DNA from: a virus
Lineage: Duplodnaviria > Caudoviricetes
Reading direction: 5' to 3' (one strand)
Virus record (IMG/VR): IMGVR_UViG_3300036985_002500
Location: 1-56,845 of that record
DNA length: 56,845 nt
Shown here piece after piece: positions 1-56,845 of the stretch. The notes beneath the pieces were generated by a model. The model saw nothing but the letters and a program-made list of their open reading frames with translations. It did no database searches and was not told where the DNA came from. How positions within the stretch are numbered: position 1 is the stretch's first letter; each line of letters opens with the position of its first letter. The position numbers and the translations under genes are program-made.

Positions 1-45
1 ATCAACAATTTTTATAAAAACTATTGTTTGTATTTAAATTATGTG

Positions 46-53
46 TATATTTG
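46..53 (+). promoter_or_regulatory. Bacteroidota-type sigma -7 element (TAnnTTTG)
   Basis: TATATTTG with TTG/TTTG upstream at 24-30. Confidence 0.55.
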
Positions 54-107
54 TACAGATCATGAGAAGATGATTCAAAGATTTTAGTTGGTTCATGGTA
101 GAACTCC

Positions 108-142
108 AACCCCTGATAGCTTCTCATGTCAGGGGTTTTTTT
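108..142 (+). terminator. Intrinsic terminator
   Basis: AACCCCTGA...TCAGGGGTT stem followed by a T run. Confidence 0.8.
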
Positions 143-447
143 ATTCCCAAAACATAAGGTGTTGTATACCATTGAACATCATTACCAAAAACAATGTCTC
201 ACAATGAATGCTTATTCGATGAAATAAAAATCCCGCAATGTCTGAATGCTTGACAACGGGTACTGCATACCGAAAGGTTAATAGAATAAGTAAGCCAAAT
301 AGCCCATCACTTAGGTGAGAAGATAATAAGAAAGGGTAGCAGAGGGAAGTGTCATTGGTTGGGAGAATCTCTATAAAAAAGAGGTTAAGTAGTGCATGGG
401 ATATATGCAGTATAATAGCATAGCTATAAACAATTAAAAGAAACATT

Positions 448-666
448 ATGAATAGTCAATCAGTTAGAATAGAACTAGAAGGAGTTGATTTAGAAATCGA
501 ATATTATTTTGATACACCATTCGATATAGATGAGCAACAATTAGAAACATTACGCATTGAATCAATCACTACATTACATAATGATGATATTACGGAGTTA
601 ATGTGGCATCATAAAGAAAGTATAGCGTTTGCTGTATATGAGAAGTTAGACCTAATGAATTATTAA
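448..666 (+). CDS. Hypothetical acidic phage protein
   Basis: 72-aa ORF with AT-rich leader, first of a tightly packed run. Confidence 0.7.
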   Translation: MNSQSVRIELEGVDLEIEYYFDTPFDIDEQQLETLRIESITTLHNDDITELMWHHKESIAFAVYEKLDLMNY

Positions 667-667
667 C

Positions 668-1261
668 ATGGAAGCAAAACTAATTAAAAAAGTAGATTAT
701 TATAATAATAAAGATATATATTACTCACTTATTATTAAAGACGAATGTATTGGTACTACTCATAATTTATTTAATAGGCAAATGAATGACAATAATGGAA
801 ATGCATTTTTAAATAAACTATCCCTCGAAAACTGCCAAAAAATTGAGAATGGATATGATTTGGATGAGTTAGCTGATGAATACTTTAGAAGTGTTGACAG
901 TGTTACTGTTCTATGGAGACGTATAGATTTTAAAAAAGGCTTCCAAAAAGCACTTGAAATTCTTGGTGATAAGAAGTTTACTGAGAAGGATTTAAAGAAA
1001 GCTTACCAGTATGGTAGAACCCCTGATGCAATGTTTTATTTAGAAGATGGAACTAAGGAAATCGTAACAACAAATATTGAAAATTTTATCCAATCACTAC
1101 AACAAACTGAATGGGATGTTATTATCCTTGAAGAGCCTATTGATTTAGCTTTTTATGAGAATGGCAATAGATTTCCTATTGATGCTAATCTGCCTGATAG
1201 ATTTAAATACAAACCTCTCCTTGATGAAGATGGATGCATTATATTAAAACGTAAGATATGA
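668..1261 (+). CDS. Hypothetical phage protein
   Basis: 197-aa ORF, 1 bp after the previous stop, ATGA overlap with the next gene. Confidence 0.8.
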   Translation: MEAKLIKKVDYYNNKDIYYSLIIKDECIGTTHNLFNRQMNDNNGNAFLNKLSLENCQKIENGYDLDELADEYFRSVDSVTVLWRRIDFKKGFQKALEILGDKKFTEKDLKKAYQYGRTPDAMFYLEDGTKEIVTTNIENFIQSLQQTEWDVIILEEPIDLAFYENGNRFPIDANLPDRFKYKPLLDEDGCIILKRKI

Positions 1262-1503
1262 AAGAAGAAACAGTAGGAGATGCTGCTGCAGAATATGCTA
1301 ATAAAAAGTATGCAACTGACAAAGGTTATCCTGAAGAAGATTGGTATATATCTTGGTTAAGTTTTAGAGAAGGAGCTAAATGGCAAGAAGCTAAAATGTA
1401 TAGTGAGGAAGATATGATTGAGTTTGCTAAATTTTCTCAAACAGATGAGCATGAATTAAGATCAGTAAATGTAGGATTGTTAAATGAATTTAAGAAGCAA
1501 TAG
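1258..1503 (+). CDS. Hypothetical phage protein (MYSEEDM-type motif)
   Basis: 81-aa ORF, translationally coupled. Confidence 0.75.
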   Translation: MKEETVGDAAAEYANKKYATDKGYPEEDWYISWLSFREGAKWQEAKMYSEEDMIEFAKFSQTDEHELRSVNVGLLNEFKKQ

Positions 1504-1504
1504 T

Positions 1505-1714
1505 ATGAAATATTCACATGCAAGTTTACTTATATTTATTGTATATTTATTTTTATGGTTTATTTTATTAATAATAGTATCTGTTAATAAGAAAGATGAT
1601 AAACCTAAGTATAAGACTAAAAAAGAATATGCTTTTGTAGAGCCAACTGATTGGGCTAGTGATTTAACAATGAATGATACTAAGAAAGAGTTTCTGGAGT
1701 ATTTAAATAAATGA
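1505..1714 (+). CDS. Small single-pass membrane protein
   Basis: Hydrophobic LLIFIVYLFLWFILLIIVSV then a basic tail; ATG at 1505 is more likely than 1484. Confidence 0.65.
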   Translation: MKYSHASLLIFIVYLFLWFILLIIVSVNKKDDKPKYKTKKEYAFVEPTDWASDLTMNDTKKEFLEYLNK

Positions 1715-1805
1715 AACCCATGCAGTTTCTATTCGTCAATAGTCTTACATGGGGATTTACCATAGGTTATATGATTGAGTAAGTGTGCTAATTCTAGCAG
1801 ATATT

Positions 1806-1895
1806 ACAGCAATTCAATTTCCCTTACGCAGAAAAAGACCTAAGCGGGTGCGCTCTGCAAGAACTCCTACACATTATAAGCGTCTCAGGTACTGT
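1806..1895 (-). ncRNA. Candidate structured (pseudoknotted) ncRNA
   Basis: GC-enriched intergenic segment with closing stem ACAGUA/UGCUGU and crossing helices; TATCTTTG (-7) at 1901-1908 on the - strand. Confidence 0.45.
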
Positions 1896-1986
1896 TGATA
1901 CAAAGATATGAAAAAAGCTAATATGTTAACCAAAACCATCATAAATAGTAATAAATAGCTAATATGATGGCTAAAACAAACAAATT

Positions 1987-2346
1987 ATGATTACAATAGT
2001 TAAAGGAAGCTATCTTCTTTTGTTAAGTTACAATCCGTGTGATGTGTTTACTTATTTCAATGTAAATGAAATGCATGGTTTATCTTTAGAAGAGTGTCAA
2101 GCGTACAACAATACTACAGATGATGCTTACATAGCAGGATGGAGTAACTTTATCCCTTGGAACATGGAATTAAGATATGTATTTATCAATCTATCTAGAT
2201 GCGGTACAGACATTGAAACATTTGGTTTGATAATGCATGAGTTAATGCACCAGTCTTTTCACATGCATAAAGATGAAGAAGATATAATAACATGGGCTGA
2301 GTTAGAATCCTATGAAGTATTTAAACTTGTAAAAGAAAACTTATGA
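1987..2346 (+). CDS. Small zincin-like metallopeptidase
   Basis: HExxH motif (IMHELMHQ) with downstream Glu residues. Confidence 0.55.
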   Translation: MITIVKGSYLLLLSYNPCDVFTYFNVNEMHGLSLEECQAYNNTTDDAYIAGWSNFIPWNMELRYVFINLSRCGTDIETFGLIMHELMHQSFHMHKDEEDIITWAELESYEVFKLVKENL

Positions 2347-2558
2347 CGGCAGTAGAATGGTTAGTTGAGCAAATTAAACAGAATGTACATAATTCATTTG
2401 AAGAATTTGAATTGTTAATTGAACAAGCCAAAGAAATGGAAAAGAAACAGATAATTGATGCAAGAATGACTGCACCACTATTGCCAAGCATTGAGAAATC
2501 AATATACTTAAATGAAGCAGAACAATATTACAACGAAACATTTAATAAAGAATTATGA
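2343..2558 (+). CDS. MTAVEW...AEQYYNETF family paralog 1
   Basis: Shares N- and C-terminal motifs with 2659-2850 and 3048-3251. Confidence 0.85.
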   Translation: MTAVEWLVEQIKQNVHNSFEEFELLIEQAKEMEKKQIIDARMTAPLLPSIEKSIYLNEAEQYYNETFNKEL

Positions 2559-2647
2559 AACAAATAAAAATAGGTAGTTATTGGCTAAGCGTAAGTGATA
2601 TTACTTTTCGTCAATCCAATTATCCCAAAAGAATTATTAACCTTTAA
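2555..2647 (+). CDS. 30-aa micro-ORF (MKQIKIGSYW...)
   Basis: ATGA overlap with the upstream stop; fills the gap; translated by eye. Confidence 0.4.
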   Translation: MKQIKIGSYWLSVSDITFRQSNYPKRIINL

Positions 2648-2658
2648 ATCAAAATAAC

Positions 2659-2850
2659 ATGACAGCAGTAGATTTTATAATCCAAAGATTAGCGAAAAAT
2701 GGAATTTTGCATAGTTCTGATATAGCAGAAGCTAATGAGTTGTTTAAGAAACAAATAATAAAAGCGGTATATGATTCTATGGGAACAAACTTTGATCCTA
2801 ATATGGGTAGAGCAGAATTGTATTATAATGAAACATATAAATCAGAATAA
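2659..2850 (+). CDS. MTAV...AELYYNETY family paralog 2
   Basis: Paralogous termini. Confidence 0.85.
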   Translation: MTAVDFIIQRLAKNGILHSSDIAEANELFKKQIIKAVYDSMGTNFDPNMGRAELYYNETYKSE

Positions 2851-2851
2851 G

Positions 2852-3028
2852 ATGGACAAAAGACAGATTGAAAAATACTTAGAAAGAAAGGGAATGAACC
2901 CAAAAGATAGACTTAAAAAGAATGGTGGTGGTCAGTATTTAGATAATTTTTTAATTGAGTTTGCTCAAGATATTAAAGAAAAAACTATCAATGATGCTGT
3001 AACTGAATTAAAAAGAATGAGATATTAA
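2852..3028 (+). CDS. Hypothetical protein (MDKRQIEK..., 58 aa)
   Basis: ATG lies within the boundary repeat; the track's 2771 start overlaps the previous gene. Confidence 0.7.
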   Translation: MDKRQIEKYLERKGMNPKDRLKKNGGGQYLDNFLIEFAQDIKEKTINDAVTELKRMRY

Positions 3029-3047
3029 TACTTTAAATCAGAATAAG

Positions 3048-3251
3048 ATGACAGCAGTTGAGTGGATAGAAGAAACTATTGATAAAAAGCACATGGGTGC
3101 ATTTTTAAAATCAATAATCGAACAAGCTAAAGAATTAGAGAAGCAACAGATAATTGATTCTTTTAATAAAGGATTTATAACCGACCAATGGGATAAAAGC
3201 AAAGAAAATAAAGCAGAACAATACTACAACGAAACCTTTAAATCAGAATAG
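3048..3251 (+). CDS. MTAVEW...AEQYYNETF family paralog 3
   Basis: Paralogous termini. Confidence 0.85.
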   Translation: MTAVEWIEETIDKKHMGAFLKSIIEQAKELEKQQIIDSFNKGFITDQWDKSKENKAEQYYNETFKSE

Positions 3252-3252
3252 T

Positions 3253-3432
3253 ATGCCAGATATAGCAATGTGTGAGGGTAAAGGTTGCAATGTGAAAGAA
3301 TCGTGTTATCGGTTCACAGCAACTCCTTCAGATTATTGGCAGTCATACGTGATGCCTGAAGTAAAAGATGGTAAGTGTGACTTATATTGGCCAACTGAAT
3401 CTAGTGAAAAACTTGACAAAAGAAAAGAATAA
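3253..3432 (+). CDS. Small Cys-rich protein (MPDIAMCEGKGC...CYRF...C), 59 aa
   Basis: Translated by eye, absent from the ORF track; four Cys; starts in the boundary repeat. Confidence 0.75.
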   Translation: MPDIAMCEGKGCNVKESCYRFTATPSDYWQSYVMPEVKDGKCDLYWPTESSEKLDKRKE

Positions 3433-3539
3433 CACAAAGTGTGTTATACAAAATGTGTATCAATATCAACAAATAAATTAATTTTTTTTTTGATTTATTA
3501 AATTTTAATTATATCTTTACGATGTAAACAAATAACAAA

Positions 3540-3836
3540 ATGAATAAAGTTAAAGGTATAAAAGACTTAATGTCTAATGGTAGATATAAACCATTACATT
3601 TAAGCGATGCGTTAAAAGCAAATGGTGTCCCTGGAAATTGGGATTGTTATCAGAATGTTTATAATTTAATCAATGGACATATAGTCCCAAAAGATGCTTA
3701 TGTTTTAATAGTGATAGCAGAATTATTAAACTTAGATTTAAAATCAATAATCTATAGATACTCAAATAAATCTGAAGACTCTATTCAAATAGAACAAACA
3801 AGCAAGCCAATAGTTCTTTCTGAATTAAATTGGTAA
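3540..3836 (+). CDS. Putative HTH DNA-binding protein
   Basis: XRE-like pattern (VYNLINGHIVP..LIVIAELL); promoter-like TATCTTTA upstream. Confidence 0.45.
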   Translation: MNKVKGIKDLMSNGRYKPLHLSDALKANGVPGNWDCYQNVYNLINGHIVPKDAYVLIVIAELLNLDLKSIIYRYSNKSEDSIQIEQTSKPIVLSELNW

Positions 3837-3866
3837 TAAGTAAGTAGTAACAATTAATTTTTTTTT

Positions 3867-4880
3867 ATGAATTTAAAAGATTTATCAAGACCATTGGATA
3901 TTTCCGATGTAGATTTTCGTGTACAATCCATAAACAATGGTGGATATGCAACAATCCTAGCGTACAAGGATGCTAGAGTAGATATGAATAGGCTAGATGA
4001 GGTATGCGGAATTGGATACTGGAAGAAAGACTATCGCTCAATAGACGGAAGACTATATTGTGGGGTAGCAATTTACAATGATGTTATCTCTGAGTGGATA
4101 TGGAAATGGGATGTTGGTACAGAATCAATGACCGAGAAGGAGAAAGGTATGGCATCCGATGCATTTAAGCGTGCTTGTTTCAATATTGGAATTGGTCGTG
4201 AACTTTATGACTACCCAATCATTAGCGTAAAACTAAATGATAACGAGTATACTAAGGATGGTGGTAGACCTAAGCAAACATTCAATCTAAAGATAAGAGA
4301 TTGGAGATGGTATTCAGAATTTACAGATGGAAGACTATCGTTTATTGCTGCTAAAGATGAATCAGGTAAGCTTAGATTTAAGTGGGGTGAAATGAAACCT
4401 AAAGTTGAAGAGCCAACATTTAAGCAGGCTGCAGCATCTCCAGTAACAGAAGTTGAAGTAATATCCGTAGAGCCAATAGCTGTAGCGACTGAAAGCGAAG
4501 AGGCTGATGTGTCAGGATTCTTAAAGAAACCAATAGATGCAGATCCGAATAGAGAGATTTTATCTATGGAGTATAAGGCTATATATGGAAAACTTCCTCA
4601 TGGAAAGATGTCTTCAGAAAGAATATCAGAAGAGATTAAGAAATCAATTAATCTTATAGAAGATGAAGAGAAGAATGTTCCAGAAGCCGAAATGGAGGCT
4701 AATGGTAATGCTTATTCTTTGTTAGTAGAAGAGGCAAGAACTTATAAGAGTCCTGGTGATTTTGTTGGATGGGCTAAGGGTATAGCTGCAGAACTAATAG
4801 AAAATAATGAAGATACTGCTCTTATAGATAGCTTCAAGGCATTTTGTAATACTTACTACGCTGAATTAACTGAGAAGTAA
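3867..4880 (+). CDS. Rad52/Sak-like single-strand annealing protein
   Basis: LAYKDARVDMNRLDEVCG and SDAFKRACFNIGIGRELY motifs, acidic C-terminal tail. Confidence 0.85.
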   Translation: MNLKDLSRPLDISDVDFRVQSINNGGYATILAYKDARVDMNRLDEVCGIGYWKKDYRSIDGRLYCGVAIYNDVISEWIWKWDVGTESMTEKEKGMASDAFKRACFNIGIGRELYDYPIISVKLNDNEYTKDGGRPKQTFNLKIRDWRWYSEFTDGRLSFIAAKDESGKLRFKWGEMKPKVEEPTFKQAAASPVTEVEVISVEPIAVATESEEADVSGFLKKPIDADPNREILSMEYKAIYGKLPHGKMSSERISEEIKKSINLIEDEEKNVPEAEMEANGNAYSLLVEEARTYKSPGDFVGWAKGIAAELIENNEDTALIDSFKAFCNTYYAELTEK

Positions 4881-5362
4881 TGGATATATTTAAGAAAGAA
4901 GAAACACAATCAAAAGTATTAGTCTTGGAGAATATCTCTAAGGCTAATCTTAAGTCAATGGCAGATTCTATAATTGACAATGTTATGGAAGGTAATTCAG
5001 ATGCTCTAAAGGAATACATAAAGGCAAAAGGAATTATAGAAATAGCAAATACAATAGTAGATGGTCTAAAGGAAATGGCTATCAGGGAAGCTGACAACTA
5101 TGGAGGTGGCGAGAAAGTATTAGGATGTGAGATACAAACTAAATCCACAGCTACAACTTATTCATTCGACCACGATGAAGAGTGGAGTGTTCGTAATAAT
5201 ACGATAGAACAATTAAAAGAACAGCAAAAGCTTAGAGAGAAACAAATGCTTGATGCTATTAATTATTCTCAAGTAGTAAATGATGATGGAGAGGTAATAC
5301 ACCCTGCCATAGTAAAGAAACAAGGATCAACAACAATCGCAATACTAATACCAAAGAAATAA
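4880..5362 (+). CDS. Hypothetical recombination-module protein
   Basis: 160 aa, TAATG-coupled to the annealase. Confidence 0.8.
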   Translation: MDIFKKEETQSKVLVLENISKANLKSMADSIIDNVMEGNSDALKEYIKAKGIIEIANTIVDGLKEMAIREADNYGGGEKVLGCEIQTKSTATTYSFDHDEEWSVRNNTIEQLKEQQKLREKQMLDAINYSQVVNDDGEVIHPAIVKKQGSTTIAILIPKK

Positions 5363-5886
5363 TGGAAGAGAATAAAGATATAAGAGTAGATACTATCTGC
5401 TTACTAAGGGCTGTAATGAAAATATCATCTGCATTAAATGACATAGATGCTATTGCTTTGAATAAGAAGTACTATAAGTATAAATTTAAGAAGCTATCAA
5501 GCGAATGGGTTGACTCAATTATGACTCACACCTCAGAGTTAATGAAGTCATTAGCTGATGATGATTCAGATATGCTTATGGAAATATATAAATCAATGGA
5601 GGAAAGTTGTTCAAAGATTCATATAGAAAATGATGATAAAACTTCTATAATTTTATTCTATGTAAAGTTAAAGAGTTCTTTATGGGATATAGAACAGATG
5701 AAAGAGATGAGAAATACTTTCTATCCTATGTTTTTACATCAAATATCTGGAGAGGTAATCGAACAATTAAGAAAGCAGTACAATAGTATATTACTAATGA
5801 CTGATGATGAGGGTAAAGGAGTTGATTATTTAGTTGATTATTATAACGACTTCGGTCAAAAAATTATGTTCTATGCGGAAGATTAG
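5362..5886 (+). CDS. Hypothetical protein
   Basis: 174 aa, TAATG-coupled. Confidence 0.75.
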   Translation: MEENKDIRVDTICLLRAVMKISSALNDIDAIALNKKYYKYKFKKLSSEWVDSIMTHTSELMKSLADDDSDMLMEIYKSMEESCSKIHIENDDKTSIILFYVKLKSSLWDIEQMKEMRNTFYPMFLHQISGEVIEQLRKQYNSILLMTDDEGKGVDYLVDYYNDFGQKIMFYAED

Positions 5887-5964
5887 AGAGTATATATATG
5901 TCATGCTGTTGTATTTAATATACAATGGCTCTGACTAATTAGTGTTAACAAATAAATTTATACC

Positions 5965-6387
5965 ATGAATAGACACAGAAATTTAACAAATGAAATAGAC
6001 AGAATGTTTGGAGTCTTTGGGGACAATAAGATAAAAATAAAGCTATTAGAAGCTGCTGAGAAAGATTTATGTGCGTTGTTCCCAAGTCAAGAAGGAGAGT
6101 TGTCTCAGATTCTAATTATGTTCAATAGAATATTCAAGAAGAAGTCTAGATTAATGTCTAAGAATGTAATATCAAAATACAAACAGCTCTTAAAGTATTA
6201 TGATTTAAATGATTTAGAATTGTCTATGAATAACGCATTGGTAGATGAGTTCCATTTAGAAAATGGATATAAATATTGTACGCTAGAATATTTTTCTAGA
6301 TTAGATCAGATTGACAAGTGGGTTAACGTAAAGAAAGCAGAAAGCAAAGATTCATTTGTTCTTCCAACATTTAATATAAAAGAGTAG
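5965..6387 (+). CDS. Hypothetical protein upstream of helicase (possible loader/initiator)
   Basis: 140-aa ORF; function inferred from position only. Confidence 0.6.
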   Translation: MNRHRNLTNEIDRMFGVFGDNKIKIKLLEAAEKDLCALFPSQEGELSQILIMFNRIFKKKSRLMSKNVISKYKQLLKYYDLNDLELSMNNALVDEFHLENGYKYCTLEYFSRLDQIDKWVNVKKAESKDSFVLPTFNIKE

Positions 6388-6389
6388 TT

Positions 6390-7790
6390 ATGAGTGACAT
6401 TAAGATGCGTTCTGAACAGCTAGTAATAAACGCAATACTCACAGATCCATCTTGTATACATAACATAATGTCGAAGGTATCCTATGATATGTTCCATGTT
6501 CCTGTTCATAAATTGATGTTTGAAACAATAACTAACATCTATCTAAAGCAAGAGCCTATAAATCTTATTACAGTATTTACTTCTTTAAATAAAAGCAGTT
6601 CAATTAATAAATCAGAATCATTAAATGAGCTAACTCGCATACAATCAATGTTTAACTTCACCGATAAACTTGAGGTTGGTGATGCTATGAATTTATTAAT
6701 ATCGGAATCTATAAGGCATGAACATATAGATTTTGCTACTAAGGTTGGTAAGATATCTAATTCAGATAGCTATGATCCATCTACGGTGATAGATTTAATG
6801 CAGTCTCATATACTAGATAATAAACTAAAATCAATTCTAAACAAAAAAGATTTTACGAATGAAGATTTATTAGATGAGTTAGATAAGAAGATGCTTGAGG
6901 CCTCTGAGAACAAGGGTATAAGCGGAATAAAGACTGGATATGAAAGATATGACAAGGTAACAAGTGGCATGCAGCCAACTAACTTTATAATTATAGCTGC
7001 AAGGCCTGCGATGGGTAAGACTCAATATGCTCTTGGAATAATGAGAAACGCTAGCGTGAATGATAATAAGAAAGGTTTATTTATATCGTGTGAAATGGAT
7101 GAGGTTCAAGTAATGAAAAGAATCATAGCGGTAGATAGCGGAATACCTGGATATTCATTTAAGCGTGGTAATTTAACACCAAGCGAGAGGCATAGATACG
7201 AATACTCTAGGAAAAGAATAATTGATTCTAAGCTAAAGATTGTTGCTGGCTCATTTACTATTTCAGATGTATTATCATTGGTTTATAAAATGAAGAACTC
7301 AGAAGGACTTGACTATGTTGTTATAGACTACATACAAAAGATAACATCTCCTGGCACTCAGAATAGAACGAATGAAGTAGGTGATGTATCTAGGAAGCTT
7401 AAGGACATGGCAAATGATTTAAAGATTCCCGTCATAGCATTGGCACAATTATCAAGGGCGGTAGAACATCGTGTCGATAAAAAGCCTATGCTTAGTGACT
7501 TGAGAGAGTCAGGTGATATTGAACAAGACGCAGACATAGTTATGTTCCTCTACAGATCTGGCTATTACATGACTCCTGAAGAGAAGATGAGCAATCCACT
7601 AGCTGAAGATGGTTATGCTATAATAGCTAAACATCGTGATGGAGATTTAGAAGACATACAACTGAAGTTTGATTCAAATATCCCAGCATGGAAGAATCCA
7701 TTTCAGAAAGATGATTACATAAAAGAGTACGTACAAACTAAGATTGAGCCAAATACTGATTTTGATTATCAGGGATCTCAACCATTTTAA
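6390..7790 (+). CDS. dnaB: Replicative DNA helicase DnaB
   Basis: AARPAMGKT (Walker A), VIDYIQ, LAQLSR, LSDLRESGDIEQDAD, IAKHRDG. Confidence 0.95.
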   Translation: MSDIKMRSEQLVINAILTDPSCIHNIMSKVSYDMFHVPVHKLMFETITNIYLKQEPINLITVFTSLNKSSSINKSESLNELTRIQSMFNFTDKLEVGDAMNLLISESIRHEHIDFATKVGKISNSDSYDPSTVIDLMQSHILDNKLKSILNKKDFTNEDLLDELDKKMLEASENKGISGIKTGYERYDKVTSGMQPTNFIIIAARPAMGKTQYALGIMRNASVNDNKKGLFISCEMDEVQVMKRIIAVDSGIPGYSFKRGNLTPSERHRYEYSRKRIIDSKLKIVAGSFTISDVLSLVYKMKNSEGLDYVVIDYIQKITSPGTQNRTNEVGDVSRKLKDMANDLKIPVIALAQLSRAVEHRVDKKPMLSDLRESGDIEQDADIVMFLYRSGYYMTPEEKMSNPLAEDGYAIIAKHRDGDLEDIQLKFDSNIPAWKNPFQKDDYIKEYVQTKIEPNTDFDYQGSQPF

Positions 7791-7793
7791 AAA

Positions 7794-8843
7794 TTGATTA
7801 TGAATGTATTAAGTTTATTCGATGGAATATCTGCAGGGCAAGTAGCTTTACAAAGAGCAGGAATCGCAGTAGAGAATTATTATGCAAGTGAGATAGATAA
7901 ATATGCCGTTCAGATAACTCAAAAAAATCATCCCAATACAATTCAGTTAGGAGACATAACTAAATGGAGAGAATGGGACATTGATTGGAGTAGTATTGAT
8001 ATGGTAATTGGAGGTAGTCCTTGTCAGGGATTTAGCTTTGCTGGTAAACAATTAAACTTTGAAGATCCACGAAGCAAATTGTTTTTTGATTACTTAGATA
8101 TTTGTAATCATGTAGCAGACCACAATCCAAAAATGAAATTCTTACTTGAGAATGTTAGAATGAAACAAGAATATCAAGATGTTATATCCGAATTTCTTGG
8201 AATATCTCCTATGTTCATGAATTCATCCCTAGTATCTGCTCAAAATAGACCAAGATTATATTGGACTAATATAAATGATGTAAGCGTACCTGAAAATAAA
8301 GATATAATGTTAATAGATATTATAGAAGGTAATAAAGTTGATGATAAATATATGTTGTCAAAGGAGGCTATAGATTACATGAGCAGATTAAGAAATGGAA
8401 AACCAAGATGGGAATACCACAAGAATCCATTAAACGGAAAGGCAGCTTGTCTAACTGCTAATATGTATAAAGGAGTTCCTTACGGTGTGATTACTATAGC
8501 TAATGACATAAATCTATTAATAGTTAATGAGGCTACTAAAAAAGGCTTTATAAATGTATTTCCTGGTGATGGAGTTGATTTAACATTCCCAAGTTCAAAG
8601 ACAAGAAGAGGTAGGTTAATGGAAGATAAAAGCAATTGCCTTACAGCTACAACTTATGATTATTGTTTTTGGGATGGACACGTTATTAGAAAGCTAACAC
8701 CTATAGAATGCGAAAGATTACAAACATTTCCTGATAATTATACCGAAGGAATTAGCAATTCTCAGAGATATAAATCTTTAGGAAATGGATGGACTGTAGA
8801 TATGATTGCTCATATTTTTTCACATATTAATAATAAAAAATAA
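7794..8843 (+). CDS. DNA (cytosine-5) methyltransferase
   Basis: SLFDG (motif I), GGSPCQGFS (IV), LENV (VI), QNRPR (VIII), RLQTFPD/LGNGW (IX-X). Confidence 0.95.
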   Translation: MIMNVLSLFDGISAGQVALQRAGIAVENYYASEIDKYAVQITQKNHPNTIQLGDITKWREWDIDWSSIDMVIGGSPCQGFSFAGKQLNFEDPRSKLFFDYLDICNHVADHNPKMKFLLENVRMKQEYQDVISEFLGISPMFMNSSLVSAQNRPRLYWTNINDVSVPENKDIMLIDIIEGNKVDDKYMLSKEAIDYMSRLRNGKPRWEYHKNPLNGKAACLTANMYKGVPYGVITIANDINLLIVNEATKKGFINVFPGDGVDLTFPSSKTRRGRLMEDKSNCLTATTYDYCFWDGHVIRKLTPIECERLQTFPDNYTEGISNSQRYKSLGNGWTVDMIAHIFSHINNKK

Positions 8844-8848
8844 ATTAT

Positions 8849-9154
8849 ATGTTTGAACAAATGAAGAAGTCAAAGGATAAAGTTTCTTATCTATTAAGAA
8901 ATCATCCTAAATTAAGAGATAGCGACTATAAATTAATTGCTACCTATTGGCACAAAGAAATAGGAGAAGACATCTCATCTATGTCTGCATTTGATTTACT
9001 TAAAAAAATAGCAGAAGGAAAGCTAACTAGTTCAGAATCAATAAGAAGGGTAAGACAAAAGATTCAAGAAGATAATCCTGAATTGCGTGGAGAAGTATGG
9101 CTGAATAAGCAATTAAAAAGCGAAGAGGTTAGAGAAAACATAAAGCATTTATAA
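8849..9154 (+). CDS. Hypothetical phage protein
   Basis: 101-aa ORF in operon. Confidence 0.75.
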   Translation: MFEQMKKSKDKVSYLLRNHPKLRDSDYKLIATYWHKEIGEDISSMSAFDLLKKIAEGKLTSSESIRRVRQKIQEDNPELRGEVWLNKQLKSEEVRENIKHL

Positions 9155-9366
9155 TGATAGGAGTATTAATAGACAAAGGATCTTGGTTTGTTAGGTATGT
9201 AGACTCAAAACAAAATATAAATGACATACCATTATACCATGAGCAGGCAATGATACTAGATAAATCAAAAGAAAACACATTCGTTTCATTTGAAAAGATA
9301 TGGGTTAAGAATAAGCTTTGGGTTGCCTTAATAAAATTTATTGACGAAGAAAAAATGAACGAATGA
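9154..9366 (+). CDS. Hypothetical protein
   Basis: 70 aa, coupled at both ends. Confidence 0.65.
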   Translation: MIGVLIDKGSWFVRYVDSKQNINDIPLYHEQAMILDKSKENTFVSFEKIWVKNKLWVALIKFIDEEKMNE

Positions 9367-10007
9367 ATATAAATTATAACGAAAGAATAGAATTATTAAA
9401 AGATAAGCTTCACGTATTAGAACAATGTAATAGATTGTACAATTATTTTTATCCAATTAAAAAATCTAAAAATAGCTATGTCGTTGAGATGAGAAGATTA
9501 GTTGGTCAGCAATTATATGACATAGGAATGTCAAAAGTAGATATATCAGGAATATTTGGGAAAGACCATTCTACAGTAGTTCATTTGCTAGGCATAGAAA
9601 GTAGTATAGATGTTCAAAAAGAAGTGGCTGATAAATATAAACTATGGATTGAGTTAGGTTTATATCCAGATTCTATATTTGTTTTAGAAGTTTCTGATAT
9701 ACATTTTAATGGACATAAGCATACTTTAGATTATATTTTAACTGACGAACTAACTTATGACAAAAACAGTAAAGAAAAGTATATGTCTAGATCTATAAGT
9801 AAATACTTTAAGGATAGAATGATGAATTTAATTTCATCAGAAGATTATACCTCATCTAGAGCTTCTCTTAATGATGCGTTTATTAATAAGGTTAAGTTTT
9901 CTCATCCTGATAACTATAAGTTAATAGAAGAGAAAGAAAGTGCATACAAAGAAAATATGCTGATTATAAATAGTAAAAATATTATTAATTATGATAGACA
10001 TATTTGA
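9363..10007 (+). CDS. Protein with DnaA domain IV-like HTH
   Basis: MSKVDISGIFGKDHSTVVH resembles the DnaA C-terminal RDHTTV signature. Confidence 0.6.
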   Translation: MNINYNERIELLKDKLHVLEQCNRLYNYFYPIKKSKNSYVVEMRRLVGQQLYDIGMSKVDISGIFGKDHSTVVHLLGIESSIDVQKEVADKYKLWIELGLYPDSIFVLEVSDIHFNGHKHTLDYILTDELTYDKNSKEKYMSRSISKYFKDRMMNLISSEDYTSSRASLNDAFINKVKFSHPDNYKLIEEKESAYKENMLIINSKNIINYDRHI

Positions 10008-10305
10008 TGAAAAACCTCAACCTAGATTATACATAGCTGATTTATATATAAAAGCTATAACAAGAAAGAAAACTAAGAAGCAAGTTCTAACAAGTACTAG
10101 GGATTTAGTCATCCCAAATACATCAATAGTATTATTAGATAACAAGTTTCCAACGAAAAAATCAGAAAATATATTCTTCAAAAAGATATTTGATAAGTAT
10201 ATAGATAAGGGAGACATAAACAATGTTTCCTTTAAGATAGAAAGAATGGAAAATATAAAATTATCATCCAATTTATCTTATAAATTTAATTATAACGAAC
10301 ATTAA
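9991..10305 (+). CDS. Hypothetical basic protein
   Basis: 104-aa ORF in operon. Confidence 0.6.
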   Translation: MIDIFDEKPQPRLYIADLYIKAITRKKTKKQVLTSTRDLVIPNTSIVLLDNKFPTKKSENIFFKKIFDKYIDKGDINNVSFKIERMENIKLSSNLSYKFNYNEH

Positions 10306-10322
10306 TAGTAACATTTTTTTTG

Positions 10323-10330
10323 TATATTTG
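10323..10330 (+). promoter_or_regulatory. TAnnTTTG promoter element
   Basis: TATATTTG 22 bp before the ATG at 10353. Confidence 0.55.
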
Positions 10331-10352
10331 TTATATTATTTAAATAAACACC

Positions 10353-10949
10353 ATGGAAAAACAATTATTACAAGTCTTAGAGTTTCAAAAGGCATTCAAT
10401 GTAGAAATTCCTACTACTCCTAAGATGTTAAGAAAGACCAGAGCTAAACTTAGACAATCCTTATTGGAAGAAGAAGTTAAAGAGTTGCTTGAGGCAAAGA
10501 ATATTATAGACGTAGCTGATGCTATAGTAGATATTCTTTACATAACTTATGGAACGGCTCATGAGTACGGTATCGCTGATAGATTAATTCTTCTATTCGA
10601 TGAGATTCATAAGTCAAACATGACTAAGGTTGGCCCTGATGGGAAAGCATTATTCAGAAGAGATGGTAAAGTATTAAAGCCAGAGACTTATACAGAGCCA
10701 AACTTAAGACCTATTCTTGAGCGTGACTTTTCAATATACAAGTCAAGTGATTTAGCTAAGGAACTTGCTGAAATAGAATCTAATATTGTAAATGGAATTA
10801 TTCATAATACAATAAAAAAGAATCTATCATTTTTTGACAGAATATTATTCTCTATTTATAATAAGTTAGAATCTATTCTTGAGAAGAAAGTTCAAGTTGA
10901 ATTTCCAAAGGTAATTGTGTACGGAAAAGAACATGTTATCAAAGGGTAG
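10353..10949 (+). CDS. MazG-like (all-alpha) NTP pyrophosphohydrolase
   Basis: LLEEEVKEL, DAIVDILYITYG, EIHKSNMTK, DGKVLKP motifs. Confidence 0.85.
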   Translation: MEKQLLQVLEFQKAFNVEIPTTPKMLRKTRAKLRQSLLEEEVKELLEAKNIIDVADAIVDILYITYGTAHEYGIADRLILLFDEIHKSNMTKVGPDGKALFRRDGKVLKPETYTEPNLRPILERDFSIYKSSDLAKELAEIESNIVNGIIHNTIKKNLSFFDRILFSIYNKLESILEKKVQVEFPKVIVYGKEHVIKG

Positions 10950-11328
10950 GAAATATGGCAATAAAAAAATAGAGCATGATGGAGTTAAATTTGACTCCAA
11001 GCTTGAGTTCTATTGCTATAATTTATTGAATTCCCTTGAGTTTAAATTTGAATTTCAACAAAAGTTAGTTCTTATTGACAAGTTCAAATACAATACAGAG
11101 TCTATTAGAGCCATAACGATGATAATAGACTTCGTATTATCTCATGGAGATACAATTATATACATTGATACAAAAGGATTCGCTACAGAGGTATCTAAAA
11201 TAAAGTATAAGATGCTAAAGAATCATTTAAAGAATGAAATTAACACAAGAGTTATATGGCTTCACTCACAAAAAGAAGTCAATGAATTTTTAAACAATCT
11301 AAAAAACAATAAAGATGTCAACAATTAA
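10915..11328 (+). CDS. DUF1064-like PD-(D/E)XK endonuclease
   Basis: KYGNKK..DGVKFDSKLE, IDF, IDTKGF. Confidence 0.8.
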   Translation: MCTEKNMLSKGRKYGNKKIEHDGVKFDSKLEFYCYNLLNSLEFKFEFQQKLVLIDKFKYNTESIRAITMIIDFVLSHGDTIIYIDTKGFATEVSKIKYKMLKNHLKNEINTRVIWLHSQKEVNEFLNNLKNNKDVNN

Positions 11329-11710
11329 CAAAGTAATTCTATTAGGTAACGTAGGTTCAGTAGATGTAAAAGAATTTGATGGTGGTAAAAAGCTAGTTCA
11401 AGTATCATTAGCAACTTCTGAAAGTTATAAAAAAGGAGATGAGTACGTAAACAAGACAGAGTGGCATAGATGTATATTCGCTATACCTAATTTGGCTGAT
11501 AGAGCTGTAAATATTAAGAAGGGTGATAAGATATATGTAGAAGGAAGTGTATCAACAAACTCTTGGACTTCAAAAGAAGGAGAAAAGAAAGAGAATAAAG
11601 AGATTTCTTGCATTATGTTTAAGACTTTTCAGAAAGCTGATTCATCAAAAGAAGATTTGTCTAATGCATCTATTCCTCAAGGATCTTTAGTAGATGATAT
11701 TATATTTTAA
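11315..11710 (+). CDS. ssb: Single-stranded DNA-binding protein
   Basis: INKVILLGNVG, SLATSE, TEWHR, KGDKIYVEG and an acidic/aromatic C-terminus. Confidence 0.92.
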   Translation: MSTINKVILLGNVGSVDVKEFDGGKKLVQVSLATSESYKKGDEYVNKTEWHRCIFAIPNLADRAVNIKKGDKIYVEGSVSTNSWTSKEGEKKENKEISCIMFKTFQKADSSKEDLSNASIPQGSLVDDIIF

Positions 11711-11804
11711 AATAAGTTACACTAAGCAGGTTACTGTAAACAAAACTACGGCTGCATTGAGTTGTGGCTGTATATTTGTCCAGTTTTTTTTATAATAAAC
11801 GGGA

Positions 11805-11937
11805 CATAACATTTTGTAGATAAGCGAAGGCAAAGATTTATAAACAAAAATTTTAACTTAAAAACAAATATAATTATGAAAACGAAAACATCAATTTACC
11901 ACCGCACCTTTGCTTTTGCTTATGCGCTGTTAGTAGC
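11805..11937 (+). mobile_element. attC-like site 1 (long loop containing the ORF start)
   Basis: CATAAC(11805)...ATAAGCGAAGGCAAAG(11820-35)...CTTTGCTTTTGCTTAT(11908-23)...GTTAGTAGC(11929-37). Confidence 0.6.
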
Positions 11938-12145
11938 TGTTATTTTTTGCGGTTGTGAGCCGATAAATAATGAGCAACAAAAGAAAGTAGAAGCAACAGA
12001 ATTAAACGATTATTCTGTAAGCAATGAAGGTGTACAAATATTAACTATTGATAGTTGCGAATATGTTTGGTGTAAAAATGGTCATGGTGCAGGATTAACA
12101 CATAAGGGGAACTGTAAATTTTGTGCAGAACGTAGCAAGAAATAA
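11876..12145 (+). CDS. Predicted lipoprotein with Cys/His-rich C-terminus, on the cassette
   Basis: Basic N-terminus, hydrophobic stretch, lipobox-like FCGC; IDSCEY...THKGNCKFC. Confidence 0.8.
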   Translation: MKTKTSIYHRTFAFAYALLVAVIFCGCEPINNEQQKKVEATELNDYSVSNEGVQILTIDSCEYVWCKNGHGAGLTHKGNCKFCAERSKK

Positions 12146-12147
12146 TT

Positions 12148-12200
12148 GCTACTAACATCCGTATAGGCGCACGTTTCAATGGCGTTTATACCTTGTTATG
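12148..12200 (+). mobile_element. attC-like site 2
   Basis: GCTACTAAC-ATCC-GTATAGGCGC-loop-GCGTTTATAC-CTT-GTTATG, immediately after the stop codon. Confidence 0.65.
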
Positions 12201-12256
12201 AAAATTATAATCCGCCAAAATCATAATTATTTTATAATTTTGGCACAGTATAAAAT

Positions 12257-12329
12257 AGTGAGGTGGCGTAATGAGGCGAGGTTGCCAAGTCCTATATGGT
12301 TGCTTTACGGTTCGAGTCCGCCCTCACTA
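12257..12329 (+). tRNA. Degenerate tRNA-like element (anticodon not assignable)
   Basis: Acceptor AGTGAGG/CCTCACT, GGTTCGAGTCC T-loop, 73 nt; D and anticodon arms irregular. Confidence 0.5.
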
Positions 12330-12346
12330 CTAATTATTAATAATAA

Positions 12347-12453
12347 GACTAAGTAGCGTAAGTGGGAATGAATACCACCTTGGGTAACGTGTTTGCTAGA
12401 ATAGTATTCTTTAAATAGGCAGATAGATGAGAGTTCGAATCTCTCCTTAGTCA
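12347..12453 (+). tRNA. Expanded tRNA-like element (107 nt)
   Basis: Perfect GACTAAG/CTTAGTC acceptor and GAGAG-TTCGAAT-CTCTC T arm; enlarged D and anticodon loops. Confidence 0.6.
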
Positions 12454-12467
12454 CTAAATTTAAAATT

Positions 12468-12701
12468 ATGAATGAATACACATTGCAATTATCCGCAGAG
12501 GATATAGGAGAAATTATAACTATAATTAGAGTTCAACATCTTAAGATGCACGCTGAACCTTTCGCTAGAAAGATAGGTATAAAAGAAAAGTTGTTATTAA
12601 CTGTTGAAGAAGGAAGAGGCCCACATGGATTGCTAGTCCTTAAAAAGATTGATAGCGCATTTCATAACATAAAAGTATCTGTTAATATAGGTATATTATG
12701 A
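12468..12701 (+). CDS. XRE-family HTH regulator
   Basis: IGEII..IR...M..E.FARKIGI....L..VEEG pattern. Confidence 0.6.
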   Translation: MNEYTLQLSAEDIGEIITIIRVQHLKMHAEPFARKIGIKEKLLLTVEEGRGPHGLLVLKKIDSAFHNIKVSVNIGIL

Positions 12702-12729
12702 GATCAATAATAATGAAGAGACACGTATC

Positions 12730-12754
12730 CTTATTTAGAATGATTATAAATAAG
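12730..12754. promoter_or_regulatory. Palindromic operator (Fur-box-like)
   Basis: CTTATTTAGAAT-G-ATTATAAATAAG at the convergence of the two arms; same motif three times at 56.2-56.4 kb. Confidence 0.5.
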
Positions 12755-12816
12755 AGATATATCCGAAGAAATAATTTAAGTAAGAGAATAAATAATGAAG
12801 AAGGAGATTAATCTTT

Positions 12817-13101
12817 TTATTTAAAAAATTGATGCTTCTTATCTGCTCTATTCTTTGATTGAGATTGGCTTTTTGTATTTGTGCTGCTAGTATGAGCCAC
12901 ATCCATACCATCCTTATTGCCATGAGTTCCATTCTTTCTATTTATAGCTTGTAATATAGCACGATACTTTCTTCTCGCTGGAGTTGAGTGATACCTTTTA
13001 TTGTATACGTCTCTCTTCTTTGCTGCTTTAGGATTCTCGTGATAGTATTTAGCTGTCTTGCTTTGACCTTTCTGAGTTCCTGCTAGTGTATTTCTTGCCA
13101 T
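12817..13101 (-). CDS. Small basic protein, degenerate HNH-like
   Basis: DGMDVAH...SKNRA pattern. Confidence 0.6.
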   Translation of the reverse strand: MARNTLAGTQKGQSKTAKYYHENPKAAKKRDVYNKRYHSTPARRKYRAILQAINRKNGTHGNKDGMDVAHTSSTNTKSQSQSKNRADKKHQFFK

Positions 13102-13102
13102 A

Positions 13103-13678
13103 TTACTTAGTTGGTCTAAATGTTTTTCTATAGTCCTCTAATCTATTCAACCATCCTTTAAGAAATTTAGAATTCTTAGTTCCAGGTCTTCCTATATATT
13201 TAAAGAATCTTTCTCTCTCCGCAAGTAATGCATCGAATAATACTTGTGCGTTTATAAGATTAGCTGCTGCAATAGTTTTGTTTCCTAACGCTCCGTCTTT
13301 ATCAATATCAACTCCACAATTAATAATCGCTTGTTGTAAGGAAGTTACAGCTTGTTTCTTGCCTGATCCCCATGCCATTCCTGTCGTAAATATAGCAACA
13401 TTTTGCGACAAAAATTCATCTGCTCTTACTGAGTTCCAGTATAAAGTTTTGAATACATTGAACCAATCTTCGTTAGACATGTTAAAGAATCTAGCATCTT
13501 TATCTTTACCGTAGAATTCCTTCCATACAGCATAAGTTATTCCAATGTTAGTATGGTATCCACCTAAACCTTTAAATGGCGTAGGACAAGGAAATTTAGA
13601 TGCTGAGTCAGCCTTATCTCTAGAGAGTCCACCTTCCCATTTCTTCGTAAATGTAATATACTTATCTATCAATTCCAT
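13103..13678 (-). CDS. Endolysin, GH108-like with peptidoglycan-binding C-terminus
   Basis: WEGG, TNIGIT, DG.LG.KT, FLKGWLNRL. Confidence 0.88.
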   Translation of the reverse strand: MELIDKYITFTKKWEGGLSRDKADSASKFPCPTPFKGLGGYHTNIGITYAVWKEFYGKDKDARFFNMSNEDWFNVFKTLYWNSVRADEFLSQNVAIFTTGMAWGSGKKQAVTSLQQAIINCGVDIDKDGALGNKTIAAANLINAQVLFDALLAERERFFKYIGRPGTKNSKFLKGWLNRLEDYRKTFRPTK

Positions 13679-13681
13679 ATC

Positions 13682-14179
13682 TTAGTTTTTAATGTCTTTG
13701 TAAGTGTCTGATACTTTAGTTATTGTTGTTCTAATCTTTCTAACAATACTAAATGTACTTTTTAAAATGTTATTACCACTAATATCGAACCAATTTTCAT
13801 TGATACTAGATAATTCCATAAGACCAAATATACACAATAACATATTAGTAAACAAAGCTGGTGTAGGTATTACAAAAGAATAACCTAATGCGCTTAGTAG
13901 GCTAGAACTAAATGGGGTTAATGCATAGAAGTCTAATGGAAATAAAGCTCCTGCAAGTATATAATATCCTGCTGCTTTAAAAATATATCCTCGTCTAAGC
14001 ATTTTAGATTTAAATACATCTCTGAATTTTTTATCTTCTACACACGCTATCTTTTTTAAAGCTATTAACTTCACGATTGTATCTAGGAATATAATACTCA
14101 TTAAAATAATTGTACAAAGCTCTATCGGAGCAAAAAATGAGAATATTGACAAAGCTATAAGTATTAAATTCGTTTTCAT
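13682..14179 (-). CDS. Holin
   Basis: Several TM helices, ELSSINEN motif, directly upstream of the endolysin. Confidence 0.75.
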   Translation of the reverse strand: MKTNLILIALSIFSFFAPIELCTIILMSIIFLDTIVKLIALKKIACVEDKKFRDVFKSKMLRRGYIFKAAGYYILAGALFPLDFYALTPFSSSLLSALGYSFVIPTPALFTNMLLCIFGLMELSSINENWFDISGNNILKSTFSIVRKIRTTITKVSDTYKDIKN

Positions 14180-14188
14180 ATTAATTAA

Positions 14189-14704
14189 TTATCTAAATGG
14201 TTTTGGTATCAATAATTTAACTCCATTAATAAATAAAAATAGAGCACCAACTACAGATAGAAATATCATCCACCAAGGATAATTTCTGTTTTCTTCTTTT
14301 ATTTGAGTTCTATTTGTTTTTCCTTCTTCTTTAGAATCTATTTTATTATTCTTTACAACTGCTTTTAAGGAGTCAGAATACATTCCTGCCATTATCTTTA
14401 AAGAGTCTTTGAATCTTCTATTATCAAACCTTGTCATCCACCTTGTTTCTACAGTAGCTTTAGGACAATTACAAGGTATATTTTTGACAACATATATAAG
14501 GGAGTCTTTTCCGTCAACTCCCTTAGTATGTATAGTGTCTATTTTTGGTACATAGATTGTATCACACGTAATAACTCCACCTTTAGTATAGAACTTATCT
14601 AAATGATATTTGGCATCGTGACAGCCAGATAGCATGTATAGCATTACTATGCTAATAATAGTAGCAAAGAATAAAGTTATTATATGTCTTACATCTATGT
14701 TCAT
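14189..14704 (-). CDS. Probable unimolecular spanin
   Basis: N-terminal signal with LSGC lipobox plus C-terminal TM helix, within the lysis cassette. Confidence 0.65.
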   Translation of the reverse strand: MNIDVRHIITLFFATIISIVMLYMLSGCHDAKYHLDKFYTKGGVITCDTIYVPKIDTIHTKGVDGKDSLIYVVKNIPCNCPKATVETRWMTRFDNRRFKDSLKIMAGMYSDSLKAVVKNNKIDSKEEGKTNRTQIKEENRNYPWWMIFLSVVGALFLFINGVKLLIPKPFR

Positions 14705-14706
14705 AA

Positions 14707-16062
14707 TTATAAGAATATATTACCTTGACTATCTTCTACAGCAGTAATTGCTTGAGTAAGATTTGCATTATATGCACCACCACCTAAATAAGTATTTCCT
14801 CTTAGTCTAATTGCTTGAGCAACAGCATCATTAAAGAAATATGGAGCAGTTGCATTAGCCAAAATAAAAGTGCAATTTAAAATAGTATTAGGAAAAAATC
14901 CTCCATTACCACGCATACCATATCCAGCAGCATTATTCCACTCATTTATTGCAATTACATTATAAAGTTGAGGGTTTCCGTTTGTATTCCACATAGCAAT
15001 TCCACTTGTAGTTTGGGCAGTTGAATTATAAGTTATACCATAACCCATTCTTATTCCATAAGAAGATGAACTAATTCCAACACAATTTGACATAGCTGAG
15101 TAATTCTGTATACCAGCACCACTTACTGAAATACCACTACAATTTGTCCCTCTCCCATATCCTTGTTGTGTAAAACCAGTTCCAGTATTTGATCTTCCAG
15201 TTGAGTTAGTTGTATTTCCATAACTATTAATTCCATCTCCAGTATTTGATACACCAGTACAATTACTTATAGTTGCATAATACCCCCCATATACACCAAT
15301 TCCAGAATCAGAATACCCATAAGAATTATTAATAATTCCAGCAGCGTGTACTCTTATAGCATATCCAGATGTACTATATGCAGTAATATTTGTACCTAAA
15401 CTACCAGTTCCATAACATCCAAAAGATCCGTATGCCGTATCTGCTATACAAGTTGCATTTATAAATTCAAGCCCAGAAGTTGTTGTTATTGCACAACCAA
15501 AAGTAGAACTATTTTTAAATGTTGATCCAGAACAATCAAGTATACCATTTCCAGAAACAGAAGCTATAAAAGCATTATCAGATACTTGTCCAGTGCTTCC
15601 AGATCTTACTCCGTATAAATTTAAAATACTAATTCTTATTCCAGTAGTAGTTGGAGTTACAAATGCATTTAATAAACCACTGTTATTAAGTGTATAAGTA
15701 TATCCATTTCCATTGATGTTTACTCCATCTTTTAAAGTTATACTTACCGCACCTGTTTCTGTGTAATTAGCAAACATCTCAATCACCTGACCACTAGTAG
15801 CAGCTGTCATAGCTAAAGTAAGAGTTGTGTAGTAAGTATATACTCCACTTGTATTTGATATACCAAAGATACCTGCTGCGCTACCTCCTGCTGCAAATAT
15901 TTCTAATACTGTACCTGAAGCATTCTTAAAATGTACAAGTTTGTCAGCCTTATCATAAAAATAAGTTGAGTTAGCAACAGAAGGCCAATCAGCACTTGTA
16001 TCTGTGGTAAATGTATAATTTATTGCGCCTGCTGGTGCGCCTAATACTGCTGTAACTGCCAT
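14707..16062 (-). CDS. Tail spike / receptor-binding protein (beta-helix) paralog A
   Basis: G/S/T/N-rich NC.G.S..G.G repeats; paralogous to the next two. Confidence 0.75.
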   Translation of the reverse strand: MAVTAVLGAPAGAINYTFTTDTSADWPSVANSTYFYDKADKLVHFKNASGTVLEIFAAGGSAAGIFGISNTSGVYTYYTTLTLAMTAATSGQVIEMFANYTETGAVSITLKDGVNINGNGYTYTLNNSGLLNAFVTPTTTGIRISILNLYGVRSGSTGQVSDNAFIASVSGNGILDCSGSTFKNSSTFGCAITTTSGLEFINATCIADTAYGSFGCYGTGSLGTNITAYSTSGYAIRVHAAGIINNSYGYSDSGIGVYGGYYATISNCTGVSNTGDGINSYGNTTNSTGRSNTGTGFTQQGYGRGTNCSGISVSGAGIQNYSAMSNCVGISSSSYGIRMGYGITYNSTAQTTSGIAMWNTNGNPQLYNVIAINEWNNAAGYGMRGNGGFFPNTILNCTFILANATAPYFFNDAVAQAIRLRGNTYLGGGAYNANLTQAITAVEDSQGNIFL

Positions 16063-16063
16063 T

Positions 16064-16360
16064 TTATTTTAATTTAATAAGTTCTACAAATGCATCAAAA
16101 TCTGCTTTCTGTTCTACAGTCATATCTACATAGTCAAGTTCTGTAAATGATTTAGGAATACTATTTTCAATTCCATAAAACTTCATGATTCTTGGAATAG
16201 GATTGTAGATATTCACAGACAACAACTCTTGTGTATCTGAAAATGCTTCCATAAAGAAGTCATACTCTGGTGTCAAAGGATAAATTTCTTTAGTGTTTGT
16301 TAATTCATCATAAGCATAGATCTCTAAGCCCATAATGTCAATCTTTGTAACTGATTCCAT
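16064..16360 (-). CDS. Small acidic protein, possible spike chaperone
   Basis: 98 aa between spike genes; function from position. Confidence 0.6.
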   Translation of the reverse strand: MESVTKIDIMGLEIYAYDELTNTKEIYPLTPEYDFFMEAFSDTQELLSVNIYNPIPRIMKFYGIENSIPKSFTELDYVDMTVEQKADFDAFVELIKLK

Positions 16361-16378
16361 TTTTGTTTATTTTATTTA

Positions 16379-17734
16379 TTATAAGTAAATATTTCCTTGG
16401 TTGTCTTCTGTTGTTGTAAGTGCTTGAGTAATATTAGTACCAAATGCTGCTCCTCCTCTATATGTGTTACCTCTCATTGAAACTGGATTAGCACCACTAT
16501 TCGCTAAATAAGGTGCAGAAGCATTTACTAAAACAAATGTACAATTACTAATTACACTTGGAAAGTTTCCAGCACCATTTCCAATTAATCCCGTACCAGA
16601 AGCATTATTCCACTCACTAATTATAGTTGAATTATAAAGTTGTGTAGTTCCATTTGTATTAAAAACAGAATAATTACTTGATGATTTTGCTGTTTGATTA
16701 TAGTATGTAGCATATTGAATTCTACATCCATTACCCGAAGAACTAATTCCAGTACAATTTATACCACCAGATGATAGTTCAAGACCAGTTCCACTTACTG
16801 ATATACCCGTGCAGTTTGTAAAATTATTAACATAGCCTCCATAAAATCCATGTCCAGAAGTAGATCTTCCTATACAATTAGTAGCTGAAACATAAGCAGT
16901 AAATCCAGCACTACTTACTGATGTACCAATACAATTATTTTGATGCCCCGCTAATCCAACAATACCCACTCCAGTATTTGCATTACCAATACAATTTTGA
17001 AGTTTTCCTCCATTTTGACATTGGATTGCAGTACCAGCACCAGTAGCATAAGCAGTACAATTATTAAATGTTGCATTAGATTCTATCATTATTGTAGATC
17101 TATCACTTGATGCGTATGCAATTAAATTATTTATTTCAACTGTACCTGCTGTATATACAGCGCATCCAGTTCCTAAATTAGTAAATACAGATCCAGTAAA
17201 GTTTATTGTTCCAGTTGAACTTCCTCCAAAAAGAAAAACTAAACCTTCTACCGCTGAAGTAGAAGTATTACCTTTTCTTATTACAAATAAATTAATTATA
17301 TTACAAGAAGTATTGACAGATCCTGTAGTAACAAATGTATTTGTTGTTCCTGTATTATTTAAAGTATAGGTATGCCCATTTCCATTAATATTTACACCAT
17401 CTTTTAAAGTAATAGTTACCGCACCAGTCTCAATTACATCTGTAAACATTTCAATAGTATTACCACTTACTGCAGCAGCTAATGCCAATGTTAATGTTGC
17501 ATAGTAGGTATAAACACCAGAAGTGTTTGCAATTCCAAAGACTCCACTTGCTCCACCACTTGCAGAGAAAATCTCTAATACTGCTCCAGTAGAATCCTTA
17601 AATCTTACTAACTTGTCTGCCTTATTATAGAAGTATGTACTATTAGCAACAGAAGCAAAATCTGCACTGGTGTCAGTAATGAATGTGTAATTTATTGCTC
17701 CAGCCATGCTGGTTGTAACTGCTGTAACCGCCAT
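16379..17734 (-). CDS. Tail spike paralog B
   Basis: 451 aa, same length and termini as paralog A. Confidence 0.75.
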   Translation of the reverse strand: MAVTAVTTSMAGAINYTFITDTSADFASVANSTYFYNKADKLVRFKDSTGAVLEIFSASGGASGVFGIANTSGVYTYYATLTLALAAAVSGNTIEMFTDVIETGAVTITLKDGVNINGNGHTYTLNNTGTTNTFVTTGSVNTSCNIINLFVIRKGNTSTSAVEGLVFLFGGSSTGTINFTGSVFTNLGTGCAVYTAGTVEINNLIAYASSDRSTIMIESNATFNNCTAYATGAGTAIQCQNGGKLQNCIGNANTGVGIVGLAGHQNNCIGTSVSSAGFTAYVSATNCIGRSTSGHGFYGGYVNNFTNCTGISVSGTGLELSSGGINCTGISSSGNGCRIQYATYYNQTAKSSSNYSVFNTNGTTQLYNSTIISEWNNASGTGLIGNGAGNFPSVISNCTFVLVNASAPYLANSGANPVSMRGNTYRGGAAFGTNITQALTTTEDNQGNIYL

Positions 17735-17745
17735 ATTATTTTATT

Positions 17746-18957
17746 TTATAGTTTTATGTTTCCTTGATTATCTTCTGTATTAACCAAAGTCTGAGTTACA
17801 AAAGAACTGATTGGTGTTGTTGCTCCTAAATATGAATTGTGAGAATAGCCTATTGTTGCGGCAACTCCTCCACTATTAATACAGTTTGCAGAAGCATTTG
17901 TAGTTCTTAAGAATACATTATTCAAGACAGATCCACTTCCAGAACTCCATTGAACAAATGCGTGACCAGCAGCATTATCCCACTTTGAATAAGCTACTCC
18001 TCTATATAACTTTAATCCTACATATCCAAAAACTGCAACATTTGATGTTGACTCGTGCGTACAATCATAATGTTCTGCACCAGTACCACCTCCAGCACCA
18101 TAATTAGATGATGAAATAAATCTGCATTGATAAGCTAAATATGCATTTCCATTTATTCCAAATCCAGAAGTAGAAATACCAGTACATTGATTTAATTCTG
18201 CTCCAGAAGCAGTATTTATTGCATTACCACTTATTGATATGCCTATTGAATTAAAGCATTTACTTGAACCTACATTTAATCCAAATCCAGAAGCACTTTT
18301 TCCAAAACAATTATAAATACTTGCAATAGCAAAACTATTAGATATTCCATCTCCAGAAGTACCCGCTATTCCAGTACAATTTGTTGCAGTACCAGAATAT
18401 ACAGTTAAGCCGTATGAGTTTGTACTTTCAAAATAACTATTATATACGTTCCCAGTTGAAAAAATAACCCCTTGAGAACTATTTGTTGCAATAGCAGATG
18501 CCCCATATAAATTTCCCTCATTTCTAATACAACTTCCATTAGTATTTTTAAAAAATACACTGCCGCAATTTATAACAGATGTAGTAGCTGTAATAGAAAG
18601 ACATAAGTTATTAGTATTTGATGGATTTGTGCCAAGTGTTCTGACTATTTTAATGTTATATATTTCACAAGTTACTGCTACTGTATTATCTATTAAAGCA
18701 TTAGATGTACCAGTATTACTTAAAGTATATGTATGACCATTACCATTTATATTTACTCCATTCTTTAAAGTAACTGTTACTGCTCCCGTTTCAGTAACAT
18801 CTGCAAACATTTCTATAACTTGTCCACTTGTTGCTGCTGCCATAGCAAGAGTTAAGGTAGCATAGTATGTGTATACTCCAGCTGCATTAGATATACCGAA
18901 GACTCCTGAAGCAGAAGAACCTCCACCTGATGATTGTATTTGAATTAGTGTACTCAT
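17746..18957 (-). CDS. Tail spike paralog C
   Basis: Same GVFGISN..YTYYATLTLA module and ED.QGNI.L end, shorter N-terminus. Confidence 0.75.
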   Translation of the reverse strand: MSTLIQIQSSGGGSSASGVFGISNAAGVYTYYATLTLAMAAATSGQVIEMFADVTETGAVTVTLKNGVNINGNGHTYTLSNTGTSNALIDNTVAVTCEIYNIKIVRTLGTNPSNTNNLCLSITATTSVINCGSVFFKNTNGSCIRNEGNLYGASAIATNSSQGVIFSTGNVYNSYFESTNSYGLTVYSGTATNCTGIAGTSGDGISNSFAIASIYNCFGKSASGFGLNVGSSKCFNSIGISISGNAINTASGAELNQCTGISTSGFGINGNAYLAYQCRFISSSNYGAGGGTGAEHYDCTHESTSNVAVFGYVGLKLYRGVAYSKWDNAAGHAFVQWSSGSGSVLNNVFLRTTNASANCINSGGVAATIGYSHNSYLGATTPISSFVTQTLVNTEDNQGNIKL

Positions 18958-19517
18958 TAGAAAGTTTTATTTAAAACAAAGTTTTGTGATTGTATTGAGT
19001 TAGCAATATTTGCTAATCCCCATTGTGCCGTTATTGTAAGCGAATTAGTAATAGTAGTATCAAATGTAGTATTGGATACTAAAGCAAAATTAACACCGTC
19101 AAGTTGGGTATTGGCATTTTGATTATAAGAATATTGACCATTTACAAATAACTCAGCTACTCCTGCTGCACCAATTTTAGTTATCGTAAAATCTGATACT
19201 AACTCAAAGTGTTTATCAGTAGTAATTTTCATTTGAAATACTCCTAAGTCACCTATTACAATTCCATTAGATTTAATCCTAACGTGTATTGTCTCATTGT
19301 TTGCACAAGATAAATGACCGCACATCTTAACAGTAAAGCTGTCTCCAACCTTAAAAGCATTTGCAGGAACACTTAATGTACCTACCCCTGTGCCTATTAA
19401 AGAAGTCTCTACATCAGTATTAGCAATAGGAGTACCTAACGCAGTTTGTGCATATAGTCCATAGGTATAACCATAAGGGTTAATTCCATATCTATCTATA
19501 TGTATCTGCGTAGACAT
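18957..19517 (-). CDS. Virion beta-sandwich protein
   Basis: Beta-rich 186 aa in the tail appendage cluster. Confidence 0.6.
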   Translation of the reverse strand: MSTQIHIDRYGINPYGYTYGLYAQTALGTPIANTDVETSLIGTGVGTLSVPANAFKVGDSFTVKMCGHLSCANNETIHVRIKSNGIVIGDLGVFQMKITTDKHFELVSDFTITKIGAAGVAELFVNGQYSYNQNANTQLDGVNFALVSNTTFDTTITNSLTITAQWGLANIANSIQSQNFVLNKTF

Positions 19518-19523
19518 TATTTA

Positions 19524-20063
19524 TTATACGTTATAAATGATAACTAATTCAGTTCCAGTGCCGTTATAAGCAATAGTTCCTGCTGCATAGAAGTTGTTTA
19601 AAGCTCCAGCATCAAAGTTTAATGTTTCACCTGGCTTAATTGTACCGCCTAAGAATGTTCCATTTGCAGCACCTACGTTAGATACAGATATGCTATATAC
19701 AACTGGAGCAATAGTTCCTGATGTAGTAACTCTGATTAATACTGGTACTCTAGTGTTAGCATTTATTAATTCAAATGAATTATTAATCCAAGTATGTAAA
19801 TCTTGTACAGCTAGTTTTGCTCCAACTTCAGTATTTGCATATTGAGCAGCACTAGTAGATGATCCAGTATCAAGTAACTTAACCTTTAATGGGTTGTCAC
19901 TATCATCCGTAATAAAATTGATTAGTAAAAAATAATTACCAATTACATCTTTAGTCCATGAAACTGATTTTATAGAACTATATAAATAGTATTCAGGATT
20001 TGTATTAGCTCCTAATTCTCTAGTTAAAGTCAGTTGGTTTCCACCATCGTATATTCTTATCAT
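19524..20063 (-). CDS. Virion structural protein
   Basis: 179 aa, context. Confidence 0.6.
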   Translation of the reverse strand: MIRIYDGGNQLTLTRELGANTNPEYYLYSSIKSVSWTKDVIGNYFLLINFITDDSDNPLKVKLLDTGSSTSAAQYANTEVGAKLAVQDLHTWINNSFELINANTRVPVLIRVTTSGTIAPVVYSISVSNVGAANGTFLGGTIKPGETLNFDAGALNNFYAAGTIAYNGTGTELVIIYNV

Positions 20064-20084
20064 AATTTTATTTATTTCAATTTA

Positions 20085-20822
20085 TTAAAAACTTCTAGCC
20101 TCCATTGAGCCACCAAGAACAAGTATGCTATAAGGATTAGGTACTGATGTTTGATTAGCTATCCATAAAGATATTTGATCACCAGTATTAAGTCCGCTAA
20201 CTTGTGCGTTCACACAGAATGATCCGATATTATCAGCAGGAGTTCCACCAACAATTCTAACTACTCTAGTAGAATAAGGAACGACAACTCCATTAACTCT
20301 AAGTTCATAACCAACCCAAGCAGGCCAATCAGTACCACCATCAAGTACAAATTCAGATGTTACTATATAGTTACCAGCGTTAACAACAGTTAAAGTGATA
20401 GGAGTTATTTGTGATGTTACACCATCTGCGATTGTAAATGGAGTCCCAGTATATGGAAAGCCACCTGGCTGATTAATAGACAATTGAATAGGCATTGACT
20501 TAAACAATACGCTATCGTCACTTGCTATTGCACATAAAGTATCAATTATAGCATTCATAACTTGTTGAATACCATAAGTTCCAGCAGGAAGACCTAAGCA
20601 ATTAGTAGATAATAAATCAATATTAAGACTTAAATTATTCACACTATTAAGTACAAACAATTCTAATAATGCTAGAACATCATTCAAGTCAGCTCCAACG
20701 GGAACATTTATAGAGCTTAATACTCCATCAAATAATGTTATATCAGAAGTTTTACTTGGGCAGTTATCAGAACATCCACAACTTGTAAAACTATTATTAT
20801 TACCACAACTACTACAGCTCAT
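20085..20822 (-). CDS. Structural protein, Cys-rich N-terminus and C1q/BclA-like C-terminus
   Basis: CSSC..CGC...C; AGNYIVT...LNTGDQISLW pattern. Confidence 0.6.
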   Translation of the reverse strand: MSCSSCGNNNSFTSCGCSDNCPSKTSDITLFDGVLSSINVPVGADLNDVLALLELFVLNSVNNLSLNIDLLSTNCLGLPAGTYGIQQVMNAIIDTLCAIASDDSVLFKSMPIQLSINQPGGFPYTGTPFTIADGVTSQITPITLTVVNAGNYIVTSEFVLDGGTDWPAWVGYELRVNGVVVPYSTRVVRIVGGTPADNIGSFCVNAQVSGLNTGDQISLWIANQTSVPNPYSILVLGGSMEARSF

Positions 20823-20825
20823 ATT

Positions 20826-21137
20826 TTAACAATTACAATTATCAGTTAATTGGCCTATCAAGCATCTTTCTTCGTCTTGTGTATACAATCCATAAGGAAG
20901 ACATTCTAGTGCCTCTATAATCAAAGATTTGGCAAATATGGTATCCCAACTAACGTCACAAGAACCAATTCCAAATATTTCAAAGTTTTTTATTGCAGCT
21001 ACTTCTTTAGCTAGAATACTTTTTTGTTTCTTAAGTAAATTTCCGTATTTACATGGAAATACCTCGTCACAAATAGGAATATCTACGACATTATCGCCAG
21101 GTACTCCATCTATAATGTATGAGTTACTACCTTCCAC
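20826..21137 (-). CDS. Small Cys-rich structural protein
   Basis: 103 aa ending CNC. Confidence 0.6.
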   Translation of the reverse strand: MEGSNSYIIDGVPGDNVVDIPICDEVFPCKYGNLLKKQKSILAKEVAAIKNFEIFGIGSCDVSWDTIFAKSLIIEALECLPYGLYTQDEERCLIGQLTDNCNC

Positions 21138-22650
21138 AGCAACAGATTTTTTTCAATGTATCAATATTCTTTTGTACTGAATCCCAATCATTTGCACAAG
21201 TACTAAACTCTAGCGATTGTAAGATAACTTTAAACTTCATTGAGTCAACAAAGTCTTTATTGTCAGCAATAGATTTACAAGGAGAAGCGTCTACTCCGCA
21301 AAATGCTTCTTTAACCATCTTCTTGAAACATTTAAGAAGCGAAATACATAGAACAACAATCCTTTCCGAAGAGCAGTATCTAGTTTTCTCGCAGTCTGTG
21401 TCACAAGTATACTCAGTCCAATAAGGAGCAGAAGAGGTAAGCGAAGGATCAGCCCCAGTACTTGAAGTATTGATTTTATAAAGTTTTCCATTTCTTCTAA
21501 CTATATGTTGTAAAAATGATTCATAAAGAACATCTGATTGCCAATCAGGATATGTACATATTTGAATCTTATAAATTCCATCTACATCATTTGCTGTAAA
21601 AGCATACTGAAATGAGTTGCTTGAATTAAAGTGTGGAGGAATTATTACGTCAGAATCTGTAATATCAGATGTAGCAAGTACGTATGTAGTTCCATCAGGT
21701 CTTGTAATAGTAATTGTTCTGCTAGTAAAGAATTCAGGATTATGTCCTGGCATTCCATTATCGTAAAAAGAATTATCAGAAAAGAATATCTTCTTACAAT
21801 CGCAACTAGTTTCTAAGTTAGAACATCCATCAGTAGCTAATGAAGCATAGAATGGAGGCATTACTGGGCAAGTATTGATTTCTTCTAAGAATCTGTAATC
21901 ATAATCATAAGAGAAGAATGAAAACTCATCGTTAAATTGAGCAATTTGGTTAGGAGATGTATTAGCTTGTAGTACACCATCTATGTATACAGCTACTGTC
22001 TCACCATTAAATACAAATCTTATTACCCTTTCGGATAATAACATATTATCTTCACCATTAAATAATTGTTCAGTAAATGTAAACTCAAAGTCATCATCGT
22101 AATATTTCTCTAAAGAGATATTATCTAGTCTATCAAAACCATCTGATACCCACCAAAAAGCATTAGACTTACTAACATTAACATTTATATCATGAATATT
22201 TACAATGGATTCTACAAATTCATAGAAGTTATTGTAATTATTTCCAGTATCAGTAAGTGAAGCCTCAATATATACTCCATTTGCTACGTTGTTAGTATAT
22301 AAGTACTCATTACCAACTGTATAGTTTGGATATTTAGTATATACTAAGCTAGAATAAGATAAAGACAATACAGCAGGAGCAGAAAGAGCTTCTACACCAT
22401 TCATTTTCATTGAAGTGATAGTATGTACAGAATCTATACCATTAGGATACCCTAAAGCTGGAAACGATGCCATACTAGGATGAACAAATCTCGCTTGTAC
22501 GTTTTTTCTTACCTTATATGATTTCTTATCATCGTTATCAAATCGTACAATCAACCCATTATATGGATATAATACAGATTCATTAACGCTTGGTATAGTA
22601 GGATATAACCTATTACATTTTTCTAAATCATGTGTCTTAACTGTAGTCAT
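21127..22650 (-). CDS. Structural protein with CBM5/12-like module and Cys-rich C-terminus
   Basis: W....Y......V.RNGKLYK.......DP......YW; - strand TAAATTTG at 22667-74. Confidence 0.65.
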   Translation of the reverse strand: MTTVKTHDLEKCNRLYPTIPSVNESVLYPYNGLIVRFDNDDKKSYKVRKNVQARFVHPSMASFPALGYPNGIDSVHTITSMKMNGVEALSAPAVLSLSYSSLVYTKYPNYTVGNEYLYTNNVANGVYIEASLTDTGNNYNNFYEFVESIVNIHDINVNVSKSNAFWWVSDGFDRLDNISLEKYYDDDFEFTFTEQLFNGEDNMLLSERVIRFVFNGETVAVYIDGVLQANTSPNQIAQFNDEFSFFSYDYDYRFLEEINTCPVMPPFYASLATDGCSNLETSCDCKKIFFSDNSFYDNGMPGHNPEFFTSRTITITRPDGTTYVLATSDITDSDVIIPPHFNSSNSFQYAFTANDVDGIYKIQICTYPDWQSDVLYESFLQHIVRRNGKLYKINTSSTGADPSLTSSAPYWTEYTCDTDCEKTRYCSSERIVVLCISLLKCFKKMVKEAFCGVDASPCKSIADNKDFVDSMKFKVILQSLEFSTCANDWDSVQKNIDTLKKICCCGR

Positions 22651-22697
22651 ACTTTTATACTTGTTACAAATTTAATGTTTTATTCAATATAGTTTTT

Positions 22698-25600
22698 TTA
22701 GTTATATGTTTTGTAAACTTTCTGCTTTTCACCAGTTGGATAAGCTTCTATAACTTTCGCAGGCTTAGTAGGAAGTTTAACTTCATTGATTTTGTACCCT
22801 TGTTCTTCATCAATGATATAATCTTCTCCTCCACTAAATATTTTATATAAATAATCTACTTTATTTCTTTCTTTAGACATTTGAAAGTAATCTTCTTCGT
22901 AATTCATCAAAGCATCATTAAGTCCTTTATCTCCTTTGATGTATTGAGTCATATTGCTAATTAAATCATCTATATTTTTAAATCCAATTGCCTTAGAAAT
23001 ATCTCTAGCCTCTGCATCGGTTAGTTTATTCCAAAATATTTGATTATTATATTCTTCAAATAATTTTGCTACAACTTCAGGATCAAATTGATTAATGTAT
23101 TCACCACCAACATTTCCAAATATATCTACCGCCCCAGCCTCTGAAGCAAATTCAAGTTGATCTTCTTTAGATAAATCTTCAAACTTTCTATAGCTAGCAG
23201 CTGGAACTATCGCTGGTAATGTTGCAAGTTTTTGAACAAAATTAACTACTGGAATATTATTTTTCCAAATATCACCTCTCATTGCATTTAATGTCCAGTC
23301 TCCTAAATGACCAATAGCTCCATAGCCTTGTAAATCAGAACCTATTTGATCCCAAACTATATCATGTCTGATTCTTTTATCTTCATCATCATCGCTTGAC
23401 ATCATCGCTCCTACTGCCCCAGATGCAACTACTGAGAATAATACAGATCCAAATGCGGAATAATATACTATATCAGTTATCGCCTGAACTTTTTCACGAG
23501 TAGTCAATGTAGTTCCAGAGTTTAATAATTTAACAGCATTTATAACCTTTTTAGCCATAGAAGCTTGTCCAGTTCTATATGTTCCAGCCATTCTCCATAA
23601 TGGATCTCTTTGTATATTACTTGTTAAATCTACTCTAGTTGATTGTTGTGTTTTTTCCGTTTCTTCTACCCATCTTCTATAAGCATAATCAGCAGCTTCT
23701 TCTTTACTCATACCTTCAGATAGTCTTTGTCTATATGTAGCTAATGCAAAAGCACTACCGCCACCTGGGCCGTATGCAACAGCTAACATATCACCAACTA
23801 TAATTGGAGACATCGCAGCTTGATTAGCTATAATCCATCCCTTTGCTGTCTTTGATTTTAAAGCTGCATCTATTACTTTTTTTGTCTCAACATCAATAGA
23901 TCCACCTCTCATTCTATCTTTTCTATAATCACTATTCCATAATGATTTTACGAAATCCCACTCCTCTTTATTTGTTGGCACAGTTCCTCCCCATATTTGC
24001 CAAGGATCAACTCCATCAGCGATACCAGCTGTCCAATAGTGAGTAAATGAAGTAAACTGTTTAGCAATACTCGCTGGTTTAAATCCAAGAGTAGATAGCA
24101 CACTAAAATTAAGTAATTGGCTGATACCTTTGCTATATGTAGTAGTTCCTGTTTTTGGAGTACTATTGCTAAGGATAACTGCCATGTGTTCTCTTAATTC
24201 ATTGTACTTATCTAAGCCCATATTTGTTATTAAGTATGGTGCATTTGTAGTACTAAATAATTGATTAGTTTTTTTAGCTATTTCAAATAGATTTCTTGAA
24301 TGCTCCATATTCTTTATATAATTAAGATATACGTTATGTGCATTCATATTTAAATCATATTGATCGTTAAATCTAGTTCTTTGCTTTAAGTTATTTGTAA
24401 CCGCACTCATAGCATTTATTGTTCCGTCTTCATTTAATACCGAATCTATATCAATAAAATCTTCATCAAAGTTAGACGCATACTCTGGGTAGTATAACTT
24501 CTCAGGGAATGGCATATTATTAGCAGCTTCGTATATTGGCTCATAATCCACTTTGCTATCCTCATATTTCTGCATTAAGAAATCAGCATAATCCTTAAGG
24601 TCTTGATTTGCATCCATATACTTTTCAAGTGCAAGTACATCTACTCCAGATTTAGCTAATCTTTTTGGCCCATTTTCTACTCTTAATAAATTATAATAAT
24701 TTACCATGTGTGAGTTTGTTATCTGATAAAATTCTCTCAATTTATTATTTACTGGATTATCTTTATCGGATATTGTGTCAGACAATCTACTTATGCCTTT
24801 TCTTTTAGAGCCAAATATTTCATTAAATCCAGCATAATATTCTCTTATCTTAACCGCTTGACCATGCAATATATCGTGCATAGCTTTAATTAATGGCCTT
24901 TCTATATTATCAGTAACATATTTCTTTACGGCATCACTCTTTGCCCAAGTGCCTTTTAATAGTGAATATATATCAGACATAGCATTAAGTGGATTCAATG
25001 CTCTAGCTACTCTTCTAAATACCTTAGCGTCTCTTCTTCTTACTGCTTCTCTAGTAAAAGCAATGTTTTCTGCTTCATATCCTTCAACATTAGAAAAATA
25101 TGAATCAGGCAATCCTACTGTAGATGTGTTTTTATTTTTTGCACTAGGTGGTTTAAATGCTGCCATATCAGCCTTCTTATACAGTCTTCCTTGTATAATT
25201 ACAGCTCCACCATTTTCAAGAAATTCAATTATTTCTTCTCTAGTATTTAAAATAACATCTGGAGTTTTAGCCAAACCTTTAAGTAGTGTTGCGTTTTCTA
25301 CTTTCTTGGTATCTTCTTTTGCGTTATTAAATGTTTTAAAATCTGCTTTTCCAGTATCTATTATGTCCTCTATAATTTTCATTATAGCATCTAACTCTTC
25401 CTGAGTCTTTAATTCTAAATCATCTAAAGCTCCACTATTAATGAACTCCTTAAATTCTCTCTGAGATTCAACTGTAGTTTTACCTTTCCACTTATCGTTT
25501 ACCTTAGTTAAGAATTCTCTTTTATTTTTTATTTTCTTTACAATATTTTTAGCTGTTAAAATTCTTTTAGCTTCAGCTTTATTCTCAATCATTTTATCAA

Positions 25601-28600
25601 TTCTAGTAATAGCTGTATCTAATGCCTTAGCTGTTTCAGCTTTACTTATTGACTTCATTAATAAATCTGTTTGAGCTTTAGAGTAAAGTTCTTTTGGAAG
25701 ATTTTCTTTAGCATAAGCTCTGATTTGCTCTTTCATCCCTTGAATGAATTTAACTGCGTCTTTAGCTCCTGCTTCTTTATTTTTTAACTGCTCTCTTAAT
25801 ACTTGACTATTAGTCATTGATACAGTAGGCTCTTCTTTAGCTGTTCCAGTTGCTTCGTCTACTTTTGCTTTAAACTCTTTAGCTGCATCTCTTTCTGCTT
25901 TGCTAATTCTCTTTTTAGGAAACTTTTCATTCATTCCCTTTTTATAATCTTCAAAAGCTTGAGTTCTCTGTTCTTTACCTAAATCTTTGTACCATTGAGA
26001 TTCTTTAATTTTTTTAAATCCTTCAGTTATAGCCTTTGCAATACTTACTCCTGCGTCTACTGCTGTAGCTACTATTTCTAATGAGCCATTAAACGCTTCT
26101 TTAAATCCAGGTATAGCAGACATTGCCATTCCAGTTCCACTTATTTTACCAGCACGAATCCTATCACCTAAAGATTCAAATTTTTCTTCTATTTTAGATT
26201 CTTCTTTTGACTCTTTAGTAATATTTAACATATCACCAGCATTAGATCTATCTCTCAAGTAAGCATTTAACTCTCTTCTAGAATCAAATAAATCATCTTC
26301 AGATAATAAATTTCCTATATCATTAATAGTAATTTCATCTGCTAAATTATCTAATTCATAAGGTAAATTATTTACTTCTCCTTTTCTAGCTTCAGCAACT
26401 AAGTCAAGTATTTCAGACGCATAACTATCTGGAAATTTATTTCTAATTGAAGTTCTAAATGCATTTAATTCTTCATTAGTCATTGGTCTATCAATCCTAT
26501 CCTGCCATGACTCTGCTTTCTCTTTTGGAGCTGCTTTTTCTGTTGACGATTCTGGTGCTTTAGATAATAAATCTTCTACAGCTTTTACTAGTTCAGGACT
26601 ACTACCATTTGCTTTAGCTTTATGATAGGCTTCTGCTATTGATTTTTTATTATTAAATGATTCAGGCAATTTAGTTATTTCTGTTTCATTTTCTGAAACA
26701 CTCTTTATAATAGAATCATCTATAACAATAAGTTCATTCCTTGATCTACTCGCAAAATCTTCACGTAGCAAAATAGCTTTTACACCTTTATCTTTTAGTA
26801 CTTGCAATTGAGCGTCACTTAAAGTTTCCCCTCTATATGGTAAGTTGTTTTCTTTTAGATAATTTGTAAAATCATCTGTATTATCGAAATAAATTAATCC
26901 ATCATTCTCAATAGAAGTATATATCTTGTCACCAGAATCTCTTCCAAATCTATCCATTGTACTCCAGTCTTCACTACTAAAATAAACACCAGGTATTGGT
27001 GAATCTATTGATGTTTCTTTAGGGTTAAATCCATTTTTCAATATTGATTTTTTATCTTTTGAATTTCTAGATAAATGAACTAAGTTTATTATTTTAGGAA
27101 GAAAAGATATTTTTGATGGTAATTTTACACTTTCTTTTTTATCACTTTGTTTTGCTATTTCTTTTATTTTTAAATCTCCTCCTGTAATTACAAATTTACC
27201 ATCACCTGCATCTTCAAACTTAACTGAATCATAGGTAGCTGATTCCAACGCTTTAGCTGTACTATCTATTTCTTCTTGTGTAGGAGCAGCTACCTCTTCA
27301 GTAACTACTGCTTGTGGATTGTATTCAAATTTATTTTCACCAACTTTTTTAAAGCCATTTTTTTCATAAAAATTACCTAACCTTTCCAAGTTAGTATCAG
27401 AATCCAATTCATTTGTAGTATCTAAAACTATTTTCTTACCCGTTCTATCAGCTTCTGATTTTACTGTTTCAAGTACCTTTGTACCTATACCTTTACCACG
27501 ATTTTCTTTTCCTACATAAACAGCAGTTAAATTTAAATCATCTCCTTTAGGAGTTAATAATACACTTGCATCAGGATTTTCTTCTGCTATCTTATTATTT
27601 ACTTCTTGTGCTGTGGCATAATTTTCTTCTGGAGTTTTAGCTACCGCTTCTGCCATTGGAGCTTCTTCAGTTGCGACCACTGGTTTTACAGCAGCTAATT
27701 CAGCATCATACTTAGCATTGATTTTATCTCTTGCAGCTTTGAAACTTTCAGACTCAACCTCAACTACTCCATAAGCACCAACTACTGGTTCTTTAGATCT
27801 GTCAATTTTATATTTAGCCTCAAGTGCTGTTATCTCGTCTTGTCTTCGTTGTTCAATATCAACTTTCTTAGTGTCTACTTCTGTGGGTTCTTCTTGAACC
27901 ACTCCACTAGGGCTAACCTCTTCTTTGCCTGCCCCAACGATAGGTTCGGTTTTGATAGGTTCTTTCCCTTTTGCGACTTCACCTGATACCCCTGTCTCGT
28001 TTTCTTGATCATTTACTACGGATTTATCTTCTAATTTATCTATTGCTTCTTTCTTTCCTTCTTTAGTCTTAACATATTCTGCGTATTCACTAACTGATCT
28101 CTCAGCAGAAGCTACGTCAGCTCCTATTTGAGCAAGTATTTTATCTAATCTAGCTTTCTTATCATCAGGTAATGCGAAGTATGCATCCTTACTACTGGTT
28201 GGCGATACTATTCCAAATGCAGAACCCATAACAAATGTTGACAATAAGAATTCTTCAACCTTATCAATAGATCCATATTGCTCCTCAATAGCAGACATCA
28301 TTTCTTGAAAGTTATCAGTTTGGCTATATATACTAGCTAACTGAGAGCCAGTTTCGTCACCTATTTCCGCTACCCCTCTTGCTGAAATCTTTCCAGCACT
28401 TTTCATTATATCAATAGCATCGCTAGTCTTATTGCCAAATATTGACTTAACCCATTTATACGCCTCAGTCTTAGGTGCTCCAGCCATTATTCCAGTAAGA
28501 GATTCAGATAGAATACCACCAGCTAATCCATTAAACCAATTTAATTCTCCTTCTGTAGATCCGACTACAGATCCACCAATCTCAAATTTAATACCTTGCT

Positions 28601-31490
28601 CAATACCAGCTTTAGATACTGGCAACAAGAATCTACCTAATTTTGTAGTTGATAAAGTAGCATCATATATATTTTCAGCTTTATTTAGGGTAGTTAATAC
28701 CTTGCTAGTACCTTGAACTCCAACTAATAATTTCTCTAATCCAACTCCTAATTTTAAAATTCCAGGCCCTACCCCTCCAGTAAGCACAAGTGGAGTAATA
28801 ATACCAACTGTAGAACCGCCCATTTTACCAAGATTCTCACGACTCATAAAATCAACAGCAGCTCTTTCCTCCATTCTTTGAATTGTAGCCTTATCAACAT
28901 ATCCATCAGGATCAAATCCTTGATTAGTCAATTCAGAAATCATTGTATTATTCATCTCAGACTTAGCAAAATATCCATCTGCCTTAGCTGTTTTTGGAGT
29001 TAATGTTTGAGCAATACCATTCATAAATGACTCAAAAAATCCAGTTGACTCATTTGTAAACCCAGTATCATTATTATAATACAATGTAGACATTTGATTT
29101 AGAGTACCTACATTTTGAAGGTATGTCTTCTCTACGTCTGATAATTTATAAAATCCATCCCAGTCAAATAAATCTTTAAATCTTCTATTAACAGATTGAA
29201 AATATCCATCGTCTAGATTATTATCTTTTGCTAATTTATTATTATCTGCTTGTAGTTGCTCATAATAAAAATCAAATCTTTGCTTAGGAGTTATATCTGA
29301 AGGTATAGCATTAAATATATTTTCTGCCATTGGAGACATATTAGTAGATACTGCCTGAACCAATTTTTTAGGTTGAGTTAAAAATACAGTAGACTTAGAA
29401 ATTTCTTCATCCTCTATAATTATATCAATGTATTCTAACTTTTTTCTTTCCTTTAATAGTTGTCTATATAAATCCTGATACTCTGGTCTTGATGAATCAC
29501 CTCCAAATACAGCTAATGATTTTTCTAATTTTTCTATATTAAATTGAGTATTTTCTTTATTAGATTTTTGCTGAATTATTCTATCGTTTGTAGCTGAGTA
29601 TCTTTCATTGTTAAATTTATCATAAGCCTCATTCATTGAAGACAATTTAGACTCTATGTAATTTCTTTCTTTTGAATTTAATGATGGAGAGTATATATAT
29701 CCACCATTCTTAGTGTCGGCCCTCATGTTCCCATTCTCAATATTCTCTAGCACAAAGTCAGACATTTTTGATGTTATCTCAAACAACTCTCTTGCATTTA
29801 TCTGAATATTTGAATCATCTTTTAAATCAAAGTGTTCTAAATATGTTTTCTTTTTATTATCTAGAGACATTCTAGCTAAACTCTTTCCTTGCTGAACACC
29901 TTCATTTACTTTTACGTTAAATGCCTTAGATGCATTAAAGAATTCTTCTGCATCTTTCAATGATTCAGCAATTACAGATGCTTTAGCTACATCGTATTTT
30001 CCGTCTCCTATTATTTTCTTTATCTCTTGTTGCTTTTGGATTATACCATCTTTTTGTTCTTGGGATAATTTATCTCCCATTAACATATTTACATCCTTGT
30101 TAATGAACTCATTAGCATCTTCAAATGCTTTATCGTATAAATCAACTTTATTTAATGCATCTGAATTTAAAAGTCTATTAGTCTCATCAACCATGTTAGC
30201 ATATCCAGTGCCGAAAGCTTTTATGTTTAATTTCTGTCCGTCAGTTCTTAATGTAGCTATCTCGCTAACCTTTGGTGTTCTATATGCATACTTTTCTAGC
30301 TTTTCTATTCTTTGATTTACATCTCCTTCAGTTAATGGTTGATATTTACCATTTACAGATCCTGCTTTATACCAATTATTACCTGACTTTTTGAAGCTAG
30401 CATCGCTATCAGGAAGTGAATAAATACCATCAGGTTTCCCTTTATAATCTACTAGATTAGCTACTTCTCTTGGTAAAGACTTTTGTATTTCAGCTTTTTT
30501 CTCATCGTAATTAAAATTTAAAGTTCCATCCTGATTATATCTTTCAGTTTCAGAACCTATATTTTTTCTTATTAATGTATTAAACGCTATATTATCTGCT
30601 ACCATTGGGCTTCCAGATGCAGTTAAAACAGAATTAGCATTAAAGTCAGTTATATTACCAAATCTTTCTGATATATTTTTATCAGTATTAATTGATGCTT
30701 TTGACTTAACATCTTTCCCATCTCCAACTTGTTTAGCATCTCTTTCTAATAATGCTATTCTTCTAGCTGCATCTTTTTCTATAGGAAGGAAATTTCCAGA
30801 ACTATCGTAATCTTTAAGCCACTTATCTTTACCTACTTTTTTATACATAGCATCTGGCTGACCAGCGTATACATAAGTTCCATTAGGTTTTTCTTTATCG
30901 TCTTTGTTTACCTTTCGTACAACTCCATCGCTATCTACCTTAATACCAGAAGCTTTATAAGTTGTATTGATTTTATCTAACTCAACTTTCTTGTCTTGCT
31001 CAGGACTCCCGATAGATAGTCCATCTTCTGTAATGAGAGACATTGGCTCTTCATTAATTACTTCTTCAGTTTTAGTTTCTACTGGTTGAACTATTGGATT
31101 TGGATCTTCACTAATATATAAACCATCCTCTGTGTATGAGCCTTGAGGCTTAATAGCACTTTCTCTAGGTTGGTCAACGAACATTTCTTCATTGAATCCT
31201 TGCAGATTTACTGGTGTTAAATTTAACTCAGAATATAATCTGTCTTCACTTGATTGTTCTGCTTGAATTTCAGGCTGAATAACCTCTTCTTGAATTGGAG
31301 CTGTAGGAATATCTTGTGTAGGAACAATAGCTTCAGGCTGTGCACTTGGTTGTACACTAGCCTGAACTTGTTGTTTTGGAAGTTTTATATTGAATTGTTC
31401 TGCTGTAACTTCTGATTCTGGAGAAGATTGTATAGTTTCGCCAAATCCACCAGTTTGAGTAGACATTAAGTCTTTAGAGCTTGTAGCCAT
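22698..31490 (-). CDS. Giant ejection/polyvalent virion protein (GNAT and ART-like domains)
   Basis: 2930 aa, largely helical; RGKGIG...FYEKNGF (GNAT); H..GF..GVYFS..E.IV (ART-like); TATATTTG at 31506-13. Confidence 0.8.
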   Translation of the reverse strand: MATSSKDLMSTQTGGFGETIQSSPESEVTAEQFNIKLPKQQVQASVQPSAQPEAIVPTQDIPTAPIQEEVIQPEIQAEQSSEDRLYSELNLTPVNLQGFNEEMFVDQPRESAIKPQGSYTEDGLYISEDPNPIVQPVETKTEEVINEEPMSLITEDGLSIGSPEQDKKVELDKINTTYKASGIKVDSDGVVRKVNKDDKEKPNGTYVYAGQPDAMYKKVGKDKWLKDYDSSGNFLPIEKDAARRIALLERDAKQVGDGKDVKSKASINTDKNISERFGNITDFNANSVLTASGSPMVADNIAFNTLIRKNIGSETERYNQDGTLNFNYDEKKAEIQKSLPREVANLVDYKGKPDGIYSLPDSDASFKKSGNNWYKAGSVNGKYQPLTEGDVNQRIEKLEKYAYRTPKVSEIATLRTDGQKLNIKAFGTGYANMVDETNRLLNSDALNKVDLYDKAFEDANEFINKDVNMLMGDKLSQEQKDGIIQKQQEIKKIIGDGKYDVAKASVIAESLKDAEEFFNASKAFNVKVNEGVQQGKSLARMSLDNKKKTYLEHFDLKDDSNIQINARELFEITSKMSDFVLENIENGNMRADTKNGGYIYSPSLNSKERNYIESKLSSMNEAYDKFNNERYSATNDRIIQQKSNKENTQFNIEKLEKSLAVFGGDSSRPEYQDLYRQLLKERKKLEYIDIIIEDEEISKSTVFLTQPKKLVQAVSTNMSPMAENIFNAIPSDITPKQRFDFYYEQLQADNNKLAKDNNLDDGYFQSVNRRFKDLFDWDGFYKLSDVEKTYLQNVGTLNQMSTLYYNNDTGFTNESTGFFESFMNGIAQTLTPKTAKADGYFAKSEMNNTMISELTNQGFDPDGYVDKATIQRMEERAAVDFMSRENLGKMGGSTVGIITPLVLTGGVGPGILKLGVGLEKLLVGVQGTSKVLTTLNKAENIYDATLSTTKLGRFLLPVSKAGIEQGIKFEIGGSVVGSTEGELNWFNGLAGGILSESLTGIMAGAPKTEAYKWVKSIFGNKTSDAIDIMKSAGKISARGVAEIGDETGSQLASIYSQTDNFQEMMSAIEEQYGSIDKVEEFLLSTFVMGSAFGIVSPTSSKDAYFALPDDKKARLDKILAQIGADVASAERSVSEYAEYVKTKEGKKEAIDKLEDKSVVNDQENETGVSGEVAKGKEPIKTEPIVGAGKEEVSPSGVVQEEPTEVDTKKVDIEQRRQDEITALEAKYKIDRSKEPVVGAYGVVEVESESFKAARDKINAKYDAELAAVKPVVATEEAPMAEAVAKTPEENYATAQEVNNKIAEENPDASVLLTPKGDDLNLTAVYVGKENRGKGIGTKVLETVKSEADRTGKKIVLDTTNELDSDTNLERLGNFYEKNGFKKVGENKFEYNPQAVVTEEVAAPTQEEIDSTAKALESATYDSVKFEDAGDGKFVITGGDLKIKEIAKQSDKKESVKLPSKISFLPKIINLVHLSRNSKDKKSILKNGFNPKETSIDSPIPGVYFSSEDWSTMDRFGRDSGDKIYTSIENDGLIYFDNTDDFTNYLKENNLPYRGETLSDAQLQVLKDKGVKAILLREDFASRSRNELIVIDDSIIKSVSENETEITKLPESFNNKKSIAEAYHKAKANGSSPELVKAVEDLLSKAPESSTEKAAPKEKAESWQDRIDRPMTNEELNAFRTSIRNKFPDSYASEILDLVAEARKGEVNNLPYELDNLADEITINDIGNLLSEDDLFDSRRELNAYLRDRSNAGDMLNITKESKEESKIEEKFESLGDRIRAGKISGTGMAMSAIPGFKEAFNGSLEIVATAVDAGVSIAKAITEGFKKIKESQWYKDLGKEQRTQAFEDYKKGMNEKFPKKRISKAERDAAKEFKAKVDEATGTAKEEPTVSMTNSQVLREQLKNKEAGAKDAVKFIQGMKEQIRAYAKENLPKELYSKAQTDLLMKSISKAETAKALDTAITRIDKMIENKAEAKRILTAKNIVKKIKNKREFLTKVNDKWKGKTTVESQREFKEFINSGALDDLELKTQEELDAIMKIIEDIIDTGKADFKTFNNAKEDTKKVENATLLKGLAKTPDVILNTREEIIEFLENGGAVIIQGRLYKKADMAAFKPPSAKNKNTSTVGLPDSYFSNVEGYEAENIAFTREAVRRRDAKVFRRVARALNPLNAMSDIYSLLKGTWAKSDAVKKYVTDNIERPLIKAMHDILHGQAVKIREYYAGFNEIFGSKRKGISRLSDTISDKDNPVNNKLREFYQITNSHMVNYYNLLRVENGPKRLAKSGVDVLALEKYMDANQDLKDYADFLMQKYEDSKVDYEPIYEAANNMPFPEKLYYPEYASNFDEDFIDIDSVLNEDGTINAMSAVTNNLKQRTRFNDQYDLNMNAHNVYLNYIKNMEHSRNLFEIAKKTNQLFSTTNAPYLITNMGLDKYNELREHMAVILSNSTPKTGTTTYSKGISQLLNFSVLSTLGFKPASIAKQFTSFTHYWTAGIADGVDPWQIWGGTVPTNKEEWDFVKSLWNSDYRKDRMRGGSIDVETKKVIDAALKSKTAKGWIIANQAAMSPIIVGDMLAVAYGPGGGSAFALATYRQRLSEGMSKEEAADYAYRRWVEETEKTQQSTRVDLTSNIQRDPLWRMAGTYRTGQASMAKKVINAVKLLNSGTTLTTREKVQAITDIVYYSAFGSVLFSVVASGAVGAMMSSDDDEDKRIRHDIVWDQIGSDLQGYGAIGHLGDWTLNAMRGDIWKNNIPVVNFVQKLATLPAIVPAASYRKFEDLSKEDQLEFASEAGAVDIFGNVGGEYINQFDPEVVAKLFEEYNNQIFWNKLTDAEARDISKAIGFKNIDDLISNMTQYIKGDKGLNDALMNYEEDYFQMSKERNKVDYLYKIFSGGEDYIIDEEQGYKINEVKLPTKPAKVIEAYPTGEKQKVYKTYN

Positions 31491-31537
31491 CTTATATCTT
31501 TTTTACAAATATAAGAATAGTATCTTAATTATAATTA

Positions 31538-34033
31538 TTACTCCTCTGAAGATTCACCACCACCGCTAGAAAATTCAATCGTTGAAGGGCTTCCAAATGT
31601 TTTAGCAGCCTCTTTAGCTTTATATTCCCATTGAATATCTTTATTAGCAGCACTACCAGCATTACTTATGTTTGAAACTTCGCCAATAAGCTCTCCTGGT
31701 AATTCTGATTCTATATAATTAAGTGCAGTTCCATCTATACCTTCTGCTATCGTAACTGAAAAAGCTTTTTCTATATCTCTAGAAATAGTGCATTTATTTT
31801 TACTAGCATTATATTGAGCTAAATTAGATCCATCAGCTTTTAGGTATATTGTAACTCCATTTTTACCTATAAAAGCTGGAAGTAACTCAGTTCTAATTAC
31901 TTTTGTGCTAATAGTTCCTGGAGATACTTTTCCAAAATTAGCTTTATCTGTATCTGAGAATACTTGTGTAGTTCCTGCTGATCTTATCTTTAAACTTGAT
32001 TTAGATATTCTATCTGCTGGAAGATTCATTCCAACCCATTCATATTGTTTGACTCCATCTGTTACTACTTGTTTACCTTTTGAATCTAATACTGGTTTTT
32101 TCACTTCAACTTGAAATTGTCTTATTTGTTTACCATTTCTATCTAAAGTAGGCTTAGTATCTAGCTTGGCATTGAACTTAGGTATATAAGATGATATAGC
32201 TCCAGTTAGCTTGTCTACACCAACATCAGTACCAGGGAAGTATGTTTTAGCTATTTGAGTTATTTTATCTGCTCTTTTAGTAGGACTTAAATTTGGATCA
32301 ATACTAGCTATTTCTTGTTGGAATGATTTTTTAGTTACATCATTTATAGCATCAGTCATTTGACCATCAAAACTTGAAAATAATGAAGCTTCATTTGTTT
32401 TCTTTGTGTATTCAAACTCTGCCTTCTTTTGAGCTAGATTAGCTTGCCATTGATTAGCATTTTTATCAGTCTTATAAGTAAGAAGAGTAGAAGGCTGAAT
32501 CATAGATGCAAATGTTTTTTTCAATTCTTCTGCTTGCTCTTCAGATCCATTATTAGCATCTATCCAAGCATCAATCATATCTTTGTACTTGCCGCCAAAA
32601 TATTTATTTACACCAGTAGCATAAGTAGTAGTATCATAGTTTGGATCTTGAATCTCTTGCAAGAATGCATCTCTTTCATCTATCCATGTTTTAGAATTAT
32701 ATTCTCCTCCAGTCTTTAAGTTTAAAGGAGATTCAGACATATTCTTTGGATCAAGCATCCATTTAGCTTGCTCAGTAACCCAAGGCATACCATTCATGTA
32801 TACTTTAGCGTCATTCAATAATGAAGTCATATTTGATTTACCTTCATATATATCATCAAAATTATCTATTTGTGCAGATAATATTTTTTGAGATAAATCA
32901 AGAATTTCATCAGGTTGATATACATCTTTATCTAAACCTTTTTTTCTAATATCATCAGCCCATGCTACAGCTCCAGTAATTTCTTTTGCTTTAGCTTGTA
33001 TTCTATTTAATTTAGCTACGGAATCTCTATCTCGCATTACTGCTTCTGGATCATAATTATGCTTTTCTAATATGTCAGATATAGTATTTGTAGATAATTC
33101 ATTAAACTTGTCTTTATATTGATAAGATACATCAGGCAAATCTCTTATAGCATCTATCTTAGCTTGTTTAGCTTTAGCTGCTTCAACCAATGCTCTTTTT
33201 CTAGCATCATATAATCCCATAGGAAGTCTAGCTCCAGGGGCTGCAAATATTGGAACTGATCCTATATATCTACCACTAAAAGTACCTACGTTTATATCTT
33301 TATTTATGTTAGGATAATAATCTTGAACACCAAGTCTCTCAACTACAGCTTCGGGAACTTCAGATATTCTAGTTCTTACATCTTTAACTACGTCTTGTTC
33401 TACCTGATCTTTAGTAGCAGTAGCCTCATAAGAAGGTCTGCCATTAGCCGTACCGCCACTAGCTACAACATCTGACACCATTGAACCATCGCCAATTATT
33501 CTATCAGTTTCTTGTGATGCTAGATTGCTTATTTCATCAATTGCTTTATTCGCTAAATCTGTTTCCTCAGCTTTTAATTTAGCTTCTTCTATATCGGCTG
33601 CTTCTTTTAGTATTTTAGCTTGTTCTATTTCTGTAGTTGTAGAATTTTGATCAGTTATAACTTTTTCAAGTATAGTATTTCCAACACTTGGAGTAGTTTC
33701 AGCAGCCTTATTTACTTCATCCTTAGTTACATTAGCAGCTATAACATCTGGAGACGCTTCTATTTGTTTTTCAGGAACTTTTTCAGATACTATGTTTGAA
33801 AGTATAGATGGAGTTGGAGCTTCTGCTGTTACAACCGCTTCTTTCTTAGTGTCTTGTACTGGAGGAACATTAGTAGCTGTTTCATCTTTTACTGGGGACA
33901 CATCAGCGACAACTTCTTCTTTAGGTTTGCCCATTTTTGGCTCTACTGGCCACTCAAGAGATATACCAGTTCGTTTATCTGCTCTTGCTACTTTCTTAGC
34001 TAATCTTGCTTGTTTTCTATCTTCTGCTGGCAT
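31538..34033 (-). CDS. Ejection/internal virion protein
   Basis: 831 aa, low-complexity N-terminus, middle gene of a three-gene ejectosome-like block. Confidence 0.65.
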   Translation of the reverse strand: MPAEDRKQARLAKKVARADKRTGISLEWPVEPKMGKPKEEVVADVSPVKDETATNVPPVQDTKKEAVVTAEAPTPSILSNIVSEKVPEKQIEASPDVIAANVTKDEVNKAAETTPSVGNTILEKVITDQNSTTTEIEQAKILKEAADIEEAKLKAEETDLANKAIDEISNLASQETDRIIGDGSMVSDVVASGGTANGRPSYEATATKDQVEQDVVKDVRTRISEVPEAVVERLGVQDYYPNINKDINVGTFSGRYIGSVPIFAAPGARLPMGLYDARKRALVEAAKAKQAKIDAIRDLPDVSYQYKDKFNELSTNTISDILEKHNYDPEAVMRDRDSVAKLNRIQAKAKEITGAVAWADDIRKKGLDKDVYQPDEILDLSQKILSAQIDNFDDIYEGKSNMTSLLNDAKVYMNGMPWVTEQAKWMLDPKNMSESPLNLKTGGEYNSKTWIDERDAFLQEIQDPNYDTTTYATGVNKYFGGKYKDMIDAWIDANNGSEEQAEELKKTFASMIQPSTLLTYKTDKNANQWQANLAQKKAEFEYTKKTNEASLFSSFDGQMTDAINDVTKKSFQQEIASIDPNLSPTKRADKITQIAKTYFPGTDVGVDKLTGAISSYIPKFNAKLDTKPTLDRNGKQIRQFQVEVKKPVLDSKGKQVVTDGVKQYEWVGMNLPADRISKSSLKIRSAGTTQVFSDTDKANFGKVSPGTISTKVIRTELLPAFIGKNGVTIYLKADGSNLAQYNASKNKCTISRDIEKAFSVTIAEGIDGTALNYIESELPGELIGEVSNISNAGSAANKDIQWEYKAKEAAKTFGSPSTIEFSSGGGESSEE

Positions 34034-34055
34034 AATAATGTTTTATATAATTTTT

Positions 34056-34754
34056 TTATGCTGCTGTACTTCCGCCTTTTGCAGCCAATGCTTTTGCGGC
34101 TTCTTCTTGTAATTTCTTTTTACCAGTACCCAAACTAGCCAATAGATTATCAGTACCAGCCGATGTATTTGTAGCTCCTTTAGCTGACATTCTAGTTGAT
34201 CTTAATGTATATTTATCTTCTTTAGAACCAACCATTTCTTGAGATTGAGCCGCTGCTTGTTTAGCGTAATCAGAAGCTAATACGGCAGAACCTTCATTTA
34301 TATTTCGAAGAGCTGGATTCAGAACAGATGCTATCAATCCAGGATTCACTGGCCCTCCTGAGTTAAAAGCATTTTGCCCCATAGTCTTTGCTCCTTGAAG
34401 CGCAGCTTTTCCTGCTGTAAAAGAACTAGTTCCAGTAAGTGCTTTAGCTTGTTGTGTTTTTAATCCACTCAATACTTGTCTAGCCATTGGATTTTCATCT
34501 GGACCAAGTAATGCATCTGCTTTTTTAGATTGTATAGCGCCCAATACCATTTGACCAGCGCCAAAAGCCGCACCTAATCCTCCTGGCAAACTTTTCTTTC
34601 CCATATCATCATTTTTTTTATCTTTTTTCTTACCTATTGAACCGCCTATTTTACCACCTAGAAAAGATCCAATCTTTGTTCCTATTCCTGGTAATAATGC
34701 AGTTCCTAATGCTGCTCCTGCTGCAGATCCAACTGCTGCGCCTACTGCACCCAT
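34056..34754 (-). CDS. Glycine-zipper DNA pilot/ejection protein
   Basis: GxxxG-rich N-terminus, Ala/Gln-rich helical body. Confidence 0.65.
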   Translation of the reverse strand: MGAVGAAVGSAAGAALGTALLPGIGTKIGSFLGGKIGGSIGKKKDKKNDDMGKKSLPGGLGAAFGAGQMVLGAIQSKKADALLGPDENPMARQVLSGLKTQQAKALTGTSSFTAGKAALQGAKTMGQNAFNSGGPVNPGLIASVLNPALRNINEGSAVLASDYAKQAAAQSQEMVGSKEDKYTLRSTRMSAKGATNTSAGTDNLLASLGTGKKKLQEEAAKALAAKGGSTAA

Positions 34755-34779
34755 AATATATTTTCTTTAAAGTTAATAA

Positions 34780-37700
34780 TTATTTTAACATTTTGTATTG
34801 TACCCCAGTATTTGTAACTAAAAATTCCTCATCTGATATACTAACTATTTTGAATATAACTAGTCTTCCTTGTTGTCTATAATAAGGAGATAATAATTTT
34901 CTAGGTATATAACATTCGTATCCAAAGTAATCTTTTATGCTTAATGGATTAAGCACAGAATCTACTACCGAAGAGAATGTATCCGTTTTATAGTCATCGT
35001 ATGAATCATAGAAGTATATCTTCTCTGGTTTACTATTTGAGTTTACTCTTATTCTTATAAATTCTTTATCTGAATATATTTCCTTATCAGAAACTCCAGC
35101 TACATAACATTCAATAGGATCTCCATTCAATTCATTCCCTACACCAAGTTGGTAAGTTTCAGAATCCTTCATTCCATATAGCTTATTTCCTATGTACAAA
35201 TACTTGTCGTACAAGTACGAACTTTGGCATTGAAGAGCAGATTGGTCTATTCCGTATATAAGTGTGCTTACAGCGTCTTTTAATTGGTTGTTTAGTACAC
35301 TCATTATATACTCTTTATTGAGTACATTAAATCCACCACATAATTTTGAACTATAACCTATTCCTAAGTTGGAAATAAATTTAGTATTCAATAAATCAAA
35401 GAATCCAGTTTTAGATATCTCAGTCAATGAATTTCCAGCGAAAGAATATGCAGATGTATTATTAACAAAAAATATAGCGTTTGAGTATTCAGCCCATGAC
35501 CTCCATGTTTCATCACTCATCCCAATACTTCTATCTATCCATAATTGGTTTAATATACCTCCTATATCAGAACCAACAGTAGCTAGTTCATTTGCATTTA
35601 TCTCATGGATAATTCTCTTATCTATAACTAAAAGACATATTCCGCTATCTGTAAATGCATACAAGTTATTTCCCTTATCTTCTGACAATGCACTCCAAGC
35701 AAACTTTATACATCCCGTATCATCAGATATATCATAATAGTTAGGCACTGGGAATGTCTTTACAGTATCCGAATTCTGAACATTCACTGGTCTTTTCTGT
35801 GACCAAACTATTCTAGTACAGAAATCTGTTTGCTCTGTATATCCAATTAATGGTACACTTGTATATGTATCGGTAGTCTGTGACTTTGAATAATCTATAT
35901 TTACTTGAGGTAAGAATCTAAATCCACCAAAAGGCCATAAGCTCCATTCGTATCCATAGTCATTAAAGTAATCAGGTCTTAAATGATTATCTTGTTCAAA
36001 TGTTGTTCTCTCAGATTCATTACCAGTCTTCCACTTGTAAGGTCTTGGTATATAGTTTATTAATGGGAATGTCTGATCTGAAATTGCCTTATCTGGAGAT
36101 TCATTATTAAACTGAAAAGATAAATTACATCTAGTCTCAGCAGTCCACATTAATATAAGTTGTCTTATAAATGCTGACCTACCAAATACACTTGAGAATC
36201 TAAATTTATCTGTTGAGTAGTTGTGTCCACCAAGTATATCTGAGTTTATCCAAACTCTATAGTTATCTGCATATTTATAGCTTCTAAATGGAAATGGTAT
36301 ATTCATTAAGAATTCATTCTCAGTAGATGCAACTTTACCATTACTAGAGTATTGATTATCTTGATGAGACCATACTGAATCATTAATATATGTATCTCCA
36401 CCAAATATTCTTACTGGTATTCTATTATCATATTTTACATATACTTTGTATCCAAGTGGAACAATTGTAAACTGCTCATAACCAGTAACAACACTAAATT
36501 GAAGCGTAAATCCTTCATATAGTTTAGGTGAATTCTGATTACTCTTGTATATACCAAATATTTGATATGTTCCAGATGAGTCAGTAACTGTAGTCGATCC
36601 ATTAATACTAGCATCCATAGCAACTAAAAGAGCAGTTATAACAGCTCCAGATAAAAAGTTAGCATTTAACCAACGATATTCTATTCCGTTCTCATCCTCT
36701 AGATATACAAATCTATATAATGAATTATAACTATTGTATAGTTCTCCAGTTATTTTAGGTATACAATCTTCCCATCTCTCAGAAACTAATTCAACTGTTT
36801 GATAATCAGCACCGCTAGACTCTAATACTAAAGACTTGAATTTTATATAGTTACCAGTATACTTGTACTGAGTAGTAAGTCCTGGATTTATATTTACATC
36901 TTTTACAAGGTTTATAACGTATAATGGTTCTCTCCAATTCATTACGCCATCGTCATAAGCATCTCTATCTCCAGCTGTATACATTTCATTGTATATATCT
37001 TGAGACAATTCAATATCCAAATACTCTTGCAGACCTGTCTTGGTAGCAATTATAGAAGCTGTATTTACATTGAATATATTATTTGTTCCATTATTAGATG
37101 GAAAAGATGGAGTATCACTAGGCGAGAAATTTGTATACTTACCATAAGCCACATATCCAAAACCATCAGGATCTGGAAGACCAGTATTTGTACCTAGACC
37201 TGGATTAATAGTTCCAACTCCAGGGATTCCTATTCTATCTCTTAATACTCTAGCGTATGTAATTATATCAGCTCCCTCATCTCTTGTTCCATCCCCAATA
37301 TCTACTGGGCTATTAATATGAGAATATACTTCTGAGAAATAACCAAGAGGAGATACGCATTGTATCTGATATGTAGATGGATTATTTAAGAAATCTTCAT
37401 AAATATCTGGAGACGTATGCTGTAAGTCAGGGAAATAAGCGTGAAGATGATTTTTAAATTTACCTGAATCATTTCCTAGTCCATCATTAGCAGTAAATAA
37501 AGAATAGAATCCAAGACCTTGAGCTAATACTCTTCTTGCTGGCTCTGTTTGAACAACTGAGAATCCATCAGCAAATTGTGGATAGCTTAGTAATCCTTTG
37601 AATGCTGCCCCTTGTGCGTAATAATCAAGACCAAATGCTTGTGGCTTAGAAGGAATAAAATCATCAAAAGCTGCTGATACTTCATCATTTATTAGAGATG

Positions 37701-39285
37701 GATAATTACTTGTATTATCATTCTGTGATGTAGGATGTAAAGTAGCGTATGGTTGATTATCTTCAAAGCTAATTAATTCATCTTCAGCAGTTTCAGTCTT
37801 AAACTCTGAATCATAATGGTCAAAAACTTCATTTGTTAATGTTATATCTCCAACTGTATTTGCTGCCTTTACAGCTCCCAAGTAAGATGTACCTAATGAT
37901 AATGCTGATACCTCATCTCTTCTGTTTGGAAACTCAAAGTTCTCAGCCCCATCTATTTGTTTAGCATAGCTTGGATTATTGTTATCGTCAAACAATACCA
38001 CAGCAAATCCAGTTCTTTCACCACGCATATTACTTTTATACATCGCTGCATTATATACGTGCTTATGTCCTTCTTTACCAATCTTTTGTATTGTAGAAAA
38101 TATTAAATCTGTATTATCTACAAAAGTAATATCATCATCTAAATTTTTTGATTCATACCCAATATTCATTAAGTATAATCTCTCATTAAAATATCGGATT
38201 GACTTAGCTCTTCTTATTGAAGAATATTTACTCGTCTGCTCTGCTAAATCTAAAACTACTGCACCTTCAAATGTAGCTTCTGCTCTATCAAGAACATCTA
38301 TTACATTCAATCCAGTAAGAACGGGTATACTTGCAATAATCTCAGATACTGGTGGATTACCAAATGGATCTCCAGCGTACCATGAGTCTCTTCTTAATTC
38401 TATAAAAGAAAATTCAGAGTCATTTTCGTATTTTATTTTTATATGATTTCCATAAATAGTTGAACTAGATACATTTGGCTCATCACTAAATGTTCTACTA
38501 TTAGGAAAATATGGATCAAATTGACTGCTATTATTTCTAACTACTGGAATCAATTCAGTAATTGGAGAGAATGGAGTTCTATCACCATCTATTGATACAT
38601 ATCTATATGAGTAAGAATAACTACCAACAGCCAATCCTGATGTTCCAACTACTACATTAAATGATCCAGAAGAACCAGCTACTTGAGCTACAAATGCTGG
38701 CTTATATAAAATACCTTTTGTCTGTATAGTATACTCATCAAGATTAAAATCATCAAAGTATTTTTGATTACATAGGATTCCATCATCTAACATTCCAGAA
38801 TTAGACATTAAGTCTTTTACTGAAAATACCATTGGAGGAGTTGCGTTATTTGTGATGTATATTTCACCGCCTACACAAGCTTCATTCTTATCGTATTGTA
38901 ATGGGTAATTAATATCTATAGGAAAGTACTCACTCATTAATACGATTTGTCCATCTATTCTCATAAATGGAAACTCACCTATCTCTGTAGATGCCCAAAC
39001 CTCAATGATATGCATATTAACTTCTAGCGTTAGCATACATTCGTAATCAGCACTTAATGTACCTGGTACAAGAAGAAAACATCTATTGTCTGAATTGTCA
39101 AATAATAAATCTTCTCCCTTTATTTTCTTTTTAGCAAGATTGTCACCATCCATTGACATACTACGCATATTAAGAGCGTCAACATGAAGGCCAGTATCAT
39201 CAGGGCCTAACATCTCTTTGTTAGAATCTGAATTTATACCTTTTTCGTATGTCTTTATATCAATAGGAGAATGCTGTTGTTTCAT
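34780..39285 (-). CDS. Tail nozzle/stabilisation (muzzle-like) protein
   Basis: 1501 aa; KGINSD..DALNMR N-terminus, RIVWS motif, beta-propeller-like C-terminus. Confidence 0.7.
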   Translation of the reverse strand: MKQQHSPIDIKTYEKGINSDSNKEMLGPDDTGLHVDALNMRSMSMDGDNLAKKKIKGEDLLFDNSDNRCFLLVPGTLSADYECMLTLEVNMHIIEVWASTEIGEFPFMRIDGQIVLMSEYFPIDINYPLQYDKNEACVGGEIYITNNATPPMVFSVKDLMSNSGMLDDGILCNQKYFDDFNLDEYTIQTKGILYKPAFVAQVAGSSGSFNVVVGTSGLAVGSYSYSYRYVSIDGDRTPFSPITELIPVVRNNSSQFDPYFPNSRTFSDEPNVSSSTIYGNHIKIKYENDSEFSFIELRRDSWYAGDPFGNPPVSEIIASIPVLTGLNVIDVLDRAEATFEGAVVLDLAEQTSKYSSIRRAKSIRYFNERLYLMNIGYESKNLDDDITFVDNTDLIFSTIQKIGKEGHKHVYNAAMYKSNMRGERTGFAVVLFDDNNNPSYAKQIDGAENFEFPNRRDEVSALSLGTSYLGAVKAANTVGDITLTNEVFDHYDSEFKTETAEDELISFEDNQPYATLHPTSQNDNTSNYPSLINDEVSAAFDDFIPSKPQAFGLDYYAQGAAFKGLLSYPQFADGFSVVQTEPARRVLAQGLGFYSLFTANDGLGNDSGKFKNHLHAYFPDLQHTSPDIYEDFLNNPSTYQIQCVSPLGYFSEVYSHINSPVDIGDGTRDEGADIITYARVLRDRIGIPGVGTINPGLGTNTGLPDPDGFGYVAYGKYTNFSPSDTPSFPSNNGTNNIFNVNTASIIATKTGLQEYLDIELSQDIYNEMYTAGDRDAYDDGVMNWREPLYVINLVKDVNINPGLTTQYKYTGNYIKFKSLVLESSGADYQTVELVSERWEDCIPKITGELYNSYNSLYRFVYLEDENGIEYRWLNANFLSGAVITALLVAMDASINGSTTVTDSSGTYQIFGIYKSNQNSPKLYEGFTLQFSVVTGYEQFTIVPLGYKVYVKYDNRIPVRIFGGDTYINDSVWSHQDNQYSSNGKVASTENEFLMNIPFPFRSYKYADNYRVWINSDILGGHNYSTDKFRFSSVFGRSAFIRQLILMWTAETRCNLSFQFNNESPDKAISDQTFPLINYIPRPYKWKTGNESERTTFEQDNHLRPDYFNDYGYEWSLWPFGGFRFLPQVNIDYSKSQTTDTYTSVPLIGYTEQTDFCTRIVWSQKRPVNVQNSDTVKTFPVPNYYDISDDTGCIKFAWSALSEDKGNNLYAFTDSGICLLVIDKRIIHEINANELATVGSDIGGILNQLWIDRSIGMSDETWRSWAEYSNAIFFVNNTSAYSFAGNSLTEISKTGFFDLLNTKFISNLGIGYSSKLCGGFNVLNKEYIMSVLNNQLKDAVSTLIYGIDQSALQCQSSYLYDKYLYIGNKLYGMKDSETYQLGVGNELNGDPIECYVAGVSDKEIYSDKEFIRIRVNSNSKPEKIYFYDSYDDYKTDTFSSVVDSVLNPLSIKDYFGYECYIPRKLLSPYYRQQGRLVIFKIVSISDEEFLVTNTGVQYKMLK

Positions 39286-39470
39286 TTTGCTCTTCTTTTA
39301 AATGGCAATAATTCATTTGCTTTCTGTTGCCTCGCAGCACATCCGCAATCTTCGTTACCAGTTGCTTTAGCTACAAATTTAGCAATTTTATCAATACCAG
39401 TTGTCCTAGTGATGGCAGCTATTAAATCGCCAGCACCAGTCATCTTTGGTCTATTGGCTTTATGTATCAT
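39282..39470 (-). CDS. Small protein with DCGC motif
   Basis: GAGDLIAAIT..TGI...DCGC..R; ATG at 39470 avoids overlap. Confidence 0.7.
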   Translation of the reverse strand: MIHKANRPKMTGAGDLIAAITRTTGIDKIAKFVAKATGNEDCGCAARQQKANELLPFKRRAK

Positions 39471-39471
39471 A

Positions 39472-39744
39472 TTACCATTTAACTTTATCAGCCCAGTAAG
39501 CAGCACTCATCTTGCCTTTAGCTATATTCTTAGCGTGCCTTGTTTTGAATCTTTTTCTTCTACTAGCATAAGCTGCTGATTCACCTTCTTTTTTAGGTGA
39601 TCCTTTAACTCCTTGCTGTCCGAAACGAATTATCTTTTCAACACCATTTTGACAAGCCTTTACAACGTGTGATTTAGTTCTATGGCTAGGAGTTGATTTT
39701 GGAGAATTGCATTTCAGCATCTCCTTTCTTAACATCTCTGGCAT
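39472..39744 (-). CDS. Small basic conserved viral protein (DUF5754-like)
   Basis: IIRFGQQG...RRKRFKTRH...SAAYWA...W. Confidence 0.65.
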   Translation of the reverse strand: MPEMLRKEMLKCNSPKSTPSHRTKSHVVKACQNGVEKIIRFGQQGVKGSPKKEGESAAYASRRKRFKTRHAKNIAKGKMSAAYWADKVKW

Positions 39745-39749
39745 AACAA

Positions 39750-40520
39750 TTATTTATGGTACATAGATGAGATGTATTCTTCCATAGATTCTTTCTCTTT
39801 GGTATCCATCCCTTTTACTCTTTTCTTTGCTTTGTTCCAACTTCCATTAACTAAGTCAGTTAGCTTTGTATATGCATCAGTCCATAAAGGTCTGTATGTA
39901 CGTACATCTCTAGATTTCATAGCGTTATAGAATCTTTCTTCAACATAATCAACAACTGCTCTTTCAAAGAAACGTGGAACATTAGGTATATCACCATTAG
40001 ATACTCCCATTCCGTTGTATATGATTCTTATGTATGGATATGCTGTGCATTCTCTGCTCAACATAATTAAACCATTCTGAACATTGTAATAGAATTTAGG
40101 CCCGTGATAACCTTGAAGATTCATTGAGTTATAGCTTTGGTTTGGTTGATAGATGTCATTTGAGTTACTTCCGTCATCTTTTACCTTAGCAGTATATCCA
40201 GTTCCGTCTTGTGTATTGTTAAAAAGCCTCTTCCAATAAACTACCTGACTCTTTTGTGGATTACAGATAGTTCCAGTATATAAATAAATCTCACGAATAT
40301 TAAATACGTTTTCAGGCATTTTAATTTGACAATTCGTAGGCATATTTAAATCATCCTGAACCTTAAGCCAAAATGTATCAAATGAAAGCTCCTGAATAGC
40401 ATCTTGTATTCTAGATATATACCATCCCTTTGGGAATCCTTTTTTAAAATCAGAATCATTAACAGTAGATGTTATCTCTGCTAGTAAGTGATCTATTGAT
40501 ACAAAATCGTTAGCTGTCAT
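39750..40520 (-). CDS. Tail ring/adaptor protein
   Basis: 256 aa; helix-beta-helix layout between capsid and nozzle genes. Confidence 0.6.
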   Translation of the reverse strand: MTANDFVSIDHLLAEITSTVNDSDFKKGFPKGWYISRIQDAIQELSFDTFWLKVQDDLNMPTNCQIKMPENVFNIREIYLYTGTICNPQKSQVVYWKRLFNNTQDGTGYTAKVKDDGSNSNDIYQPNQSYNSMNLQGYHGPKFYYNVQNGLIMLSRECTAYPYIRIIYNGMGVSNGDIPNVPRFFERAVVDYVEERFYNAMKSRDVRTYRPLWTDAYTKLTDLVNGSWNKAKKRVKGMDTKEKESMEEYISSMYHK

Positions 40521-40535
40521 TTCTTATTGTATTTA

Positions 40536-41252
40536 TTAACCTTGAGCTGATGCTTCTGGTAATTGATTATATCTTGTATCTGCTGCGTTTTCAATTACAG
40601 CACCATCTTGTCCATCATTAACAATCTCATCAGGAACTAACATCACGTATCTACCTAATTGTAGAACTTGCATCATCAATTCTTGAAGTAACTCGTCTGG
40701 AATAGAAATATGGTCATCTAAGTTACAAACCAACTTTGGATCTAAACTAGACTTTATAGCTATCTCAACATCAAGTATCTCAGCGCACTCAATTCCAAGT
40801 AAGTATAGTCTATTAACTCCAACTCCATCAATCTGATGTCCAATTCTATAGTAGTAAGGACTATCTAGTGAGGGCTTAGTGTATTCATCAAGATACAAAT
40901 GCTGTACAGATCCAAGATTCACACCTTGAAACCATCGTTGAGCAAACATCGGCCCATCACATTTACAACTTTCAATATTATATGTTATGTAGATTATAGC
41001 TCCATTATTCTGAAGATCCATTATCTGAGTTGGCAAATCAATATACTTCTTTCCATTTGCATCTGTTAATACTGGAACGCTACTAAATGTGGAAGTAAAT
41101 AAATCAGAATTAGTTATTGCATTTTGCTGTACACGTATTCTATTCGCTACAGTTAATACCCAGTATAGAATTTGATTAAAAGTGAAGTCAGCATCATCAA
41201 ATGATGCGCTAAAGCTTTTCTGTAAGTCATAAACTACATATCTATACGTCAT
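40536..41252 (-). CDS. Tail ring/adaptor protein
   Basis: 238 aa; IPDEL...L C-terminal helix. Confidence 0.6.
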   Translation of the reverse strand: MTYRYVVYDLQKSFSASFDDADFTFNQILYWVLTVANRIRVQQNAITNSDLFTSTFSSVPVLTDANGKKYIDLPTQIMDLQNNGAIIYITYNIESCKCDGPMFAQRWFQGVNLGSVQHLYLDEYTKPSLDSPYYYRIGHQIDGVGVNRLYLLGIECAEILDVEIAIKSSLDPKLVCNLDDHISIPDELLQELMMQVLQLGRYVMLVPDEIVNDGQDGAVIENAADTRYNQLPEASAQG

Positions 41253-41253
41253 A

Positions 41254-42012
41254 TTATAATAATGTTAGTAATTGTTGTATATCTTGGGTTGAAACTGAAT
41301 TCAAAGTTGTTTGGTCTCCTTGTTTGTAAGAGATATAATTTAATGCTTTATCAAATAGCAATTGGAATACACTATTTGGAAAGTTTATAACATCATTTAT
41401 TGTAAGAATCTCATCTGGTTTCTTAACCCAAAATATTGTTACCTTCTCATTTATAAGTCTAGGTCTAATCTCTATCTCCTGAGAGAATGAATCGTTATAT
41501 GAATCTCTGTAGTTTATGGTAGATAAATATGCATATCTTTTTAAAGAGTCACATATTTGAGTTCCTTCGTATCCGTTCTCAAATGGATTTTCTCTTGATG
41601 TAGCCCATTCTTCAACAGATAGTCTCTTACAGCTATTAGATGATGCAATATGAATTAGATTATCTAAGTAGTAGCTTCTGTTTGTATCTGGAGTTACTGG
41701 TACTGGAACTAATGTATTTACTTGAAAGTCTATCTTCACATATACTGACAATATTGTCCATAGTTCTTCAGGAAAAACATTCAGGGATACTCTGGAGTTA
41801 TTGTTCGTTAAGAACACCCCAGAGTATGCCAATTCCCTAAAAATTTCCTCGCCTATTTTATTTTGACCATACGCAGAATTAATAACAGAAGTCAACCATT
41901 TTACAGAAGCATTTATTGCAGGGATATAATCTAAACTGTCTAAGTAATGATCAGATCCTTCCGCATCTAATGCGAATGCTAATTGATTTCGTAATTCTAA
42001 CGCAGTAATCAT
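41254..42012 (-). CDS. Tail ring/adaptor protein
   Basis: 252 aa; EIRP...W.KKP...FP....L...AL pattern. Confidence 0.6.
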   Translation of the reverse strand: MITALELRNQLAFALDAEGSDHYLDSLDYIPAINASVKWLTSVINSAYGQNKIGEEIFRELAYSGVFLTNNNSRVSLNVFPEELWTILSVYVKIDFQVNTLVPVPVTPDTNRSYYLDNLIHIASSNSCKRLSVEEWATSRENPFENGYEGTQICDSLKRYAYLSTINYRDSYNDSFSQEIEIRPRLINEKVTIFWVKKPDEILTINDVINFPNSVFQLLFDKALNYISYKQGDQTTLNSVSTQDIQQLLTLL

Positions 42013-42017
42013 AATAA

Positions 42018-42806
42018 TTAAGCTATTGTTTTTTCTACTATACTTCTTCCTCTTTGATCTACGACAGAGTTTTTAATTCCACCATAAAGCATCTTCTCTT
42101 GTTGAGCGATTGATCTCTTAGCAATAGTCTCTACAAGTTGCTTACGCATCATCTCAGGGCTCTGACTAACAGAAATTCCTTCTTGTTTTGCTCTAGCGAT
42201 AATCTGCATATCAGATAATCTTGCAATAGACTGCTGTGCCTCAATCATTTTCTGCGCCCATGTAGCATCAACATTCATTGCTGACTCCATATTTTCATAG
42301 AACGCAATTCCAAATTGACTATGATTTCTCAAGTAATCAACTACTTCTCTTGACTGAACCTTTACAGAAGATACGGATACAACTTGAATGTTTCCTTTTA
42401 CTCCTCTTTTCTTTGTTCTAATCAATGGTTGGAATCTAAGTGCGCCATGTGGTGGTACATCTTCAGCTCCTCTTTTCTTATCTCCATGAATAGAGAAGTT
42501 AAATGAGAACGCAAAGAATACTACTGGTGCATCTAACCAATCATCTTCAAGGTCTTTAACATAATCTAAATCATCATCTAGTTCTTTTTGAGCAGATAAT
42601 AGATTTAATTTATTTAATTTTAAGTTGAATGTATTGGTTAATTTCTCTTCCATTTCACGCATTAACTTTTCTACAAAAGATAAAGGCATTAATGGTTCTT
42701 TTTCCTCAACTACATTCTCCTCAACTGTTTCTTCAATGTGCAATTCCTGAGCTACTGTTTCTTCAGTTTCGAGAACTACATCTTTTTGTTTTTTTTCTAC
42801 TGCCAT
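42018..42806 (-). CDS. Hypothetical virion-associated protein
   Basis: 262 aa directly after the capsid gene. Confidence 0.7.
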   Translation of the reverse strand: MAVEKKQKDVVLETEETVAQELHIEETVEENVVEEKEPLMPLSFVEKLMREMEEKLTNTFNLKLNKLNLLSAQKELDDDLDYVKDLEDDWLDAPVVFFAFSFNFSIHGDKKRGAEDVPPHGALRFQPLIRTKKRGVKGNIQVVSVSSVKVQSREVVDYLRNHSQFGIAFYENMESAMNVDATWAQKMIEAQQSIARLSDMQIIARAKQEGISVSQSPEMMRKQLVETIAKRSIAQQEKMLYGGIKNSVVDQRGRSIVEKTIA

Positions 42807-42824
42807 AATATTTTATTTAAAATA

Positions 42825-42851
42825 TGAGGGAGAAGATTTTCCCCTCCCTCA
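42825..42851 (-). terminator. Terminator/stabilising hairpin after the capsid gene
   Basis: TGAGGGAG...CTCCCTCA stem. Confidence 0.7.
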
Positions 42852-42871
42852 ATTTCATTAATGATTATTTC

Positions 42872-44107
42872 TTATTGTACATCCAACCAAGCGCAAGCAA
42901 GTGGGTTATGGAATTTAACTCCCATGTTACAATCAACCCAAACATCACCATAACGCTTAGGAACTCCATCCTCTAATTTAAGAGTATCTCCAGAACGCTC
43001 ACCCCATAATTGTGTACGCTTAATATTTTTCATATCAAGAATAACAATACGGTTAGCAAAAGAAGCAGGGAAAGATGCAGCATCTTCAAATCGCTTGTAA
43101 GGTACAAGAACGATACGAGAAGAACCAAGGTTAACCTCTTTCAAGTTCAACAATGCGATATCATCATTTGGTGCATAACGAGTCAATTCTTCTTTGTAAG
43201 CCAAAGATAACATACGATGCATACGTGGTGTCATAAACGCCATACGTGCTTGTCCGTAATCTCCGTACTCAGAAGACAAAACGATATCTTCAAATGCATC
43301 AACCAAAGTAGCTGTAGTAGCAAGTGCGTTAGGAGAACCAGCCTCTAACATTGAACTAAATACACCACCAGTAGTTTTAGCTACAGTACCATTTTGTGTA
43401 ACAACTTCACCTTTTTGTCCTGTCCAAAATGCATTAGATAAGTCAATTCGGTGTTGGTTAAACATTGCACTACGCTCCATTTCAAGGAAGTTAGAAGTAG
43501 TACCCATGTTTTTCAACTTGTGCAATTCAACTTCTGAGTAACGGATAGCTTTGTTGAACAATTGTACGTAGTTGTTACGTTCGATTGTAGAAGCACGGAA
43601 GTACTGAGCAAAACCTTCAGAACCATCGTAGTCAACAGTAGATACGTTAGCCAATACATCATCAACTGCAACAGCTGGTAAAGTATCACCATTGTATGGA
43701 GAAACAGTAATCGTTAACAAAGATGTATCAACAAAAGTAACATTACCTTTTTGTCCATTAGGATAAGAGATAATTGTGTTAGTTGAAATGTTCTCTACAG
43801 AAACTACAGAAATAGTTTGAGTAGTTGGGAAAGAAACAGATCCAGAAATAGCAGTAGCTACTAATGGCTCTCTTTGGTAACCCATTTCTTGATAGAAGAA
43901 CTCATCAGAATTGATTTGCTCTGCTTCAACCATATTCAACAACTTCAAATCCATGAATTGTTGTGGTGCAGCATCAAAAATCGCACGATTAGTTAATTTT
44001 TGAATCATTTTAGACACATCATGTCCGTACAATTCTGCATATTCAGAACCAACTGCGTTTAAGTTTTGGTTATTGAATTTTGCACTTAGGTCATTATATA
44101 ATGCCAT
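42872..44107 (-). CDS. Major capsid protein (HK97 fold, DUF5309-like)
   Basis: NYVQLF, H..DL..AFW.G, TGG motifs; follows portal and scaffold; downstream hairpin. Confidence 0.85.
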   Translation of the reverse strand: MALYNDLSAKFNNQNLNAVGSEYAELYGHDVSKMIQKLTNRAIFDAAPQQFMDLKLLNMVEAEQINSDEFFYQEMGYQREPLVATAISGSVSFPTTQTISVVSVENISTNTIISYPNGQKGNVTFVDTSLLTITVSPYNGDTLPAVAVDDVLANVSTVDYDGSEGFAQYFRASTIERNNYVQLFNKAIRYSEVELHKLKNMGTTSNFLEMERSAMFNQHRIDLSNAFWTGQKGEVVTQNGTVAKTTGGVFSSMLEAGSPNALATTATLVDAFEDIVLSSEYGDYGQARMAFMTPRMHRMLSLAYKEELTRYAPNDDIALLNLKEVNLGSSRIVLVPYKRFEDAASFPASFANRIVILDMKNIKRTQLWGERSGDTLKLEDGVPKRYGDVWVDCNMGVKFHNPLACAWLDVQ

Positions 44108-44146
44108 AATTTACAGTTTAATTTACAATTTATAATTTACAATTTA

Positions 44147-45313
44147 TCACGAATAAGGATCGCCTTTAAACAATCCACTCAAGTGACCTACTGCCTGAGT
44201 ATTCATCCCCTGGGTTGTACCAGCTGATTTATTTTTTCTCAATGCTTTAGGACTTGAATCAACTATCTTCTGATTAGCCTCACTCTCACCTTTTCTTTTT
44301 GCTGACTTCTTAACAGTTTCCAACATCTTCTTACCATACATCGCATAAGCTACTAATTCAGCAGCGTCTTCATTATATGCTCCGTCTTGTTTCATAAACA
44401 AATTATCTAGTTTCCCCTCAACCAAGATACTCCGAATTTTGCTAATTTCGGACTTACTGAAGTCAGGGTAAGCCTTACCAAGATTCTCAACGGAAAGTAG
44501 CGCACTCTTCTTCATATTCTGAAATTCAGAATTCTGCTTTTGAATGAACTGCTCACGATCAGCCTCTATTGCTTGTTTGTCTTCGCTAAACATTCGTTTT
44601 GTTGTTCTTGCTAAAAGCTTTATTCTATCCTCAAGTTCTTCTTCGTCTATTTTGTCATCCTTAAATGCCTCATATAACTCATCGTACTCGTCTGGAAGAT
44701 AATGCTGGACAAGGTTTTCAATCTCCTGATCTCTAAAATCACCTGAAAAGTCCAGTCTTTCATTACTGCTAAAAGCTTTAGAGTAATCATCACCAGCAGC
44801 CCATAACTGAACCGCCATTCTAATGTCTTGTGGCATAGCTTGAAGATCTGATGATAATGCCTCAAAATCTCTTTTGACATCAGCACCTTCTTGGGCTTGA
44901 TTTCTCCACGTATCTACAGAAGCAAAGAACTTTGAAGCGTCATTCACACCATAATGGGAATTGATAAAATTAATCATTTCCTTTTGCGGTTCGAAATTCA
45001 GCTTTACCTCTTTAGCTTTTTTAGGAGTAGATAAGATTCCAAAAATGTCTTCAACATCATCTTCTTCTTCGTCTTCAGATTCGGAATCATCTTCCTCTTC
45101 TTCTTCCTCTTCTTCTTCATTTGCTTGAGAGCTTGTAGATAAACTAGCCATCAAGTCTTTGTACTCTGCCGAGTTTGCGAAAGATTCATCCATCTGTGCC
45201 AAAGCTTCTATCTGTCGAATCTGTTCACTCATTTCTGGCGTGAACGATTCTTCAGAGTAATTATTAGCTTCAGATGCACGATCAATTTCTTGTTCAAAAA
45301 TGTTCTCGCTCAT
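44147..45313 (-). CDS. Capsid scaffolding protein
   Basis: Very acidic, coiled-coil, basic C-terminus, between portal and capsid; TATTTTTG at 45332-39. Confidence 0.7.
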   Translation of the reverse strand: MSENIFEQEIDRASEANNYSEESFTPEMSEQIRQIEALAQMDESFANSAEYKDLMASLSTSSQANEEEEEEEEEDDSESEDEEEDDVEDIFGILSTPKKAKEVKLNFEPQKEMINFINSHYGVNDASKFFASVDTWRNQAQEGADVKRDFEALSSDLQAMPQDIRMAVQLWAAGDDYSKAFSSNERLDFSGDFRDQEIENLVQHYLPDEYDELYEAFKDDKIDEEELEDRIKLLARTTKRMFSEDKQAIEADREQFIQKQNSEFQNMKKSALLSVENLGKAYPDFSKSEISKIRSILVEGKLDNLFMKQDGAYNEDAAELVAYAMYGKKMLETVKKSAKRKGESEANQKIVDSSPKALRKNKSAGTTQGMNTQAVGHLSGLFKGDPYS

Positions 45314-45344
45314 AATTTATTATTTATTTGTCAAAAATAGTAAT

Positions 45345-47546
45345 TTATTGCATTCCGTTATTTTTAAGTGCCTCTCTTTGTAGTTTGGCATTTTCTTTTA
45401 TCGCAATCTTTTCTACCTCTTGTCCGTGTTTCATTTGCTCAAATCCTACAGCTTCTTCTTTAGCTGCTTGTTCTTGTGCAACCATTTGTTGTTGTTGGTC
45501 TGCGTTAGCTGCTATGCCTTGAGCGATACCTTCATTAGATGCTTTATCTGTCATTGATTGAGCCTGATTCTTAAGTTTTTGATTTTGTCTTAATGCATCA
45601 GCTATCAATTCTGGACTTGACCTATTAAATAAGTTGATAAATATTGGTTGATCTATCATTCCAGCTTGTAGCAACGTAAATAATAGTTGATTACCACTAT
45701 TGATTCCTTGCTCTGCAGATTCTGCTCTCTTAATGAATATTCTATAATCTTGTAATAAATGGTCTTCTGTTAATGTGATACTCTTAAGTCCAGCGTCACC
45801 AACCATTATAGATAGCTTTCTTGGATTGTCATAGTATATAGATTTACCTATCGTAGCCATGTGTTCGTATGCCTGCTTAAGTATTGATGTCAATGCCCAG
45901 TAGAAAGGCTCTTGAACAAGAGATCCTCTTTGTATTTGAGCTTCAACAACTCCAACTAGCATATCATTTCCTCCCTGAGTACCAGTCATTGCTTCGTTAA
46001 CACCAGTTACATCCTGGATACTTTGCTGAACCGATTCAATAACTTGGAACAATTGTAGCGTTCCACCGCCAATGTTTGTTCCGTATGTACCAATAGCGTT
46101 CTGAACAGAACCAACTCTATCTGTATCTACAAAAATAGGTTTAGAAGCATTAATGTTTCTCATTATATCTGCCTCACCATCTCTGTCGTCTACAGCAGAT
46201 TTAGATATAACAGTACCAGTACCTCTCATGTTTGATAAATGAGATTCTACTACTGATAAAGTTCTATTTAAGAATCTTTGTGGATCAATAACATCATCAA
46301 GTGGAGTAAGTATCTCACCTCTATCGTAAACCCAAGTATAACATTTGTATGGAAACTTAACATTCGCTGGATCATATAGATTCTTCTCTTGGTATGGCAT
46401 GATACCATATTCTAAAACTATATCAGCAATACCAACTTCTTCTTGTGGAATTAAAATGCAGTATCTAAGAACGTCAACATAAATTGTATGTTTCTTCTTA
46501 TCACCCATCTCATCTTTATGCTTCTGAGTAACTGGCTCAATTAAATCTTTATCAGAATATTTTGAGTCAGCGTGATTAATCATTGTGTAGTAAGGATAGC
46601 CATGCTCATCTTTAACCCAACCATAATCTCTTCGCTCAACATCTTTCCAATATACTTCATAGACGGGAACTTTACCTCCTGCTTGAGTATATATTCCATT
46701 CATAATTTTATGAACACCTTTAGATCCATCTTTGCCATAGTTCTCTATAGCATCCATTTCATCTTTACTAAGGTTTTGGAATCTTTCAAATATGCTTGGA
46801 CTATCCATGTAGTACCACTCACCCATGTGTTCTGCATCTGATAAATCAGGTTTTCTAGCAGACATATCCCATAAGTAGAATAATGGATTGATTGATTCAG
46901 CTACATAATTGTCATTATGCTCGTACCCTTTGTAGATTCCTAGACCGCAAAGAGCTAAGTTTCTAGTTATTTGTACTTTTAATTCGTCAATATTTATTTC
47001 AGCAGCAATAAATTCAATAAGATTATTTACATCTTTTTCGTGCTGTAATACAAATGTATTTTGGAAAAGTTCTTCTGTCTCTTGCTCTGTATCCATTATT
47101 GGAGCAGCACCTTTTATAATATCTTTATAGAATGGGAAAGCCTCAGCCATTCCTTGAAGTCCTTTTAATTTCTTTAAGTCTTCTTCTCTTTTGTTTATTA
47201 CGAAATCAGATATGCAGTTTGCTCTAGCGTCATAAGATAAACGAATAGCATTACCAACGTATTGTTGAACCATTGGCTTGATAACATTCTTTGTCCACTT
47301 AAGTCTGTTTCTAACGTCTCCTGATTCATCAAGAAAGAAAGACTCAACATCTTCATCGAATATCCATTGACCATCTTGTCCTTTAAAGAAAGACCAGTTC
47401 ATTAAGCATTTACTTATATATCTTCGATAGACATCATTACTCATTGATGACAAACAGAATTTCGCATATTGACTATGGTAACTCTTATCTTTTTTAGCTT
47501 GAAGCTTGTTTGGCCTTACTGCGCTATTGTTAAATATATAACTCAT
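45345..47546 (-). CDS. Portal protein
   Basis: 733 aa; N.IKP.V...G, Q..LN, TGV.EAM.G motifs, Gln-rich C-terminal barrel. Confidence 0.85.
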   Translation of the reverse strand: MSYIFNNSAVRPNKLQAKKDKSYHSQYAKFCLSSMSNDVYRRYISKCLMNWSFFKGQDGQWIFDEDVESFFLDESGDVRNRLKWTKNVIKPMVQQYVGNAIRLSYDARANCISDFVINKREEDLKKLKGLQGMAEAFPFYKDIIKGAAPIMDTEQETEELFQNTFVLQHEKDVNNLIEFIAAEINIDELKVQITRNLALCGLGIYKGYEHNDNYVAESINPLFYLWDMSARKPDLSDAEHMGEWYYMDSPSIFERFQNLSKDEMDAIENYGKDGSKGVHKIMNGIYTQAGGKVPVYEVYWKDVERRDYGWVKDEHGYPYYTMINHADSKYSDKDLIEPVTQKHKDEMGDKKKHTIYVDVLRYCILIPQEEVGIADIVLEYGIMPYQEKNLYDPANVKFPYKCYTWVYDRGEILTPLDDVIDPQRFLNRTLSVVESHLSNMRGTGTVISKSAVDDRDGEADIMRNINASKPIFVDTDRVGSVQNAIGTYGTNIGGGTLQLFQVIESVQQSIQDVTGVNEAMTGTQGGNDMLVGVVEAQIQRGSLVQEPFYWALTSILKQAYEHMATIGKSIYYDNPRKLSIMVGDAGLKSITLTEDHLLQDYRIFIKRAESAEQGINSGNQLLFTLLQAGMIDQPIFINLFNRSSPELIADALRQNQKLKNQAQSMTDKASNEGIAQGIAANADQQQQMVAQEQAAKEEAVGFEQMKHGQEVEKIAIKENAKLQREALKNNGMQ

Positions 47547-47547
47547 A

Positions 47548-48120
47548 CTATCTTAATACATCATTAATACCAACTAATACTTTTTTATTCGTTTTGTTCT
47601 CTACTGTTTTAACTCCGTATGCAGTCTCTAGTCTAGAAACCATATCGGGTAATTCAGAATGAACCTTCACTATCAAATCAGTATATTTCTTTTTTTCATC
47701 AATGTCCATAGCTGCTAATGTTGCAGCATCAAGAATAATCATGTCGTTAAGCATGTCGAACATATATTGGCTCATTAACTTTGCTTTAAGTCTGTACTCA
47801 GGATTGAATGATTCCATTTTTGTAATGGCTATCCTCAACTCTTCTGGCATTTCTCCAGCAATTATATTTTGAAGGTCTTTATGTGAAGTGTAACTTCTAC
47901 CATAGACTATCTCCAAAGCCTTTTGTAACCTATCCCTTTTGCTTAACTTGTAAATAGGAGATGTTCTATTTCCTAATAACCAGCAAAGTCTTACTTCTTT
48001 TACTTTGAGTAATTTAAACTCTTTCATTTCGGATAACTCAGGGTATTCTATTCTTAAATCCCCCTCTGTTTCTATTCCAAAAAGAATTACATTAACATTT
48101 TTTTCTTCCATCTTTATCAA
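47548..48120 (-). CDS. Hypothetical protein (candidate small terminase)
   Basis: Helical ~190 aa directly before the portal; function from context only. Confidence 0.55.
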   Translation of the reverse strand: MIKMEEKNVNVILFGIETEGDLRIEYPELSEMKEFKLLKVKEVRLCWLLGNRTSPIYKLSKRDRLQKALEIVYGRSYTSHKDLQNIIAGEMPEELRIAITKMESFNPEYRLKAKLMSQYMFDMLNDMIILDAATLAAMDIDEKKKYTDLIVKVHSELPDMVSRLETAYGVKTVENKTNKKVLVGINDVLR

Positions 48121-48124
48121 ATAA

Positions 48125-48150
48125 GGGTACGAGAAGTTAATCCCGTACCC
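48125..48150 (-). terminator. Hairpin/terminator
   Basis: GGGTACG...CGTACCC stem. Confidence 0.65.
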
Positions 48151-48168
48151 CGTAAAGATAATCTAAAA

Positions 48169-48972
48169 TTAGATAGTTGGTGTTCCTGTGTATGCAGCAG
48201 CAGTAGCAGTAGTTCCACCTACAGCAGCATCAAGAGCAGCAGCATAAGCAGCATAACCTCCGTTTGTAGCATCAGCGAATACCAATACGTTTGTAATTTT
48301 ATAAACAAAAAGACCAGTAACAGCATTGTGACGAATCAATTTACGAACTCTCAACAAGTACTTAGTGTAGTTAGCAGTAAGAGAAAGTAAAGACAAGTTG
48401 TTAGAAAGATACTGAGAAGCATCAGCGTAAGTTCCAGAAGGAGCAACGTAAGGAACAGAAATAACAACAGCGATATTAAATCCGTTTGTTACTGTCATTT
48501 GTCCGTAGTTAGCAGAAGCAGAAGTCAATGTAAGAACATCAGTTCCAGCATTGTAAGAAGCAACAACACCTGAGAATAGGTCATTATTGATTCGAGTTAC
48601 GAATGCAGCACCAATTTCATCAACTGTAGCTGAAGTATCAGAAGAAACGATGTAAGATTTTTCTACTGATGGAGATCCATTACCATCAACAACATTTGCG
48701 TGTTGGATTGTAATTTTGTACATTGAAGCAGAACCAGCACTTGGTAAAGCGATAGTAGTCAATGTGATTGTGTTTGCTTCAGCAGTTCCAGCTGCATAAG
48801 CAGTCTTTCTCTTACCTACAACATCACGGATAAGTGGCTTAAGAGCTACTGCTCCAGCTTCATCCAACAATGTTAATTCTCCCAATGCCAAGACAGCGTC
48901 TGTTGCCAATGGGGTGTTAACGATAACCACTTGGTCAGCGTCAATTTTGTTTAATTTGTAACTAATTGCCAT
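48169..48972 (-). CDS. Probable auxiliary capsid/decoration protein
   Basis: Ala/Thr/Val-rich, with its own promoter (49048-55) and terminator. Confidence 0.6.
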   Translation of the reverse strand: MAISYKLNKIDADQVVIVNTPLATDAVLALGELTLLDEAGAVALKPLIRDVVGKRKTAYAAGTAEANTITLTTIALPSAGSASMYKITIQHANVVDGNGSPSVEKSYIVSSDTSATVDEIGAAFVTRINNDLFSGVVASYNAGTDVLTLTSASANYGQMTVTNGFNIAVVISVPYVAPSGTYADASQYLSNNLSLLSLTANYTKYLLRVRKLIRHNAVTGLFVYKITNVLVFADATNGGYAAYAAALDAAVGGTTATAAAYTGTPTI

Positions 48973-49077
48973 AATAATTTTTTTTGTACACCGATTTTTT
49001 TATCTGTGTTGGTTAAATTAATAACCATGCACCGTGCATAGCTTTTGCAAATATAATTAAAATTTTCAATTGTAGAT

Positions 49078-49240
49078 TTTTTTCTTGGGGTTTGGGGTTT
49101 TTTTTCTTTCTTCTTTTTTTTCTTTTTGGATATATATATTTATATATATATCTTTTTCTTTTCTTTTTTCTTTGCTTCTTTCTTTTTTCTTTTCTTTCTT
49201 TTTCTTTTTTTTCTTCTTTCTTTTTTTTAAAAAAAAATAT
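49078..49240. repeat. Polypyrimidine/polypurine tract with (AT)n palindrome
   Basis: Almost pure T/C on the + strand, between divergent promoters at 49048-55 (-) and 49271-78 (+). Confidence 0.9.
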
Positions 49241-49295
49241 CGAAATGTTTTGATTTCTAAAAAACATGTTTAACTTTGTGACATAAGAAAACGAT

Positions 49296-49589
49296 ATGGA
49301 AAATTTTAAAGTTATTTGCGTAAACGATAAAGCCAAGCCAAAAGGCTTTATTGGTCAATGGGTTGAGAAGAATAAAATATACACAGTCGTAGATGCTAAG
49401 AATCTAGCCAAACAAAGAATGACAGTCGGTTACAAATTTGCAGAAATAGAAATTCCAGAAGAATCTGAGTACAAATTCTTTTTAGCAAATAGATTCAGAC
49501 CTTGCTCAGAAGATGACGAGCTTGCAGCTACAGCAGTAGAAGAATTAATAGAAGAAACTTTATCAGAATTATCGATTAATGAATTTTGA
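49296..49589 (+). CDS. Hypothetical protein (SH3-like, KVICVND...RF)
   Basis: 97 aa after TAACTTTG. Confidence 0.7.
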   Translation: MENFKVICVNDKAKPKGFIGQWVEKNKIYTVVDAKNLAKQRMTVGYKFAEIEIPEESEYKFFLANRFRPCSEDDELAATAVEELIEETLSELSINEF

Positions 49590-50313
49590 TTTATTCATAG
49601 AGCTTGATAAGTTCAATCATATTTCTTTCAATGAGGAATTGCATGAGTACAAAATAGATAATCAAAAATGTATCTCTACAACTTCCATCCTAAACAACTA
49701 TAAAAAACCATTTGATACAGAAAATATAGCTTGGCGACACGCTGTAAAGAATCTAAGATCTGTAGAAGAAGTAATCGAAGAGTGGGAAGATAAAAAGAAT
49801 GAGGCAGCATCTAAAGGAACTCATTTACATCGTTACGCTGAACTAAAATTTGCTTGTAAGGAATATGATGTTCCAGAAGAATCTCTTCCACTAGTACTAA
49901 AACAATACATAGATAAGTTTTATAATGATTCTATCGGTAGATTAATACCTATCAAGTCAGAAATGATTATAGGAGATAAAGACTTAAAGCTTTGTGGAAT
50001 GATAGATCAATTATTCTATAATGTAAAAGAGAAAGAAATTCAAATCTGGGACTACAAAACAAACAAAGAGATAAGAACATTCAGCCCATACAAGAATAAG
50101 ATGACAAACGGGCTTAATCACCTTCAGGAATGCGAATACAACACCTACTCACTTCAGTTAGGTATCTATAAAAGAATAATAGAAAGAAATACAAACCTTA
50201 AACTAGGCAAATCATATATTTGTTGGGTAAACGATAAAAATAGTTCTTATAAAGCATTTCAGATGGCTGAGATGGACAAGGAGATAGATTTAATAATTAA
50301 AAACATAAAGTAA
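49579..50313 (+). CDS. PD-(D/E)XK exonuclease
   Basis: KGTHLH, E, GMID, WDYKT, Y.LQL..Y. Confidence 0.85.
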   Translation: MNFDLFIELDKFNHISFNEELHEYKIDNQKCISTTSILNNYKKPFDTENIAWRHAVKNLRSVEEVIEEWEDKKNEAASKGTHLHRYAELKFACKEYDVPEESLPLVLKQYIDKFYNDSIGRLIPIKSEMIIGDKDLKLCGMIDQLFYNVKEKEIQIWDYKTNKEIRTFSPYKNKMTNGLNHLQECEYNTYSLQLGIYKRIIERNTNLKLGKSYICWVNDKNSSYKAFQMAEMDKEIDLIIKNIK

Positions 50314-50512
50314 TGAGTGAAGTAGATAGAAAAAAAGCAGAATCTTTTGAAGCTGTGGCAAGACCAGTAATTAAATGGATGGCTGAGAATTGTCATCCAC
50401 ATACAACTATGATAGTTGACGCTATACATGCTGAATTATTAGAGGCAGATATGGTTATTAATACACATGATTATCTAGTAGATTAACTAACTAAAAACAT
50501 AAAGTAATGAGT
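50298..50512 (+). repeat. Perfect 21-bp direct repeat flanking one small gene
   Basis: TAAAAACATAAAGTAATGAGT at 50298-50318 and 50492-50512. Confidence 0.9.
50313..50486 (+). CDS. 57-aa protein (FEAVARPVIKWMAENCHPH)
   Basis: Translated by eye, absent from the ORF track; TAATG-coupled. Confidence 0.75.
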   Translation: MSEVDRKKAESFEAVARPVIKWMAENCHPHTTMIVDAIHAELLEADMVINTHDYLVD

Positions 50513-50854
50513 ACTTCATCAGCATATTCTAGTAACAAACTAAAACAAGTGCTGAAGAACGGCACTCAACATTTTATTATTAAGTCATTCTTAACAGCAG
50601 CATTTGAGTATGATAAGAAGGTAGTGGAACACCATCTATATTGGATAAATCTAAATAAAGGAATATACGAAGAGTTTCCGCTATATAAATTATTATGCTT
50701 TAAGAAGATGAATGCGAAAGAAATAAAGTTCTTTAAACAAACAGAGGATACCTATGAATTAAGAATATCCTCTGAAGATGGAAAAGTATGGGATCATAAA
50801 GAATTAAAATTTGATAAGGAACAAGTTAAAGTTACTTACAAAGATTTTCTTTAA
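50507..50854 (+). CDS. Hypothetical protein
   Basis: 115-aa ORF. Confidence 0.7.
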   Translation: MSTSSAYSSNKLKQVLKNGTQHFIIKSFLTAAFEYDKKVVEHHLYWINLNKGIYEEFPLYKLLCFKKMNAKEIKFFKQTEDTYELRISSEDGKVWDHKELKFDKEQVKVTYKDFL

Positions 50855-50856
50855 TA

Positions 50857-52923
50857 TTAGTTTAGTATTTTTAGTATCTTGCCAGTGTTCTTATCAACTC
50901 TAGCTAGCTTCATTCTAAAATTAGTTTCTTTACTCTGTACATACTTTGTAATTACTTGACTATCTGCTGAATTTGTTTTTATATTCTGAGGCTCGTATCT
51001 AACGTGAGCCAATGCGTTAATATATGCAAATGTTATAGCAAATATAGCATCATCATAATCATACCTAGTATCCGCAGCCTGATATCTTGTCTGCCTATGT
51101 GAGTTTTGAGACTTTAAATCCTTTTCTACGAAAGTTTTTAACTGCTCCCAAAGCCAAGGCACATCAATATTCTCACTATAAGCATCTAGCATCTCTTCAG
51201 TCTTCGCTATTATCCTAGGGGCTGTATTCGCCTTGTTGGATATACCAAACCATTTACCTCCATGTGTTTGAAAGTATTCTGGAAGCTGTGTATTAGCCGT
51301 GAACTTAGCTTTGAACCCATGTATCTCCTGGAAGTCAACGTGCATATCTCCAATATTGTTTTCTACTAGTTCCTTTACCCCACCACGCATTTGTTGGTCA
51401 TAATAAAGGCTCTGAAGTAGTACTTGTAGGTATGTAAGTTTAAATTTTCTGTCTCTATGGAATACAACTGATGATACGGAGTTAGTCAATGAGTCCCATA
51501 TAGCACTACACATCATAGAGTGTCCAGTTTCAGAGTTTATTGGATCTGTTCCTTGCCAATACCTACTTCTCCATACCTCTCCCTTTGGTGGATGATGAAT
51601 TATCAATGCAGAAGTCATTACATCCTCTCTTGATGAGGTAGGCATCCATTTTGCACCAGTTATTCGATGTGAAGTAAGTAAATCTGGAGTTGGTTGACTA
51701 TAATCAAGTATAGGTTCAAAGTATCCGTACTCAATAGGCACATCCTTGCCGTAAATGTCACTTAATCTCTTATTACAAGTGTGAATAGGTACTAAAGTAC
51801 GTGATTTACGTACAAACATATCATCAATTGTTATTGGGTAGTGCTGATGGAACTGAACCTTTGCAGATTCCCCCTTTTTAGTACCTTCTAAAGCTAAATA
51901 TGCCTTTCTTTCGTTTAATATATGCTTATCATCAACCCCTCTTCGTGCATAAGCATTAAAGAATAGAGGGATTATGCCGTATTCATAGTTTTTCTCATTC
52001 CATTGGCTTAAACACATCTTAAATTCAGACTCAAACACAGATCCACCCTTATCCATTTCACCACCAGTTCCCCAAGCGATAAATTGTTGTTGCATTTCCA
52101 TCTTTCCCGTTTCTGGATTGTACTTAAACAATGCTGGTCTACCCTCACGCATCATCTCACCAAAGATATCGAATAACCCTATCTCATCCACAAACACAGC
52201 TGATGGAGATCCACCATTTATAGAATCGACTTGAGGGCTATCGACTTGAAATCTAGATGCCCCACCATCTTCACGACCTTTTTTATCACCTTTCTTGTCA
52301 AATGACATTACTTGGTCAGTCCAGTTCTTTACTTCCTGAGCGATAAAGTCTGGTATCTTAGTATATGTCCACTTTACCTTATCTCGGAATATCTCTATAC
52401 CCTTATCTTTTGAGTGGGTAACGAACTTAATGAAGTAAGATTTGTTTAAATTTACTCTCTTCATTCCTGCTAAACACATCGTAGTAGTAAAACCAATTTG
52501 ACGTGCTTTACCAATCATCATAGAGTAGTTACAATCAAACAGGAATAATAATACTTTCTGTGCATCCCAAGCCTTATAGGCAAGAGTACCATTCTCAGAT
52601 CTATCCTCCTTTATAAATCCGTACTTATTACAGAAGTATAAAGTATTGTCTTTACATTTTTGTATCTCTACAGTCAACCAATCATATTGATCTTCTTCGT
52701 TGTCAAAATCGGTTATTAGACTTTCATCTTCTCCCCATAATTCTGCTTGTTTGCAATAAAGGTCAAAGGGCTTATACTTCAATTTATTTTGCCATCCACT
52801 ATTTATACTATTTACCCAATCGACAAACTCTTTTGGGTAATCAAATTGTTGATGAGAAGGCTTCCATTCACTTGTTAGTATGCCCAATGAACTAATATTG
52901 TCTTGATTTTCATCAGATCCCAT
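50857..52923 (-). CDS. terL: Terminase large subunit
   Basis: KARQIGFTT (Walker A), VFVDE (Walker B), GTGG, GTDP, VENN, DDAIFA. Confidence 0.92.
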   Translation of the reverse strand: MGSDENQDNISSLGILTSEWKPSHQQFDYPKEFVDWVNSINSGWQNKLKYKPFDLYCKQAELWGEDESLITDFDNEEDQYDWLTVEIQKCKDNTLYFCNKYGFIKEDRSENGTLAYKAWDAQKVLLFLFDCNYSMMIGKARQIGFTTTMCLAGMKRVNLNKSYFIKFVTHSKDKGIEIFRDKVKWTYTKIPDFIAQEVKNWTDQVMSFDKKGDKKGREDGGASRFQVDSPQVDSINGGSPSAVFVDEIGLFDIFGEMMREGRPALFKYNPETGKMEMQQQFIAWGTGGEMDKGGSVFESEFKMCLSQWNEKNYEYGIIPLFFNAYARRGVDDKHILNERKAYLALEGTKKGESAKVQFHQHYPITIDDMFVRKSRTLVPIHTCNKRLSDIYGKDVPIEYGYFEPILDYSQPTPDLLTSHRITGAKWMPTSSREDVMTSALIIHHPPKGEVWRSRYWQGTDPINSETGHSMMCSAIWDSLTNSVSSVVFHRDRKFKLTYLQVLLQSLYYDQQMRGGVKELVENNIGDMHVDFQEIHGFKAKFTANTQLPEYFQTHGGKWFGISNKANTAPRIIAKTEEMLDAYSENIDVPWLWEQLKTFVEKDLKSQNSHRQTRYQAADTRYDYDDAIFAITFAYINALAHVRYEPQNIKTNSADSQVITKYVQSKETNFRMKLARVDKNTGKILKILN

Positions 52924-52937
52924 TAGTTGTTTTTTAA

Positions 52938-53261
52938 TTAATTTCCTATCTTGCCACAGCCTTTAGGCCCACAAGTAGCAGAAGAGTTCTGTGAGGTTTT
53001 CTGACTAGCATTTCTTAAAGTAGCACCGCTAGCCTTTTGGCTTTTTCTTTCTTTAATGTCTCCAATAAAGTTTTTAACTTTTTTAACTACATCTTTCTTA
53101 GTTTTGTGGATAGAATACCTTAACGGCATTTGATATTTTCCGCCACCACGCTGGATAACCTTGTGCTTCCTTACTTGCTCTTTAACGAAATTTCTAATAG
53201 GCCCTGGAGCTGAACTCTCCTGAGATAATGCATTAGATACCGCTTTTCCTAACATTGCCAT
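52938..53261 (-). CDS. Small basic protein
   Basis: 107 aa in operon. Confidence 0.6.
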   Translation of the reverse strand: MAMLGKAVSNALSQESSAPGPIRNFVKEQVRKHKVIQRGGGKYQMPLRYSIHKTKKDVVKKVKNFIGDIKERKSQKASGATLRNASQKTSQNSSATCGPKGCGKIGN

Positions 53262-53263
53262 GA

Positions 53264-53494
53264 CTACTGTTTTTTCTTTTTCATAGACTTAGCCTTAGCC
53301 ATTGCTGCAGCCATCTTAATCTTAACCATGAAAGGAAGCTTATTCTCTTTACTGAATAATTTACTAGATCCTTTTTCTTCGGATTTTTCTTTCTTCTTAC
53401 CTTCTGACTTTTCGTGTTTAGCCATTGCTGACTTAGATGAATACTTCTCCTCAGACTTGCTGCCCTTGTATTCTGTGATATTCTTTTTCATCAT
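53264..53494 (-). CDS. Small Lys-rich protein
   Basis: 76 aa; TATCTTTG (-) at 53508-15. Confidence 0.65.
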   Translation of the reverse strand: MMKKNITEYKGSKSEEKYSSKSAMAKHEKSEGKKKEKSEEKGSSKLFSKENKLPFMVKIKMAAAMAKAKSMKKKKQ

Positions 53495-53536
53495 AATATT
53501 TTTTTATCAAAGATATATATAAATCAAACACATTAT

Positions 53537-54547
53537 TTATCGAACCTTGCCCTCAACGATACGTAAGTTTCTAAATTCATAGTCACCAGTAGTATCTGTC
53601 TCTATGGTCGCAAAGCCATGATTCCATTTATTAAATGGCGCATACTCAGGACTTAATCCACATAAAGCACCAATTGAATATGTTGTTACAACTTCCCCAT
53701 TCAAATCTTTTTCCGAATGCTCAGATGTCTGATGATGATGCCCTACCGCACAAGAAGTCTTTGCTCTAGTGTATAATCCTCTAGCAGCATTTACTGGCGA
53801 GAATACAGAATGTCCGAACTCATGACCATGCAGTAAGCTGAAGTTTCCAATCTTAGTCAACTGTTTTCCTTTAACCTCTTGAACACCAAGCTCTCCGAAT
53901 CGTAAAATGTTCTTTAATTCAAAATCTCCAATACCCAATAACTCAGGAGCTACAAGTCGCATATAATTTTCCCATCTTTCCTCGTGATTACCGAGCTTAA
54001 AATATACTGGACAATCAAATGCACCTCTCAGCTCTTTTAAGAACTCTCGTGTCATCTCTAGCTCTCCTGCGATGTCTCTTAGTCTTCTATCTTTTATGAA
54101 TCTACTAGCTTGATACATATCAATCGTATCGCCATTAAGATAAACGAAGTTTGGTTTGAACTGAAGACCATAGTTCATTGCGGTCTCTAAGGCTTGATTG
54201 TCTTGGTATGGAATATGAATATCATTCATTATTAGCCCACGATTATTCCCAGTTGGAATTACGAATTCAGAGATCGGTGAATAATCCGATTCTGGAAGAT
54301 TAAAACTTGCCATTGCTTCTTTTTTTTCTTGATTAGTTCTTATTACTGCTGATGTTCCTGATTTTGGTTTTCTGTGATGTTCTCCTCTTCTAAATCTAAC
54401 TTGGGATCTAGCTTGTCCAAAGTTTGTAAAGTCTAGTGGGTGCTTCTCCATTGCCATTCTTGCCAGGGCATAGGTAGATGCGTGAGGGAATTCATCTATT
54501 AGATTGATTATAATATCCCCTCTGTAGCTTAGTTCTTTATTGCTCAT
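53537..54547 (-). CDS. Calcineurin-like metallophosphoesterase
   Basis: DIH, GDTID, GNHE, HGH, GHHH motifs. Confidence 0.9.
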   Translation of the reverse strand: MSNKELSYRGDIIINLIDEFPHASTYALARMAMEKHPLDFTNFGQARSQVRFRRGEHHRKPKSGTSAVIRTNQEKKEAMASFNLPESDYSPISEFVIPTGNNRGLIMNDIHIPYQDNQALETAMNYGLQFKPNFVYLNGDTIDMYQASRFIKDRRLRDIAGELEMTREFLKELRGAFDCPVYFKLGNHEERWENYMRLVAPELLGIGDFELKNILRFGELGVQEVKGKQLTKIGNFSLLHGHEFGHSVFSPVNAARGLYTRAKTSCAVGHHHQTSEHSEKDLNGEVVTTYSIGALCGLSPEYAPFNKWNHGFATIETDTTGDYEFRNLRIVEGKVR

Positions 54548-54548
54548 A

Positions 54549-55103
54549 TTAATATTCTTCAGGTGTATACTCTTCTTCTAGCTCTTCGTTATACTTTGGT
54601 CTTCTATCGTATTCCTTGATGGTATAAAATATCTTTTTCATAGAGCCTTTGTAGAAGTACATAGGGTTTACCATATACAATCTCCTACCCTTCTCCATAG
54701 TAAACCTCACTATATCCATTTGGCATAGTTGCTTAACTGCCCCAATTAAATATGCCATGTTGATACCCGTAGCATTCCTGATATCCCTTAGCCCATAATT
54801 TTTCAGTAAGTTTCCATACCCCATGTTCTTACAGAAGAACCTAAGTAATTTATGTGACGATGGCTTAAGGCTATCCTGCATGTCAATAGTCTCCACGAAG
54901 CTTATCATGTAGCGCATCTTTTTACGCTTAAGCATTTGCTGAACTATCTCATCTGCCGTTTCATCGTATGCCTCGGTAAGCTGAACCATAGCTCCATTTA
55001 TATCTTTGTAGTATAAATCAAGGTTCTTCTTCCGATGGGCCATTATTCTGTCAGCCTCCAATAATATCAAATCAAAGACTATATTGTTTTCATTCTCTAC
55101 CAT
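54549..55103 (-). CDS. Winged-helix protein, RepL-like
   Basis: HTH followed by YMVNPMYFYKG. Confidence 0.6.
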   Translation of the reverse strand: MVENENNIVFDLILLEADRIMAHRKKNLDLYYKDINGAMVQLTEAYDETADEIVQQMLKRKKMRYMISFVETIDMQDSLKPSSHKLLRFFCKNMGYGNLLKNYGLRDIRNATGINMAYLIGAVKQLCQMDIVRFTMEKGRRLYMVNPMYFYKGSMKKIFYTIKEYDRRPKYNEELEEEYTPEEY

Positions 55104-55291
55104 ACTTCATAAGTTCTTTCTATTTCAACTTCGATATTAAGTAAATCCAGCACAAGAAGTATATCGCATATACTATTGCTAACCTGAATCCCCTCCTCAC
55201 TTCCATCAACGTATAGTATAGTTCCATACTCAAGAAGGCAAGAATCATCACTATGAGAATACTCAAGGATCTCAATTTTTACTCTTTTCAT
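55097..55291 (-). CDS. Hypothetical protein
   Basis: Likely start MKRVKIEI. Confidence 0.5.
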   Translation of the reverse strand: MKRVKIEILEYSHSDDSCLLEYGTILYVDGSEEGIQVSNSICDILLVLDLLNIEVEIERTYEVW

Positions 55292-55592
55292 TTCTATCAG
55301 AGATAATAGAATCGACATTCAGCTTCATCTTCTTTAAATGCGCAATCTTTTCACGATGGTTATTCTGCTCATAGAAGATAATGCCACTTAAGGCTCTACC
55401 GAACTCAACGATGTTCATGTTGGTTTTCATTTTGTTACAAGATCCACATGATGGGACTTTGTTTGAATTACTTAACTTACCGCCACGACTCTTAGGATAT
55501 AGATGGTCTACCGTTCTTGAGTAGTCATCCAACGTGGTCTTACAATAGGCGCAAACATTTAGGTTCACCCCGTTCTTACTTACTATATGCAT
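55272..55592 (-). CDS. HNH endonuclease
   Basis: CAYC, TVDHLYPKSRGG, N....CGSCN; TATATTTG (-) at 55615-22. Confidence 0.9.
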   Translation of the reverse strand: MHIVSKNGVNLNVCAYCKTTLDDYSRTVDHLYPKSRGGKLSNSNKVPSCGSCNKMKTNMNIVEFGRALSGIIFYEQNNHREKIAHLKKMKLNVDSIISDRNEKSKN

Positions 55593-56166
55593 ATTTCAAT
55601 TTTATTGTTCGGTACAAATATATAACAAAAAACATAAAATCTATTTAAAGTGTTACCACTCTTGCAGGTACAGTCTGTTACCACTAATGTGACACTTAAC
55701 TATTTGGTAATCAGTAACATAAAGAAAAAATCCTTTATTAGTTTATTCCCCACTTGCTTATATGGAAGAAATAAATTAAAAGTAGTCTATATATAAATCA
55801 ATGTAAACGTAGTTTATCTTGGTTATATTGTGACGTACGACAATGCCAGTTATTGTGATTAAATTGTATGCGTAGTCAAGTACCCGTAATTAGTACTACT
55901 ATCCCCTACCCCATTATAATTCCTTATATCTGCCCATTATAATTCCCTATATATGCCCACCTTAAATATTCTTTGGTTTCCCATGGTTTTTTTATTCTGT
56001 GTCTACAGAGGACTTACACATGTATATATATCCCCTCCCCATTTCAAAAGGAAAGATCAGTTTAAAATCATTCAACTAAATTCATAGGTAACTATCTTTA
56101 ACTATTCCTTTCGTTCAACTATTCCCGTAGTTATTCCCGTTTTACTTATGGTACATTATACCATAT

Positions 56167-56363
56167 CTTATTTAGATTCATTCTAAATAGCTGATTTCCA
56201 GATCTTTTTTCCCATTTTGAGAATGTTTCCCAAATTGAGAATATCACTCACTTACCTTATTTAGAATCATTCTAGATAACGATGGTAACTTTGCTTATAG
56301 TAAAAAAATACCACATTACCTAATTTAACGTAAAAAAAAACCTTATTTAGAATCATTATTGAT
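56167..56363. promoter_or_regulatory. Three palindromic Fur-box-like operators
   Basis: 19-mers at 56170, 56259 and 56345, all preceded by CTT, upstream of TATATTTG (56420-27). Confidence 0.55.
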
Positions 56364-56607
56364 TATACATTTTTTTTAAAATAAGTAAAATTTTATGTTA
56401 TTTATCCAAAGTAGTTTTGTATATTTGTACTCGTAGGGCGTAGGTATTTTAAGCCCTTTATACAGAGAATGGTCAAAAATTGACGTGACCAAGTACTGCC
56501 CATTGGTGAATCCTGCCTAGAGAAATTAGATTTTCAATAAATGGTTTTTCAATGGGAAAGGTATGTTTAAAAATGTAATTTAATTAATAACTATAAATAA
56601 TACGATT

Positions 56608-56845
56608 ATGAAAAAAGTAAATTTAAAATTCGAACAAGTACAAAGTACTAAGAAAATTGAAACATTGGTAAGTGCGAATACTCGCCAATTAGAGTACAAA
56701 GAAACAGACGAGGCGATAAAAATTGTTTGTGAAATTGTTACGGCTGTTAATCAATCTATTCAATTCGCAAAGCAAATGAAAGTTAATAACTTTGTTTTGG
56801 GCGGACAAAAATTCTTTATCAACAAAAAATTTAATTTGTACGTTT
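56608..56845 (+). CDS. Hypothetical protein, truncated by the window end (MKKVNLKFEQ...)
   Basis: Open to the end of the window, downstream of a promoter. Confidence 0.6.
   Translation, partial: MKKVNLKFEQVQSTKKIETLVSANTRQLEYKETDEAIKIVCEIVTAVNQSIQFAKQMKVNNFVLGGQKFFINKKFNLYV

What the first reader, a model, noticed from the sequence alone, without database searches (positions are those of the whole stretch)
11805..12200. Integron-like gene cassette bounded by two attC-like hairpins, with no integrase in the window
Seen: two imperfect hairpins each run from ...TAAC to GTT.... The end of site 1 (GTTAGTAGC, 11929-37) is the exact reverse complement of the start of site 2 (GCTACTAAC, 12148-56). 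The start of site 1 (CATAAC) is the reverse complement of the end of site 2 (GTTATG). Known: swapped R''/R' complementarity is what G|TT recombination of an integron cassette leaves behind. Inference: a 266-bp circle (11930-12195) was inserted into a resident phage attC-like site, perhaps by a host or trans-acting IntI-like recombinase, giving a phage-borne cassette system. Caveat: all four stem mismatches are G:T on the top strand, the opposite bias to canonical attC, and the spacers are non-canonical, so the mechanism may differ.
Basis: partly seen in the sequence, partly recalled or inferred. Interest (0 to 1): 0.88.

Follow-up and report, generated by a model that had tools for sequence, protein, structure and literature searches.

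The report
Stranded phage integron-like gene cassette
A small lipoprotein gene in this phage sits between two folding DNA hairpins that, in many related phages, mark swappable gene units lined up beside a small recombinase gene, so it is a lone, recombinase-less member of a phage gene-shuffling system resembling bacterial integrons.

Summary
In the window alone they barely exceed chance. Comparison makes them real. The hairpin ahead of the ORF recurs, bounded by TAAC and G|TTA, in 18 viral contigs and 5 Bacteroidota MAG contigs. Six unrelated gene bodies are joined to it at the same G|TTA, and each ends in the reverse complement of its own start plus C. Related contigs hold arrays of up to about 14 such units. 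In 4 of 4 recombinase-bearing contigs the array ends at a 267-271 aa XerA-like tyrosine recombinase gene. The window has no recombinase.

Its specific 266-bp circle is not: relatives share hairpin plus downstream gene, hairpin alone or body alone, but never body plus downstream hairpin (0 of 207). The likelier unit is 11810-12155.

Polaribacter phage P12002L, a published phage CALIN (PMC9892861), uses the same grammar. This scan has already noted the system on other DNA.

The parts
11805..11810 (+). Left core CATAAC (TAAC at 11807-11810). Similarity to other contigs that carry the leader hairpin begins here.
   Evidence: Read. Left ends of shared segments fall at TAAC in 110 of 207 cases, against a 6% background. 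Contigs of 4 of 4 runs leave the window at 11807, 11808 or 11811.
11807..11932 (+). Site 1, the 'leader' hairpin. It runs TAAC - 9 nt - 5' arm 11820-11835 - 72-nt loop holding the ATG (11876) and 10 further codons - 3' arm 11908-11923 (codons for T-FAFAY) - GCGCTG - TTA.
   Evidence: The same site is present in 18 viral contigs and 5 Bacteroidota MAG contigs. In an alignment of 11 variants there are 23 pairs, 11 of them with compensatory changes.
11876..12145 (+). ORF of 89 aa, a small lipoprotein. Its signal peptide ends in the lipobox FCGC, and it has a Cys-rich C-terminal domain (DSCEY...HKGNCKFC). Codons 1-18 lie in the hairpin; codon 19 (TTA, 11930) starts exactly at G|TTA.
   Evidence: 80 related loci were kept. 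Invariant residues are C27, C61, Y63, H76, K77, N79, C80, K81 and C83. It matches phrog_19356, function unknown. AF2 model pLDDT 76.5. No PDB fold match at E <= 0.001.
11930..11950 (+). Left terminal inverted repeat of the gene body (TTAGTAGCTGTTATTTTTTGC), coding for LVAVIFC.
   Evidence: Inverted repeat I1. It is conserved at DNA level in about 25 loci. A depth spike in run X1 (166 against about 13) shows it is shared by many other contigs.
12135..12156 (+). Right terminal inverted repeat of the body plus C (GCAAGAAATAATTGCTACTAA|C). It covers the last codons, the stop and the R''-like core.
   Evidence: Sequences of different loci are identical up to TAAC and unrelated after it. Depth spike of 205 in X1.
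11810..12155 (+). Favoured mobile unit (346 bp): the hairpin with its downstream gene, from TAA|C to TAA|C.
   Evidence: This is inference. It rests on whole units of this kind shared between contigs (L006/L009 347 nt at 94.5%; L049/L120 308 nt; L089/L117 373 nt), and on array ends at the recombinase gene.
12153..12199 (+). Site 2, a short hairpin: TAACA - TCC - stem 12161-12170 / 12182-12191 - CT - TGTTA(T). Probably the head of the next unit, or the resident site.
   Evidence: In run X2 contigs enter at 12153 and leave at 12199. It is not terminator-like in the scan.
11806..12203 (+). Whole module (398 nt) that differs from the relative L127. L127 shares both flanks and the tRNA-Arg gene but holds an 87-aa ORF here.
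   Evidence: Joint 11807->12207 in run X2.

Best explanation
The stretch is a lone unit of a hairpin-bounded gene-cassette system shared by phages of Bacteroidota-type hosts.

Anatomy. Each unit has two parts:
- A 'connector': an imperfect hairpin that reads C...G and is closed by TAAC/GTTA.
- A 'body' that starts TTA..., ends ...TAA, and carries terminal inverted repeats.
In a circle, the body's two ends would pair and extend the TAAC/GTTA box, as in an integron attC site.

Arrays and enzyme. In related phages, rows of up to about 14 units run in one direction. They end at an AT-rich docking motif directly ahead of a small (267-271 aa) XerA/IntI-like tyrosine recombinase gene.

Proposed mechanism. 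The recombinase acts on the folded gene-sense strand and cuts at TAA|C. This moves hairpin-plus-gene units. Exchange on the other side of the hairpin (G|TTA) also happens over evolutionary time.

Gene heads. Here, as in many units, the hairpin is also the head of the gene. Its loop carries the start codon. Its 3' arm encodes the first half of a lipoprotein signal peptide, which is joined in frame at G|TTA to a body that supplies the lipobox and the mature protein.

This phage. The record has no recombinase gene, so the unit is stranded. Any further movement would need an enzyme from a co-infecting phage or from the host.

Shown: the anatomy, the recurrence, the break points, the covariation, the strand bias and the recombinase linkage.
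Inferred: that this recombinase does the job, which strand and bond it cuts, and how the module entered this locus.
For: 1. The leader hairpin is conserved from TAAC to G|TTA with unrelated left flanks in 18 viral contigs and 5 MAG contigs.
2. Of 29 distinct leader junctions, 22 have the reverse complement of the body's first 7-10 nt plus C downstream. Six distinct end types occur: TTAGTAGC, TTAGCAGTT, TTATGC, TTATGCC, TTATAAGC (an N6_N4 methylase) and TTAGCGGTA.
3. 19 of 80 ORF homologues carry the exact signature at their stop, against 0 of 80 in a control displaced by 300 nt.
4. Body-type pairs number 326 in 701,574 nt, against 64-114 in 5 shuffles. They chain into arrays (L088 about 14, L032 9, L035 9, L013/L048 8).
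5. There are 69 distinct connectors flanked by such bodies on both sides. Their DNA folds have mean z -3.7 (55 of 69 below -2). The top strand folds better in 59, the bottom in 9, with 1 tie (Wilcoxon p 1.3e-10).
6. The leader stem has 11 of 23 pairs with compensatory change.
7. PF00589 is found in 4 of 36 records. In all 4 it lies 0.1-0.8 kb downstream of the array on the same strand. After the last TAAC comes a shared motif (ATAAATATATAA, GTAAATATATAA, TATATTATATAT or TATCATATATAA).
8. Environmental contigs break at 11807-11811, 12153 and 12199.
9. Polaribacter phage P12002L has the same grammar. According to PMC9892861 (section 3.4, read), one of its two tested attC sites was recombined by IntI1.
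Against: - In the window alone the hairpins and repeats are not significant.
- No recombinase is in the window, and none is in any of the 5 cassette-bearing records rated at least 90% complete. The enzyme is therefore often absent, and the link to it is by adjacency only.
- At this locus the relatives show replacement or absence of the whole module between conserved flanks (L127; X2 joint 11789->12214; L001-L003). They do not show a clean empty site, which ordinary phage mosaic recombination could also produce.
- The sense-strand folding bias would equally arise from selection on the mRNA.
- Break points occur on both sides of the hairpin, which a single-strand, single-cut integron mechanism does not predict.
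- The 69 connectors include near-duplicates (about 10 variants of the leader), so they are not all independent.
- The official attC models could not be run.
Confidence: 0.78

Rival explanations
1. This is an ordinary integron component: a CALIN whose attC sites came from, and are serviced by, bacterial IntI integrases of the host. It would match the interpretation given to phage CALINs by Qi et al. 2023.
For: - The TAAC/GTTA cores and the swapped complementarity are those of attC cassettes.
- P12002L shares the grammar, and one of its sites was recombined by IntI1 in E. coli (PMC9892861 section 3.4).
- 5 Bacteroidota MAG contigs hold the leader.
Against: - The only recombinase found beside these arrays is 267-271 aa. 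It scores 148-168 bits on TIGR02249 against a cut-off of 265, matched in two stretches. It is nearer to archaeal XerA (4a8e, E 3.7e-40) than to IntI4 (2a3v, E 1.7e-27).
- The genes point towards the recombinase gene, not away from it.
- The sense strand folds better.
- I did not search host genomes for IntI.
Confidence: 0.1
2. This is a 'moron': an accessory gene with its own expression signals. The hairpins would be RNA elements (a 5' leader structure and a 3' stabiliser or terminator), and the gene would be moved between phages by homologous or illegitimate recombination only.
For: - Only the sense strand folds better than shuffles as RNA.
- All the wobbles are G:U on the sense strand.
- The module is swapped for an unrelated ORF between conserved flanks in L127.
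- No recombinase is in the window.
Against: - Shared segments end at TAAC in 110 of 207 cases, against a 6% background.
- Unrelated bodies carry matched terminal inverted repeats.
- Arrays end at a recombinase gene in 4 of 4 cases.
- Site 2 has no T tail and is not picked by the terminator scan.
The RNA role and the DNA role are not exclusive.
Confidence: 0.08
3. The hairpins are ends of a single-strand transposon of the IS200/IS605 (HUH) kind, or its non-autonomous derivatives, inserting next to a TAAC-like tetranucleotide.
For: Subterminal imperfect hairpins and a fixed tetranucleotide at the boundary resemble that family. This resemblance is recalled, not tested.
Against: - There is no Y1 transposase in the window.
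- The arrays are linked to a tyrosine recombinase.
- The inverted-repeat complementarity of body ends fits attC logic, not IS608 logic.
Confidence: 0.02
4. It is a chance resemblance in AT-rich intergenic DNA.
For: Searches show that the window alone is near chance level.
Against: All the comparative results argue against it.
Confidence: 0.02

Closest known systems
Integrons (IntI, attI, attC-bounded cassettes), especially sedentary chromosomal arrays with uniform attC sites
   Same: - Folded imperfect-palindrome sites closed by AAC/GTT cores.
- Each cassette start is complementary to its own far core.
- One-directional arrays abut a Xer-related tyrosine recombinase gene through a distinct docking site.
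- The cargo is small accessory genes, including DNA methylases.
   Different: - The recombinase is about 50 residues shorter and below the IntI cut-offs.
- The genes are co-directional with the recombinase gene, so the hairpin precedes its gene.
- The sense strand folds better.
- Both sides of the hairpin are break points.
- Hairpin loops carry start codons and N-termini.
- The carriers are phages.
CALINs in virulent phages (Qi et al. 2023, PMC9892861), in particular Polaribacter phage P12002L
   Same: attC-like sites without an integrase in a lytic-type phage of a Flavobacteriia host. P12002L shows the same grammar: TAAC-hairpin-GTTA on the gene-sense strand, a methylase body with TTAGGCAC/GTGCCTAAC ends, the loop motif TCGTTTTAATG, and TTGCTACTAAC after gp55.
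   Different: The paper treats these sites as bacterial integron parts carried by phages. In the parts I read (abstract, section 3.4, and passages found by term search) it does not describe a phage recombinase, gene heads inside hairpins, or long phage arrays. Its supplementary tables, which list the 17 CALIN phages, were not available to me.
Translation starts supplied by attI1 (ORF-11 and related) to start-less cassettes in class 1 integrons
   Same: A recombination site supplies the start codon and first residues to whatever cassette is joined at G|TT.
   Different: Recalled from memory, not checked here. In this system the donor is an exchangeable attC-like hairpin at every position of an array, and it supplies half of a signal peptide in a fixed frame.
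XerA/dif of archaea and Xer-exploiting elements such as CTX phage
   Same: The nearest solved relatives of the array-linked recombinase are XerA proteins (4a8e, 5hxy). Use of a folded single strand by a Xer enzyme is known for CTX phage (recalled).
   Different: No dif-like 28-bp site was looked for. The function here is cassette shuffling, not dimer resolution or whole-phage integration.

Membership tests
Integron | IntI-type integrase (a tyrosine recombinase with the IntI-specific extra segment) next to the array | tested here: not met
   No PF00589 in the window. Related arrays have 267-271 aa proteins. On TIGR02249 they score 147.5-167.8 bits against a cut-off of 265, in two stretches. The best family is XerA_Arch at 172-207 bits against a cut-off of 220. 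The nearest solved structure is XerA.
Integron | attC sites: an imperfect palindrome with R''(...AAC) and R'(GTT...) cores, roughly 55-140 nt long | tested here: met
   Cores and stems confirmed. Among 69 related sites of 40-152 nt the folds have mean z -3.7. Covariation in the leader is shown.
Integron | Recognition by the curated attC covariance model (IntegronFinder / HattCI) | not testable with these tools
   The model is not in Rfam. The Rfam scan of 11000-13000 returned nothing relevant.
Integron | The cassette's first bases after G|TT are complementary to its own R'' core | tested here: met
   In the window it is 9 nt, extending to 20 of 23. It holds for 22 of 29 leader junctions with six end types, and for 19 of 80 homologue loci against 0 of 80 in the control.
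Integron | Cassette genes read away from intI, with the attC 3' of its gene and the bottom strand recombined | tested here: not met
   The genes read towards the recombinase gene in 4 of 4 arrays. No shared unit is a body plus downstream hairpin (0 of 207). The sense strand folds better in 59 of 69 sites. Which strand is actually recombined could not be tested.
Integron | Site-specific recombination demonstrated | not testable with these tools
   The evidence here is indirect only: break points at the cores. For P12002L, IntI1 activity on one site is reported in PMC9892861.
CALIN (cluster of attC sites lacking an integrase) | At least two attC sites close together and no integron integrase nearby | tested here: inconclusive
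   Two attC-like sites lie 220 nt apart with no recombinase in the record. The sites were not called by the official models, and the record is 84% complete.
IS200/IS605-type single-strand transposon | A Y1 (HUH) transposase, or ends matching a known family member | tested here: not met
   No PF01797 in the window. Other records were not searched.

The most novel reading that the evidence does not exclude
Phages of Bacteroidota run an integron-like system of their own. A small XerA-like recombinase shuffles two kinds of module at both sides of a folded hairpin: hairpin 'heads' and gene 'bodies'. The recombination site also serves as the start of the gene, holding the leader, the start codon and half of a signal peptide. 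One crossover can therefore build a new secreted lipoprotein from an exchangeable head and a start-less body. The window's gene is one such assembled product, left without its enzyme.
Probability: 0.45. Interest if true: 0.85.

Novelty: new variant of a known kind. Interest (0 to 1): 0.76.

Why it matters
Integrons are regarded as bacterial devices, and phage-borne attC sites have been read as borrowed bacterial parts. If phages have their own recombinase, docking site and long arrays, three things follow:
- Phage accessory genes (methylases, surface lipoproteins, likely anti-defence genes) move by a dedicated site-specific route. That route works across unrelated phages, not only by mosaic homologous recombination.
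- A recombination site that also supplies a gene's start and export signal would be a compact way of making modular proteins.
- It gives a defined sequence grammar for finding the variable, probably host-interaction, genes in uncultured phage genomes.

The system has cultured relatives (Polaribacter phage P12002L; recombinase relatives in Cellulophaga and Polaribacter phages), so it can be tested at the bench.

Tried and rejected
- DNA similarity search of 10900-13100 against the phage collection found no match. tblastn of the ORF against the same collection also found none.
- The Rfam scan at E <= 10 returned only chance-level hits.
- My naive TAAC...hairpin...GTTA scanner gave fewer hits than shuffles and was dropped.
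- The MAFFT alignment of the window against L001 could not place the break points, because the intergenic DNA has diverged.
- The body-pair scan of the window found a second pair, 12196-12667. Its far end lies inside the conserved 77-aa gene, and 8 similar scattered pairs in the window are evidently chance, so I did not count it.
- Two metagenome scans found nothing: a 24-mer of the ORF's variable part, and the tRNA-promoter hairpin pattern.
- The structure of the lipoprotein gave no PDB fold match at E <= 0.001. The Atlas gave only viral hypothetical clusters and a weak DUF6440 lead at 0.88. Pfam gave only NVEALA at E 0.018, below its cut-off. The protein's function stays unknown; superinfection exclusion or surface modification is a guess.
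- Of the 15 genome-contig hits to the 19-mer, 10 were chance matches in unrelated phyla and were dropped.
- The X5 joint 11811->12151 (side 21, 'between: not known') might be a swap of hairpin plus body ahead of an unchanged site 2. It is too weak to use.
- The parts of the stretch without contig cover in X2, X4 and X5 (about 11963-12115) say nothing by themselves.
Full report
**Context.** The window is a whole IMG/VR virus record of 56,845 bases, rated 84% complete, with 33% G+C. The finding lies between an SSB gene (11315-11710; PF00436) and a tRNA-Arg(CCT) gene (12256-12330). After these come a tRNA-like stretch, a conserved 77-aa gene (12468-12701) and a GH108 endolysin gene on the other strand. 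An 89-aa ORF (11876-12145) fills the finding. It has a lipoprotein signal peptide ending FCGC and a Cys-rich C-terminal part.

**Observation.** The stem of site 1 is 11820-11835 / 11908-11923. Its 72-nt loop holds the ORF's start codon. The 'swapped' complement between the end of site 1 and the start of site 2 runs on to 20 of 23 nt (11928-11950 / 12135-12157). Taken alone, none of this is convincing:
- The DNA folds are no better than shuffles.
- The 20-of-23 repeat is matched by 8 of 200 shuffles.
- A simple TAAC-hairpin-GTTA scan finds fewer hits in the window than in shuffled copies.
- Only the + strand read as RNA folds better than shuffles (z -1.7 and -2.5).

**Relatives of the ORF.** A scan of viral contigs found 82 relatives, of which 80 loci were kept. 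The proteins share the N-terminus MKTKTSIYHRTFAFAYVLLVAVIFCGC and the C-terminus IDSCEY...HKGNCKFCAERSKK around an unalignable middle. In about 25 of these loci the DNA is nearly identical from a TAAC about 70 nt upstream of the ATG, through the hairpin, to ...GCTTATGTGCTG|TTAGTAGCTGTTATTTTTTGCGG. Left of the TAAC the flanks are unrelated. After the stop all of them read TAATTGCTACTAAC and then diverge completely, often into another hairpin that ends GTTAT. More distant family members sit in ordinary gene rows without such flanks.

**Other bodies at the same joint.** Searching for the hairpin's 5' arm found 18 viral contigs. It also found 15 genome contigs, of which 5 are genuine (Flavobacterium, Flavobacteriales, Bacteroidia and two Bacteroidales MAGs) and 10 are chance matches. 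Behind the same ...CTG|TTA joint lie at least six kinds of body:
- the lipoprotein family (TTAGTAGC);
- a variant of it (TTAGCAGTT, L045);
- a small membrane protein fused in frame (TTATGC; L049/L098, L120);
- a 303-nt unit with its own start (TTATGCC, L088);
- a 902-nt N6_N4 methylase unit (TTATAAGC, L104);
- another lipoprotein (TTAGCGGTA, L107).

Each ends in the reverse complement of its own first 7-10 letters followed by C (22 of 29 distinct junctions). Among the 80 homologue loci, 19 show the exact signature at the stop codon. With the target window displaced by 300 nt, none of 80 does.

**Arrays.** Pairs of the form G|TTA+5 ... complement+C number 326 in 701,574 nt of these loci (both strands), against 64-114 in five shuffles. 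They form chains spaced by 40-150 nt: about 14 in L088, 9 in L032, 9 in L035, 8 in L013/L048 and 7 in L036. The 69 distinct spacers flanked by such bodies on both sides ('connectors') cluster at 81-84 nt and 118-125 nt. They start CG(G/T)T and end (C/T)TG. As DNA they fold well below shuffles (mean z -3.7; 55 of 69 under -2). They fold better on the gene-sense strand in 59 cases, against 9 with one tie (p 1.3e-10). Several are near-duplicates, so this is not 69 independent trials. Typical folds show a 5-bp TAACG/TGTTA box, a 3-4 nt bulge on the 5' side only, and a 12-22 bp stem. Many of the long connectors hold an ATG in the loop. Eleven variants of the leader ahead of lipoprotein bodies give 23 consensus pairs, 11 of them with compensatory changes.

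**Recombinase.**
- Where it is found. PF00589 is absent from the window. It is present in 1 of 5 and 3 of 30 other cassette-bearing records. It is in none of the 5 records rated at least 90% complete.
- Position. In all four positive records, a 267-271 aa gene lies directly downstream of the array on the same strand (L048, L035, L020; L088/L105).
- Docking motif. Between the last TAAC and its ATG is a shared AT-rich motif.
- Family. The proteins match XerA_Arch best (172-207 bits, cut-off 220). They match the integron-integrase model TIGR02249 only in two stretches (148-168 bits, cut-off 265). The nearest solved structures are archaeal XerA (E 3.7e-40), ahead of IntI4 (E 1.7e-27, two stretches).
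- Geometry. Read on the opposite strand, the layout is that of an integron: recombinase gene, docking site, then GTT...AAC-hairpin units. The genes, however, point towards the recombinase.

**Which unit moves.** I compared all array loci with each other and took 207 distinct shared segments of 90-1500 nt.
- The left end falls at a TAAC in 110 of them (background 6%).
- 24 are a hairpin alone (TAAC to GTTA). For example, a 90-nt connector is 98.9% identical in L048 and L049 between different bodies.
- One is a body alone (L007/L032, 742 nt).
- One by strict count, and three by eye, are a hairpin plus its downstream body (L006/L009, L049/L120, L089/L117).
- None is a body plus its downstream hairpin.

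L013 and L048 share eight units and part company right after ...GCTACTAAC. The favoured unit here is 11810-12155 (346 bp), a complete gene with its own head. Site 2 would then be the head of a following unit, or the resident site. Its GTTATG matches the CATAAC left of site 1 either way. Because hairpins and bodies also reassort separately, both TAA|C and G|TTA behave as break points. A one-strand, one-cut mechanism does not explain that, and I leave it open.

**This locus in relatives.** Three relatives with the same neighbours lack the module. L001 (SSB 86% identical) has only tRNA-like genes there, and L002 and L003 have nothing. L127, a different phage, shares the left flank up to CGGGAC (11805), and the right flank from ATTATAATCC (12204) with the tRNA-Arg gene. 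It carries an unrelated 87-aa ORF instead of 11806-12203.

Contigs of four lake-water or sediment runs give the following. These are contigs, so they show presence, not frequency.
- Contigs leave the window at 11807, 11808 or 11811 in 4 of 4 runs.
- They enter at 12153 and leave at 12199 in X2.
- One X2 contig joins 11789 to 12214 with 14 other letters in between.
- Depth in X1 rises from about 13 to 166-205 exactly over the cores and the body ends.

No clean empty site of either model was seen. How the module entered this locus is therefore unknown. Exchange between conserved flanks is as good an explanation for that one step as site-specific insertion.

**The protein.** The alignment of 41 family members keeps C27, C61, Y63, H76, K77, N79, C80, K81 and C83. 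The model (pLDDT 76.5, pTM 0.37) shows a signal helix, a loose linker, a three-stranded sheet and a short helix. Foldseek finds nothing in the PDB at E <= 0.001. The PHROG family has no known function.

**Literature and earlier notes.** Two full-text searches found one directly relevant paper: Qi et al. 2023, PMC9892861. I read its abstract, section 3.4, and passages found by term search.
- It reports 17 CALINs in phages, among them Polaribacter phage P12002L with methylase cassettes.
- It reports IntI1-mediated recombination of five of six tested phage attC sites, one of them from P12002L.

I then read P12002L myself. Its methylase region has the same grammar, down to a loop motif and a TTGCTACTAAC core, and no integrase is annotated. 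The parts of the paper that I read do not mention a phage recombinase, hairpin-borne gene starts or long phage arrays. My two searches showed no paper describing those features, which is not proof that none exists.

This scan has noted the same system on other DNA several times. Those notes led me to look for the recombinase at array ends and for the reversed gene direction. I confirmed both here on my own loci.

**Verdict.** The window holds one stranded unit of a phage integron-like system that differs from classical integrons in enzyme, gene direction and the coding role of the site.

Noticed in passing
window 12347-12453; L001 4540-5230: Beside tRNA-Arg(CCT) there is a tRNA-like stretch that ARAGORN does not call and Rfam scores at only 15.9 bits (gathering score 29). 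L001 has several longer tRNA-like genes at the same place. The ARAGORN tRNA-Arg itself (12256-12330) did not appear in the Rfam list at E <= 10.
   Followed up: no
window 12205-12253; L001 4484-4535; L127 (reverse strand) 7019-7060: A hairpin containing a TAnnTTTG-like box directly ahead of the tRNA gene is conserved in three otherwise different phages. It is probably the tRNA promoter region.
   Followed up: partly
L035 4262-4290; L105 (reverse strand) about 1080-1110; L128 (P12002L) 29960-30090 and 30835-30980: The motif (A)TCGTTTTAATG(T) recurs in two settings. One is as the loop of short connectors. The other is as the whole content of 27-nt 'empty' bodies (TTATAGC...GCTATAA, TTATGGC...GCCATAA), one of them right next to a recombinase gene.
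   Followed up: partly
window 11955-12132 and homologues L006-L032: The lipoprotein family has near-identical DNA at both ends and a wholly unalignable middle of about 30 codons. Environmental contigs join the two ends across other middles (joints 11955->12132 in X4 and X5, and 11957->12109 in X1). This suggests diversifying exchange inside the body as well.
   Followed up: partly
L124 (Cellulophaga phage Ingeline_1) 3900-3958; L125 (Polaribacter phage Freya_10) 4085-4125: Both isolated phages have TTGTTGCTAACACCC..ATAAC just upstream of their small integrase genes (40% and 33% identical to the L048 recombinase). Freya genomes differ by up to 4 kb ahead of that gene. These may be cultured carriers of a related system.
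   Followed up: no
L127 (reverse strand) 6680-7130 against window 11715-12330: A phage whose neighbouring genes look more G+C-rich and are unrelated shares about 90 nt of terminator region and the tRNA-Arg gene with the window. This is a sharp mosaic patch.
   Followed up: no
L021-L024, about 3960-4260: Here the lipoprotein body lacks the leader hairpin: similarity starts inside the leader's loop. In L021-L023 it ends ...GCTACTAA|A without the C. This is consistent with a cut exactly at TAA|C followed by joining to unrelated DNA.
   Followed up: no

What the first reader, a model, noticed from the sequence alone, without database searches (positions are those of the whole stretch)
11876..12145. 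ORF begins inside the attC-like loop and is fused in frame at the crossover
Seen: the AT-rich leader and ATG (11876) lie in the loop of site 1. The putative G|TT crossover falls exactly between codon 18 (CTG) and codon 19 (TTA). The site encodes the first half of the signal peptide (MKTK...FAFAYAL) and the cassette supplies LVAVIFCGC plus the mature lipoprotein. Removing the cassette leaves CTG TTA TGA, a 19-aa peptide. Inference: the recombination site donates a translation start and N-terminus to start-less cassettes, allowing combinatorial protein building unlike classical integron cassettes.
Basis: partly seen in the sequence, partly recalled or inferred. Interest (0 to 1): 0.8.

Follow-up and report, generated by a model that had tools for sequence, protein, structure and literature searches.

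The report
Hairpin-headed phage gene cassette encoding lipoprotein
This small phage lipoprotein gene is one complete mobile gene cassette of an integron-like gene-swapping system of Bacteroidota phages, and the folding DNA site at its front really does contain the gene's start and signal peptide, but the site travels with the gene rather than lending its start to start-less cassettes.

Summary
ATG 11876 lies in the 72-nt loop of a TAAC...GTTA hairpin site (11807-11932), and the G|TT falls between codons 18 and 19. The window alone does not show significance; related DNA does. The same kind of site occurs 103 times in 442 kb of related viral loci against 4 in shuffles. It occurs 310 times against 5 around a 271-aa Xer-type recombinase, and 60 of 64 such loci have sites just upstream of that gene. 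Stems covary.

The reading is only partly right:
- Similarity blocks between loci break at TAAC (137 ends), not at GTTA (7).
- A body keeps its own 5' hairpin, 11:0 in discordant pairs.
- The codon phase at GTTA is mixed, 69/40/5.

So the unit 11810-12155 moves whole, with its start. The 23-nt inverted repeat (11928-11950 / 12135-12157) is one case of a general complementarity between cassette ends.

The identical leader precedes 7 of 40 distinct proteins with unrelated or truncated bodies, but the junction lies after the lipobox.

This scan found the same system before on other DNA. My literature searches found no description of it; the nearest is CALINs in phages (PMC9892861).

The parts
11810..12155 (+). 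The whole cassette as I delimit it: from the C of the first TAAC to the A before the C of the next TAAC (346 nt). It holds the hairpin site, the gene start, the lipoprotein gene and the right arm.
   Evidence: DNA conservation in about 25 related loci starts at the TAAC 5' of the hairpin and stops at the TAAC after the stop codon, with unrelated flanks outside. Block ends cluster at TAAC. In the laid contigs, loose ends lie at 11806/11807 and at 12156/12158.
11807..11932 (+). attC-like site 1 (long class, 126 nt): TAAC, 5-nt spacer, 20-nt stem arms 11816-11835 and 11908-11927, 72-nt loop, T, GTTA.
   Evidence: (the + strand centroid forms the long-range stem, the - strand does not).
11876..12145 (+). 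ORF of 89 aa. The signal peptide with lipobox spans codons 1-27 (11876-11956; Cys27 invariant). The mature part of 62 aa has an invariant D59, C61, Y63, H76, K77, N79, C80, C83 core.
   Evidence: 288 homologues at E <= 0.01. Alignment of 35 of them. PHROG 19356, unknown function, E 1.6e-05. AF2 mean pLDDT 73: helix 5-25, five strands, C-terminal helix.
11928..11950 (+). Left arm of the cassette-end inverted repeat (GTTA plus its 3' extension). It encodes LLVAVIFC.
   Evidence: I1. The general rule is shown. The arm is kept in all leader instances, including those with unrelated bodies.
12135..12157 (+). Right arm of the cassette-end inverted repeat. It covers the last codons, the stop and 12 nt beyond, and ends in TAAC.
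   Evidence: I1. It is kept with unrelated bodies and read in another frame there. A 42-nt contig covering 12116-12156 has depth 118 against a backbone depth of 13 in run X1.
12153..12198 (+). Site 2 (short class, 46 nt): TAAC, 4-nt spacer, 10-pair stem, 3-nt spacer, GTTA. It heads no convincing gene here.
   Evidence: (z -1.14, weak on its own). The ORF 12198-12356 overlaps the tRNA call.

Best explanation
The 89-aa gene is a complete single-gene cassette (about 11810-12155) of an integron-like cassette system carried by phages of Bacteroidota. Each cassette is headed, on the sense strand, by a folding site: TAAC, spacer, covarying stem, GTTA. In the long class of sites the loop holds the gene's ribosome-binding region and ATG, and the 3' arm plus GTTA are read as codons of the N-terminus.

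Cassettes are most likely cut and joined within or next to TAAC on the strand that folds (within TAAC the cut cannot be placed). This corresponds to the AA|C cut on the folded bottom strand of classical attC, which I recall rather than tested. The likely enzyme is a short (about 270 aa) Xer/XerA-like tyrosine recombinase encoded at the downstream end of the arrays in related phages. The gene therefore moves with its own start.

The 23-nt inverted repeat that brackets the mature part is the pairing between the two ends of the cassette. In an excised circle it would form the base stem of the site.

In this phage the cassette is solitary. It sits between the SSB gene and a tRNA region, and no recombinase is found in the 84%-complete record.

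Shown here: the anatomy, the covariation, the array structure, the link to the recombinase gene, the unit boundaries and the complementarity of the ends. Inferred: that the recombinase acts on these sites, the exact cut, and the circular intermediate. The protein is probably an exported lipoprotein; its function is unknown.
For: 1. Site family. 103 sites in 442,271 nt of loci holding the lipoprotein against 4 in shuffles. 310 against 5 in 832,524 nt around the recombinase. Arrays have up to 8 sites spaced 300-500 nt apart.

2. Covariation. Seven relatives carry different, compensating stems at the same place. On 61 long sites, 18 of 20 pairs show double changes, and 93% of cells are paired against 52.7% in shuffles and 36-45% when the partner is slid.

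3. Folding strand. In the stems there are 601 G.T pairs against 50 A.C mismatches, so the strand that carries the genes and the recombinase gene is the one that folds.

4. Recombinase link. 60 of 64 recombinase loci with >=1 kb upstream have a site within 3 kb upstream. Only 3 of 75 have one downstream. In total 232 sites lie upstream against 4 downstream.

5. Unit boundaries. 137 block ends lie within 25 nt of TAAC against 7 at GTTA. With the same body, the own hairpin is shared in 11 discordant pairs and the next hairpin in 0. L014, L016, L018 and L021 share one mature part but differ directly after TAAC.

6. End complementarity. The 10 nt after GTTA of site i match the complement of the 10 nt before TAAC of site i+1 at 7.18 of 10 (n = 56). 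The figure is 3.33 for the same site (n = 91) and 3.44 for random pairs (n = 455).

7. Accessory status. The nearest relative, L081 (87% nt identity over 9003-11652), lacks the cassette at this place, and so does L083.

8. Abundance. The leader module 11813-11955 is a separate 143-nt contig at depth 718 against a backbone depth of 8 in run X7.
Against: - No tyrosine recombinase is found in the window record, and only 4 of 32 lipoprotein-holding records have the array recombinase.
- I have no direct product of recombination. A search for loci differing by exactly one cassette found 0. The contig joints across the region (11807 to 12207, 11789 to 12214, 11758 to 12249) carry or may carry other letters between the sides, so they are not clean empty sites.
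- On its own the window's site does not fold better than shuffles. Compared with the family consensus it carries two changes that weaken the base of the stem.
- Hairpin type and body type are reassorted within this cassette family. L008/L023 share 66.7% in the hairpin and 83.1% in the body; L023/L022 share 89.7% and 52.8%. Unrelated bodies also sit between the two arms. My model explains both only by extra homologous or illegitimate recombination inside the unit.
- Folding of the sense strand with G.U pairs fits an RNA element equally well.
- My scan demands TAAC, GTTA and a stem, so their invariance and the 93% pairing in A3 are partly built in. Several loci are copies of one contig from two collections, so the pair counts are not all independent.
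Confidence: 0.68

Rival explanations
1. The crossover is at G|TT 11929|11930. The cassette is 11930-12195 and has no start of its own. Site 1 is a fixed expression site that lends ATG and half a signal peptide to whatever cassette lands there.
For: - N-terminal regions differ between subfamilies up to about L18, while the stretch from LLVAVIFCGC onwards stays the same.
- Hairpin type and body type are reassorted.
- The identical 29-nt leader precedes 7 of 40 distinct proteins with unrelated or truncated bodies.
- The end complementarity is symmetric and fits this orientation too.
Against: - Block ends: 137 at TAAC against 7 at GTTA.
- With the same body, discordant pairs keep the own 5' hairpin and differ in the next one 11 times, and never the reverse.
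- Four loci with one mature part differ directly after the downstream TAAC, so site 2 does not belong to the body.
- Codon phase at GTTA is 69/40/5, so leaders and bodies are not freely interchangeable.
- In loci with unrelated bodies the similarity runs 27 nt past G|TT, to the end of the lipobox.
- Different leaders come with compensating changes in the upstream arm. That is divergence of one hairpin rather than a swap.
Confidence: 0.1
2. An RNA element. The hairpins are structures of the mRNA (5' leader paired with early codons), and the end pairing closes each processed monocistronic mRNA into a panhandle. Modules are shuffled by ordinary recombination at short conserved motifs, as proposed for the promoter-stem-loop cassettes (PeSLs) of T4-type phages.
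For: - The folding strand is the sense strand: 601 G.U against 50 A.C.
- The ATG sits at a fixed place in an open loop.
- All units are co-oriented.
- PeSLs show that regulatory stem-loops can mediate modular shuffling and mini-circles (PMC2839356, abstract read).
Against: - Only 4-10 nt are shared between different sites, which is too little for homologous exchange, yet block ends pile up there.
- There is a strong, polar link to a tyrosine recombinase gene.
- No Rfam family matched at E <= 0.1 in seven array loci apart from one unrelated weak hit.
- The two readings do not exclude each other.
Confidence: 0.12
3. An invertible segment. The 23-nt inverted repeat is a pair of inversion sites that flips the mature part and switches the lipoprotein on and off. 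Read through after inversion, the frame stays open: by my reading, the reverse ORF 12045-12179 contains LVAIISC.
For: An inverted repeat brackets the mature part. The reverse frame is open for 44 aa.
Against: - None of the 61 complete leader instances has the body in reverse.
- The repeat is one case of a rule that holds for cassettes of all kinds.
Confidence: 0.03
4. Chance. An AT-rich intergenic region happens to contain a long-range stem and an inverted repeat around an ordinary small gene.
For: Window-only statistics are within the range of shuffles.
Against: Conservation, covariation and enrichment in relatives.
Confidence: 0.02

Closest known systems
Integrons: IntI integrase, attI, and attC-bounded gene cassettes (class 1; sedentary chromosomal integrons of Vibrio)
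   Same: - Arrays of short, mostly single-gene cassettes.
- Sites of 46-130 nt that are conserved in structure but not in sequence, apart from an AAC...GTT core.
- One strand folds better than the other.
- The cassette's own two ends are complementary. This is the classical argument for a circular cassette (recalled; Hall, Stokes and colleagues).
- The array lies upstream of the recombinase gene in that gene's orientation, the same relative layout as intI and the attC bottom strand (recalled).
- The G|TTRRRY crossover and the more active bottom strand are described in PMC9892861 (section 3.4 read).
   Different: - The enzyme is a 267-271 aa Xer/XerA-like recombinase. It scores below the integron-integrase cut-off (167.8 against 265) and matches IntI4 only in two stretches.
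- The site heads the gene instead of trailing it, so genes lie on the folding strand.
- In the long class, the site's loop holds the start codon and its 3' half is translated.
- End pairing is 14 nt or more rather than 7.
- The core boxes fit RYYYAAC / GTTRRRY only in part.
- The hosts are phages of Bacteroidota.
CALINs (attC clusters lacking an integrase) in phage genomes, Qi et al. 2023, PMC9892861
   Same: attC-type sites in virulent phages without an integron integrase, including a Polaribacter (Flavobacteriia) phage. Five of six tested sites were recombined by IntI1 (section 3.4 read).
   Different: Those sites were found with standard attC predictors and were treated as bacterial integron parts carried by phages. 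The abstract and section 3.4, which are all I read, describe no dedicated short recombinase, no site that heads the gene and no start codon inside the site.
PeSLs (promoter-early stem-loops) of T4-type phages, Arbiol et al. 2010, PMC2839356
   Same: Small regulatory stem-loop modules flank accessory ORFs in hyperplastic regions of phage genomes. They mediate modular shuffling and form mini-circles (abstract read).
   Different: PeSLs are a sigma-70 promoter plus a terminator and recombine by homology. Here the sites share only a 4-nt core plus structure, no sigma-70-type promoter stands on the + strand before the ATG, and a tyrosine recombinase gene is linked to the arrays.
Site-specific rearrangements inside lipoprotein or outer-membrane protein genes (Mycoplasma pulmonis vsa, M. 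bovis vsp, Bacteroides fragilis in-frame inversions). Recalled, not looked up.
   Different: Those systems work by inversion between copies of a site in one genome. Here no second body, no inverted form and no crossover at that place were found.

Membership tests
Integron (sensu stricto) | An IntI-type integrase with the IntI-specific extra segment | tested here: not met
   No PF00589 match in the window record. The array-linked recombinase of relatives (L043:3982-4797) scores 167.8 bits on TIGR02249 against a cut-off of 265, in two stretches. Its best NCBIfam match is XerA_Arch at 206.7 bits against a cut-off of 220. PDB: XerA 4a8e 164 bits in one stretch, IntI4 2a3v 131.6 bits in two stretches.
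Integron (sensu stricto) | attC: an imperfect hairpin of about 55-140 nt, conserved in structure, with AAC and GTT core triplets | tested here: met
   Site 1 is 126 nt and site 2 is 46 nt. The family is enriched 103 against 4 and 310 against 5 over shuffles. Covariation is shown. Caveat: the scan required TAAC and GTTA. The standard attC covariance model (IntegronFinder) was not available.
Integron (sensu stricto) | Core boxes RYYYAAC and GTTRRRY (consensus recalled) | tested here: inconclusive
   The window has ACATAAC (6 of 7) and GTTAGTA (5 of 7), read. Across 61 sites only TAAC and GTTA are invariant.
Integron (sensu stricto) | The inverse core of a cassette's site is complementary to the core at that cassette's own other end | tested here: met
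   7.18 of 10 against 3.33 (same site) and 3.44 (random). In the window, the 23-nt repeat is 87% complementary.
Integron (sensu stricto) | The site lies 3' of the cassette ORF, and promoterless ORFs are read from Pc (recalled) | tested here: not met
   The site lies 5' of the ORF and contains its ATG: in the window, and in 114 of 205 long sites. Bodies co-segregate with the 5' hairpin, 11 against 0.
Integron (sensu stricto) | Integrase-dependent excision and integration of cassettes | not testable with these tools
   Only Logan contigs were on offer, not raw reads. There is no bench test.
CALIN-like (two or more attC-type sites, no integrase nearby) | At least two sites close together and no integrase | tested here: met
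   Sites 11807-11932 and 12153-12198, with no tyrosine recombinase in the 56,845-nt record, which is 84% complete. Site 2 is weak on its own.
PeSL-type regulatory cassette | A strong sigma-70-like promoter next to a terminator stem-loop | tested here: not met
   No sigma-70-type match on the + strand upstream of ATG 11876. In total 6 matches against 4.2 expected. Bacteroidota-type promoters are not covered by that tool.
Bacterial lipoprotein precursor | A basic N-terminal region, a hydrophobic core and a lipobox ending in an invariant Cys | tested here: inconclusive
   K2, K4 and R10 are basic. The hydrophobic stretch 12-24 is modelled as a helix 5-25. Cys27 is invariant in 35 of 35 aligned sequences, and relatives end in GC, SC or AC. 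No signal-peptide predictor was available, and FCGC is an unusual lipobox.

The most novel reading that the evidence does not exclude
The hairpin plus the two arms may be a portable adaptor for expression and export. Under this reading the invariant module (start region, ATG, complete lipoprotein signal peptide, 3' arm) is loaded with unrelated payloads by a directed exchange between the two arms or at the GTTA side. An integron-like system would then build proteins combinatorially, giving any captured fragment a start and a route to the cell surface. My evidence does not exclude this. The same leader and arms carry at least five unrelated kinds of body, the right arm is kept even when read in another frame, and hairpin and body types are reassorted.
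Probability: 0.12. Interest if true: 0.85.

Novelty: new variant of a known kind. Interest (0 to 1): 0.7.

Why it matters
Integron-type gene capture is thought to need the IntI-specific protein segment and sites that trail promoterless genes. Here a large family of phages keeps the cassette logic: hairpin sites, complementary cassette ends, and an array beside a recombinase gene. It does so with a short Xer-like enzyme and with sites that head the genes and are partly translated.

- It shows how strongly a DNA site can constrain a protein's N-terminus. The signal peptide is nearly invariant at synonymous positions while the mature part is saturated with changes.
- It gives a concrete, testable route by which phages trade small accessory genes such as this surface lipoprotein.
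- For annotation: such N-terminal conservation should not be read as protein-level selection, and solitary cassettes like this one mark insertion hot spots.

Tried and rejected
- Inversion switch: 0 of 61 leader instances are inverted. No strand-changing joint was listed in the four laid runs, but these are contigs, which drop rare variants, so that says little.
- Rfam: no family for the window region at E <= 10 other than chance-level hits, and none at E <= 0.1 in seven array loci apart from a weak DUF805b hit.
- GenBank phages: no DNA match to 10900-13200. Only weak protein matches to the C-terminal part of the lipoprotein, in Cellulophaga phage Nekkels and one uncultured phage.
- Cultured phages with a related integrase: Cellulophaga phage Ingeline at 40% and Polaribacter phage Leef_1 at 37%. 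No TAAC...GTTA site lies within 6 kb of the Ingeline_1 integrase, so I claim no cultured example.
- Function of the protein: no Pfam family; PHROG of unknown function; Foldseek against PDB gave no match at E <= 0.001; the protein atlas gave only unnamed viral lipoprotein clusters at scores under 0.9.
- Clean one-cassette insertion or deletion between loci: none found.
- Contig joints across the region in runs X2 and X7 are not clean empty sites.
- Parts of the stretch without contig cover in X2, X4 and X7 (11958-12098): no conclusion drawn.
- Literature searches found no description of this phage system; the nearest is PMC9892861.
Full report
**What is there.** The window is a whole IMG/VR virus record of 56,845 nt, classed as linear and 84% complete. 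GC content is about 32%. It carries phage replication genes on the + strand (DUF1064, MazG-like, SSB at 11315-11710) and lysis and structural genes on the - strand. The ORF 11876-12145 encodes 89 aa.

A scan for TAAC, spacer, stem, spacer, GTTA finds site 1 at 11807-11932. Its 20-nt arms are 11816-11835 and 11908-11927, and ATG 11876 lies in the 72-nt loop. A weaker short site follows at 12153-12198. A 23-nt inverted repeat that is 87% complementary (11928-11950 / 12135-12157) brackets the mature part.

**The window alone is not convincing.**
- As single-stranded DNA, site 1 has z = +0.62, and 148 of 200 shuffles fold at least as well. The + strand centroid forms the long-range stem and the - strand does not.
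- The window's site counts are 3 against 0-3 in 15 shuffles at the lax threshold and 2 against 0-1 in 20 shuffles at the stricter one.
- Its one inverted repeat of >=20/23 is matched in 1 of 10 shuffles.

**Homologues.** The word-seeded protein search gave 288 proteins at E <= 0.01 among 294 candidates, most 80-95 aa long and covering the whole query. I aligned 35 of the 120 listed, chosen to span the identity range. They are colinear. The leader (through the lipobox) and the C-terminus are nearly invariant, and the middle is hypervariable. Invariant residues are C27, D59, C61, Y63, H76, K77, N79, C80 and C83. That search favours proteins that share exact words with the query. The 80 viral loci kept from 219 do include members with quite different signal peptides.

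At the DNA level, about 25 loci are nearly identical, synonymous positions included, over two stretches. The first runs from the TAAC 5' of the hairpin to just past the lipobox. The second covers the last ~45 nt up to the TAAC after the stop. Sequence outside these two TAAC is unrelated between loci.

**A family of sites.**
- Seven relatives have different stems with compensating changes at the same place (L022, L023, L029, L030, L033, L034, L037). Altogether 23 of 66 distinct loci have a hairpin spanning the ORF start.
- Directly after the cassette's terminal TAAC, most loci have another site of the same build with yet another stem.
- The loci hold 103 such sites in 442,271 nt against 4 in shuffles. 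They form arrays of up to 8 sites spaced 300-500 nt apart, with site lengths clustering near 47, 65-73, 87 and 125 nt.
- On 61 long sites with distinct arms (alignment A3), RNAalifold predicts 20 pairs, 18 of them with changes on both sides.
- 93% of cells are paired, against 52.7% in shuffles and 36-45% when the partner is slid. A T-A pair is invariant (61 of 61) and a G.T pair is nearly so (56 of 61).
- These 61 sites were preselected for having a stem, so the unbiased figures are the enrichments over shuffles.

**The recombinase.** In L043 a 271-aa tyrosine recombinase gene (3982-4797) follows the last site on the same strand. L034 and L017 have homologues in the same position.
- Family matches: Pfam Phage_integrase. 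Best NCBIfam match is XerA_Arch at 206.7 bits, below its cut-off of 220. Integron integrase TIGR02249 scores 167.8 bits, below 265 and in two stretches.
- PDB matches: XerA 4a8e 164 bits in one stretch, IntI4 2a3v 131.6 bits in two stretches. It is Xer-like and not an IntI.
- Only 4 of 32 lipoprotein-holding records have it, and the window has none.
- Starting from the enzyme, 289 viral contigs encode relatives. The 80 loci kept hold 310 sites against 5 in shuffles.
- 60 of 64 loci with >=1 kb upstream have a site within 3 kb upstream, 53 of them two or more. Only 3 of 75 have one downstream. In total 232 sites lie upstream and 4 downstream.
- Stems hold 601 G.T pairs against 50 A.C mismatches, so the strand of the genes and of the recombinase gene is the one that folds.
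- Some loci are the same contig from two collections, or near-duplicates, so these counts are somewhat inflated.

**Where the units break.**
- Ends of blocks of >=85% identity between different loci: of 158 left ends, 118 lie within 25 nt of the C of TAAC (102 of them at -17 to -1), 1 lies at GTTA and 39 are far from either. Of 141 right ends, 19 lie at TAAC, 6 at GTTA and 116 are far, mostly inside the variable bodies.
- Among pairs of units from different loci with the same body, both flanking hairpins are shared in 179. The own 5' hairpin is shared and the next one differs in 11. The reverse occurs in 0.
- L014, L016, L018 and L021 share one mature part but diverge directly after TAAC.
- The unit is therefore hairpin plus gene, from TAAC to TAAC: 11810-12155 in the window.

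**The inverted repeat is a general rule.** The 10 nt after GTTA of a site match the complement of the 10 nt before the next TAAC at 7.18 of 10 (n = 56; 79% have >=4 contiguous matches). For the same site's own TAAC the figure is 3.33 (n = 91), and for random pairs 3.44 (n = 455). The listed pairs typically break at position 7, which by my reading of the listing is a G.T pair on the sense strand. This is the classical argument for a circular cassette whose joined ends rebuild the base of the site (recalled). The rule is symmetric, however, so by itself it does not tell which hairpin belongs to which body. settle that.

**The start inside the site.**
- Of 339 distinct sites, 114 of the 205 longer than 100 nt hold an ATG whose ORF continues >=40 codons past GTTA. 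The opposite strand gives 8 of 205. Among sites of 100 nt or less the figure is 8 of 134, against 5 of 134 on the opposite strand.
- The median distance from ATG to the end of GTTA is 57 nt, which is the window's value.
- The G of GTTA is at codon position 1 in 69 sites, position 3 in 40 (as in the window) and position 2 in 5. A general in-frame fusion at that point is therefore excluded.

The exact 29-nt leader occurs 22 times in viral contigs and 42 times in metagenome contigs. Of these 64 instances, 3 are cut by contig ends, and the rest give 40 distinct proteins.
- 32 belong to the family (31 by my pattern plus L202).
- 7 do not: one three-member family (L167, L193, L208), then L194, L195, L210 and a short L222.
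- All keep the left arm through the lipobox. All but L222 keep the 25-nt right arm, and L167, L193, L208 and L210 read it in another frame, so that its TAG becomes the stop.
- The arms are thus conserved as DNA, independently of coding.
- Hairpin type and body type are also reassorted. L008/L023 share 66.7% in the hairpin and 83.1% in the body; L023/L022 share 89.7% and 52.8%; the 30 nt after GTTA are 90-100% identical in all pairs.
- Exchange inside the unit therefore happens. The invariant arms would allow it by ordinary homologous recombination, and I cannot exclude a directed process.

**Context in this phage.** The closest relative, L081, is 87% identical over 9003-11652 and 84.6% identical over 12433-14136. 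It has no cassette between SSB and the next conserved gene, only tRNA-like sequence. L083 has just a hairpin there.

All 24 public runs found were held as contigs. In the four I laid:
- The leader module 11813-11955 is a separate 143-nt contig at depth 718, against a backbone depth of 8, in run X7.
- The right end 12116-12156 has depth 118 against 13 in run X1.
- Loose ends lie at 11806/11807 and at 12156/12158.
- Joints across the region carry, or may carry, other letters between the two sides.

This agrees with a module that occurs in many genomes. It shows no recombination product.

Seven of the 10 matches in bacterial genome bins are titled as Bacteroidota.

**The protein.** It has no Pfam family and a PHROG of unknown function. 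The AF2 model has mean pLDDT 73, with an N-terminal helix, five strands and a C-terminal helix. Foldseek found no PDB match at E <= 0.001. By inspection it is a lipoprotein precursor. The invariant C61, H76, C80 and C83 could bind a metal or form disulfides, which is my inference. A role in superinfection exclusion, like the small lipoprotein Llp of phage T5 (recalled), is a guess that would fit the hypervariable middle.

**Comparison and novelty.** The system works like an integron but fails two defining tests: there is no IntI-type enzyme, and the site heads the gene instead of trailing it.
- CALINs in phages are in print, including one in a Polaribacter phage (PMC9892861; abstract and section 3.4 read). 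The supplements are closed.
- PeSLs of T4-type phages are a looser parallel (PMC2839356, abstract read).
- Five literature searches found no description of this system.
- After I had reached this reading, the scan's own notes showed that other agents had reported the same integron-like system of Bacteroidota phages on other DNA. They are AI notes, not independent support.

**Verdict.** This is a new variant of a known kind.

Noticed in passing
window 12256-12330 and 12383-12453: ARAGORN calls one tRNA-Arg (CCT) at 12256-12330. The Rfam scan at E <= 10 does not list it. Rfam shows only a weak tRNA hit at 12383-12453 (15.9 bits, cut-off 29). The relative L081 has a longer tRNA-like stretch at the same place.
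   Followed up: no
window 11776-11806: A 10-pair hairpin with one mismatch ends exactly at the TAAC that opens the cassette, and its arms follow the same pattern as cassette ends. It could be the remnant of an emptied unit, or simply part of the terminator region after SSB. A terminator-like stem is called at 11747-11772.
   Followed up: no
window 56277-56400: A third TAAC...GTTA candidate of 124 nt has A/T-rich arms. It is within the range of chance for the window.
   Followed up: no
window 11807-11816 and the same place in related sites: TAAC plus the usual T-rich spacer ending in TTTG resembles the Bacteroidota -7 promoter box (recalled as TAnnTTTG) with one extra base. If real, each cassette would carry a promoter element in its recombination core. 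Not tested.
   Followed up: no
L043:671-3919 (array ORFs): None of the seven small ORFs tested from the array beside the recombinase has a Pfam family. In L034 the ORF after the recombinase (4475-5200) looks by eye like a DNA methyltransferase. Not tested.
   Followed up: partly
window 11908-11927 against the family consensus: The window's copy has two changes at the base of the stem, one in each arm. They turn two Watson-Crick pairs into a wobble and a mismatch and change Val17 to Ala. This may be decay of a solitary site.
   Followed up: no
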